64,000 bases of DNA from Lingula anatina (Eukaryota > Animalia > Brachiopoda): assembly GCA_051362555.1 (NCBI GenBank), contig CM120641.1:38384401-38448400 (forward strand), given 5' to 3'. The notes under the pieces were generated by a model. That model was given only the letters and a program-made list of their open reading frames with translations, had not been told where the DNA came from and did not search any database. This document shows, piece by piece, positions 1-64,000 of this stretch. Within the stretch, counting starts at the first letter, position 1. Each line of letters starts with the position of its first letter. Both the position numbers and the translations under genes were made by a program.

Positions 1-820
1 GAGTCATAAGTATGTGAACTGTCTTAAGGCTAGATAGAAAACTGAGCTTAATCTCTGCCTGTTGATTCAGAAGGTGACCTTGTTCCCAGGTTCAAAGAAT
101 CCCATTATTATTACAATTTGGTGAGGACAATAGGAAAGAATGTCTCTCTGACCCTTAGGTTACATGAAACAGAACTGTGCGGGGTTTTTAATCTTTTTCA
201 TATTTTGTCCAATATTTAGGATTCAAGCATGGAAGTCAAGAAGATGAAAAATTTGCAAAACAAGTGAATAAGATTTGATAGAGAAAGTGGATTCCTAATG
301 ATAATTGGTGAGTGGTATTTTCATATGTTGATTATGATATTTTTTTAATGACCTTTGTAATGTATTATTTAAAATTAACAGAAAAATTGTAGCCCTTAGT
401 GGAAGGGATGGCAATGCATTTTTTATGCTTTGGATTTTAATATTTACTTTTTGTTAAATATGTTTATTACAGCTGTTGTGAAAAATGAAATAAATAAAAG
501 ATAAATTTGTTGTGCATCCAGTGAGATTTACAAAAGTAATATCAATTTGTTAGAAGTATTTAATAATTAAAGAAATATGAGTACAAACATATATTTAATA
601 ACAGGCGTTCCAAACAAAACTTTAAAAAACATATACTTTAGAAATACGAGACATCATAAAAATTGAATTAATACCTAATGAATGTTTTAATGGAAAGAAA
701 ATAGTAATTGGAAAATTTCAGAAAAGGGAAGTGTGGTACCAAAAATATATATATATGTCCATTCTAAGTAATGGTATCCCCTCATATTGAAAACCAGTAA
801 AATTCTCATGATAGCTTTGA

Positions 821-823
<3 letters not shown>

Positions 824-879
<56 letters not shown>
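824..879. repeat. (AT)28 microsatellite
   Basis: Direct reading; source of the YIYIYI ORF. Confidence 0.95.
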
Positions 880-882
<3 letters not shown>

Positions 883-2313
883 TCAGTATCACAACATTGC
901 AAGATCATTTTTGTGTTTGAATAATTTGATCTATCTGAAAGGTTGCCCCATAGCAGGTTAATTCAAGTTTATCCAGGCATAGTTCACCAATATAATCCCT
1001 GAGCACATAAGTTGGAAGTGGTCATGGCTAAATATAATGGACTTCCAAAGATTTCCTAGAGTACTGTTAACATGGTACCCACACATTCAGTGTAATCCTG
1101 GTAAAAATGGTACAATTTTTTAGGTTACATATGTTGTCTCCTTCATAGGACACCTCCTCGCCTTCCCCACCCACCACACATCTTATCAATAGTACACCAA
1201 TCTATAACTACAAAATACACAGTGTATTGCTCACGTTCATCAAGTTACTTTAAGTCAGGAGTGCGGTCACTGTAAAGATTATCCTTAAGTGTGTTTGTTT
1301 CCATCACTGTAAAAAAAATGACTTTGTGGTTGACCAAATATTGTAGTTATTGTAGCAATTAAAGGTCACTAACATTACGTACTAAAAAACCTGGGTAAGT
1401 ATTCACTTAAGTTGAGGGGGAGTGTTATTGATGAAGAAATGACAATAAGAGTGTAAAAAAGTAAAACAGTCTGATAGCATATCAAATCACCCACTTGGAT
1501 TTTTTTCTGTACTGAACATACTTAACAGTTAAAATATAATTTCATTCATACTTATTTAATTTCACTCATACATATTGAAATTATAATGACATTAGGAATG
1601 ATGTTGAATATTCATGACCTTATCTGAAAGACACTTAACAGTTGATAAATGTTGATGTATGTATGGCTAAATATTGCCCAATTCCACAGAGCAGAAACTC
1701 ATAGCTTGATGTCAATAGCATTTTTTATTAATTCTACTTCTAGGTGTTGATTTAATCATTACTTTGCTTGCTTTCCTCATCACTAATGGGAAGTTATTTT
1801 GGTTTATTTTTTTCTCCTTCAAACACATGATATTCAGTCTGATAATCATGTTAAGGAAATTTAACTTTCAATTTTGTAGACAAACTTTTTGAAAACGTTA
1901 CTTCCATCAGAATGTAATATTGATAAGTATTAAGTTGATAAGTAAATTAATTATTCTTCACACATCTCTCTAAGCCCTTCAGAAACTAAATAAGTTCAGA
2001 AATGGTCATGAACTAATATTCTTATATTGGCGCTTGGTTTAACCAGTGATCTCCTGTCAGGAAAGGGTCATCTCTTTATTGCCTAAATTTCCAATGGACA
2101 GAAAATGTAAGTCCTCTTTTCATACAGAAATCTATCCTTAATATGTGGTCCTCATTTCACACACGTATCTGTCCCTAATTTGTGGTTAGAAAAGTCCTAT
2201 TATACACACCTTTGTGGTCACAAAGAAGGTGTAAAACCTTTCAGTATTTGACCACAAACTTTGCCACAAATACTGACTTCATGTATAGAGTGTCTGTCTG
2301 TTAACCACTGAGG

Positions 2314-2740
2314 CTGGTCTGGTTTTACAAAAGAGCTAAAGCCCGAAACGCAGACTAAACTTTTAAAACCAAAATTTTGCTCAACTTAGGATAAAGATAA
2401 ATCCATAACAGCTTATTTGAATAAAGTGAATATTGGTCTGAAACCAGAAGTGGATTGAAGCCATCTTCTGGAAGACAGTCAGAATTTTTCCAATTTACAT
2501 TGATGAAGATCTAATTTTTGTCAGAAGACGGTCAAAAATTGAGGATGGATAAAAAAAGACAGTTGGGAAGACTGTTAGATAGAAAATATCTCTGGTTCCG
2601 CCCCTGGAAACATTAAGCATATATTTCCTATAATAAAAGAAAAACAATATTCCATTTAATTGGGTGACTACTGAACCTTCTTGGGTCAAAGCAGGCCCAA
2701 ATTTTGCTTTAAAATTCTAGACCAGTTTTCAGGCTATAGC
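2314..2740 (+). mobile_element. Possible decayed MITE/DNA-transposon remnant; related fragment on the minus strand at ~13870-13990
   Basis: ctggtctggttttacaaaa...agactaaactt and aaattctagaccagtttt resemble the reverse complement of 13870-13990 (ctgggcctgtttcacaaaa...agtctaaactt...aaatttagaccagttt). Family not determined. Confidence 0.35.
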
Positions 2741-5700
2741 TGGTCACAAAAATAACATGAAAGCCTCAATATCTGCTTATTTACATGACTGTACATAATA
2801 CATTTCTCCATTCCTCAGAAATGTTAATTCAGACTATCCATTTAAAACCCATCATCCAATCTCAGTCCTACATGCTTGGCCAGCCTCCTGGAAAAAAAGG
2901 AGTCCTACTTCCTTTTTTAAAAAGTGGTATATTTATATAATCATTTTCAAGCTATTTTTGCTCAATGTTTTTATTTTATTTGCAAATAAGTAAACATGAC
3001 CTTGCATGTTACATAAGATTATTGATAACTAATCAATATCTATTCCAATGCACCCAGCACTTACTAGAATTTTTGTCAAAACTGTCTCTAGTTGTTACAT
3101 ATTCACCGTCTGGGGTAATGCTAGCAATATTTTTTGCTTAGCCAAGACACTATTTTTTCATCACTTCTTTTTTCCAAATGCCTTAAATTTGTCTAAAACA
3201 ACTAAAACAAGTCAAATCAACCCTATTTTGTTAAGTCAATTATGTTGGTTGTAGCATTTGGCTAAGCTAGCGAGTGTCAGCACTAACTCCCCCCCCCCCC
3301 CTCCTTGAAATTTGTTTTTTTTTGTGTGGGGGGGGGTCTCAACAGCCTAAGGAAGACGACAGGAGACAAAAAGCTCAAAATAGGAAAATTGTCTTTCTTG
3401 ATTACTATTATATGAGTGTCAAAATTTTTAAATTTTAAAATTAAACAGTGTCAAAAGTGAGATTTGAAGAGAGAGAGAGAGATTATGATGCTTGTAGAAG
3501 AAATATTTGGAAAATGTTTGGATGCAGATTTTTGAATGAGTAAACAAGTTGAAATTGGGCATAAATTGAAAAGTGATAAGCATCAATATGTTCAAAAACG
3601 TTCTATGAGTATTCCGACCTCCTGTGCTTTTTAAGGTGTACTTTACTCTGCTGCTGTGATGTGTTGGATAAATGTCTGTATTCTTGACCAGTGGCCCTTT
3701 TCGTTGTTACCGATACTGTGACACTGAAATGGTGACATGAGCAATGTACCGTGGGACAGAATACCAGTCTGACAACATTTTTGATGATCTAGGGAGATCT
3801 AGTTGCCAATTGAAAATGGTTCTCCCAGGTATTTTGAATGAGAAAAATTGCTTCACACTGTGGAAAGAGGAGATAATGCTAGCTTGAATATTCTCTTGTG
3901 GATTGACAGAACACAAGTAACAAGCAGGTTTTACCACATTTTTGTGTATAAAGATATACTTTTGCATAAATCTCTGTGGAATATTGAGAAGTAAATATTA
4001 CATTAATGTTCCAATTTAACTTTCGATTGGCTTTGATTAATTACAATGGTTTTAAGGAATTTGGAAATAGAGCAAAATAACTGTCATTGGAGGGAAATAA
4101 TTATCAAATGGTTGATTTGAATAATGTCTGATTATGAAAGGTATTTGGATTTGCCATTTTATTCAAATATTCAATTTACATCAAGTATAACAATTCCTGC
4201 AAGATAAAGAAAATTTTGAGCAAAACTTTTGACAACAACATAAGATTTAATCAAATATATATATATATTTTTTTTTTGGGTATAGAAAGTCATTTCTATT
4301 CACAGTAGTCTGAACATCATAATTCCAACAAATTCACGTAATAAAGTTGAAAGTTATAGAATACCCCACTAAATAACACAGACTGGAATACAGAAAAGAA
4401 TAGTAAAGGTCCTCACAGTCAGTATTATATTTATTGAGTTTTTCCAGAATAATTTGAAGAAAAGTAATTTGATTTCCATCATTTGAAGCAGATTGTTGCA
4501 GAGGGTGTGATTATCAGTGATGGTTTGCATAAGAAGGACACTATCAGCATATTTAAATCTTTAGATTAAATCCTGCAAGAATGACATACAGAAATGATAC
4601 TAATGCACTTAAAGACATAGACAGAGAGGCTTACTTATGTCCCATAATATGTTTAGGTCAAGTTTTTTTTCTGTTCTTTCTTTTCATTTATACCAATAAT
4701 GAAAACATACTTCATGCAGGAAGCTGCTGTCAAAACTAAACTGCCATTTCCTCATGACTTTATGCAAAGAATTTGTATTTGCTTACAAATGTTCATATCT
4801 TTCAAAAGAAAAATATATGGTAATGACAGAGGTATTTTATTATCATAAAATAACTGAAAATGTTAAGAAGTGAATTGTTTTATTTGTACAGTTAAAGTGA
4901 GATGGTAATTAGAATTTCAAACACGGTCAAAATAATTGTGTCAGAGAAGCACTGTCCGCCAACAATGTGCAGATAAATTACTGTACAGCTTTTTTAACTG
5001 AGATGGAAATTTAAATTAGCACTCCCCACATGTGAATATTACCTTATTAATACATTATAAAATTAACCTGGTATTCATGTCTTTACTAAAAAAATTGAAA
5101 TGGAATTCTCTCATTTATTTTAAATATACCATACAGTTAAACTAAATGATTAATGTTTTAATAAGATTAATATCTTGAAATAAACAAGTTTCAAGATTTT
5201 TTGACAGCTATGTGAGCCGACGGACCTGACTGAGATAATTAGCAGATTTAAAAATACATAGATTTCATAAAATTTTATTATGGTAGAATTTTTACAGTTA
5301 GATACCTTTTTTCAGGGTGAATAAGTAGGTATTGATTTTGAAAGAAAATCCATTGTCGATGTTCTGTTTTTATTTCCTTCATTTATTTTATTAAACATTT
5401 TATTGAAAATAAATTGGAGTAAAGTAGAACAGTTATTAAAGGGAATCTTTGCAAGAGTTATGTGGCAGAAATGATTTAGTTTTGGAAATGTGATTGTATT
5501 AAAGTGATTTAAATAAAAGAGAAAAAAGCTTATTTTCATTGAGGTCAGGAGAAGCAATAAATGATCACTTTGAAATGAACTGGTATGTCAAATTAGTTTT
5601 ATCACTGCCCTTCTTCTTTTTCAAAAAAAACCCCAAAAAATAATAAATTAATTAACAAAAATAAAGGGAAAAATAAAGGAAGAGAAACAAAAGGAAAGAG

Positions 5701-8700
5701 AAAAAAATCTAATACATATATGAGCAATTTTTCTGTTCTCTTTCAAGGATGAAAAAGATGATCTTGAGGAACCAGGGGCAGTTTCCTGTTCTTCTCCCCA
5801 GCAGAAAAAGGGACCATTTCAAAGGAATGTTGGTATGTGCACTGACCCTTGCCCAGGCTTCCTGTCCATTAAATGACCTCTATACCAAAATGACCTATGG
5901 AGGGGGCAGGGCAGGGCTTTGTGGAGAGAAAAAACTTTATAGTTAGCAAAGGTAAACTTGCTGCAGTGTTTCTCCAATTTTGCGATTTTTGGCTAGTCTG
6001 CCCAAGACTGATTTACCTGTAGCTGTCAACAGCAAACTTGGCAGGATGACAAACTGAGAGTTAAAACTCTGTGTTGTGTAAAGGTTTTTTATGTTAATTA
6101 GGTGTCATTCAATATATATTGTACAGCAAATGCACCCCGCATATCTTCATGTGGCATAGAGCAAAAGAAATGTGCATTTTACGCCCTCGGATACCTGGTT
6201 ATATGGGTGGGTTTGGGGTTTAAATATAACAGTTTTCATCAATCATTTCTTGTCCATTGAGGTCATTTTCAATACTTCACTGGGCAAAGTATAATACATG
6301 GGAACATCTAGGTGTTAAAACAAGTTTTGAGCCGGAAATACCACCATTGAAATTTTGTAGCCTGTGAAGTTAACCCCTGTATTTTCTTGTGCATGATATA
6401 GAACAAGTTGAACAGTTCAGAAAAGAAAAATAATGATAAGACCCAGATAATCGGATAAAAGAATACTGTAGAAAAATGCAAAAGATAACCATTCTAAATG
6501 TTGTCCTTTTGATATATTTTCCTTTTTTAATAAAATCAATTTTTGTAATGCTTTGTTAAGTGATAAGTTTACGGATAATACAAAAAGAAGGATTATTGAA
6601 ATGTTGACAGGTCATCTGGATGATATTGATGATACATGTTTTTGTGTAAAAATTCACTGCAAGCACAGAGGGTGTCTGATAAATATTTTATCTGCAAGTA
6701 TTATATCTCCAAATCCAGAAAAGAAATTATCCTGCTCTATTTGATGCAGCTTCCATTTGAAAATTATGACAAGTAATGTCTTATGAAAGTTTTGTGGTCC
6801 TTTTCATGTCATGCTTCTGTCATTGCTTATAGCATCTCTGTTGCTGTAATTATTGGTGATTGTGTTGCAACAGAATTGACAAAAATTAATTTTATGCATT
6901 TTCCTCATTAAATTGGTTGTTCTTTTTTAGATTCTTTTGATTATAGTGCTTTTGTCTGTCATTTCTATATTTCTCCATTTGATCGCTTGGCACTTTTTCA
7001 CCTAGGCAACTTACGTAATACTTTGATTGATGTTTTCAGAAAACTTTCGACACACTTGTAGGTTATGGTGAGGGCTGTCGAGGTGACTCTTACGTAATAG
7101 CCTGCTATTAAGTTGTCAAAGCCTCAAAATGTTGCATTACAGATAATTTATTTCATGATGTAATTAGGAACTTAATATTAATCAGTTAGAGAAACTGTAT
7201 ATATATATATATTTTTTTTACAGAAAAGTAGATGTACATATAAGTAAGAGAGTGGATAATGTAAAAACTATTGAACAATTGACCAAGAGAGATTAAGTCT
7301 TTGTCCTAGTACGTATACCATACAGTGTCAGTCAACACTACTTTTTTTATATACTCAATACCAACATTTTTAGCATAGGTAATGTTCTTTTGATTGGGGG
7401 GGGAGCCTGCTTTGTTGATACTTGTGCCAAGTTTAGGTCACTAAAATAATATGTAGAACATAGTGGAGTGGATGCTAATAAATGTACACAATGTGGGTTG
7501 AACCACCAAAGTTTGTGTTCTCTACATAATATGTCAGGATACATGCCTTTAAAGGTTTCGGTTTATGTCCCAGTACATATCAGTAACAGTTCTGACCATG
7601 GATTTCATATTGAAGCTAATACTTTATGAACCTCTTGATCAGAATCATATTATGTGTGCATGAATTCACAGGAGTCTCTGAGGATAGTTTGCTGTAATAA
7701 TTTGGCTCCTTAAAAAAATGACATTTTAATGACATTTGTACTTTGATTATCACTAAAAAATATGAATTATAAATACTGACAGCTGAATATATACCGGTAT
7801 ATGTAAATATTATTCATGTGTGGTAATTCTGTTCCAAGTTTTATGGATATATTTACAATTTCAGCAAAGTTTTGTAATTTTTTGCATTGCTTTTAGATAA
7901 TGTGATTTAACATTTTAAAATAGAAATCCCCCCCTCCCCCCCCCCCCCCCCCCCAAAAAAAAAAGGAAGTATGACCTAGTTATATATTTAACTTTTGTTA
8001 GCAGTCATTTGTAAAAAAAAAGTTGTCTACATATCCTTGCTATATCAGTCCAGGGAAAATGTTAAAGTTTGATGAAGTACCAGAAATATCAGGAAAAAAA
8101 TTTACAGAAAAAAGAAGGAACGTGTGTGTTTAAGGATTGCGACTCAAAGTAGCATGAGTGATCAGTGTGCTGTTCAGTTTTGGTTTAGACGAGTAAAATA
8201 CACGGTTTTCACATTATCACTTGAGGTGTATTTTAATGGTCTGGTACTGTAATCTAAAAACGGTTGGACCTCCTCATGTGGTTCTTACACTTGCCCCAGA
8301 TATAGTGAAGCCAGGGTTTGAAAAGGTTTCCTTTTACATGTAAATTTTTAGATAAATTTTATCATACAGCACATATTATAATGTTTTTATTTTTGGTCTG
8401 CTAAATAATGCCTAATGTATACGTAGTATAAATTGGGAACAGAAATTGGAAAGCATTTATTTAAATACAAGAAGGTATTAGGTATCTTCAAATGTCTGTG
8501 CTTGTGTTTGGTTAATTTGCTCACAAACTATCAAACATATTTAACTTCTTTTATGCCATCAACAAACCAATAAACGGGTAAAGTTGAAGACTCGAATAAA
8601 TTTGATGCTTATGGTTACCTGCATAGAGCTTTAGATGTTTTACACAAATTATTTGAAATGTTTATCTCTCACTTAGTGTTACTATGTGAAGCATTATTTT

Positions 8701-8705
8701 GCTTT

Positions 8706-8708
8706 TTT

Positions 8709-8753
<45 letters not shown>

Positions 8754-8795
8754 TTCTTCTTGTTATTTATTTTATTTATTTATTTATTTATTATT
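8706..8795. repeat. Compound (TTTC)n/(TTC)n/(TTTA)n microsatellite
   Basis: Direct reading. Confidence 0.9.
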
Positions 8796-11557
8796 CTTAT
8801 TATTTTGAAAACAAAATTTATTCTTTCTGGAACCTTTTTTTTCCATTATTTTAGACTGGGTTTAGTTTACACTCACATTAACCAAAACTATTGGACTAAA
8901 TCAGGTCAGCTGTCATAATTGTCTTCAACCTTTTGCCCACTCAAGGTTGTTATGAACAACTAGTTTTTGACTGAATACATATATCACATGTTATCATTTG
9001 GAATGATGCTGTTTAATCACCACCACCATTACAGTACAAACTGATGGTTCTGCAGCCAACACACATTCACTCTGCCACAATGTAATGTAAATGTGACCTC
9101 TGGGGCACCTTGTAAGTCAAAGGAACACCAATGAATATGAACAAGAAACTATGAACCCTATGGAAGGAAGCACATGACTTTCTGAACCCCACGCGAACTG
9201 CACACCACACTCATTGGGCATGCAGCTCTGACTCATGATGATTGTACAAATCCAACCTGTTGCTGAAATATGTGATACTGCAAAGAGCAAATAAAATAAG
9301 TGCTGGTGCTTGTGTTTCTGTTTAGTTGTGAGAAACAAAGTTTGATATAGTTTTATTGTGATAGTACATTATAATGACGTAGAGATGCGAGTTATAGTTT
9401 AAAATGTTTTAAATTCCACTTTATAAATACTGTACCTTGCACTATACTATACTAATATAATTTTATACCGTTATTATTGAATACATTCACAAATGGTGCA
9501 GTCACAGAAACCATGTTCTGTATATGATATGAGTACAGTTGTTTACACATTTATCTCCTTTGAGTGAAGAGAAGAGTCTGAAACTTACAGAAACAAAATT
9601 TGGGATGAGCATGTAAATATAGCTGATTAACTCTGGAAGGGCATGTCACTTTTTTTCGGTTACTGGGAATACCTGGAATACCGGGACCATCCTAAATTTT
9701 GTATTTATCAACTCCTGTCTTGTGAGTGTTCAACACACACACACAAACACACACGCACACACATATAAATAGTCTGCAGGAGTTTTGTTGAAAAACTAGG
9801 TCCTATCTTCACCAGTAGCAGTATGTCCTAAATGCTTTTACTCATTCTAGTAGATTCTTGCAGAGCAGTCAGTTGAAAAAGGTGTATATGGAATTTGGGG
9901 TAAGTGAATGGTTAACAGCATACTGTTCATATAACACTTAAAATTATGTAAATTTTCGTGATCTTTCCATGGCTACAGGTTATAATATGTCTTAAAATTT
10001 TTATCGAAACCTTATGGGAAACTATAGTTCATATTGGTTCATTTCCGTGGAATCTTGGATAAAGGACATCAATGATATCTACTATCTTGTTTGTATTAAT
10101 TCTTCATTTGAAGAAGTTTCACTTTTCTATGTATTTGGCAATTTTTGGAAATTTTTAGATATATTTTATTGTTTATTTTCACTTTTGGTGATTAATAGGA
10201 TAAATTTAGGGAAAAGAATTGATTTCTAGTTTAGTGCCTTGTTGATATCTGCCAAACCTTTATTAAACCATTGTACATTGAAGAATGTTACAAGAATGGG
10301 AAAATCAAGCAATTTTGCTATGCAATAACACAATTTTGATTCAATGTGTAATTTTTGGAATGTAGGGTAAAACAAACCTGTTTGCAGCAAAACAATTGTT
10401 CATGCACACTCTTGAAAATTTTGATTGACTGTTGTGTGCTGGCTGTGAGAAGGTTATTTCTATAAACTGAAGAAGTTAGAATAGCATCCAGTTGTGAGTT
10501 ACTTGGCCTGTTCGGTGCTTTTACCCCAGTTAAGAGGGCACGATAAGGCCCATCTATTTAGTGAAATAGAAAATAGAATTGGAACACTTTCATGATTGAC
10601 TAGGTGAATGATACTCTTAACTTTTGCCAATCTGTTGGCTGCTTTTACAGCCTCTTTTTGTGCGAAATTTTAAAGCAGGATTCAAAAAGAAGTATCATTA
10701 ATTATTGGCTTCTTGCCTTGATACTATCCATCATCATTACCTCTGTTAATACTAAACACCTCAGTCCAGAAAATCACATATGGGTGGCATTTCCTCAAGG
10801 TAAAATGTTGAGTTTTTTTTTCTATTGAAACTATTTTATAATTCAAATTACATTAAATTAAATTAAAACAATTTCATCAGGATTGTCAAAAAAAAAAATA
10901 ATAATAAAATAAAGGAGACATTATATATCTTTCTTGACTGATCTGTTCTGATAGGAAATGGACACACATTTTATGGGGTTACGTGTGCCATGTTCTAAGA
11001 AAGGTACACAATGAAACGCGAGAGTAGATGTGCAGCCATGTCTGCTGTTGCCAGCAAAAGGCAGCTGCATTTTCTGGGAGCCCTTGTACATATTTATAGT
11101 GGCAGAATTTGTACGGGCTCATAGTTTAGGCAGAAGCAACATTGCGGCAAGGTTAAGTGAAGTATGAGGACATGTTTGTCAAAATGGTGGCATTTGTTAT
11201 TAGTTTGGTTGTAAAGATTTTACATCTACGCTTTTTTGACTTCTCTTTTGGAAGAAAGATTGGGTATTTTATTTTAAATGATTTTTGCTACTACCAAAAT
11301 GTATGTATGTATGTTACAAAAATTTCCTAGAATTGGATATATTTTTTCTCCACACTTAAGTACCTGCAATTTGTCCAGGGTAAAAATGTGTTATATGTAG
11401 AAAATTTGAGCTTGGCATCCAACTAGTATTAAAAAGTTGTTGGGTCTCAGGATTTGCAAATTTCATTTTGGCATTGATATATGGAGTTGTCCACAATTTT
11501 TTTCTGTGCATCTCTTTGGAATTTTTGTGTGTATTTTACCATGTGATTAATACTTTG

Positions 11558-11619
11558 ATTGATAATATAGAAGGTTTATATGAGCTCAATTGATAATATA
11601 GAAGGTTTATATGAGCTCA
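11558..11619. repeat. Perfect 31-bp tandem duplication attgataatatagaaggtttatatgagctca x2
   Basis: Copies at 11558-11588 and 11589-11619; followed by a near-duplicate gatc(t/c)aatggttat at 11620 and 11640. Confidence 0.9.
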
Positions 11620-14098
11620 GATCTAATGGTTATAGTTGAGATCCAATGGTTATCAAAGCTAAGTATGAATTGATCAAATGCAACAAAGTATTGGTTAGGA
11701 CGGCCTAAAAACTAGCTATATGATGTTTAGATTTGAATGTTTTCCATCTCATGAAGCATACTACTTTCAAAGAGCAATTTCATGTCGCAACATTTCACAC
11801 GTTTAATTACAAAGAAGTTTACAGATGCACTTCATTACTTGATGAGTTAAAGATCACTTCATGTTGTGGCTATATTTACTTATGCCATTTTGAGTAAAGA
11901 AGTAGAATACCCTGGGGTTTATGGCTAAAGAAAATCTTGTCTAAGGTTCAGTAACTGTAGTTGTCTTAACTTAATATGCCTCCTAGAAATACTTACATCT
12001 CTCAAGTCAATATCAGTCCCTTGTTACATCATTGCAGAATATCTATTGATTCTCTGTTGCCTCAGCAGCATTCCAAAGCACTTTTTAAACTGCTGTGTAA
12101 ACTAGTAAGAGCTCCCAATCGTGTGGAAGCTCATGGTGCTAGATAAATACAAATTATGTACAGAAAAGATCAAACAGAAGAAGAATAACAAGCACATATT
12201 AATTTCAGAATTAAGATTCTCATTATTTTGCCATAATCAAAATTTGAGGAAACTCCCTAGTTGTTCAATTACCACTGGAATTGTTGCTTGTGATCAGGTT
12301 ATTTCTTGGCATATATTGATATTTAATTTAATATTAATAAATATTAATGTTTATTAATATTTAATCTTAATTTTGGGTCAAAATGATACCACTTTAGCTG
12401 TGTAATTATACATGTAGTTGTATATAGAGATCTGGATAGGGGACATGGAGAAATCCGACCCGACCTGACCCTCACCTTTATCTCCCCAGGATAAATTGAC
12501 ATTAAGTGGATAAAAAAAAATACATGCCATCTAACAGGTGTTGGTTTTTGCTTTTTGATGATATGATGTCATTGTTTCCTTGAATCACTTCTGTTTTTTC
12601 TCTTCAATTTTCCAGACCTGAAAGCCATGCGGAGGATTTATGGTTTTCATGGCCTCAAATTTTCAATTAGTCTGCTCCCATATTAACGCCAAAAAATAAG
12701 GTGTTGTACATATGGTAAAGCAAGACCACCTCTCTCTCTCAGACTCCAAGAAATCCTTCATTTGAAAAGACTAGGACTAGTGGTACAGCTTACATTTCAT
12801 TTGACATGTTGCATCCATTGTCTTATTGGACTTGTAAATTTGTTAATGGAGCCGAGGAGATAATTAATTACATGCCTTGCGTTGAATTGACACAGTTGAG
12901 AGATGGAAAAAGAGACATTGCAGGGACTTTTTTCATGTAAAACTCATTGATCATCCAGTGTGGGATGAACATCCTGCTTTGGTATAAATTGATTGCCTTT
13001 GTGTAATTATTATTAGAACGTGAAGGGATAGATTGTGTATGTGGGGAAAATAAAAGGAAGTCTGCCTACAAAACACTTGTACGTGGGCTGTTCACTGAAG
13101 TTCATGGTGGGCAGTCATCATGGTCTGTGGTTGGAGTTTTCATGTACTCTTGTAAAGGGTCTGAAATGAATGCATATCTGCAGTTAATTTTATCTAGATT
13201 TTTTAACCAAAGATGGTTTTCTTTATATTAACATTTTAATTTTAATAATCGATTACTTTATTTTCCTTAAATGCATAAAACTCAGGAGTATATGTAAAAA
13301 ATCTTGAGAGTTCTTTACATGTTTCATTAACCTAATCATGGCACATGAGGCATCTATTTTGGCTGAAGTCCAATTTATGCAACTTGTTTTAGACGGAAAG
13401 ATGATCAGCCATTCATATTATGTCAGTTTTTCTCCTGATGGTGAGCATTTTCTCATTGCTGCTGACTTCTCAACCCATTAATCCCATATATGTACAGCCA
13501 GTTTTATTATTTTGGGTCTAAGTAAAATATTTATGATGTTCAAGTTAATTATTCATGACTATTTATTAATGTGTACAAGAAGTATGTATAAGAATGCGTG
13601 TGTGTACGTGTGTTTATGTATATATATGTATGTGTGTGCATGTGTGTGTGCTTTTGTCACAAAAGTTAAGATTTTATGCCATTGTCATATTTCATTTTTT
13701 TTCTGCCTGTATACATTTCTTGAAAATAAGGACGAATGTGACATATAATTTGAAATGTTTTCAAACAGATTTAACCATCTTTTAGAAGTCTTAAAAAACA
13801 CTCCTTTCGTGCGTAAGTACGATAGACATAAGATAGAATTGTTTGTCCATGGACATGCTAAACAAAAAACTTAAGCTGCTAAACTGGTCTAAATTTTTAG
13901 GCCAAGATTTAAGTCTACTTTCGCTTGGGGTAAATCTGGAAGTTTAGACTAAATTTTCAGGTTTACATTCTTTTTGTGAAACAGGCCCAGATGTCTTATT
14001 AGCCTTGTCATACTTGAGGCTTGTCAGTGAAGTCGGCTAAGCTTGGATGTGGTCAGCTTGTGGTTTTTCAATGAAATTACAATTATATCATGTGAGCG

Positions 14099-14248
14099 TT
14101 ACAAGTCACAGCACTTAAATGAATATATTGGCAATAGATTCCTTTATCTGATTACCTATGAAACAAATGTACTTGATTAGGATACAATTAATGCATTCTT
14201 TTTTTAGGAGGTTTTTCTTACATAATAATTGTCAATTCTTTTTCTGTC
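14099..14248 (+). repeat. ~150-bp direct repeat, copy 1 (copy 2 at ~16512-16668)
   Basis: ttacaagtcacagcacttaaatgaatatattggcaatagattcc is identical in both copies, followed by a more diverged but alignable stretch. Confidence 0.85.
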
Positions 14249-15896
14249 ATTTAGGCACAGGATAATGAGGGGCTAGTTGTTAAAAGATGCAGGTAGAAGA
14301 AAGTAAAAAAAAATATTGAAACATGCCATTTATAGAGAATGATGTGGCTTTCCCCCATAACCAACCCACTCAGACTTGCCTCAATAATGAACAGATATAC
14401 TTGCAGTAATAGAAAATATGGACTCTTTTAAGTTTGTTGCCCAACTGGCTAATAAGCATACTTTTTATTTTAGCTTTAAAATATTCGGACAAATTAAATG
14501 ATAGGCAAGCGTTTGCTTCCTTTACTGAAGTAGAATTGCTTAGAACTGTTCAATTATATGTTCATATCTTAACATAAATCCATTTCACCATTGAGTAGAC
14601 CGCAGTGCCAGTGATGATCAGACACAACAGCAACATGTCATAAGTTGTTTGGTAGCATTGTAATCATATTTCTACTGAAATATGTCATATAAAGGGTTCA
14701 ATTCCTGAAAAACTCTTCTCTTGGTATCAGATTCTAATGATTTTAACAAAATTATGTAATATTGAAAGTTTTTACGTATTCACTGAGCATTCCTGTGTGA
14801 CTGTATATGTGTGTTTGTGTGCAAGTGTGTGTGACATACTCAACAAATGATGATGCATGAAATATTTAACTCCTTTCCTTAAATATATATTTTTAAAAGA
14901 ATAAAATTGATGTGTACTGATTTAATGTCAGGCCAATGAATGTAATGTTGTATTACGATCACCCATTGAAGGATTGGGAAAAATATGCCATCACCACCAG
15001 TTTGAATTATTCATGAGTACATTGGACTAACAATTGTGAAGTCAAGGTACTGTATGCTGTATACAGTATGGAGTAATTCACTTAGGTTTTCCATTTTGGT
15101 TATAATTTTAGATCCTTCTGGCCATTTTGAATGATAGATGAGTGGTGGTGGCTTTAGATGGAGCTCTCGAGTTCTGATTGCCGTCTGCCATCCCGAATAC
15201 TTGGCTGAAGCCCAGGTCACATGAGGAGAATGAGCCAATGAAAAGAGGAGGATCAGAAGGCCAGCACTGAAGACAAACGCAACAGACAGAAAATGGTATG
15301 TGTCTTGCCGTGATTTTTAGGAGATCCATCTTTAGCTTGGTTATCCTCTAGGTTTGAAATTTAAAGTTGTTAGTGGTTAATATATGACTGTTCTCAATAA
15401 GATATCTCAGTTGAACCTCGGAGCCTGTGGTGGGCTAACTTCTTTCCATCAGGTCAATAGATCTCATTCCAAAAGGGAGCTGAAGCTCTCAGCATTGTCA
15501 TGTATATCCAGACCTGCATCATTGAAGTTAGATCTCTGTGGTGCTTTAACATTTGTAGATCTTATACCTCATATTTTCTTAGGTTTTGTGTAGAGAGATT
15601 AATGTAATCAAGTTTATGAAACTGGAATACAACATAAAATGCAAAAATAAATTAAAAGGTATAATTATATGTATGTAAATCTACATTTATAACAGCAGAT
15701 TTATTTTATTATTTCTACCCTGCTTTCGTATATATTTTTTTCTTTAAAATATCTGTTTATCTCCATTTTAAACATTTCTCCAAAATTATATCAAGCAATC
15801 TCTCAAGAACTCAACAGCCAGTGATAAGCCCAAATGTTAATTTATTTCTATGACACATCCATTCTTAGTGTTTATATGATAGTTCTCCTTTAGATT

Positions 15897-15913
15897 CTCT
15901 CTCTCTCTCTCTT

Positions 15914-15962
<49 letters not shown>
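15897..15962. repeat. Compound (CT)n(CA)n microsatellite
   Basis: Direct reading. Confidence 0.9.
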
Positions 15963-15965
<3 letters not shown>

Positions 15966-16988
15966 TTAGAGAGTTGTGTCACTTTTATGACTTGTTTTTT
16001 CTATATTCAAGGTACATCTTGCATTTTCATATGTGTCTATATATGGGCACCTCTATTACACATAGTTATATGCATGTATGCATAAATAATATGTAAAAAT
16101 ATACACTGTCGATATGACTTTGCTTAAAATAAATATTTTATTAACTGGCTTTAAAATAAAAATGGTACTTTCGATGAGTTACAATCTATTATACACTTTT
16201 CAAGAGAAATCACGTACTTGAATTTTGGTGAATTTAAATTGTTTACTATAAAGTCAAATTTATTTCTGTTTTGATTTATAACCTTAATGGAACTTCGTCA
16301 GCAATGAATGTTTCATGATAAAAAACAAATTTGAAGGAGCAGTGGTAGCAAAAGTTTGTTTAGATATTTTCATCTGTTTCAATGGAATATTTTTTTCATT
16401 TCCATATAGTTCCAAGCACAGTTTCAAGCACAAGCATTTGAAAGTGCATAAAACTAGACAATAAATTCCTTTCTTTTGAATCAGTTGATAACCCCCAAAG
16501 CTTATGGTGTTTTACAAGTCACAGCACTTAAATGAATATATTGGCAATAGATTCCACTATCTAGTTGCCTGTTAAACAACATGTACTTGATAAGGATACG
16601 ATTAATGTATTCTTTTTTGAGGATAGTTCTCTTACTTAAATTTAATAATTGTCTAATATTTTGTTGCCGCTCCCCCATTATCTTTTATTGCAAAGCAGGT
16701 AGAACCGTGTACATGGTATTTTCAAGAGTTCTCAACATTCATACTTCTGCATGTTGCTACATATGTGTGTATCTTTTATACAACTGGTACGATATAATAC
16801 CTACCGCATCCTGGAATTTTTACCCAAGTGTGTGATCTCAGACAGATAAAGTGACTGTATACACCTGGAGTGCTGGTCTGGCTTGACTTCCCACACATTT
16901 GGTACTTTTGTACTGCTACCTGTCGGCATAGGCAATTTTATGGTGAAAGTACCCCCGATGCACGCCTTTATTGTGAAATATCTCAATA

Positions 16989-17023
16989 TTTTCAATTCAA
17001 GATCAAGGCTTATTATGTACAAT
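16989..17023 (-). repeat. Dispersed 35-bp repeat, probable retroelement 3' tail (second copy 21178-21212)
   Basis: ttttcaattcaag(a/t)tcaaggcttattatgtacaat occurs twice, 34/35 identical. The minus strand reads aataagccttgaacttgaattgaaaa, like a short-repeat LINE/SINE tail. Confidence 0.55.
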
Positions 17024-20000
17024 CTAGCACCTCCAATTTAATTCTTGTTACAGTAACCATTACATCCTGGCAAAAAAGGCCAAAGGCCTCTTATCACCAA
17101 TTAATATATCTGGACAAAATTTTTCTTACAAATATCTGTTTTTGCTGTTTGTTTTGTCAGATTAGAAGTATACTTTGTTAGAAGTGTAAACATACCCGTG
17201 CATGTTGACAAAAAAATTATTTTATGAGTATTATAATTCACAAATAATAGAGATAATCCCTTTCAGTAGTAAAAAACACTTGGTGTTTATTGTCAACAAT
17301 TTGTGAATCTTTAAAGTAATTTCTTTTAAAAAAAAACCTAATTGAACTATATTTGCCTCACCACATTATTTCATGATATATGTGGTATATTTCCTTCAAT
17401 AATTTATCTTGGGATAACTTTTTATCCTGTTATATTCCCAAGAATTGCAGGATCTGTGTACAATGTAAGACAGATATTGAGGATAATATCAAAGAAAACG
17501 AGTTACAGAGAGCTAAGTAGTGTTCATATAAAGGGGATATTATGATACAAAGTAGACCTAGGACTTAACTAGAAACACACTCACAGAGTGCAGACCCCCA
17601 CCTAGGCAGCTCACATATGATAAATAATTAATTAATGGATCACCACTAAAATATAATTGATTTAAAATTAATTTCTGAACTTACCTAAATATTTTATCAA
17701 AAATCTGCTGATATCTTTTTTGAGTTGTTAATTAATAAACCAACAAAGGCAAAAGCAAAATCTCCTTGAGAGGGGTAATAAAACTGCATCTACCAGATAT
17801 GCCAAATATAAAAGATAAAAGTTTACAATGAGGTACATAAAAGGTGGGCAGACAAATAAAGGGCACTTGTCATTTATAAACAAAATATTAGTATGATGAA
17901 TTGATTATGCCATATCAAGTGTTTATGTTAAACGTATATTTAGTAAGTAAGAATCAATATTTTGAAAGTGATCCTGAAAGTGCAATTCCACCATTCCAGT
18001 CCAAAATCAGTCGGAAGAGTTGCCCTTACCATCAACACTGATGTCCTTGACATGTCAAAAACTATGTTTAATATGCTTTTTAAAAGATGATTTTGCTTTT
18101 TTTTTTTTTTTTCATTGTAATCTATGTTTTTGTTCGGCTGCCCAGATAGCAAAGAGAACTTAGCAATGAATCAAGGTTCTAATAAAAGAAAAGACATCTT
18201 GCCATCAAGTTGTTGTCAGGTTAGGACATTGCAGTGAAAGTTAAAATTTGGGTACAAGAGAATTCCTAGGTAGATGCAATTACGCAATATTAAAGTTCAC
18301 AGAGAGTGCAGAACCAGGCCTTATTTCGCCTTCGTAATCCAGCATTACAGTTGCATATAGCTATATGACAATACCCCTGATCCAATGGTTTATAATGATG
18401 TCAAATTGACCAACTGCATTCAAATTGAGTTTATTATAGTGGGATGTAATATCATTTGTGTATAGGGCCATCTCTCAGACTAATGACCTGTGCAATTCAG
18501 GCCATCCTTGCCATTGAGATTGGTTTATTGCTTGGGATATAGTAATAGCAACATTAGTTATACTCAACAAATTTAACTAAGGTGTCTTTCTAGTATTTAT
18601 ATCCTGCTCAGCATAGAAGCTATAAGTTAATGAATTATAATAATGATAATAATTTTAAAAATTGCCATTGGTAAGAGATTTGATGAAAAAATAGCAGGGG
18701 GGCTTGTTAGGCAATTTATATGATTGTACTTTCTTTTGAAGTTGTATAGAACATAAAATAACCTAAACTAAAATTCCATTAAATATGGCCTGTCTGTGAA
18801 GCAGAGTGCATACAAGTAATCACATAGGGCAGATATGGCACATGCACATCATGCAGGACAGGTAAAGAAATTTGTGGGAGAGGAAAATTATTTGAGGTAA
18901 GAAAATTTTTTTTATACCTATGGGATCAGAGTAAAGTGATTTTCAAAAAAAAAAAAAAAATGCATTGTTTTGGTTGGTTTTATTTTTGGGTCATTTTCAT
19001 TTGGTTGTTCAGTCAGGTTGTAGTTATATTAACGGATTACATTTTATTGAAAACATGGGTGGACATTAAGTGTCTTATGGGAATGAACAACTTATTTGTG
19101 AAGTATCAGTAGAAAAAATAAAACATCTGAAGTACCCAAAAGGATTGAATTGCCTTCAAATGTCTATTGATAAACATTATTACTGTTTCTCTTGAACCCT
19201 TGTATTCTTTGCTACATTTTAGTCCAGACTGCCAACAGCGGTATCTTGTTAGACGGTTGACCACCTACCACACTTAGATAACAATAGCTCATCACAAGAC
19301 AAATGTATATCACAATCTGATGCAAACTGACAGAAATATCCGCCAATGTGAATATTAGTGTCTATATTCTAACACCAGTGTTCGGGCCTATGTTATAACC
19401 TATGTGCTTCTATCTTGTTTTTAATGTCTCTATGTACCTGATCGCTATAATGCTTATGGCTCATTCTGTGTCTGTATCTTCACAGTTTAAAAATATTTTG
19501 AAAGAACCTATAAGTTTGCCTTAACCTAGTCGTGCTAGCATTGGAAGGCATTCAAGTTCACAAAGAGTAAGTAAATGGGGTTTAAGTTATCATGACAACA
19601 GTCATGAACGTTTTAGCCTCTTTGCCTATTTTATCATTATGTAACAGACCACCAGGCTAAAAAACCTTATGTAAACAATGTGTCTGATCACTATATCTAA
19701 CATGCACCAAGCCTTGGCTATAAAAATCCCTGAACCCGCACTAATAGGTTAATGTCTGTAGTGACATTTAGTGGAAGTTTTTACAAATTGACTTAGACTA
19801 ATCATTCCTGATTATTTCAGTCAGTTCTTAGACTGAACAGACTTTTACTTTTGGCTGTGTAATGTCTCATTAATAGCATGTAATGTTTTTTTACACATTA
19901 TTCGTAACAAATTTTTATTATTTAAGATATTGGGTAATGTAATATATTTTGCTTTTCTTTGTTATTTTATGTTAATTTGTTTACATGAAGTCATATTCTG

Positions 20001-21433
20001 TGCAGTCTAAATTATAAGTAAATTGATAAATAAACCTTTTAAACCAAATAAAAGCAGTTAAAATTTTTCTAATTCAAACCCGAACAGATCAAAGATACAT
20101 CAATCAAAAGTATCAAAGTAAAGTATCCATCAAATGTATTGATGGATAGGCTTTGGGAGTTGCATTTGAATAGTATTATTTGTTCATAGATAATTTTTCA
20201 GAATATATACTTGCTAAACACATTTGTTAGCAATGGGGTTTAACTAATATTTTGCAGACAGTAGGATATGGACATTTAAAGGTCTAAAAATTACCAGTGG
20301 GACCTGTACTAGTAAAATATCAATTTGAAATGCCTGTGCTGAAGCACTCTATTTCATAGAAACTAATGTTAAACTTAGATATTTGATTAGAATGAAGTAA
20401 TTTTTCTTCAGTCAACAGCTTAATGTTGAAATAGTTTTTACCTCCAATATTTCAATATTAAGCTGCAATATTAGAAGAAAAATTTCTTCATTCTGTAACA
20501 TACCACAGCTGATGAAATTCTTCTCTGATTTAGATATTTGGTATTTTAAAAAACAATGTGGAAAAATACTGCCAAACATTTTATCTTGTTAATATTTATT
20601 TGTATCACAGATGTCATTTGATAGGAAAGTGAAGAATATTCTTAAAGAAAAAAAAATGGTTAGATAAAAAATCATTTGGTGAACTTATTACTAAAAGATC
20701 CTAGGAAATTGCCGTTTATGCCAAGAACCTGGTGTTTGTGCATAGGCTTTAAAGAGCTTATGACCCCTGTTATGAAAATTAAAAGCAGGCCAATAAAAGA
20801 CATTCAATAGAACTTTAAATTATATTCACTACTGTTTTATTTATTTTTTTTTCTTAATTGTATGAATAAAGTTTGCTTGTAGGATTTTATCATAGATTCC
20901 TCAAAGAAAATTAGAATAGGTTGGTAGTTCCATTATTGTTGTCATGTACAGCTATGGGTAGCACCAGCATAAGTTTAACAAAAAGTTAAAAAAATTTAAA
21001 AGCAGTTGTCTCCATGTTTGATTTGGGTCATTGTTCCATTTATAAAACCCGGAAATTCATTATAAGGGTAGTATTCATATGCCTCTCAAAGAACTCAATG
21101 TACTAATGAAAAGTGAAGATTTAAAAGATTTGAACTTTAAAGACCAAACAAGTACTGCACAGTCATGCATTGCAACTTTTTCAATTCAAGTTCAAGGCTT
21201 ATTATGTACAATATCAAATTTTACATGGAATGATGAGCAGGCCAATACATGCATAAATACATTGATACATAGCAAATACAAGCAAAATTTGTAGAGAAGA
21301 ACAATAATACCTGATTTATTTTGATAACAATTATGAAAAGTTTTTGCTTTGATATCTTGGTCACTATATTATCTTTCGTAGAAATGGATTTTAACCTGGA
21401 TTTGATTTGGTTAAACTGTCAAATGAGAAGTCT

Positions 21434-21930
21434 AACTGGTCCTAACAGTAGCCTTCAATGCAGTACTGGCCCTCCCTGCAGTATTGGCCTTCACAGCAAT
21501 ATTGGTCCCATGACCCTAATTACAATATTGGCACTTACTGCAGTATTGGTCTATCGCATTAGTAGATTTACCCTTACTTCACTATTGGCCCTAATAGTAG
21601 TATTGGCCCTTCCTGTAATATTGGCCCTAATGGGAGTATAGCACTCACTGCAGTATTAGCCCCAATGGCACAGCATTGGCCCTGTCTTTAGAATTGGCCT
21701 TCGCAGCAGTATTGGCCCCAATGGTACAGTACTATTGGGCCTCAATGCAGTATTGGCCTTCATTGCAATGTTGGTCCCCTTGGTAGTATTGGCCCTAATT
21801 GCAATGTAAGCACTAACTGCATTATTGGTCTTTCGCATTAGTAGATTCGACCTTACTATAGTATTGGCCCTCATAGTAGTATTGGCCCTGATGGAAGTAT
21901 TGGCCCTCACAGTAGTATTATCCCTCACTG
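21434..21930. repeat. Degenerate 18-bp minisatellite (consensus ~agtattggccctcactgc), roughly 27 units
   Basis: tattggccct cores recur at 18-bp spacing, e.g. gtattggccctcatagta / gtattggccctgatggaa / gtattggccctcacagta. This explains the repetitive ORFs 21321-21641 and 21656-21946. Confidence 0.9.
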
Positions 21931-23214
21931 AAATGTTTTTACTCAAATGTTTTATTAAAAGTTTGTGTTGACAGTGCTATCCCAAGCTGAGAGTGAAGAT
22001 TCCAGTTTACCTATAGTCATAAAGTCACCTAGAAAGAGAGTATGCAAGGTACTTAACTGACCAGTCAAACACATCGGCATGAATATATGGACTGTAGAAA
22101 TGTCTGCTTAATCTTTGGCCAAAATGGGGACAAGCAATTGGCAACCCTGTTTGCATATATTTTACAAGTACACCTCACAAGGACTGATATAAAACCTTTC
22201 ATAAATTCAAAACCCATAGATATTTAGGATATTTAAGAGTTGTGTCCATTAACGCAAAAAGTTCATATTGTTTAATTATATGAAGCCATTATAAAGTATA
22301 TTATGAGCCCAACAGCAGGATTTTTTTACAAATGGGAATGCTTTGTAATCTCACTACTTTTATTTTGAGTTCAAACCGATGTTTTAGTTTGCCAACTCTT
22401 TCTTACAATATTTTCATCTCGTGAATCTGTTGGATAGAAGGACAAAAATAGACCATTTTGTATATGTTTTTCATGAAACCAAAATGCAACCAAAGATGCA
22501 ATCACGCAATCTATGTTCCAGTCTCCCTCAGTCCTTGTCTCTATCTTTGTTTCCTTTCCCACTCACTCTTTGAGTGAGTATTGAGAATGGTTACATCTTA
22601 ACGCAGAATTCCATTGGTCAGATTATTGTGTACAACCATTCTGGTTTCTTCATGCCTCAGTAAGAGTATGTGCTATTTTATATCTGCAAGCAATATTACA
22701 TTGCTGACATGGTTTCCATATTCCTTGAACAATACACCAAAGGAATGTAGCCTGTGCTCATTCATACATTCAGTGCTGAAGGACACAAGTTGAGCTGGCC
22801 GTAAATTATTCAGCAAGGAAGAAGGGAAATTCAGGTGATAATGGTAAGCAGATGCTACGGTGTGACTTTTTTCAAATTGTTTCAACTTTTAAATGAAGGT
22901 ATTAGGTTGGATAAACATGGGATGATTTGGTTGGTATCTTTTAGAAATAGGTTGATGGAAATTGTACCAAATAAATGGTAGGGTGTTCATATAGACAAGA
23001 TACAAATTAATGTCATATACACATGCATGTGTTACATAGTACCTTTAGCAGTAATATTTTTCCATTTGATTTTTTTGTTGAATATTTCATAAATCATCAT
23101 ACTGATTTTGATCAGGGGTGATTTTAAGATCAGCATTTCCTGTGTTATCATGGTGACCAAGATGTCCCATGTGACAAAGTACCATACCTGAAGTATCTAT
23201 CAAATTTCTCCAAG

Positions 23215-23440
23215 GTAACAGCATTAGCTAACCTATGAATGAATGCCCACTCCCTACACATTGAAAGACAATATGGTATGTCTTTCAAAATACCACCAAA
23301 AACATGTTTCTGTCCCTTTTATGATATGATAGAATACCAAATCCACTTTTTATGCAACTTTGATAAATATTCACAAGAGAGATCACTTTTCCAAATTCCC
23401 AAAATTACCGAAAGAAAAATTCAAAATGGTCATTGACCAA
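23215..23440 (+). mobile_element. Decayed non-LTR retrotransposon (LINE) ORF2 C-terminal fragment
   Basis: Translation AHSLHIE..Y...IP...CFCPFY..IEYQIHFLCNFDKYSQER resembles the typical LINE C-terminal motif H.L.IE.GRY..IP..R.C.FC..IEDE.HFL..C..Y...R. Degraded, with an upstream stop. Confidence 0.7.
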
Positions 23441-26400
23441 ACCAAAATCTCTTCAACTTGAACAGCTAAAGAGATAGCAGTGTCACTAAGTCAGAGTTAC
23501 TTAATTCAAACAGGTTTCATTTTCAGAACAGGAATGATGCATTGACAGATATAGAATTAGCTTGCAGTTATATCCTGATATATTATTTATGTTATTTGTT
23601 CTTTGTCTGATTTTACATAGTTAATGCTTCAGTGGAGTTCTTTCAGTGGGGTATTTGGTTACCATGAAGTATTCTTCAGGATGTAGGGTAGATATCATGT
23701 TTTGCTTTTTATGCGCAGTTTTATATTATTTTTCTGTTACTTTTCTTGGTACCAAGTGGGATCCTTACAGGTGGATGTTGCTGCTTTTCCAAACAATAAT
23801 CTGGTGAAAAACTGCTTGGGTCATCGTCAGGATATGGGGCACTCCACAGTGGGACCCATACACCATGTAAACCATTATGACTTTTGACTTAGGCCAGCAT
23901 TCTCATCAGGGTAATATATAAAATTGTGCTATTCTTGGCTCCTATCTGCACCAAGATTGTGTGAAGGAATGCTTCAAGTCCTATGGTGCATGACTGAAAT
24001 ATAAAGCAATGGGTGGTTTAGGGGTTAGGTTTAAAAGCTAAGGAAGGATAATTACAGGGTTTAGGATGTAGTCCTGAAGATTTGAAAAATGTACACGTTT
24101 GACTTTTTTTCAATGATGAAAAAGTGTTAAATATGTTGTATTGAAGTATTATTGTAAGTATTTTTAATTAATTATTGTGGCCTTTTTTTTTTTTTTTTTT
24201 GGCTCCCGGTATGTGTGTGTGTGCATGTGTGTGTGTGTGTACATTGAGGTATACTTTTTGCTGAGAAACCAACAACAGTTGGTGTGAATTATGGCATAGT
24301 CATGAAAGTGAAAATAGGCATGCAGGTATTTTAGGGAAAATAACCTTAAATGTTCTTTTTTCTTACCTTTTTGCATGGGATAAGAAATATGTGGGTCAGT
24401 ACATGAGTTTGGAACATTGAGATGAATTACGGTGTATTTTCTTGTAGGTAGTGGTGTCATATGATTTTTTCCAGTAAATTTGGCCAAGGTGCACTTTCTG
24501 TTCCTTGCTGTTTAAGCACCCCCCCCCCTCCCCTTTTCCCTCTCTATTCACAGAGGATGGTTTGATAGATGTGTGTAGTGAACTCTGGCAATCTGGGTTA
24601 GTCACAACATTCCACACATAACTTCTTTGAAGGTACAACAGATATGGTTACACTGGGGGGTCAGCTTCAGAACAAAAAAACTGACATAATTGTTCTATTT
24701 AATATACATGGATGTACCTTTGATTATATATTTCATATTCTGTTGATTTTTTGTTCATTATATATGCACTGCTGCTTTACTGCATGTAGTATCTTCTGAG
24801 GGTTTTTATTCCTGATTGTATGGTTAAGGATGAGGATCAAGTAACCAAAGTTTTGGGCACAGTCTTGTGTTTTTTCTCTTTGTTCATGGGCATAATTTAA
24901 TGACAATGGTGATAATTGATGTCTTAAAAATATGCTACACACAAATGTCTGAGCATTGTTTACGAATATTATTACACATCCCCCAATGTTATATGGGGTG
25001 TGTGTGTGTAATAACATAACTATATAAGTATCATGACCATCTTCCCATTCAGCCTGGAAATCCAGTTCATCCATTCTGTGTTGCCATCTCACCTAACACA
25101 ATAAACAACTGGGCTTGGTGCACTCTTAGTGTGTATATTTTTACCACTACTGCCAAAACTCAGTAGTCTTCAAACCTCCTGTATTTTCACTTGCCCATAA
25201 TATATATAAGCAAAGGCATACCTGTGGTGTACCTGTAATTAGTGTTGCGTGCTAGCAGTGCATTAAGGTACTCTATGGGGTTTAGTAAGTAGCATTCCTG
25301 GGTGATTATTAGATTTCTATCATGCTTGCTATGGAATTTATTGTTGAATTATAAATATTCCTGCTACGGCATTTATTGTCACCTTTAATTTGGACACCCA
25401 AGGATATACATGATGGTAGTCAAGTGTGTATTGACCAGGACATAAACCTTATAAGGTTTATCTTGCCATACAATAGGCTTCTTATTTGGGAGATTACCAA
25501 GTTTTAATCTTGATTTATATGAAAGCAACTAATTAAAGAAGTGTTTTACTGCTATTGACATTTCATTTATTGACAAATTGATCAGTTGCAGCAATAGCTT
25601 ATGAAACAAAAAGCCAAGAGACCAGTTTTCATTTAGATATACTTTTTTTACCTGAGGGAATCAGTATGATAAACAGGTGCATTTTATTGGGTAAATACTT
25701 ACAGCAGCTTATGCTGTGCACGTAAAATACAAGGGCAGTGCATGAATCTCTCAAGAAAAGGGCACTGAACCCTGTCTATGGATATGTACAAACTGCATAC
25801 ATCGAGGAAGACACAACATCTTACCAAATTTTTTTTTCAAGTCTCACAGACTCATCCAATTCTAGAAAGGTCAGTGTTAGGTCAGGTCTTGTTGCTGGGT
25901 TCAAAGCATGCTACTTTTAGCTTGGGACAGATCTGGAGCAGGTTTTACCATTTCTACATGTAAACCAATCCCAAAATAAGTAGTTGGGAGATAACGAGGA
26001 CTTCACATGGCATGCATCATGCCACAAATACAGTATACCTGGGGAAATAATCCCCCCTGCCCAACCAAGAAAACTTATTTTAAGGACTGTTAAAGATATG
26101 CTATCCACTTTTGAAAATGCCCCCCATGTTGTATTTTTGATGCCTGCATATCTTGCAGGGCTTCTTAAAGTAGCTTTCTCAATTCAGACCTTGAAATTAT
26201 TTAAACCCCTCAAATATATTATGCTCAATATATAATATATGTGCATGATATATAAAATAAATAGAATGATCATTGCATTGTAACTTAAAGCATTCCACAA
26301 ATACTTAATTGTGTTTAAAAATCAGTTTACCTTTCACCTTGTAGTAAAAAAATTGAAATGTTTAAAATTATTATGTGATTATCTTTGGTGTAACCTGGAT

Positions 26401-26799
26401 CAATTTAGCAGTGCACAGTGTATACCATTGCTAACTAATGCATTCTTATGGGGGAAATCAAATTAATTTTGCATGGTTGAGTGAAAAATATGTGAGATGT
26501 AAATGGCAAATGGGCATTATTGTCTGTGTGAACATTTAATATTAAAGAATGATACTTTTTTAACAGAAGAGTACAGAAGAGTACATAAATATCGTTATGT
26601 ATAGCCTAATATTTAAGAAACTGAAACAGAAATTTTACCAGGTGGAAAGTTATTACCTTGCCTTTTTTTTCTTGCTTTGTCTTCAAAGGTGTTGTACATG
26701 TATAACTCTTTTTTCTGTTTGCATTGTCTGAAGTTTCAAATAAATTTCATACATGATTTACATTACCTTGACAGTGCCAAAAACCAAATCCATTTCAAT

Positions 26800-26923
<124 letters not shown>

Positions 26924-29900
26924 ATACAGTTTAATGTTTATTTCTCTTTTCTACATTTCTTGTTATCTCATAATGTTATTCAATTCTAGATAAATACATT
27001 ATTCAAATATAGGCAGTCTGACCTCAAACACCACAAAGTTTCAGAACACCTAGGGCAGCATAAAGAGTTTGAAATAGAAACATATCACTTTCATATTGTT
27101 GTGAATTTTAAAAAGCATCATGACCGCAACCCCAAAATAGTCTGGTTAACAGGTGTTAAGAGAGAGAGAGAGAGATTTGAAAACATTAAATGAAGGGGGA
27201 AAAGAGATTATGCATGTGAAAAGTTATTTAGTGATTGATATTCATTTCTAATTTTCTAATAGTAATTATTAAGATGTTTCATCATGTGTAGTAATATATA
27301 ATTCTTTGTAAGAATGGACCAGTTTTTCATATTTAGATTTTTAAAGAACTATCAGTTGGTCATTGAATAAAAGCCCTTTCTTCTTTGCAGCAATAGTATT
27401 TAGTCTTACTTGAAAGCTGGTCTATTTTTAAAGTACCAGTCTTATTTTGGTATAACTATAAAGGTGTACTACTCCTATAGTAGTTAATTAACTTGACTGA
27501 ATTGTCTCATTAGGTTTGCTAAGGTAGGATAGATGACTGAGGGTATATACATTTACCCAACCCAGGTCCCTAATGACAGTTCATGAATATAATTCTAATT
27601 AGGTGTATGTATGTGATTGAAAGTCATAGGAATATAATATAGCAACAGAGGACATTGACCTGTTGTAAGAGACTTAGAGGCTTTTTTGGTATTTATCTTG
27701 AGGATTATGCCAGGTGATCCTGATACATGTTGACCCGAAGCATACAATTGGTAGAGATAAAACATTCTATAAATAAGTAATGTTGCACTCTCGTGTATAT
27801 TAAAGCTTTAGGACATTGATCTTTTTAAACATGTTTTTTGTTTTGTTTTGTTTTGTATTTTAAACATGTTTTTTCTTTTAAAAAAAGCTTATATTGAGAT
27901 GATAGAGTTAAAAAAATTAATTTAAAAGATGTTTTTTATATGTTCAACACCCTTCAGATTGATGAAAAAATGCTTCCTGACTGTTACAACCAAAATATGT
28001 AATAACAATAATGAATTTGCCCTTTTTTAATTTATTTTAGGTGTACCTCTGCAAACAGTGGCTTATGGGGTGTTCAGAAGACAAAAGACAAAGATGAAGG
28101 AAAGGTACGTAAGTTGAAATGAAGAAAAGCACATCAAGTCACTCCTTGAATGTGTCAGTTGAGCTGAGGTAGCACAACCAGCAGCTGATTGCGTTTAACA
28201 CTGTGTGGGCAGATCGATCTGGACACTAGAGGGAGGCACTTTTGTTCTGATCTTCAAAAAGACAAATAGCTGATATCCGTTGTTTCAAAAGAAAAAAGAA
28301 ACTGTTTTCACTTATTTTCATGATTGAGAATTGTGCTGTGACCAGATTGTAGAAATAAAATATGTCAGTAGAAATTTTAAGAAATAATGGAAATTAAATT
28401 TTTACTTTCTGCAAATGTTTATGTAAAGTAAAAAAAAAAAAAAGTAGGTGGAAAACAAGGCAGCCCAATCCAACTTGTGTGCATACTTCTTTGTGTGAAA
28501 ACCAAGGAAGCAGCTAGCACCTCGGGATATTGTGACTGTCCCCTTTTCTCCCCACAATAGACCACTGGCGTCAAAGTGGTGTGAAGGTGAAATCCACCCC
28601 ATCTTCACACCATTCAGCTAAGCAAGGTGCAACACAGTAATCTCATCCCTCCTCCCTCCCTCTGATAACAAATGAGTTTCTTGCATGTGGCATTAAGACT
28701 ACAAAATTGCAACTTCTCAAACTCCATTGATGAGATGTTTAAAAATGATAGCCTCTTTTTACAGCTTGAGTGAAATCATTAGTAAATTTAGCACAGGAAG
28801 TTTTCTTAAATAGGTGATCAGTTGAAAGGTAATTTGAGGTGCACGAGCCCAAGATGAAGGAAACCTATAGCCCACCATTTCATTCAGGCTCTCACGACAG
28901 AGATAAACTAGGTTTATAATAATTTCAGAATCTTTCATATGAGACTGAAAATTGAGAAGGAGGTGTCGCCTTTGTTGACGATAGGGCAGGGTCCCCCTAT
29001 AAATCAACGTGAAGCAGCAGGACAGACAATAAGAATACAATAATGCTTAGACCTTCAAGGATATGGAGTTAAAATAAAAGATAATGCTGGCTCAAACATG
29101 GTTTAATCAAGTGTTCAGCAGGCAATAACTGGATGGTAATCAAGGTGCCCCTTGCTTTTACAAATCGGTGACCCCAACTATTGTGTGGAAACGGTAGTAG
29201 TTCATGTGCTTGATGTCAGATAATATTTGCGTTTGCACTAGCTCGGGTTGCATCCATTCAAGAGCTGAAGAGAGGACATAAACACAATGAATGAGTCATC
29301 CGCTTACTTCCATTAAAAAAAATACCAAAACAGAGACCAAACCACCAAAAGAGTACCAAATTAGCCATAAATACAGCATTTAGAGCTTTGAGGGCAGACA
29401 ACATTGCCACAAAATCAGCCACAACTCATTGTTGGACTCCTTTTCTGTGGCTGATGGATTTTGAGGAAGTGCAAGTTTAATCAACCAGCAAATATGGTCT
29501 AATAAAACTTGAATTTTTGCTCCTGCAATGTTTTGCCTTATCTGGGCAAGGAAATACATGCTTCAGCATGACATTACTGTAAGTTGATGTATTTTTGGTC
29601 TTCCTCCCTCCCACATGTATTGAGCCCTGGTGGTAGATGTGGGAGTTAGTGTATGTTTCTTTGCATGATCCTCTTAATAAACCTTGGTATTTCTTCAGTG
29701 GTTTAATTATAACCCTATAGACTTTTGTGGTTAAGGTCTCTCTGACCATGCATAGGACACATTCTTGTCCTGTGTTTCCTCTTTATTAATTAAAAGAATT
29801 TCCTTGACTGTCACTGGGCTGGACAACTTGTTCCTCCACCAATTGTTCCTCATGGCACACGTGGGCCATACTGATTAATGTGTGTGTTTTGAATATGCTA

Positions 29901-32900
29901 ATTTTTAATTGTCTGCTTGCTTTTAGAGGGACATAATAAATTAGCCCCTGGCATTGTCAACATAAAAGCAAATTAAATAGGTAAATGAAAATATTAAAGA
30001 CACTTTTCTTATTGAATTGGTCTTGAAAATTATTTGTGAAAATAGTGAAAAATGAGCTGATTGTGGGTAGTATTACAAATATACAAATATTTAGCTTGAA
30101 GAACTAATATATATTCCAATAGAAGAAAAAAGGGAATGATTCATATTGCCAAGATCTCTGCTTTGTGAAATATGACAAAATCTTGTATTAGTGTTTTTGT
30201 CTGACCACTGCTTTACCCAGTGAACCATCTTATCCAAAGAAAGGGTTTCTCTGCACTCTGGCTGTTTAAGCCTTTGTCAACTGGTATATGTTTGCAAAAC
30301 TCCTCAACAGCACTGGAAATGACATGCTGATCTGCCAAGAAGAAAGTATGACATGTACACAAAACAACTAGGTAGACACTTGAGAAATCTTTTTCACGGG
30401 TCTCTTCTAAAGAAATGGCGGAAATTTACTGCAGGATCATGGAAGATTAAAATCTGCTTTACATTGATGGAGTATTGTGAATCTTGCAAAGAAATTACTG
30501 TTTGGTTTAATCTAGATTTGGGATCCTTTTGTTCCACTTCATTCATTTCCACATGTGTGACCACACATACACACACTACCCTGTGCCTTGTCTCTCTCTG
30601 CAGAATAACCAAGGGCTTTCACATTTCTTTGCTAAAATTTAAAAAATGAGGATTTTCAGTAAGGGAGAAGGAATTACTGATACTACCTGGTGCCACAAAA
30701 CACATGCATTTTAAAAAGTTTCAGAAAGGAAATTAACATATATTTAATATTAACTTTCATTCTTTTTAAATCTATTTGTTGACCTTTTTTCTTTAGCTTT
30801 TACAGAAAATTGTGATATGCATTTGTAAAGTTTAACAGACAATGCCTTTTTTGATAAAAGATGGCCCACAGTCCCAAAACCTTCGGTGGCATGCACGAAC
30901 CCAGGCAAAGATTAAAGATTTCCACTCAACTGGTCCCTGTTACCCATGCAGTAATGGAAACAGCTACTCCAATAGAAAAAGAAAGACACAGATGAATTGT
31001 GCCAGGATTTACTGAGGCCCAGTCCCCAATTTATCAGCCACTGTACAATCAGGCGTAAACTTCCAGATTTAGAACTCCATAATCTGTTACCCAAGAAGGT
31101 GCAGTTGATGCCTTGGCTGAATTTAACATAAATCTTTTTTTGCCATGTCCGGTTCTTTTAAAAGGAGGTGTCATGTTAAACCAGGTATCTGAATTCTGGT
31201 TTCCTTTTCAAATTAGATAATGTAAGGACAAGTGATGTGTTTAATATTTTTTCCTTACAATAGATTTGATTAGGCAACAGTGTTTTGTAACATTGAAATA
31301 GTGATATTGTATCTGTTGTTGCTTCTGAAAAGTCTAGTTAAGTACCATACTGCTTTTAGTACAATTACAAGTAGAAAACAAAAAAAAAAAAAAGAACTTC
31401 AGGAACATTTTCATCAAATTAAATTTGTCATTCAGTTATCCTGAGGGTATAAATTGGTACATATAAACTGTTTTATCACTGTTTAATTGAGCAATATTTG
31501 TCAGCAATGATTTAATAAATGACAGCTGACTTACTTATTACTGTCATGTCTGAAGCATAATACAGTGTCATGTTGACATAGTTTGCTGAGCCAGGAAACT
31601 TTGTTCCCTATGTATTTTATCATCAAGTGGCATCACATTTATTCATTCACTGCGCATCCTTCTCTCAACGTTAAGAAGCCTTTTATCATGCTTCAAGTTC
31701 AAATCTAATGTAGATGTGGGGCAGTGGGAAGGCAGTGCAAGGTGCCCACAAGGGCAATCTGCAAGAAATGATTATACTAAATTAATTAAATTTCAACAAG
31801 GTGAAATTGCATGAGCACAATGTGTGTGTGGGTGTTTGTGTGTAGGTGTGTAAAGGTTTGTTTATAGAAAAAAAGGAACCACCCCTGAAGTCATGAAAGT
31901 CTAACATGACACCTTCCTAGTGTCCAGATGATGCAACTTCACTGTCATCTTACAAGTACTTATTTGACTGGACAGCGGTCATTATGACTTGGCCAGCAAC
32001 TTCAAAGGGTCATGCTATGGATTTGGCCATGTTTTCATTCAACCAAGGTATTATTGCATGCCTAAGCCAAATTTGAAATTGAATGTCTTTGTTTTGCACC
32101 CTGAAAATTTCAATCTGCAGATGTGTAATTGTCAGGGAGTGAGTTAAATTGACATGTGTCACAGGGTTTTATGGACATGCTACTGTCATTGATGGATGTA
32201 CCTACAGATTCATGGAGAGGTAAATAGTCTGAGCTACCAGTGAAACAGCTTTGAAAGTTTGACGTCAATAACCATTTACATCACATAGATTGCACTCGTC
32301 TTCATGTGCACATATTCCGTACACAAGTTTTCAGCCAGGGTCCGCCTATGTATCATTAGGAAACATATTCTATTTAAAATAAATTAACTATCTGGCAAGT
32401 TATGAAAGTGTACATACAAAAGATATGTATATATTTCCAGGGATAAGTGGTAGAATGATAGAATGGGTAGATAACTTGCACATGAAATTTTTGTAAAAGA
32501 ATGTGTCTGCTCAGAAAAAAAGGAAACAAAGCTTGGTCCATATACTTACTTTTTTTTTACTTTTTGAACACCAAATGGAAGAGGGTATAAGAAGATTAAA
32601 CAAGTCACAACATGGCTTCCTCCTCCAGCCAGACATCACTTTGAACTTGACAAACTGACCTCTTCTATTTGGACATTACTAACCCAGGACCAATAATAAT
32701 AATTGTCATGCCTGTAGGCAGCCCTCAAGGCCAAATATGAGGAAACTAGCAAACAGATATGAGTCAGTTTGTCAAGTATGGCAAAGTGAGGGTAAAATAT
32801 GTAACTAAGAATTATTCATAATTTATAATTTATTCATAATTTATAGGATCATTGTATAACCTATACTATAATGCTACCCCAGGCCAACCTTGTGAAACAA

Positions 32901-35900
32901 ATCAATTACCCACAATGCCCAAATGGTAGGATAATTGTGGATTTTGATTCTGCGCAATACAGTAGGTTAATATGCATATTATTTTAAGGTATCTGAGACT
33001 TAATGGTACAATGACTAATATGTAGAAATGTCTGTACACCTGCACACATACATGCATGCTGCACATGCATCTCAAATTAACACAAATGATTGATATTATT
33101 TTATATAATTGTCAGAAAGTTTTCTTTCTTACATAAGCTGTAAGTATAAATTAAAAACTGAGAAAAAGGTGTAGGTGTATAACATTTTAATCTACAAAGA
33201 TGCTGTTTGTTGAATTAATTCAAATTGTGTAAGTACTCTAATCTAGACTGCAGTCGACTATTTATTGTCAAACAGTCATACCATATGAAGACACAAAAAC
33301 AGTTAAACTTCCAAATGTTTTTCCGAAATAAATGTTTGTGTTGTTGCATTTCTCTTAGTAAAGGGCACACTTCAGTCAGTGTTAACCACTGCTGTTCATC
33401 AAAAAACCACGACAACAAGGAAAAACAACATCAAGGAAAAGTAAACCCCTGCAAAAAAGCCACCCATTTTTCTTCACTGGAGATACAAGGTATTGTCTGG
33501 ATTTATATTAGTCTGAGCTACGTGATGCTTTTAATCAATCAAAATGTAAATGTTTAAATTGTGGTAGCATGATTTCATCTGTTTTGGTCACAACCTTTTG
33601 AATCGAATCACCATCACAATACTGGACCTTGTGGACAAGGGGTATTTTAAGGATTTTCTTTATCTCTTGGTTTCCCACTACCAAATGTTCCATGCATATG
33701 ACCCGTTTAGTGTGGGTGATGATTAAATTAAACTTTTTATATTGTTTTGATGTATTATGGTGGTCATGTGAGATCAGTTGAAGAAAATTACTGAATTTGA
33801 GATTTAAAATACTAATGATATACCAGCTAGGAAGTGCAAGGTGCAAGCAAATATTCATTTTGTCCTTTTTCCTTTGTTTTAAGATATTTGAATATTTATG
33901 ATAATTGTTAAAGAATTTATGTACATTTATTTGTATTAAAATCCTTCATCATAGATGATAGTTTTATATAATCCTAAGATATTGAACACATGCCAGAAAA
34001 ATTTACAAGTCTTATTTAATCGTCTTGTGGACACCTCTCTCCTAGCCAATTAAGCAAAGATTAATAAATCAAACTTAACTTGAAAAAAATTTTTCAGTGT
34101 ATTTACAATTACATTTAGATTAAATACAACCGAAATGTGTAAAGCACAGTGTGCTCAAGAAAAAAAAATGGTAATGTTACGGCTGCTCTTGTCTTCATCA
34201 ATGTTGAGTATGTTAAAGGGTTATCACTGGCAGGCTTCCTTTGATGTGTGTTCTTAAACTGTGATGAAGGATAGGGCCAGTGAGGATAAGTGAAACATAT
34301 TGCAAGGATCTGCACTGTGTCATGCAATACAATCCTGGCTTGCTGGAGTAATTGTGAAAACTGGTTTCAGTGGAGGCAAATAACTTTTTAATGGAACAAC
34401 ATGTGGGCATTAAATTCAGCAGTTCAACTGTACTGTTTTATTTTGTAATTTTCTTTTCATTTCAATTCTAATTTTCTGTTATTTCCTCAGGAGGTTTTTA
34501 AGTTATTTTTATAAAACATAGGTCACGCCAGGTGCATAGTCATATCCAGCAATCTTAGTGCAAGTACCATACACGAAGTGGTATCAGAAACATATTAGGA
34601 TCTTAGATACATCAAGATAGTACTGTTCAAGATGTCCTGGGCCATTGACCACCATTACTTGTCATTAGTTTTCAATTTAACTGCATTTAAGTATGTCAGT
34701 AGAAACTTTAAAATAGTTACAGAAAGGACTGATGTACAAATTGTCCGAAAACATTTTTTGAGGGATGGTCACAAAGTAGACATCTAAGATGTCAACAGGT
34801 ACTCCAACCATATTGGTTGCCACACTAATCATAAGCCACAGTTACGTACTATTGATCCCAAATTTGTTCATGTTTAGTCTGGCTGACCACCTTGTCCTGT
34901 TTTTACCAGATATTCAGGTGTTTTAAGGAAATAAGCATGGGTTTTTTCCATTTAGTTTATAATGTTTTGTGTATATCTCTAGGATAAATTTGTCTGTTCT
35001 TCTTTTATTGTTTATGCTGTAAGCACTCTGGGTTGGTGAGCAACGGGACTGTTTTAGAGAACTTTGCAATTACATTATGTATTTAAAAATAACTAGTTCA
35101 TGATTTTGTTGATAACTTATTTGCAAATATAAAATGTGAAATTGAAGCAATGATTTGATAACATATAGTTCCAAAAACCATATCTGTCAAATACAATGCC
35201 AAAAAGTTTGCTTGCAGACTATAGTTAGTGGTTGTATGGTAAAGAATGTACAAGTTCAGTGTCGGGCACCAGTGCACTGACTTCCCAGTTTGCTAGCCCT
35301 CAGTCCCCTTTACTGGTTGACCACTTAACCGTGGTCTATTAACTCTAAACTCAGCCAGGTTGATAGTAATCAGAACATCATTCTTGATGATACTGATCAG
35401 TGACAGGGATCCCCCTGTGCAAACAGGCTTAATTCTGAAGGAGGAGAGCATGCCGATTCCACCAGCTCGGGCACAGGTTTTGTGTCAAGTGTCAGACACA
35501 ACATGAAAATTCAATAAGACGAACCCTTTGCGGCCTTTTTGATCCCCCCTTGACGGGATATTGTTTGATTTGTTTATCTGTATCATTTCAAGAGGGTGGC
35601 TGTAGCAGTGTGAAGTTATGGAGGAGGTGTGGTAAATAAAGTGCATGTGCTCAGCCTTTTTATGGAAAACTGAGGGAAAAGAAAGTATAAACTTTTTGTC
35701 CACCTTTGGCAAGTTAATTATTTGGCTTTGCTATTAAAAGGTACATGTATAAAGCTGTTGAATGATTGTTTGTATGTGAACCTTTAATCTTTTAAATTTT
35801 TTGCCAAGATTTTTGATATTTCAGACTTTCAAGTTCTGTTTTCTACTTTCTACTTTTCTACCCCCAATGAAAATCAAGAAAAGAAGATTATTTTGCAAAC

Positions 35901-38900
35901 TGATTTGCGGAGTCTGTGTGCTTGCCATAGAGAGAAGAGATAGGAAAATACAGATAATATTTAGGGAGAAAACATTGTAATAGCTAGAAGATGCAAAATT
36001 TAAAAACATAACAGGTTTAACTTTCTTTGTTTAGCCTCTGATTCATGCTTGACACCAAACCTGAAAGAGGAGAGTCTGATACACCCATGAAACTTGCCCA
36101 CAAGGCCAAAGTCATTCAAGTGAAAAACGTGCTAGTTTCCAATTTCAAACGGTGACCAAATCTTACATAGAAGGTAGACAAACTTTGGCAATTTACCGTC
36201 GCGCCAATAAACTGTTTGTCTTTTTTTAGTGGAGACTCTTAACCATATTAATTTTGAATCCAATTTTATCTCTAACAAAAACATCCCTGAGATATTTTAA
36301 TTTGATGGGCTTACTCAGTGGTTATATATTATTATGGAGGTCACTGATTTAGTTTGGGTTTTAGGACAGGGAACTGGATGGTGCCCTGGACAGATCCTGC
36401 TGGGAAGTATGTTTAGGTTGTGGGGAGATTGAAATAAAATTTTACTTGATGACTGGGCCACATAAGGCGAGATATGGTTTCCAGTCTTCAGCCTAGTTGC
36501 ATCTTCATCCTTATCTTGATAATCATACATAAATGTGGCTTCTGGTGTTTTGGTGGGTGGGTGGGGGCAGATTTTTGAAACTTTTGTGTTTTATTTTGTT
36601 TAATACATGTATATATGTGCATCCCTTACAAGTTTTACACAAACGCCTACGCAGTGGCAGCATTTCATATGTTTCCTAATGCACAGACATGTACTGGATA
36701 TCCTTATCTTCTGAATCATTCCATACAGTAATCTTCATCATTTGGATTGAAACTGGATGATTCTTTGAGTTAAATCTCTGAATGAGTGAGACGTCAGGGA
36801 TATATAGAACTAACAGTTGTGGGTGGGGCTATTTTTTGATAGTTTGATCATGTAATCACTGATAACAATGATCGTGTCTGAGTAATTGTTGTTGTTTGCC
36901 TGCTCAATGAGTATGGTGTGCCCCTGGTGAAAAAGAAAACTTTTAAATAAGGCTCCTGATTAAAAGGTTTGAGATTAGTTTCCTTTTGAACTTAATGACA
37001 GGATTTGTGTATTATTTACCTTACATGCAGCAGTCTTGAAATGGGATAGGGGTTTGTTTTGGGTTCTTTTTATTCCCTGGCAAAAATGTCACTTCTCTCA
37101 TATGCACTGAAAAGAGTGATGGAGAATAGAAAGATTGCTGGGTGAATGGAGGTGGAGGGAAAGCTGATCTGCCGTGGAAAGCTCCCTTTTCACGCCCTTG
37201 TGCCCCTGGCTTCTACTCTTTTCCTGTTTATCTGCCCTCAGCCATTGTAAGGCCTTTCTCTCCATGTCAGATGTCAAGCCTATTGAATTTTCCGGGGTGA
37301 ATACAAACTGTTTAAATTAAATTCTTAATGGTGTCTCCTTACGGGACTGCATCATTGAGATCTAGCACAATTATATTTGGCTAGTTTGCTCAGTCTTTTG
37401 TCTGCTGTTTGTGTCAGTGATTGGGGGTCTTGGTGGCTGTAATGCTACATTAGATCTGTCACTGCTTCAGCTTTAATCTCAGATAAGACCAGAGTAGCAC
37501 CCTCCAGTTAAAAGTTAGTTCAGTGCGGTATGTGGCCTATGTCCACTTAGACTGATCACATTATTTACACTGCTGGACCAAGATAGAAATAATATCTCCT
37601 GAGAGATGAAAGAAAGGTTTTTTGAATCTGTAAATGTAATTTGAAATGACTGTTGCCATAGCTTGTATCCAGAAAAATACATGAAAAACTTAAGAAACCA
37701 TAAAAAAGAAGATAGGATTTTGACTCTTATTTTATAAGGTAGAATAAGATATATTTTTTTCTCATTTCAATATTTATTTAAAAGCTCTTTTATTAAGTTG
37801 AAAATAAACCTTTGTCCCACCATAAACATACATTGTATACTATAAAACTTTTTTATAATAAAGATAGTTTGCATTAATTATTTGAACCCACTGCACCAGG
37901 TCCCATTCCCTGTGGTTCTAATACTGCTTTAATTTCCTGCCCTCACATCTCTGACAACCTCTCCAGTGGGGTTGACAAATGACACCTTTGCCACTGTGAG
38001 CGAGTGTTGTTTAGGGGTGTGCCGACCCAAAGAGAAAGGGGGGATAAGACTTGAGCACTCTGTAGGATTTCCGCCACTTGCTGCTGTCTTTGACTCTCTT
38101 TTGATGGTATAGTTAATCCATTTGTTGCTACCTGATGCAAAAATGGCCATGGTTTATTTCTACATTATCTGCAAGGTGTGAACATGCTTGGCTGCTTAAT
38201 TAATGCTTGCCTTTTTTTTCATATTTCCAGTTATATATACAGATTTTGCTTGAGGAAACCCATTAGTAAAGACTACTTGGAGACAATTAGACTAAATATA
38301 ACTTTTAAAAGTAGAATCATTCTATTTTTGGAAAGTTTAGAAACAAAGGATGTTGTGCATTACACTGAGAGATAAGAATAATAGTTCAAGCTCATTTCAA
38401 GTTTAAATTGATCATTAAACAGAAATTGCTCTACAATATTTTGGCATGATGCATCTATTACTGGAGGTACATGTATGATTTGGCAATTCTCCCCATCAAC
38501 TTAGAGTCAGTTGACCAGTTAACTACTCTATTTACCACAAAGCAAAAGATTAATCTTTCAAATTCACAAGAAATTGAATAGGGCTTACTAGTACTTCATC
38601 ATTTTCTGAAACTACTTTATAGTAGCTGGCTGGGGGTATATTTTCTTGTAAGGAAATTCTATCTTTAGACTAATGAACCAAAGGGTAAATAACATGGCAT
38701 TTGCCCCTCTATGCTGCTAAGGGAGTTCAGCGCAATTATTTTTATGAGCAAGCTTAACATACAAAAGTCTTTGACAACCTAATGACACAGTTCCAAAAGA
38801 GTGATATAGATCTACACATCCCATATCATCATTATAGCAGAGTATTACAATCTCAGTTTGCACTTCTGTCAAGTGTGTGACCCAAAAGAAGTTCTTTTCT

Positions 38901-39893
38901 GTTTAGGAAAAATACCAATACTTGACAAATTAAAATGCCAAAGAAGGGGATCAGATTTAATCACTGCCGTAGAATTTTTAATGTTTCAATGTGAATTCCA
39001 GTCTCCAGTAACGCAATTTTACCCATAAAAAAAAAAAAAAACAAGTTGGATGGGGCTCTTCTATCCTGCTTTTCATATCTTTCAACCTGAACTGTCTTAT
39101 TTTCAACACAGCCCAGGGAGTATAGGTTGGCAATATTACTAGCATATTTGATTATATCTTTCAGAGCCAATTTTGTGAATGGACATGAAAATTGACCTGG
39201 AAGCAATCTGATTGGTTATGGCAAGCTCTGGGTCACCGCCTGCAATGTGAAGCAACTGGCTGAGAGGCTGGCTGACTTTTACCCTGCAAACGAAACCATG
39301 CCCCCAGTCTGTTTACCCAACCTGTGAACTCAAGGTTAGTTTCATTGCACTAACACCAGTGCCTTTGGCTTTGTTTACGTTTTACGCTGCATTTCATAAC
39401 ATTTGATAATAGCAAATTTAATTCATTCACAGGCTTTTGGGGAAAAGCAACCTAATGCCTTTGTATACAGACCAATCAGTAAGATCTAACCCTTTCTCTA
39501 CCCCATCAAAGGATTTAAAAATACACAAAAGCTGAAAGTCAATGGATCCCAAGTTTACACACACAGATGCAATAAGAGGTTTGAAGTTTCCATTGATGCA
39601 TTTTTAAATTACAGACAACTCCAGACACAACTTTTTTGGATACTTTCTCTATCCCACCTATTTAGATTGCAGTTATATATATAACCTCTGCCTTATATTT
39701 TTGACTAGAATTCAAATATGGAAGATAACTTGGCAATAGGAAATGCTTCATTACCTGTATCTCCCTTTAACTTTTACTTCATCTTTTGAGTCCAACTAAC
39801 CCTCCCCCCCCCCCCACCCCCCCAAAAATATGGACTAAATTTGATAACTCATTTTAGATGGCGATTTCACCATCCCCTGTTCACATATATGCC

Positions 39894-41860
39894 TTTTTTT
39901 ATGTACAGACACAGATGTGTCTGTACATATTGCCATCACCTGCGTCTGTCGTCGCCGATCATGTCGCCGTCGCCGTCGCCGTCGCCGTGCACTTTCAGCG
40001 TTAACACCATAAGTGGAAGACAGTTTTACTTTTTGGTTTTATATTTACAGAGCTGACTAATATTCATAAAACGCAGGTCAAGTTCGAAAATCAGCATGAT
40101 CGGCCCATTATTGTAGAATTTATGCTGTTTTTTCACTTTTTAGCATATATGCAACACTGTTAACACATTTCAAGGAAAACCAATAGGCCTGTTGTCATGA
40201 AACTCACAGGAGTATTCAGTCTTACTAAAACGCAGATCAAGTTCGAAAATCGGCATGATCGGGCCACTATTTTAGTAGTTATGCTGTTTTTTCACTTTTC
40301 AGCATATATGCAACACTGTTAACACATTTCAAGGAAAACCGATAGACCTGTTGTCATGAAACTCACAGGAGTAATCCATCTTACTAAAACGCAGGTCAAG
40401 TTCGAAAATGGGCATGATCGGGCCACCATTTTACTAGTTATGCTGTTTTTTACACTTTTCAGCATATATGCAACACTGTAAACACAATATAAGAAAAACA
40501 GATGGGCCAATTGTCATGAAAGTCACAGGAGTGGTCAATTTTACTAAAATGCAGGTTGAGTTCGTAAATCAGCATAATCGTGCCATTATTTTAGAAGTTA
40601 TGCTGTTTTTTCACATTTCCTCAGATTCAATTTTTAGGCATGTTAACAGTCTCATTATTAAACTAATAAGATACGTGAAAGTGTTTGTTTGACATTTCCT
40701 GCATCTTTACAACATTGTTAGTTGATTTTGTAAAAATGATGGTAAACATGTTATCGTGTATTGTGTTATAAAGTGTCAAAAATGGAAATAAACTCATATC
40801 ATTGCAGTTTGTCAGATTGAATCATTCACTATGTTCAGAATCTCAGAATGGAAGAAATTGGACATTTAACACTGCTTTATTGATATTTTTCCCATCTCAT
40901 CAATTTTCTTAGTTGATCATATAAAAATGGCAGTAAACTGTTAATTTTGTTTTATGTTAAAATTTGTTAAAAATGGAAAAAAAATTTCAGAACAGTGCTG
41001 TCTTGTTTACATTTTGGCATTTTCAAGTTGTGACTTTGAAGTTCCATGGGCCTGAAGACCTTTGCTAGTCACATTTTCTGAATATCCATGATACTAATAT
41101 TTTATTATTAAAAACTGATGGTCATTATGCTGTTAAAAATTATGTAATATTGCATCAAAATTTGAAAAAAACCTAATTTGGGCACTGCTCCCATGATGAC
41201 CATTTAAGAAAAACCATGTCAATTACTGTTCTCAAACAGTACAGTAAATATATATAAATGTGTCTGTACATATTGCCATCACCTGCATCTGTCGTCGCAG
41301 TCATCGCCGGCGCCGGCGCCTTGCACTTTCATTGTAAACATGATAAGTGGAAGGCAGTTTTACTTTTGGGCTTTATATTTATAGAGCTGATGAATATTCA
41401 TAAAACACAGGTCAAGTTCGAAAATCAGGATGATCGGGCCATTATTGTAGAAGTTATGCTTTTTTTTTTCACTTTTCAACATATATGCAACACTGTAAAC
41501 ACATTTCAATGAAAACCAATAGGCCTGTTGTCGTGAAACTCTCAGGAGTAATCGATCTTACTAAAACGCAGGTCAAGTTCAAAAATCGGCATGCAGCCCG
41601 AGTTGGAAAAGTCTAATTGGCTTCTTTTTCTGGAAGTTATACATTTTCAAAGTGTGAACTTGAACTCTCATGGGCCTGAAGCCTTATGCTTGTTACACAT
41701 TTTACTTACATTGGTATTACCTGTTGAGCATAATTAAAATTTGATGTTGAATTTGCAGTTTAACATAATGTACTTTTGCATCAGAATTGACAGTAGCCTA
41801 TTTTGTGCTTAGTTATTTCCTGCTTTTTGTCTGTACATTTGACAGCTTTGCTGCCTTGTT
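39894..41860 (+). mobile_element. Non-autonomous Helentron-associated (HINE/DINE-1-like) element, tandem dimer with internal ~159-bp tandem repeats
   Basis: Starts in a T-run with a 14-bp inverted repeat hairpin tatgtacagacaca-ga-tgtgtctgtacata (39900-39929). Followed by a (cgccgt)n microsatellite and ~159-bp repeats (anchors at 40071, 40230, 40389, 40549). Second unit starts at 41259. Ends with 3' subTIR tgtctgtacat (41828-41838), short palindrome gacagc-ttt-gctgcc and ttgtt. CpGs are retained. Confidence 0.8.
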
Positions 41861-44800
41861 CAAATTTAAAGGAAATTTTTCATTTTGTAGAAAAGGTGAT
41901 GAAAATGAATAGCCGGAGTTGAGGGAGTATTATACACGTTGGTACTGATTTTTCATTAACATTTCTTTCCATTTGGAATAACATTGGATTTCCATTCAAT
42001 GTTCAAGTCAGCAGTCCAGGGTTTTAAATGTACATTACCATGTGGGGACATAAGCCATTTCCATAGATAAAAAAATACAGTATAAAATCTACCAATTAGC
42101 TTATCATCATGGTATCAGTTATTTTTTTGGGTAATTTATTGCAAAGCTCACCCGACATGTACACAATATGGCAGAGACTCCACCCCTCTGACGCCTCCGC
42201 CTGACAGGCTCAAAGCAGCAAGATTTTTTATCGAGTGTGTTGTGGATGTGTCGGAAGTGGTGGTAGTCTGGCAGGTCAAGCACTGCATCTCACCTTATTA
42301 AAAACCAGTGGCTACCTCACTCTAGTCAAAGAGAAAGGAAACTGGGCTTTTCCGTTCCCACTGCAACTTCTGTTTATTTATCATGAACTCCCATGAGCCC
42401 GCCTCCTTCTGCATGAAACTGTTGTAAATTTGTTCTCTGATTATTTTCCCAAACAAATTTGGTGTAAAACTCTATGATTTTCAGAGACTACACTATGAAA
42501 AATGTATACTTACTAGTATTAATAGCGATTAAATCTGTAGGAGACTTGTTTATTTTGCATTGCTTGAGAAGCCTATGAACAAAACATGAAGGCTACAGGT
42601 GTAGTAGAATTAATGTTCATTTATGTAAGTTTGTCAGAGTCTATTTGTTGCTGCTGTGTACATATCAGTTTTCTGTGGGTAAAATGGGTGGTACGTTTTC
42701 AATGCAACATACACCTCATCTGCCATTCAAGGATATGTGTATGGTATGTAAGGTAATGACTATATTTTGAATGGGTAAATAATCTTTTTTTATTCTGATA
42801 CATAATTTTTCATTAAAATATATTTCTGTGTAGCACAGTGTAGCACTTTGTGTAGAAAAAAGAATTATAAGGTATCCTGTTTTTCAGTTTTCTTGCTACC
42901 ACTCAATAGGAATGTTCTCATTTTTAAAATAAATGGCTTTAAAAAATACAGTATCTAAAAAATTTACATTTTCCCCATTTAAAAGATTTAGTCAGTACTG
43001 AATTTTGTGAAGAATTTCCATGCTGCTTGCTCTGTAAATATAATATTGTGTTTTAATGTCAGTCTCATTGCTCAGTTCTGCAAAAGACAAGTGAAGTTAT
43101 ATGTAGCAGATATGATATTTAAGGTTGCATTATTATAAATGACAGTTAAAACAAGATCAAAAGAGTACCTAAGAACACTATATATATGTATATGTTTCTT
43201 CTGAACAAATTCTGTGTCAGCTTGGGTGGTCATTTAATAATAATACACCATCTTCCCCTTGAAGTCATCCTATTGTAACACTGTGAAAGGGTGATGCAAG
43301 GTGGTCCAATAGTAGAGGGCTTCATTTACTGTTGTAAGGAGGACCCTTAATTCAGGCAAGTCTGTTGTGGGGTGATTATTTTCCATCTTGATGCACTGTC
43401 ACTTCTGCTCTGCATTCAATTAAATAAGAGACCTGCACAGGTTTGAGTCATTTATATATTTCATGTGTGGATTTATTTTTTGATAGCTTAAATTCTATGG
43501 GAAATTTAGAAGCCTATATCCTTGTGCTTTTCTTTTCTCTCCAAATTGCAGGAAAGATGATGCTAAGTACCATTAAGATTATAAACCTTTTTTTCTGTGC
43601 TGACTCAGCATGTGCGAAAAGGGAAGCTTATACAGCTACAGGCATGATTCCTACAAGGTATGTGCTCAAATGACAGGACAAATGTTGTGGAAGATAGTGT
43701 TTGTTTATCATAACCATGCGTCATAAAAATGTCAAATTGACAAGAAAATTTGACAGGTTGGGTGACGGCTTCATTTGAACGTCAATCTAAAAGTGAATTT
43801 GAGAAACTAGGAACTTTTAATCAATTTTTTTATCCTTGATCAGGAGAGAAAAGTTTTTTGTGTACATTTATCCAGGAATGGGCAGACGGCTTTTATAACA
43901 AATGCTGCTTCTTTATTGTAACTGCAATTGCTGAAAGAAAAGCCTTGCCTGAAACGATGAAAAGTAAATATTCCATTAATGCTGTAATATTAAGATTGTG
44001 AAGCATGTTTTATCTGTTAGTATTTACATTCTTTTCAATATATAGCCATTCACAATGATTGTCGCAATGTCTAGATTTAACCCAGCAGTCAATGGAGTAT
44101 CTCCAGTAGCAGTCAACACATTGTGAACCAAGAAAATGGGCTTCATGCATGCCTCAGCAGAGACGGAGAAAGGAAAGAAAATGGAATTTCAAAGTCAAAT
44201 GATAGATAAACAGCTAGAAATCTGATGGTGAAAAGTGATTAGCTCAAATCCAAATCATCCTTTCTTCCCATAGGACGTGTTTTGATTATTCTTTATTTAT
44301 ATGGATCCAGTTCATTTTATGATTTTATTGATTTAAATACATCCAAGTTGGACTGAGATCATTTCAGTCTGCTTCAGCCCCCTCTTCTGCCTGACATCTT
44401 TGCAATGTTTTAGATATTCTTTTTAAAGAAATTTTCCAATATCTAAAATCATTAGCTCCATTATGCAGAATAACCATAGCATTAACAAAAAAATCAATGT
44501 TTATCCAAAATTGAAATTTGATCTTTTTTATAAGAAAAGAAATAATTGTTACTTTATTTTGATACCAGTTGCTGATAGTGAAAGTTGTACAGGACAGAAA
44601 TAAAAAAGGTTTTTACTATGAATTTGCCTACAGGAATTAAAGAGGATAATTTTTGACAAGGAATCTTGTACCCTCAACCAGGACTAGGTGGTCACTGATT
44701 TATTTGATTGCAAGGATTTTAGAATCCACATGAAAAATATAACCTTTTTGTAAGAGACAAAGCGTTTTAGCATCAAACTAACCATGTTTAAGTTCACTGA

Positions 44801-47800
44801 CACTCGTAAATGTTTCCTATTTGACCTTGAGTTTTAAAAAATGATACATGCGGGATCATCAGTTAATTCCAAACGATGTGTTTTGTGACAATTAGAGTTG
44901 AAAAAGTGGTCTGGTTTGTGTAGGTGGGAAAAATAATGCCGGTTTTCATGATCTACTGAAATGATTTTTGACCGAGTTCTAAGTCAGATTCATCTGTTTG
45001 GTTTCCAGATGGTTATAAAACACATTCCAGCAGGACTGATGTTACTAGTACATGCAGTATACAATGGTATTAATTTGAAGTAATAAAGGAAATTTTTTCA
45101 ACATCTCTGAGTTACTGTTACAGCATACAGTTTTCTAAAGTGGAGTGATGGTGGAGTGACGTGCTTGGCAATTGTAGCAATTCAAGAGCTGAAATACAAG
45201 TGTTTCACCAAGTTTCAAGGCAGAAGAGGTAGTTTTTTGTATCATTAAGTTTTGTGGTTGATGAGAATATATTATATTACTTAAGTATGCAATGATTAAA
45301 GAATAGGAGCTTCCATAATTGAAATGCTTCAAAAAACATCCAAATATGTAATTATGGAGAGAGATAAAAAAAATTAGTACCAAATACCAAAGTATTATCG
45401 GTAAAAAAAAACTGAATTTGTCTAGCTTTAGTAGTTTCTGTAGGATTTAAGACGTAGAAAACTTGCAGGCTGTCTGCGTCCATGTTGAAGTAATGGGTGT
45501 ATTAACACACATTAGCCAGATAGTTTATTGGCTCTCCACAGGTGGAGAAGTTCCCAAGCTTGACCAGTACCCACTCTACAGGTGCCTGAACCCAGATGGT
45601 TTTTGTATATGTAAGCAGATGGTCAGGAAATGGTCAGTGTCAGTAGTAGTAGTAGCATTGGTCAGTTTATATGCAGGTGTGGGTATAGTCAAAGGCCTCA
45701 AGCTTAGATTTGGATTTTAAGTCTAAGAAAAAAGAACCACTCTTTGAATATAATCTTTGTCCAATTGAAAAAATAGACATGCTTTACATTTTCTTGAGTA
45801 AAAGAAATAAAAGTTTGGTATGCCAGACATGGGGTATTATCATATCTTACCTGCGAAAATTAATTTTGGATATTGTGAAAATTTTACAAGTGTGATTTGG
45901 GTGCAGTGACATGTAAGTGTGGGAACTGACCAGTGGTCAGTGTGACAGTAGCCAGGCCTGGCGAGAGGTTACAGAGACCAGGGTCAGGTGTTTATATTTT
46001 ATTGGGGTGAGGGTCTGTTTTAATGTATAGCACAGGTGGATGAATTTAGTGTATTTATGTTTTTTTCAAGCATTCAACCACCTGTTTCAGTGGGTGTTCA
46101 GGGTTTGCATTATGGTTTTTTTTCTGCATTTGACTGATTTCAATTCTGTCATTAAGAAGACTTTCAACAAAAATGAAAGAAAATTTTCACAAAAAGTGAT
46201 GTGCTATCAACTCTGTTTTTTCTGCATTTTCTTTCTATTATTATTATTATTTTATTGATTCAAAATTGTTGTTGGCTTAACTACTTCTTTGGAAATAACT
46301 TAAAATTGTTTCATTTTGAAAGTAGTAAGTGTTTTGTTTCCTTGTGAAGATATCATCTTTAATCATTTGTTTAAACTAAGTCCTTCCTGTGTCACTTTCA
46401 TGTATCTCTTGTGTACCTCACATCCTGGTTCAGGTTGAATTTTTGAATTTGATGACTTTTTTGTTATTATTATTTTCTTTTATGTGGCAAATTGAACAAT
46501 TTGGAAATCCTGTTTTAGAAAAAAAAAATGAAAAAGACAACATGCTTTTATAGATATGCCCTTTACATGAATGATAAGTTATCTCTGGATGGAAAGTAGC
46601 AGTTTTGATATGTCTGCATATGGTATTTTTATTCTCACATTGGTTTTTATATCCATGCTAAAAGTTACAATCCTGCATGTCCAACGCTTTCAATTTCAAG
46701 TTAGATTATTTGGGCAGTGGAAACTAGAGATGATCAAAAGTATTTCAAAGTGGACATTTTCCTTTTTTTTTTTTTTTTTTTTCTAGTTTAATTTTTGTCT
46801 GCTGAAGCAGCTGACAGCAAAATGTTTATAGAAAGACCAAATGAAAGTTGAGGTCACTTGTGTCTTGTCCTCTTTGAGCTGGCAGCCCTGATGGCTGCAA
46901 GGTTTATCACATATTAATGAGGAAGCCATGGTACTGCCGAGCTGACCCCAGGACCCAGCAGGAAGAGGAAGAGGGGTCATTGAGGGGGAATACTACGCTG
47001 TTACTGTGAAATCTGCATAATTTTGCTTGATGTAAATCCTCATCTATCTTCCCATGTCATTGCTTTGACACCAAAATGACAACTTGTTTGAATTTAAACT
47101 GGTATCAATAAGCTGAATTGGGAGTGATCAAGTGACCAAAAATTGCTTCTTCAATGTATACTTTTTTATTGGGTTTTTTAAAAAAAAATTGAGTGTTTGA
47201 CACTTTATTTGATAATCAGAAAACTTTCTCTGGACAAGCTAGAAAAAAAGCAAGTAGTTCTTTTGTGAATGTCTTGTTTTCTGATTTTATATTTCATTGA
47301 AATTATCCAAGATTTTTTGTTTATAATTTTGCCAATAATGAATGAACATTTTCATGTACATAGCGACTAGAATCCTTGCTTGGTGCACAAATAAACATTA
47401 AAAGACTGAAAATGCAGAAATTTTCTCCAGTAAGAGAATCAATCCAAACGCAACATAAAATAAACAGTTTTCAAATAAAACCAGTAAAGAAAACATCTCT
47501 CCCTTTCCTTCCTGTTTCACCCTTCTTCCTGCATTTCCGAAACCCTTTCTCTGAAGTACCTTACCTTTACGCTGTAAAGAAATGCAGTTATGCTTTAATG
47601 TTTAAAGAGCTAAAATTACAGTTTGGCCTCTTTTTCTCCCCTGGCAGTGTTCCAGGTTGTAGACTGTCATAGTTGATTAGCACCTCCAGGGTCAGGTGTA
47701 TTTGATCTGAGAGGAAAAGGTGAAGTCTGGAGAGGAAACAGTGTGGCTGGATTATTGTGGTTGGTTCAAGGGTATTGGGACAAAAGTTCTGGTGTGTATA

Positions 47801-50570
47801 TAGTTGACACACAAAGTGCAAACCAAAAGTCTACCAGTCTTTTTTTATGTTTTTTTATGCAACGCTTTTACACAGATTTTGTAATTGCACACTCAGTGGT
47901 TTCATCTTCACCTTTATTCATCTGGAAAGCTTTCTGCTTGATTCAATTTTGGTTCCATTTTGTGATTGTGATTTTATTTTTTATTCCAAAATATGTATAT
48001 TTCTTAATCCATCAGTCCTTATAACTGTATGCATGGCAAATCAGAAACTTGATAATTAAAAAAATTCTTGTTAAAAAATGTGAAGACTGAAACTATCAAA
48101 TCCATAAAATTGAAATTGTCAATGCCATTGTTTATGCATAAAAACAAAATTGATTCCCTAACAGAGATCTTTGTTTGTTTTAAAAGTTTTTTCTATGTTG
48201 TACACGAACATTTTTACAGGTGGACACAAATGTGTTGTTTTAAAACTCAGAATTTGTCAACCCCTTCAATATACACCGTCCATGCTGAGAAATTTTCAGA
48301 TGGGAACCGCATCTTTGTCATTCACTAGACAGATGAAAATATAAAACCACTTAAAAACTTGTTAACAAGTGTTGAGTTTCGATTGTGTTTATTTTGAAAA
48401 AACACTGACTGTACGGTCTGTATGGTCTGTATTGCCAGGGCAATTTTGATGGAAAGGTCTCAGCTGGTCAGAACCATAGGGTCCCAGCAATCAAGACAGC
48501 CCAGGCCAGCAGTCTGAGACTCTCACTTATAATTGACTTGCTCGCAACAAGAGTTAGGAGTATAAAATTTAATTGAACTTGAAATATTATAAAATTATAA
48601 AAGGCTGCAAACAAAGGGCCTCTTCCCTGACCTTGGTGTGTAGCCTGCAGCCCACCAAGGAAGGGCAGATACTTGCCAAAGGAAAGGAAGGGTTTCTTCA
48701 TGTTTTTCGCCCGATTTGTTTTATTACAAACATAATGGTCACTAACTCTGCCATTAGGAATACTTCTGAGGAAATGCGAAGCATTATGTTGGTTTAGTGA
48801 TTGAATCATCAAATGGCCCTCATGTGCCTCTCTGCTTTTTGCCTTCTGATTTTGATTTTGTAGAATTGAAACCACACTTTGCACAAAGGGAACTCACTTG
48901 CGTGGGTTAATTGAGACTGTTATTAATATCTGTATTAATTAGGACCTTGAAGGCAATTAGAAGCAACATGGTCAATTTTTTCTCCCCGAAATCATTTTTC
49001 ATGTTCAAAACATGATTCATGTTATTTTGATTGGTATGAAAGAGGTTTCTGTTAATTTTTTCTTTTTGGTTGAAAATTTATTCTTTCAGTTGCCTTTCTT
49101 TTTTTTATTAGAAAATTATCTTCTTTTTTTCCCTCAAATGCTAAATCAACCGTCTTTCTGACTAATTTTATATTTAAAAAACAAGTATTCTTTTTAATGA
49201 TATTATACTTTCTTCTTTGGTTGATAGATAAAATTAAACAATTGCTCATTTTATATATTTATTCATATAAAGAGAAACAGAAACAACTTTGTTTGCACCA
49301 TGCTAGAGAAATGATGCCAAAGTTCATACAGCAAACATGCAGAAATGATCTGCTTCCACTGCAGTTGCTCAAGTAGTTATCAACTTCATTCCGCTGGACG
49401 TCTTTGGTTGTCGAAATTATTTCATAGATATAGGGCCTTTCAGTGTCAATAAACCGGTACGCTTACCTTGGCTCTTGTCTGTTAAGGTGTCCATGAAATG
49501 CTCAAAGCAAGCGACCAGATAAATCTTTATTTACATTTGCACCCAAAATGATACCTTCAAGTGATCTGTTGATTATTGAAGAGTGCGGCTTCAGGTATCA
49601 CATAAACATGAGATAGCCTTTTATTGATTGTAGCTTTTATGTTATCTCTGTATTATCATAAACAAGTGTTTATGATGGAGATAGCCCGCTGTGTCATTAA
49701 GGTAATTTTTTATAGGATTATTATCTAGAACTGTCAATAAAGTAGAAAATGACCTTGTAGGAAAAATTATCATTTCTTAGCATGAATTTCTATCAGCTAT
49801 TTGTGACATTTTTGGGATAGATCAAGTACAGGTCTTGTTTAAATACAGCTTTAAGTAAAGTAAATAGATTTTATTTTCAGTTGAAACAGGAAGAAAATCA
49901 ACAAGTTTCACATGATGAAATTTACAGATTTTCCCATCAGAATCTTTCCAATTTTTTTCCTGTATAGATTTACACAGGTTCCTCTAATCAAGCTTTTAGT
50001 TCATATCATTGAACCACATATTGTTGCTCCATCCTGTGTCCAGTGATTGGATTACCAGAAAAAAAAGCTACACTTGCAGTGTACTCTGGTAACAACAACC
50101 TGTGAAGTATATGTACACTCACACACAAGTAGTAACCACCAAGCGCTGTCGTCCTGCGAACAATTAAACCCATCTAATAATAACTTCCTCAGCTACTTTT
50201 TATGTTGTTACATCTATTTTCATAGGTGCTACATATACCGAGATGTCCGAGGGGTGGGAAGCGAGGGTGGAAGTGAGCTGTTTATGTTACCCTGGGTGCG
50301 TCCATGACTGGAGAGGCCCTCGAGCCTGAGAGTTTGGCTCAGTCTGACTGGGAACACGTGTTGTGGTCACCTTTCTGTTCTGCTACTGCTTCCAGGCTTT
50401 TAAAGTGGTATTTGTCTTTGGAATAAATCATTAATTAGTTGTTTGGATAATGGATGATGTTACAGTGTTGATCTTGCCTAAGAATATGTTGACCTGTGCT
50501 CAAATTAGTAACCTTTTGTTTTTCCAGCAAACACCGTCGGCTGCAGTTGGTGCGGTCACCTTAAATGAAA

Positions 50571-50633
50571 CTGGTTTTCACAATGATTTGCCAGATATTT
50601 TTAGAAATTCTGAGATCATTGTGAAAACTGATT
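50571..50633 (+). ncRNA. bantam: bantam pre-miRNA; mature 3p 50611-50633 UGAGAUCAUUGUGAAAACUGAUU; 5p/star arm ~50571-50595 CUGGUUUUCACAAUGAUUUGCCAGA
   Basis: The 3p arm matches the bantam family (seed GAGAUC; Drosophila UGAGAUCAUUUUGAAAGCUGAUU differs at 2 positions). ggttttcacaatgat pairs with atcattgtgaaaact and caga with tctg around a ~13-nt loop. Arm ends give a 2-nt 3' overhang. CNNC motif (CATC 50649-50652) starts 16 nt past the 3' end. Confidence 0.96.
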
Positions 50634-53407
50634 TTGTTCCCTATGTAACATCTTTGACCACGATGACCACAGCCCAGGAGGAACCGTTTGACCACTGTTG
50701 GAGCCATCACCACAACATCTTAACTGGTGCATCTGTGCCAGTTTAAATAAAAACATACTGAGATGATCAGAAAAAAGTCAAGCAACAGTTACTTGGTGCA
50801 TGATTGTTTTTGGATTATAGAGAAATAAAGACAAAATCAAAAGAATCTAGGTGGAACTTGAGTTTTTCACCCACCTGACTGAGAGCATGTTTAGGAAAAA
50901 GATTCCTTACTAAATGGATCCCAGTAGGCAGCATCAGATATGCAGTTTTTATGTTTGTTTTATTTGAAGGCAGGGAAGATATGAAAAACAAACACTTTGT
51001 CACATTGAATGAGATTGGAGCAGAGAATTTAACCTGGCCTCGTAGGCCTTCAATTAAATAAGCAGTCAATTAGTTAATTAACCTGATGTGATCCAGTGCA
51101 AGTTAATGATGAGAATGAGTGCAAATAACTGGGGTTCCAGAAAGAGCACCCAGCTAATCACACAGATCTTTAGTCTATGACAGGCCACATATTTATCAAT
51201 ATTTGAGTTTGTTTTGTGCCATACTTGATAATGCAGGCCCAGCAGATCAATGGCCAAGACAAGACCCACTTTGCTGAGGAATGGCATTAAATAAGATGGG
51301 TATGACCACATTTATATTGTATATATGTATATATATATATATGTATAGTTTATATTCTAGTAAAACTGTATCTGTCTGTGTAAATAATTTGTTTTGGGTT
51401 TTTGTACCAATTATTATCCAATTATTTAATGTTTAATATCCAAGAAAGAGACAATCAAAATATTTTTGAAATTCGAAAATGGTTATGAGTATTCGAAGGG
51501 GTCCCAAAGTCTTGATGTTCTTTTTTGGTGCACAGATATTTGGAATTAACCACATAAGCAAAAATGTGTTGTTCTACCATCAGATAGACATGGATATGAA
51601 ACTGTCTTTCAGTGGTAGTAACCATACAAATACATTAGGCAACCGACTTGAGGTCTATGAACAGAGAATTGAGGACAGGACATCTATACCAGAAAGGGGA
51701 AACCACCACCATGCATTTTCAATGTAAGGAATCATATTTGGTCATAAACAAGAGAAAATGTTGGTGGATTCAGTGTCAAATTTGACTGTCATAATTATTT
51801 TTGTTGTTCTTCCAAACTTTCATAGATTTAATTTTGTATTTTTACAAGAAAAACATATGACAATTGGTCCTGCAATGACCAAATGTTTCCCTACCCATTA
51901 AAGGAATTAAAGGAAGGAGCATATGTTGCAAATTATATCTGTGTTCCATCTTTTATACCAGTGGTTTAAGAGTTTAATTTCTTGCTCCATATGTTGTATA
52001 ATTTTGTCAGTTTTGGGGTTTGAGTCTGCAGTCAAAGAAGAAAAATAAAAAGGTGACTTTAAGAGTTAATTCTGGACCTTGAAGTTGACTTTAACCTTGA
52101 AAGCAATTAGAGTTTTAGGACAGACTGGGATTTTGGCTAGTTTTCTGGTGTTAAATAATTGATTATGAAAGTTTTAATAATTTAAATATAAAACTGACCT
52201 CAAATCCTTCTCATTTGTTAACGTTATTTATAACTGATAACTTCCCGAATCTGTCATCTCCCAGTTTAAAGTATATATTCGTCTCTTTGAACCCTACTTT
52301 TTATCCAAAATTCCTAGACCTTATTAGACCTAAAGGCATTCGAAAAGTTCAGAAATGTAACTTCATTTATTTTTTAAGCAAGATTAGCTTACATTTGTTT
52401 TGTAACACTGTTGTCAAATAAAAGAAACTGCAAATATTGTTACTACTGTTTAAACTTCCTGCAGGAATGTCTTAGTTCGTTCAAATTATTATAAAGACAA
52501 CACGAACAAATCAAAATGTCCGGGAGGATGAACCATTTATAGTACCAACACATATCTGAGATTGCATTTTCACCGTTTCTCCACTGTAGGGGTTGGATTT
52601 TTACATTATGATTTTACACATGGTGCGTTCATCTTTCATCTGCAGAGTTAATAAAAAAAACATTCACTGTGAAAAAATCAGAATATTTGATCCAAGGTTA
52701 CGTTGTAACTTGGCCGTATCTGAAGTCGCCCCTCTTTAAAATAAAGTAAAAGAAAGTAAACAAAACGTATCAGATTATGTTCTTAAAACGAAACGGAAGC
52801 ACAAATACGAATCTAAAAACGGCAATTGGCTGTTAAATATGAATGAAAACCCAATAATTTTTTATTTCTGCGTTCAGTATCAGATGGCGACGGGAGTGTT
52901 TTTTAGCTCGTCAACGATACCTATCAGTAGGCCAAAACCGGGGATCATAAGATAGCGTTCTGCCACGTTAGATCGTACCTCCTTCTTAACTTGCCACTTG
53001 AAGACAAATTTAGGGGCTTATTTGCTTTCCATATTGACTGATAGTCAGCTAATATTTGTTCAAAAGAAGGATAGGACGTCTGACCCAGCGAAGTCCGAGG
53101 TATTCGCTCTGGCAATTTACCAAATTTAATCGTCCAGTTGATAGTATTAGTGTAGCTATCTCGCAAAGGATCTTCCTGTCAGGGGGGTGCATCGAGAAAT
53201 TAAGGGGTTTTTTTACGAAGGTAGATGGACACAAAACATGGAAGTACGCCGATTTAGATCTATTTTGATTGTTAATGGTTTTACACTCATACATTCGGCG
53301 AGAAAAATTGTTAGGCCTATTGTGATAGAATGTACTAAAATAAAAACACAACTTTTTTGTTCTTTCTTTTTTTAATGAAAGGCTAAACTTAACAAAATGT
53401 CTAACTG

Positions 53408-53507
53408 TGAAAATGAACAAAAGTTATTTTTCCGCGATTAATATCAAGTCCAGTAATGACTTTGAAAATAAACAAGAGCTATTTTTCCGCGATTAATATC
53501 AAGTCCA
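53408..53507. repeat. 45-bp direct duplication, 55-bp period
   Basis: tgaaaat.aacaa.ag.tatttttccgcgattaatatcaagtcca at 53408-53452 and 53463-53507. Confidence 0.85.
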
Positions 53508-55049
53508 TTTCAAGGCACTTCATTAATAGTCCAAGTAGTTCGTATAAATGCTATTCTGTTTTATGTTTTAATAAGTTTTTCATGCTAATGACCTATAACG
53601 AAACTGAACTTTTTCGAAAATAAATTGATGAATTTATAAAGTCTAGCAAAATTTATGCCATAGATTTCGAAATTAGGCGTTCTCAAAGAAAAACCACATT
53701 TATTGAAAAGTCCTGGATAATTAGCCCTGTCAGACGCAATGTTGGCACGCATCCCTGTATATTTAAACTGTAGTATACTTGTGGCTACACGGCTAATTCA
53801 GCACTTTGATTTATCACACAGTCGAAATATAACAAGTCGTCTTTCAGGGTTTGATTTACTCCATAACTTCAACTAAAACAGTTTCGGCCGCTGAGAGATA
53901 AGTAGGAAGTAGGCGGTGGAATCTAACTTTGATTACCAAATAGCAAATGAAGAAATTAAAAGGAAAGGAAATTATAACTGACCTAATCAACAGGATGGGG
54001 CTATGCAACTGTGCTCTATACGACATATCAAAGCAGGACGCCTAAGATTGCTAATAAATTCAAATGCTGTATATTCCCATTCCTGGCAAATGATTAAATC
54101 CAGGGGCCGTGATAATCGGTAAAATCCCCTCTCCTCCTAGTTACCCCCTCTCCCGGGCCCCGTTATTATCAATGAAGCTCTCGACCTGATTGATCAGGTG
54201 GTTCAAAAACTCTGAGAACATCCAGGTAAGTGCCACATTCTTCGGCGGCTACTCAGCTGAGCTGTGATTTCCTGTGGCTGGCTACCGAGTTACATTAACA
54301 ACACGATGTCGGGTTATAAATTTCAGGGGTGAAAAGCTTCTTCCGATCGCAGGTCTAAGGTGACGTTATTTTATGGCATGTCATCCCATCGAAGTACGTA
54401 CATTACGACGCAAAAAGGGTCTAAAGTTTCTTCCAGTAATGCAAGGAGTTGTAATTTGATTATATGCGTGTATTGTTCTTTTGCCGGATTGTCTTTTCTT
54501 ATTTAAAACTGTTGACACAAAAAAACTTTTTTTCGCCATTTGCTCACAGTGTAACATACGCCAACTCAATGTATATGATATCAACATTGAAATTTTCTAA
54601 ACTTGCTCTGAGGACGATGAGAACGAAAACTGACGATTTTAATGAATCTGTAAACCGTTTAATCAACTTTATCTCACAATTTTTAATGTAATAATGAAGT
54701 ACGTAAATGTCACTTAACCTTCTCATCGTCTCTTGCCTTTTTTTTCGAAAACGTTTTTATAGAAAGGGCATCGTTTTTTCCTCGATTCTTCGGTTCTTTT
54801 TTCTCAAAGGCAAAATTTGCGTGTTTGTCTATATTTGAAATGTATACAAAACAAGCGGCAAGCTGCAAGTCACTGGATGGCAGCAATCAAAGCTAAGGCC
54901 AACACTTCTATTTTATTGAGAACTGATCATTGTGAAGTTCAAGAACATTCATTTGTTTAAATGGCCGTGAGCATTAAGAACATTCCAAGACACAACATTA
55001 TCATAATTAAATTTTGTTTAACATGAATTTCATAAAGAGTCTGGAAATA

Positions 55050-57224
55050 TGATCTTTTTCCTTTAAAACGCCTTTATTTTCCATTGCTACACTTTTATTG
55101 AAAATTTAATTTGGGGGATAATTTTCATATTCTGCTCCTTCTCCGGAAACTCGAGGTGATGGAGCCAACTTAAACAAGTTTATGTTATATTGAGTGGTTA
55201 CATTCAACAGCAAAATGTGAGCACCGAATGAAAAAAAAATTGAAAAGTTGGAGGCCGTTTGGAAGACCACCGGTTTACGCAAACAGATATTCCGCAGACG
55301 AGGGCAAGTGTCTAACCGGAAAATATTTACGCTAAATATAAACCAACATAAAGGGAAACTTGTGCTGTAGCTTTTTCTCAAAGTTTTTAATTTCAAAGAA
55401 TAATATATTTTACAAAACATGGTGACACGTGTGAAATAAGGGAGCAAGCTTGTTGAACGTTTCTTAGTGTCTTGGGAACGCTGCATAGTTTGTTTAAATG
55501 CATACCTGGCGTTTAAAATAAAAACAATCATTTAACTAAAGGGGTTTTTAAAATTGACAAAAAAAGTATTCTTAAAAAGAACAAATAATCAAATCTCCAA
55601 CAGATGCTTCAAATTCTTGAAATCGTTTTCACATATTTACAAATGTGCGTAAAACGCATTTGGAAATAATCGTTCTAAATAACGACAAAAATTCACACAT
55701 TCTAATAATGATCAGCTACACATTGTATAGACAAGCTGAACATCATCGATGATAAAAAAAACGTAACTACAATAAATTAATAGAATATCAAAAGGTCTTT
55801 CATTCATATTACACTGTAATATAAATATAACTATATACAAAACATAAAAACCTGATTAAAAAAAGAAAAACACATGATCCGTCTCAAAATATAAAAACAA
55901 GGATCTCGTTTTGCTTTTTATCATACAGATTAAAACAGTTATAACATATCTACACAAACATGTTCAATGATTCCATTCTAGTAGTATTTCGTCACCCTAA
56001 ATTTGTCCTTATATCAAGGAAAAAAAAAAGAAAATCAATATTACACATTTTAAAAGCTTCATCCCAAATCTTTTGAAAATTAAGTACCTCAGAGACACAA
56101 GATAATGAACTTTAAAAAACGACCTAAGAGTCGCGTCCTGTGACATTTTGTTCTAGAACAGCATTCAGGGCTTTGAGAAAGTCGAGGTAAGGGGAACGGG
56201 TTTCGCCCCGCGCCCCTTGCACCTGCGCCCAATTGGCCCCTGCACATGTCACAGGAAGTTTACGGTCGAAAATGACAACATTTCGACTTCCCCAGCTGCT
56301 GAGCGTGACACGGCGCGACCCACGAAATGCTGCTTTACACAGCTTGTATCTTACTCTCCCGCTATCGGTTTCCACTTGTCTAAATATACAAATCGTGTTC
56401 ACCGTAAAATATCGCTCATTAACGACAACTCTTTTCATGTCTGTTTACCTGATATGCTCAACTAAACCCCAAGTTTATCCCTGGCGATTCCGCTTACACC
56501 TGAACCGTGCGCAACAAGTACTTCAAACTGTTTCGACTTTCACTGCTCCCGAGAGGAACCAAATTGCCAAGAGCAAATGGCACAACTTCTCAAACTATCC
56601 AAAAAGCAATTAGTCGATCTTTTCCCATAAGCTCAATAAATACTTCATCAATCCTAGTCCAACTTCAAAGAAGTTAGTAACACAATATTTTTGCCTATAT
56701 TTACAAAACCTGTTATAAGTAACGGATTGGGAACGGCATAATTTACCTGCTGCAATTTACATGCCGATGTCGTTTCTCGCTCCTTGTGGTGCGTTTTCTA
56801 TGTGCTAAGTAAAAACTTTAACAGCTAATTCAAGTCCCTTCCAGCTGATTGTTTTAATACTTTCTCCTCAAGAGAGGACAGCCGAGACAACAGAAGACTG
56901 CAGAACGCGCTTCGGACGCATCTGCAATGCCAAAATGTGCCGAGAATGTCACGCGTATATTCTATTGTCTCGCGACAGTTGTCCATCACTGTCAAAGCCA
57001 ACCACTCCCGTACCTCACAGCGTAAGGGATCGTACCATTTTGAAATACCCAAAAATTCTATTAATCTGCATACGCGACAGCATTTAACATAGCTTAGAAC
57101 TCATCATCTGTCAACAGGGGAACACGACACGTGCAAAAAGAGGTGCACCCCAAATAAAGAAGCAAAACCCGGGTGCTGAGATCAGATGGATAAAACGCTT
57201 GTGTTACAGGCACTTGCGTTCCCC
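55050..57224 (-). other. Putative SoxE 3'UTR (~2.1 kb)
   Basis: U-rich on the minus strand downstream of the stop. Minus-strand AATAAA hexamers at 55094-55099 and 55073-55078 (another at 54912-54917). The 3' end is inferred, not proven. Confidence 0.55.
57177..57184 (-). promoter_or_regulatory. 8-mer bantam seed-match site (UGAUCUCA) in SoxE 3'UTR
   Basis: Plus strand reads TGAGATCA at 57177-57184, i.e. UGAUCUCA in the minus-strand mRNA. Complementary to bantam nt 2-8 with A opposite nt 1; 40 nt downstream of the stop codon. The match is exact; function is inferred. Confidence 0.6.
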
Positions 57225-57910
57225 TCAGGGTCTAGGAAAGCGGTCCCAATGTGCCTCTCCACCTAAAAGAGTCATGGAAGGCGGGTATGGCGGTCTCTGG
57301 GAGCTGTGGGACATGTAGTGGTAGAGAGGAGGCGCCGGATGGTTTCCCGCTGCGGCATAAAAACCCGGGGGTGATCCACCAGGTGAGTACGTGTTGCCTT
57401 GGCTACTTGGGTTGTTCTGTAGCTCGAACCTGTGCTGATGCTGGGCTTGGGACATTGGAGGGAGGCCATAAGGGTACTTGTCTGTTGAATAATGGCTGGG
57501 CGGGGAGTTCTCTGCTTTGACTTGCGTTCCAGGAGAGACATTGTCATTTGTGTCTGCAGCATAGTTTCTGGGTATTGCGCTGTTGCCGGCATTTGGAATG
57601 TTTCCGTTGTTATGGAGATCTGTATCCACGGAGATAGGTTGATAATTGACGGACGTGGACACGCGATACGTGCTCATCCAATTTGGTGACGTCGTAGATG
57701 GGGCACCGCCGTACGCAGATGACGGATTGTTGTGTGCTGGGACATTGTTCACCACTGGATGTTGGCTGCCATGGTGACGGTGTTGCGCATGCCCATTAGG
57801 AGGTAAATACTGATCAAGCTCTGCCTCGTCAAAGTGATCGATGTTTCCGATGACATCGTCTCTAAACTCACCAAGATCCACGCGACTGAAGTCTATAGGT
57901 TGACTTTGAC
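57225..57910 (-). CDS. SoxE: SoxE coding exon 3: K2/TAM region and C-terminal transactivation region
   Basis: Acceptor tttttttcag|GT. Reads (G)[40 protein letters not shown], homologous to SOX9 [36 protein letters not shown]. Contains a VKAE SUMO consensus and ends HWDRFPRP-stop. Total CDS 380+362+686=1428 nt, i.e. 475 aa plus stop. Confidence 0.95.
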
Positions 57911-58310
57911 CTGAAAAAAAGCGTTTATGTCGGGTTTAGATTATGCTTGGTATAATTTACTAGGACACACCCCACTCGAGCCACAGGTTATGTCTTGAGT
58001 GCACACTTCACAGTCAAACTTGATTTTCACAAATCAACTCGAAGCTCTGGCCTGCATTTGTTTTCAGTTGTCATTTCAAATAATACTTATTAGTTTTAAC
58101 GCCAAATACAACGTGGCCGAGAACGCCTTAGTGAAGTTAAGAACGTGAAAAACTGTTAACGAGAAAGACAGATTATTAAACGCATGGACCTTTTTCGCAC
58201 ATAAGGACTTTTTTGCGTATTTCAAATTATATGTCACATACGCAATACTAAATACAAAGATGGATTTTTAGACCTTTTATCTAAATAAAACTTCTCAAAA
58301 TCCGTCTTAC

Positions 58311-58672
58311 CAGCTAAATGCCTCAAGTGAGCCAGTTTGTTTTGCGTTCCTGTTTGCTCGTGCTGGTTGGGTGTGGCGGGTGGGGTAGGGGGTCCACGCA
58401 CGGCACAGCCGTTTAACATGCACGATTCCCCTTCACTGATGGATGAACTTGGTGACGATGTGTCTCGTAGAGTTTTAAATATGACAGCGTTGGACAAGCT
58501 GGACGAACTGTCGTTGCTATTGTTGTTGTTGGATTCCCCCGATCCAGATGCTCCTTTCATTGGTTTTCTTCTACGAGGTTGGTACTTGTACTCGGGGAAA
58601 TCTTTCTTGTGTTTCTGTCTCAGTCTCTCTGCTTCTTCGACGAACGGTTTCTTCTCACCTTCGCTAAGCATT
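58311..58672 (-). CDS. SoxE: SoxE coding exon 2: C-terminal HMG box, NLS and PPTPPATP motif
   Basis: Acceptor ttttgtag|A completes the Arg codon. Then [36 protein letters not shown]...GPPTPPATP...HLA. Donor G|GTAAGA (intron begins 58310), phase 1. 362 nt, frame-compatible with exons 1 and 3. Confidence 0.96.
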
Positions 58673-61600
58673 CTACAAAAAGAGGGACAGGTACTTCGTT
58701 ATACAAATGTAAAATTCTTATGTGGAGATTTTTTACAAACGTACGTAATATTCAAATCCCGCAAAACCGATCTGAAGATTGTTGGGAAATTAAGAGCACT
58801 CTTTAACAAGATAACATAAATCGTTCAGAAAAGCGTGAAACTGTCTTCTGCATGTAATTACAAAGAAAAATGGTTAATTTACAATGCTGTTTAAACATCA
58901 GTATCTGTTTATTTAATGAACCATGCTATCTTAGCATAAAATATAATCAATCACGTTAGAAGAGAAATCGACAGTGATGTATATCTCATCACTTCTTTAG
59001 AATTAAAATTCATTTGTCATGCAACTTCTGCCTAATGTTACCATTACACGACAAGAACAGACGCGTCGAAGCGTTGGTGGTTTTCAATTTATTATGACAG
59101 TGTTGTGTGCTGAATAGTTTGTTTTTTTTTTTTTCGTTGCTTATAGGACAAGGCGCAACAACATTTTTCACAGTAGATCAAAGCTTTTCAGCATCAAGCT
59201 GTACATGGAACTATTTGCAAAAATGAAGATGCGTCTCGTCATGGCATAATCATAATTTCAACTGAATCTCAACATTTGCCGTTGCCATCGGGTGCATGCT
59301 TTAAGACTAACAATAATAAACAGTTACCGCATATCTTTACACTTGTCAGTTGCCCTCTAATAAGCCTGTTTAATAATAATGACATAGCGTTTGGATCTGG
59401 GACGTTTGCTTTGTAACAAGTAGCAGGGTTAGCGTGTCAAGTCTAATAGGTGAAGTATAATGTCCCAGTCGTCTTCAGACCGGAATATGACCCCGTTAAC
59501 TTCAATAAAAAAGTATAGTCGGATAGGATAGGAGTAAGAGTCAATGTTTTTTACATAACACAGTACTAACAGTAGGGAGTGGACGGAATCCTGCGACAGA
59601 TATTCCACCAAAACAAGATTAAAATCTTAAACATCTGATAGGTTGGTCTGTCCGAGATCAACTGCACTGTCTCACCATTACCGTGAACCCAATGACCTTC
59701 GAAGATTCGCGCGTCAAGTTTCAATTATTACTCAATTGCTGTCCATGCTCTGATAAAAAAATTAACCATTTGACACAATCCATGGCTTAAGTTGATGTTC
59801 CAGTGAAATGAAGACACCAGCCCTCGACAAGCCGCCTAATTCGTTGGGAATGAATCTTATCCACCGGTCAACCCTATCAGTTGCAATGGCTTTGACGGTC
59901 GCGTTATCAGGCGACTTCTTGCACCATTGCCTTTCAATATGACCGTACTAAATGACTCTAAAGGTCCTTTGAACGAGAACATGAGCCCCCGGCACTTACA
60001 TTATATATGACTGTAATCAAAATCAACCTAAAGCCCAGAAGGAATAGAATTTCACGGTTTTCCGTAGTACGTGGTTCTCCACCCTATCGCGTTTTCGAAG
60101 ATGCGGGCTTCGATTTAATTTGGATCATTTAAAAACGTAACATTCGTAAATCACTAGCAGACAGACTAAATGTGTGTCAGGCAGCGGCATGTTGAGCAGA
60201 CGATCAGAAGATGTGGTTTTCCGAAGGTGGCTGCCGTCCCGGACACTGTGGTCTCCGTTCTCACTCCCACTATTTTCTTGTTTACATGTGTCTGTTTTTC
60301 TACACGTGTATGTCGGTCTCGTACCGGTTCCAGGGGTAGGTAGTATCCTCTCGTTCAACTTCTAAATTTCCTCCCCCTTTTCAATAATTCTGTTCTTATG
60401 ATAAATAAACGGGTGTCAACGTGTTTTCTTACTTTTAAAGTGTCTTTATCTCTTCGGAGAAAAAAAGCTTAATCATTAACACCAATCGTCTTAAAATTCA
60501 TGATTATTATAAAGTAATTGCTCGGCGCCTCCTTTTTTACGCTGCGCTCTGCATCTTCTCAAATACATTTCCTTTAATGTAACAGGCGAGTAATAATTCC
60601 TGAGAACCCCCGCGCTTCCTGAGGATTGATCTGGGGAGTATGATGGATCATTTTAGCCAGATGTGGTCCACAAAATGGAGCTGAGAGGGGAAATGGTTGT
60701 CCATTTACTCACAACTATCTGGAACTGCTTATGGCAAACGGGACCATAACGCCAAAGCGTGGTTAAGTTTCAGCTCTTTTAAGTTTGCGATAATGTTGGA
60801 AGAAATAAAAATTAGAGGAGGAACTGGCGTCTTGAATATGAATGAAAATCTGGTTACTTATCACTGAGATCTTTTATGGAATATTGTGGTTTGTAAAACA
60901 AGTGAGCGGAATCACAAAATGTTGGCAAAAAGCGACGTGGATCTTTTTTTGTTTACAATTGTTTACACATGTGAGTTCATAAAAAGGATTGAAGTAAAAG
61001 GTTGAATAGCAAGTGATATTTTATTACACAGTAGCAATACAACATTCACTGATTTAACTCGTAATTGTAATTTATAAAATTGAATATGAAATACTTTGTT
61101 AATTGGAATTACCATTTGGCAAGGTGTAATATTACTCTCTACTGTGTTTGATCCTAATTTTTCATTCTTTTTTGTATTCATTTTTACTCTTATTTTTTTA
61201 ACTCATTATAGGATGGTATGCTTGAACAATTTATGTTTCAGAAGACATTAGAAACAATTCGTGTTTTCAGGTCCGTCTTTCGGTGTTTTCATACATGTGT
61301 GAGGGGAGTGCAACCTATTATACTGCCCAGATGTTTTTGTAATTTGTGCTTTCACAAGTGGTCCAGTTATTAGAAAGTGAAATGTGGGTGTCCAAACTGT
61401 AACAATACCATAAAAACCGATGTTATTACTGCCGGAGGATAGTGCCCAGGTCGTTCCAAGATATTATTAGTCATTTAATCCAAAGGGTTGCCGGAGAAGC
61501 CCACGTCTTTTCACCCCAACACTGAAAATGAGATGCAGTCTCCAAGATCTTAACTCCCGCATCCGTTGTATACAGCAATTTCCTAAGTTAAATTTACAGA

Positions 61601-62266
61601 GTGGCTTACTCATATTGTGTTGCAAATATTCAAACTGAAGTGTCTGATTCGCTATTGACTGAACTTGTTATACAGCGTGCCCATTTACATTTGCAGATCC
61701 TATGCTACTTTGATGATCCTCTACTCGTTTTTTTCCCTTCCTATTTTTTAAATCGGTATCTTATAAAAGGCACACAAAATATAATAAAAAGTGTTATGTG
61801 TTTTAGCACGAACTTGAGCAATTCTGTCAAACCTGTATTCGTGTGTATATACGCATGTATGTACATTTGTGTAACGTAGGAGATGGCGGCACTACGATTT
61901 AAGTTAACAAAATGATGCATGTCGACGTAAGACGCGCTCAGCTTTGTGGCTGCCTAATTAACAAGGCGGCGACCTGCGGAAAAGACGACAACAAATATCA
62001 ATCTTTTTTCCTCTTTGAAAGCAGGAAGTCCAAGACGCACGTTTCACCAACTACTTGTACACTCACACCTGTACACAACTAGTTTGGAGGAGTTAATAAG
62101 AGAAGGCGTGCTTTTAAGATTAATTGCAAGCTCTGTTGGATGAGGTAGTTCACACGAAGAAAACTTCAAACGAAGTATGCGTTGTTATTTCACGTACTTT
62201 TCTCACTTAAGAGGGACGGGGTGATATTTTGAAGACCAGCACCTTGATAAAATACCCCCCCCTCCC

Positions 62267-62267
<1 letters not shown>

Positions 62268-62313
<46 letters not shown>
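62268..62313. repeat. (AC)23 microsatellite in SoxE intron 1 near the donor
   Basis: Direct reading; reads (GT)n on the transcript strand ~100 nt into intron 1. Confidence 0.95.
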
Positions 62314-62315
<2 letters not shown>

Positions 62316-62411
62316 CATGCAGGTAGCACGTGACATGACGACTTCTGGCCACAGCCTGCCATAAGAATGATTGCATTAAAATCAATAACGTATCATATCC
62401 TAACAACTTAC

Positions 62412-62791
62412 CTCCATAACTTGCCTAGAGTTTTGCTCAACTCTGCGTTGTGAAGATGTGGGTACTGATCGGCCAGCCGTCTTCTTGCTGCCTGGGCCCA
62501 CACCATGAAGGCGTTCATAGGTCTCTTAATGTGCGGCTTGCGTTTGTCTGATCCCGGCCCACGGGTTGGCATGGGCACCAGAGACCAGTCGTAGCCCTTT
62601 AGAACAGACGCTACTGCTTGCTGTATGTCTGTTGATAACTCATCACTGCTATTGCTTGTAGTACTCTGCTTTGGATCATCACTGGATTTAGTCGGCATTT
62701 TGGCAGTGGCAGGAAAGTTTTCCGAATCTGACTCCCTTTCGCTCTCTCTGCCCGAGTCTGATGTGGGGGAAGACATGCTTGCGTGCTCCAT
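62412..62791 (-). CDS. SoxE: SoxE (Sox8/9/10) transcription factor, coding exon 1: N-terminus, SoxE dimerisation domain, N-terminal part of HMG box
   Basis: Translation contains [21 protein letters not shown] (SoxE DIM domain) and [43 protein letters not shown] (SoxE HMG). ATG at 62791; the track start at 62794 is GTG. Ends at donor AG|GTAAGT (intron begins 62411), phase 2, the conserved SoxE intron position in the HMG box. Confidence 0.97.
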
Positions 62792-62919
62792 CACTGTTCA
62801 AAGTTTTTGAACCACAAAGTCCAAGTGATTGTTAAGTGTAAACTCCTTGAGGTTACTTGTCTCTTCTTAAACTGTGACCGACTTTACTGACATCTCTCAC
62901 TGGAGTGGGATTTGAAAGT

Positions 62920-63230
62920 AGGAACTACACTGACGTATGCTAATTAGGCGGGAAGCAAGTTGAAAGACCCCGCCTCCTTTCTGCTAACTGACAGCCTGCC
63001 GCCCACTAATCATCAAAGTTAATACGAGTTGATCGGTCTTCTCATTGGGGTATTAATCAAAATATTAGTCACATGATTGAAGTGGAGCATACACGGACAT
63101 GACAGGCAAGGTTTACGCGCCGCACAGCGAACCGGATGCTTTTAATTTAGTCAACAAGCAATAACAAAACAATTCCCCAGGAGCTCCACTTTTTTCGCTG
63201 CTCCTCCTGCTCTTATTCATTTGTTTCCCT
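62920..63230 (-). promoter_or_regulatory. SoxE proximal promoter region
   Basis: CpG-retaining region immediately 5' of exon 1. Motifs: CRE-like TGACGT (62931-62936), GC box CCCCGCCTCC (62968-62977), GGCGGGAA (62947-62954), TCF/LEF CTTTGATG (minus, 63011-63018), CCAAT (minus, 63044-63048), E-box GTCACATGA (63068-63076), Sox-like AACAAT (63168-63173). TSS not determined. Confidence 0.5.
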
Positions 63231-64000
63231 GTGTGAGATTAAGTTGTAAAATAAACGCCGCCGGCTTCTGGTCGACAATATGAAATATACTTTTTAGATT
63301 TGCGGTAGAATGCAGCGTTGATTATCAACGGGGGTTCCAAATCGGTCAAAATCAAACCTGGTAAGGGACAGACGTTGCTCTTGTGGTCTGATGCTTATCA
63401 AAAGAACGAGGAGAGTTGATACGGCGGAGAGGTGGTAATAGGACTACTTTAAAACATTTAGTTTTTTTTCTTTATAAGAAAACCCTTTCTGGACTATGTT
63501 CATGATGACTTGTTCTTGTGTTAGACGATTTCGTTAATGATAAAAATCGGTCAATCTAGTAAAGTTAATTACATAAGAGTTCATTTGATTTAACATAAAA
63601 TGTGTCTGTAAACATTTTAGTGCTTTTAGTGCTTATTGTTAAATGTTTACTATGGCTCTGTAAATCGGGGGGGGGGGCAATTTTGAAAACAAGTCTTTGG
63701 GTATGTTTCGTGAAGCTAAATTATATTTTGTAGAAAGATCTACGAAGCAAGAGAAAGAGAGGAACTGAAAGAGAATTTTTAAAAATAATTTTTCTTGAAC
63801 AGTCTTGAGGATGTGGTTTATCACTAAACCTGTTAATTTTCAGAAAGGGCAAAAATTTTCAAATCAACGTTTTGGGTATTTCCCTCTCTGTCTATATTTT
63901 ATTTATTTTTAATTTTATTTTATCCCTTCTCAAATTCTTTGCTAGTTGAACACATATTTTGTATTATCTGCTAATTGCTGTTTAAATTCCCTTCCTGTAG

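What the first reader, a model, noticed from the sequence alone, without database searches (positions are those of the whole stretch)
50571..50633. bantam microRNA hidden under a spurious ORF
Seen: a complete hairpin with the 23-nt mature arm UGAGAUCAUUGUGAAAACUGAUU, a complementary star arm, 2-nt overhang geometry and a CNNC motif. The ORF track shows only a meaningless 98-aa ORF here (50450-50746). Known: bantam is a protostome growth-promoting, anti-apoptotic miRNA and a Hippo/Yorkie output in Drosophila. Its presence places the organism in Protostomia.
Basis: partly seen in the sequence, partly recalled or inferred. Interest (0 to 1): 0.75.

Follow-up and report, generated by a model that had tools for sequence, protein, structure and literature searches.

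The report
Brachiopod bantam microRNA beside SoxE gene
This is the well-known growth-control microRNA gene bantam, here in a lamp-shell (Lingula) genome and likely already catalogued; the one new lead is that it sits next to the SoxE developmental gene both here and in a distant animal lineage, which is likely an old, conserved neighbourhood.

Summary
Confirmed and essentially known. Rfam places bantam (RF00727) at 50557-50640 (+), 74.7 bits against a cut-off of 61; the 23-nt 3' arm is at 50611-50633, occurs once in the window, and the hairpin folds at z = -4.8 with a 2-nt overhang geometry. The overlapping 98-aa ORF has no homologue. The neighbouring gene is SoxE, 474 of 475 residues identical to Lingula anatina SOX-9, so the window is from this brachiopod; MirGeneDB lists one Lan-Bantam and dates the family to Protostomia. 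Long-RNA reads show weak + strand transcription across the locus; no small-RNA data could be examined, so the exact ends are inferred. CNNC is present but weak evidence; UG and UGU motifs are absent. Beyond the finding: among 18 animal bantam loci from metagenomes, 2 (of 5 with at least 2.7 kb downstream) carry SoxE 2.1-2.6 kb downstream, in the opposite orientation to Lingula. My literature searches found no report of this linkage. The Lingula SoxE 3'UTR also has a perfect bantam seed site (chance 2-6%), absent from the two other SoxE genes.

The parts
50557..50640 (+). bantam precursor hairpin with lower stem (Rfam RF00727 match)
   Evidence: 74.7 bits, GA 61, E 8e-14, model 1-82/82; fold z -4.80
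50571..50593 (+). 5' (star) arm; ends inferred, the 3' end may lie at 50593-50595
   Evidence: pairs with the 3' arm; no small-RNA reads examined
50594..50610 (+). terminal loop region, about 16-17 nt, no UGU/GUG motif
50611..50633 (+). mature bantam-3p, 23 nt (ends inferred from homology); seed = 50612-50618
   Evidence: single copy in window; matches Rfam consensus 3' arm; first 17 nt shared with 18 animal loci by construction of the search
50649..50652 (+). CNNC motif at +16 from the 3' arm end
   Evidence: 8.8% background, weak
50512..50527 (+). 3' splice-acceptor-like site (pyrimidine tract + AG) 43 nt before the star arm; would put the hairpin in an exon of a spliced primary transcript
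   Evidence: sequence; 26 such sites on the + strand of the window; no spliced read seen; inference only
50746..50751 (+). first AATAAA downstream of the hairpin; use untested, reads continue past it
49801..52224 (+). region with sparse long-RNA read cover on the + strand (likely primary transcript; ends unknown)
   Evidence: 26 reads of runs X6-X8, all first mate '-'; strand calibrated on SoxE reads in X3 and X6
50450..50746 (+). 98-aa ORF overlapping the hairpin, likely spurious
   Evidence: no homologue; no Pfam family at cut-off; 1-nt deletion at 50563 in one contig of a related organism (run X1)
62412..62791 (-). SoxE (Sox8/9/10) coding exon 1: Sox_N and first half of HMG box
58311..58672 (-). 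SoxE coding exon 2
   Evidence: GT-AG boundaries
57225..57910 (-). SoxE coding exon 3 with stop codon; gene is convergent with bantam, stop 6.6 kb from the hairpin
   Evidence: three exons give 475 aa, 474 identical to P0001; distance
57177..57184 (-). perfect bantam 8mer seed-match site in the SoxE 3'UTR, 40 nt after the stop
   Evidence: chance 0.02-0.065 depending on UTR length and model; function untested

Best explanation
The stretch is the bantam microRNA gene of the brachiopod Lingula: a hairpin inside a long non-coding + strand transcript that is likely cut by Drosha and Dicer to release the 23-nt 3' arm, which would guide Argonaute to repress mRNAs bearing the seed match. Shown here: family identity, hairpin, conservation of pairing across animals, sparse + strand transcription, the host organism's identity, and a SoxE gene 6.6 kb downstream on the opposite strand. 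Inferred from the canonical animal microRNA pathway: Microprocessor cuts at about 50570/50571 and 50633/50634, Dicer cuts near 50593-50595 and 50610/50611, 3' arm loaded. Inferred from Drosophila only: a role in growth and survival. The SoxE neighbourhood is likely inherited from a common ancestor with the lineage of L008/L011 (about 0.65); whether it has a function is untested.
For: Rfam bantam 74.7 bits vs GA 61, the only gathering-level hit in 64 kb. Fold z -4.80. In an alignment of the window with 11 other precursors, 95.6% of 252 cells pair, 3 of 21 pairs show changes on both sides, covariation score 0.211 with 0 of 500 shuffles as high and at most 0.080 for slid controls. All 18 animal matches fold with the mature sequence as 3' arm, against 0 of 3 chance matches inside bacterial ORFs. 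Host: SoxE 474/475 identical to L. anatina SOX-9. MirGeneDB 2.1 tracker has one Lan-Bantam row; lan = Lingula anatina; family node Protostomia. Transcription: 26 of 26 reads (13 pairs) from X6-X8 are first mate '-', whereas reads on the minus-strand SoxE gene are first mate '+' in X3 and X6. No read of the 4 runs crosses 50608/50609 in the loop, as expected if the hairpin is cut out, but depth is too low to weigh this.
Against: No small-RNA library was available, so neither end nor arm choice is observed; table 6 shows no stacked ends. Basal UG and apical UGU/GUG motifs absent; MFE lower stem only 7 bp with pair probabilities 0.56-0.81. The 4 reads (2 pairs) of run X9 lie in the opposite mate orientation, strand not calibrated. 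The covariation test is biased: the 3' arm was fixed by the search pattern, 7 of 12 rows are one related group, and the two pair-count measures were not above shuffles (142/500 and 134/500). Only 1 of the 18 other loci (L017) reaches Rfam's gathering score. The MirGeneDB entry was seen as a name only; its coordinates were not compared with this locus.
Confidence: 0.97

Rival explanations
1. The 98-aa ORF 50450-50746 is a real protein-coding gene and the hairpin is incidental or secondary.
For: ORF starts with ATG and is followed by AATAAA at 50746; the region is transcribed on the + strand.
Against: No homologue among 5.8 billion clusters in the 53-172 aa range; only a sub-threshold Pfam match, 13.8 bits vs cut-off 21; 123 stop-to-stop frames of 70 aa or more occur in this mostly non-coding window; a 1-nt deletion at 50563 in a relative's contig (one contig, depth 6.7); similarity to other animals is confined to the hairpin.
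Confidence: 0.02
2. The locus is a silent or decaying bantam copy (pseudogene or assembly duplicate), the working gene being elsewhere.
For: No small-RNA evidence examined; no whole genome was held to count copies; processing motifs are few.
Against: Both arms intact and high Rfam score; + strand transcription; the stretch is one of three places in 19 kb where run X1 of a related organism aligns at 90% or more; MirGeneDB lists one Lan-Bantam row; the SoxE linkage is shared with other animals.
Confidence: 0.02
3. The functional product comes from the antisense strand (a mir-81-like hairpin), alone or in addition.
For: Sub-threshold Rfam mir-81 match on the - strand, 37.2 bits vs GA 54.5; antisense folds at -24.5 kcal/mol; 2 read pairs of X9 downstream have the opposite orientation; SoxE is transcribed towards the hairpin.
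Against: A near-palindromic stem matches a same-clan model on the other strand as a by-product; all 13 pairs from X6-X8 indicate + strand RNA.
Confidence: 0.03
4. On the neighbourhood only: bantam and SoxE are adjacent here and in L008/L011 by independent chance or by passive leftover linkage with no regulatory meaning, and the seed site in the SoxE 3'UTR is chance.
For: Orientation differs (convergent here, head-to-tail in L008/L011). No SoxE in L005, L012, L017 with 2.9-5.2 kb downstream. No 7mer or 8mer site downstream of the SoxE stop in L008 or L011. Site chance 0.02-0.065, found post hoc, partly buried in the local fold, flank only 53% AU. No shared non-coding sequence in the 3' regions.
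Against: Pure chance is unlikely: 96 kb of flank in all was scanned; for an assumed genome of 100 Mb or more a one- or two-copy gene falls in it with probability of about 0.001-0.002 (my arithmetic). The three SoxE-negative loci end before the 6.6 kb distance seen in Lingula.
Confidence: 0.6

Closest known systems
bantam microRNA family (Rfam RF00727, clan CL00091; MirGeneDB BANTAM; entry Lan-Bantam)
   Same: Full-length covariance-model match above cut-off, mature on the 3' arm, same seed, host is a protostome; most likely the very locus listed as Lan-Bantam.
   Different: One position of the 3' arm (mature nt 17) is A where the Rfam consensus has G, outside the seed; coordinates of the MirGeneDB entry not seen.
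Drosophila bantam
   Same: Same family; Yorkie-driven, promotes proliferation (PMC11043500 passages; PMC3744074 abstract start).
   Different: Targets and upstream control untested in brachiopods. Drosophila bantam is on 3L; its SoxE gene Sox100B is on 3R (recalled, no call), so the linkage is apparently not kept in flies.
Nematode mir-81 family (Rfam RF00728, same clan; C. elegans Bantam paralogues in MirGeneDB)
   Same: Same clan; several Cel-Bantam paralogues are listed.
   Different: Only a sub-threshold antisense match here; a single copy in the window rather than several paralogues.
Conserved microsynteny / genomic regulatory blocks around developmental transcription factors (recalled concept, no call)
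   Same: A developmental transcription factor (SoxE) flanked by about 55 kb in which I recognised no other protein-coding gene, with a second regulator kept next to it in distant animals.
   Different: Only two independent lineages seen, orientation flipped, no conserved non-coding element detected.

Membership tests
bantam microRNA family | Precursor matches the family model above the curated threshold | tested here: met
   74.7 bits vs 61, model 1-82/82
bantam microRNA family | Family seed at nt 2-8 of a 3'-arm mature sequence | tested here: met
   3' arm aligns with the Rfam consensus, seed identical; position of nt 1 inferred
bantam microRNA family | Host within Protostomia | tested here: met
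   SoxE 474/475 identical to Lingula anatina; family node Protostomia
canonical animal microRNA | Single hairpin, two ~22-nt arms with 16 or more paired bases, loop of 8 nt or more (thresholds recalled) | tested here: met
   18 contiguous pairs 50572-50589 with 50630-50613; loop region 16-17 nt; precursor 63 nt
canonical animal microRNA | 2-nt 3' overhangs at both cuts | tested here: inconclusive
   Drosha side fits with start 50571 / end 50633; Dicer side depends on register (50593 or 50595); not observed in reads
canonical animal microRNA | Reads from both arms with homogeneous 5' ends | not testable with these tools
   only long-RNA runs and contigs were offered; no stacked ends
canonical animal microRNA | Optional processing motifs UG, UGU/GUG, CNNC (named in PMC6943042) | tested here: inconclusive
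   CNNC at +16 present (8.8% background); UG and UGU/GUG absent
canonical animal microRNA | Pairing conserved across species | tested here: met
   95.6% of cells paired, 3 of 21 pairs with two-sided changes; biased as stated
SoxE (neighbouring gene and genes in L008/L011) | Sox_N region with dimerisation motif followed by HMG box | tested here: met
   PF12444 + PF00505 above cut-off in window exon 1 and L008 exon 1; L011 by tblastn and tree only; no non-SoxE outgroup was in the tree
genomic regulatory block (bantam-SoxE) | Linkage kept across many lineages with shared regulatory elements | tested here: inconclusive
   linkage in 2 of 18 loci (2 of 5 with 2.7 kb or more downstream); no shared non-coding element found

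The most novel reading that the evidence does not exclude
bantam and SoxE form an ancient linked pair, kept side by side since at least the split of brachiopods from another (probably lophotrochozoan) lineage because they share a regulatory landscape; in Lingula, where SoxE has flipped to face bantam, bantam also represses the SoxE mRNA through the 8mer site just after its stop codon, making a local feedback module between a growth microRNA and a stem/neural/gonad transcription factor. Ancestral linkage alone: about 0.65; linkage maintained by shared regulation: about 0.25; direct targeting in Lingula: about 0.25.
Probability: 0.25. Interest if true: 0.55.

Novelty: already known. Interest (0 to 1): 0.27.

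Why it matters
The identification itself is routine: it confirms a correct call of a conserved microRNA under a spurious ORF and marks the window as protostome. The neighbourhood could matter more. bantam is studied almost only in flies and nematodes; if it has stayed beside SoxE across lophotrochozoan phyla, that points to an ancestral regulatory context lost in the model species and gives a directly testable link (shared enhancers, co-expression, direct repression) between a growth microRNA and SoxE.

Tried and rejected
No whole genome was held, so copy number and the place of the second Lingula SoxE could not be checked. Sequencing-run search: no RNA holder listed by the index; no small-RNA run offered. 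Other Rfam matches in the window at E up to 1 (mir-297, mir-1277, SCARNA7 twice, mir-223) are far below their gathering scores and several lie on simple repeats: rejected; no clustered second microRNA found. A tblastx match between the 3' regions of SoxE in the window and L008 (E 1.7e-9) fell to E 0.001 with stop codons when tested alone and had no DNA-level support: rejected as a sum-statistics artefact. Long frames downstream of bantam in L005 and one in L017 matched no Pfam family and no Sox protein. Three matches in prokaryote genomes lie in long bacterial ORFs and form no hairpin: chance; 0 matches in viral contigs. One search used a structure string that I had mis-registered; discarded and redone with the RNAalifold structure. 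The exon search returned nothing because I set a wrong donor; corrected. An upstream acceptor-like site is not at a matching place in 10 other loci (2 of 10 have one, further away). The SoxE tree could not place L008/L011. I recalled a report of bantam in an acoel; the paper was not held, searches found nothing, and MirGeneDB 3.0 dates the family to Protostomia. Earlier findings of this scan: none returned.

Full report
Observation. The stretch 50555-50650 folds into one hairpin at -26.3 kcal/mol, z -4.80, 0 of 200 shuffles as stable. Positions 50572-50589 pair with 50630-50613; C50571 faces A50631; a 7-bp lower stem follows. A star arm starting at 50571 therefore leaves a 2-nt 3' overhang on the 3' arm; the loop-side end of the star arm is 50593 or 50595 depending on register. 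CNNC is at +16 (50649-50652), but 8.8% of window positions have one at +16..18 and only 4 of 17 other bantam loci with a flank do. UG and UGU/GUG motifs are absent. Energy alone does not single the hairpin out: 90 of 10654 windows of 84 nt fold as well or better.

Identity. Rfam gives bantam RF00727 at 50557-50640, 74.7 bits against a gathering score of 61, full model length; it is the only gathering-level match in the window. The permissive scan adds a sub-threshold antisense match to mir-81 (same clan) and five weak matches, no second microRNA. The overlapping 98-aa ORF has no homologue among proteins of 53-172 aa and no Pfam family at cut-off.

Host. The only protein-coding gene I recognised in the window is a three-exon SoxE on the - strand (62791-62412, 58672-58311, 57910-57225; GT-AG introns; 475 aa), 474 of 475 residues identical to Lingula anatina SOX-9, P0001. 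I scanned 8 of the 123 long frames against Pfam; the rest were judged by eye, so small exons may have been missed. The window is thus from L. anatina or a very close relative. The MirGeneDB 2.1 version tracker has one row Lan-Bantam (PMC8728216, supplement rows; main text parts 1-2 of 4 read); 'lan' is Lingula anatina (PMC6943042, supplement rows); MirGeneDB 3.0 Supplementary Table 1 assigns BANTAM to Protostomia in a 114-taxon tree that includes Xenoturbella and two acoels (PMC11701709, one passage and supplement rows). The Xenoturbella sheet of 2.1 exists and has no Bantam row. Of 133 occurrences of the word in that supplement I saw 60, all on protostome sheets. I saw no coordinates, so identity of this locus with Lan-Bantam is inferred.

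Expression. No small-RNA run was offered. In 19 kb laid with four runs, reads on the minus-strand SoxE gene are first mate '+' in X3 and X6, which calibrates these libraries. Over 49700-52700, all 26 reads (13 pairs) of X6, X7 and X8 are first mate '-', that is + strand RNA, scattered from 49801 to 52224; the 4 reads of X9 have the other orientation and its strand is uncalibrated (6% of X6-X8 and 25% of X9 were read; X7 and X8 share study and library description with X6 but were not calibrated themselves). None of the 30 reads crosses the loop at 50608/50609, which fits excision of the hairpin but is weak at this depth. Contigs of a related organism (X1, X2) cover 50472-50650 and 50424-50641 at about 94% identity; for X1 this is one of three contigs laid in 19 kb.

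Relatives. One scan of metagenome contigs with the mature pattern gave 18 loci, 11 distinct precursors. All 18 fold with the match on the 3' arm; 3 matches in prokaryote genomes lie inside long ORFs and do not. Only L017 reaches Rfam's cut-off (1 of 18), so the others are called bantam from the mature sequence, a similar star arm and the fold. An alignment of the window with 11 of the 18 loci (near-duplicates left out) has 21 consensus pairs, 95.6% of 252 cells paired, 3 pairs with two-sided changes; covariation score 0.211, 0 of 500 shuffles as high, slid controls at most 0.080; the two pair-count measures were not above shuffles. The 3' arm was fixed by the search and 7 rows are one related group, so this is supportive, not independent proof.

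The SoxE neighbourhood (outside the finding). tblastn with SoxE proteins hits 2 of the 18 loci, L008 and L011, at 75-87% identity to P0001 over the dimerisation motif and first half of the HMG box; L008 exon 1 carries PF12444 and PF00505 above cut-off. The start codons lie 2624 and 2107 nt downstream of the mature arm on the same strand; in the window the SoxE stop is 6592 nt downstream on the opposite strand. One inversion of SoxE converts one layout into the other (inference). L008 and L011 are different species (about 74-82% DNA identity in coding exons, no alignable non-coding flank) but sisters in a tree of 40 of the 218 fetched proteins plus these two (support 100/99, long branch, position unresolved). 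Their HMG entry has Ile where 17 of 17 lophotrochozoan, 3 of 18 ecdysozoan and 0 of 5 chordate rows do, which suggests but does not prove lophotrochozoans; the best single hits were beetles at 64-74% identity. So the linkage is seen in two independent lineages. Five loci have 2.7 kb or more downstream; the three without SoxE (L005, L012, L017) end at 2.9-5.2 kb, short of the Lingula distance. With 96 kb of flank scanned and an assumed genome of 100 Mb or more, a chance hit is about 0.001-0.002 (my arithmetic).

A possible target. The Lingula SoxE 3'UTR has a perfect 8mer seed match at 57184-57177, 40 nt after the stop; 4 such 8mers lie outside the hairpin in 128 kb of both strands. Chance of at least one in a UTR of 1.05-2.15 kb is 0.02-0.065, and the test was post hoc. 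The site is partly paired in a local fold, its flank is 53% AU, and no 7mer or 8mer lies downstream of the SoxE stop in L008 or L011. I treat it as a lead.

Mechanism. Shown: hairpin, family, conserved pairing, + strand transcription. From established knowledge of the canonical pathway: Pol II transcript, Drosha/Pasha crop, Dicer cut, Argonaute loading of the 3' arm, seed-based repression. From Drosophila only: Yorkie-dependent expression and growth promotion (PMC11043500, passages; PMC3744074, start of abstract in a listing; the hid paper of Brennecke et al. 2003 seen only as a title in reference lists).

Novelty. The gene is known. For the linkage, full-text searches of the open library gave 0 papers for bantam+SoxE+microRNA, bantam+Sox100B and bantam+sox9+miRNA+synten; bantam+Lingula gave 2 irrelevant papers; bantam+sox9+miRNA gave 35, of which 25 were listed and none addresses it by title or abstract start; I opened one, PMC5607309 (passages), whose Sox9 row lists no microRNA. 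Passages of PMC3840308 and PMC12257675 did not bear on it. Subscription papers and MirGeneDB's own pages were not searchable, so 'not found' is not 'not in print'.

Verdict. A correct call of a known microRNA gene (confidence 0.97, novelty: already known). Interest 0.27, nearly all of it from the bantam-SoxE linkage, which a survey of animal genomes could settle quickly.

Noticed in passing
window 57225-62791 (-); L008 and L011: SoxE lies next to bantam in Lingula (convergent, 6.6 kb) and in two related unnamed animals (head-to-tail, 2.1-2.6 kb): apparent conserved microsynteny, not found in my literature searches.
   Followed up: yes
window 57177-57184 (-): Perfect bantam 8mer seed match in the SoxE 3'UTR 40 nt after the stop; chance 2-6%, not shared with L008/L011.
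   Followed up: partly
Periplaneta and Anabrus also show two SoxE proteins on contigs of equal length.
   Followed up: partly
window 1-55000: About 55 kb downstream of SoxE with no protein-coding gene that I recognised (gene-desert-like), holding bantam.
   Followed up: partly
window 50512-50527 (+): Splice-acceptor-like site 43 nt before the star arm; the hairpin may be exonic in a spliced primary transcript. No spliced read seen.
   Followed up: partly
window 39969-40619, 41304-41623: 159-bp tandem repeat (3.5 copies, 88% matches) with further copies about 1 kb away; satellite or transposon-derived.
   Followed up: no
window 21446-21943: Degenerate 18-bp minisatellite, about 15 copies in register.
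   Followed up: no
window 42881-42976: Short stretch hit by many partly matching RNA reads with loose ends in X3 and X6: probably a dispersed repeat present in other transcripts.
   Followed up: no
window 53889-54037, 55262-55383, 55808-55841, 56174-56718: Non-coding stretches between bantam and the SoxE stop that align at 90% or more with contigs of a related organism: SoxE 3'UTR and candidate conserved elements.
   Followed up: no
L011 SoxE (bantam-oriented positions 2436-2723): An extra intron between the dimerisation motif and the HMG box, absent from L008 and Lingula.
   Followed up: no
L001-L003, L005, L007, L010, L012-L015: A group of bantam precursors with a longer loop that itself forms a small stem and a G-to-A change near the 3' end of the mature arm, compensated on the star arm.
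   Followed up: no
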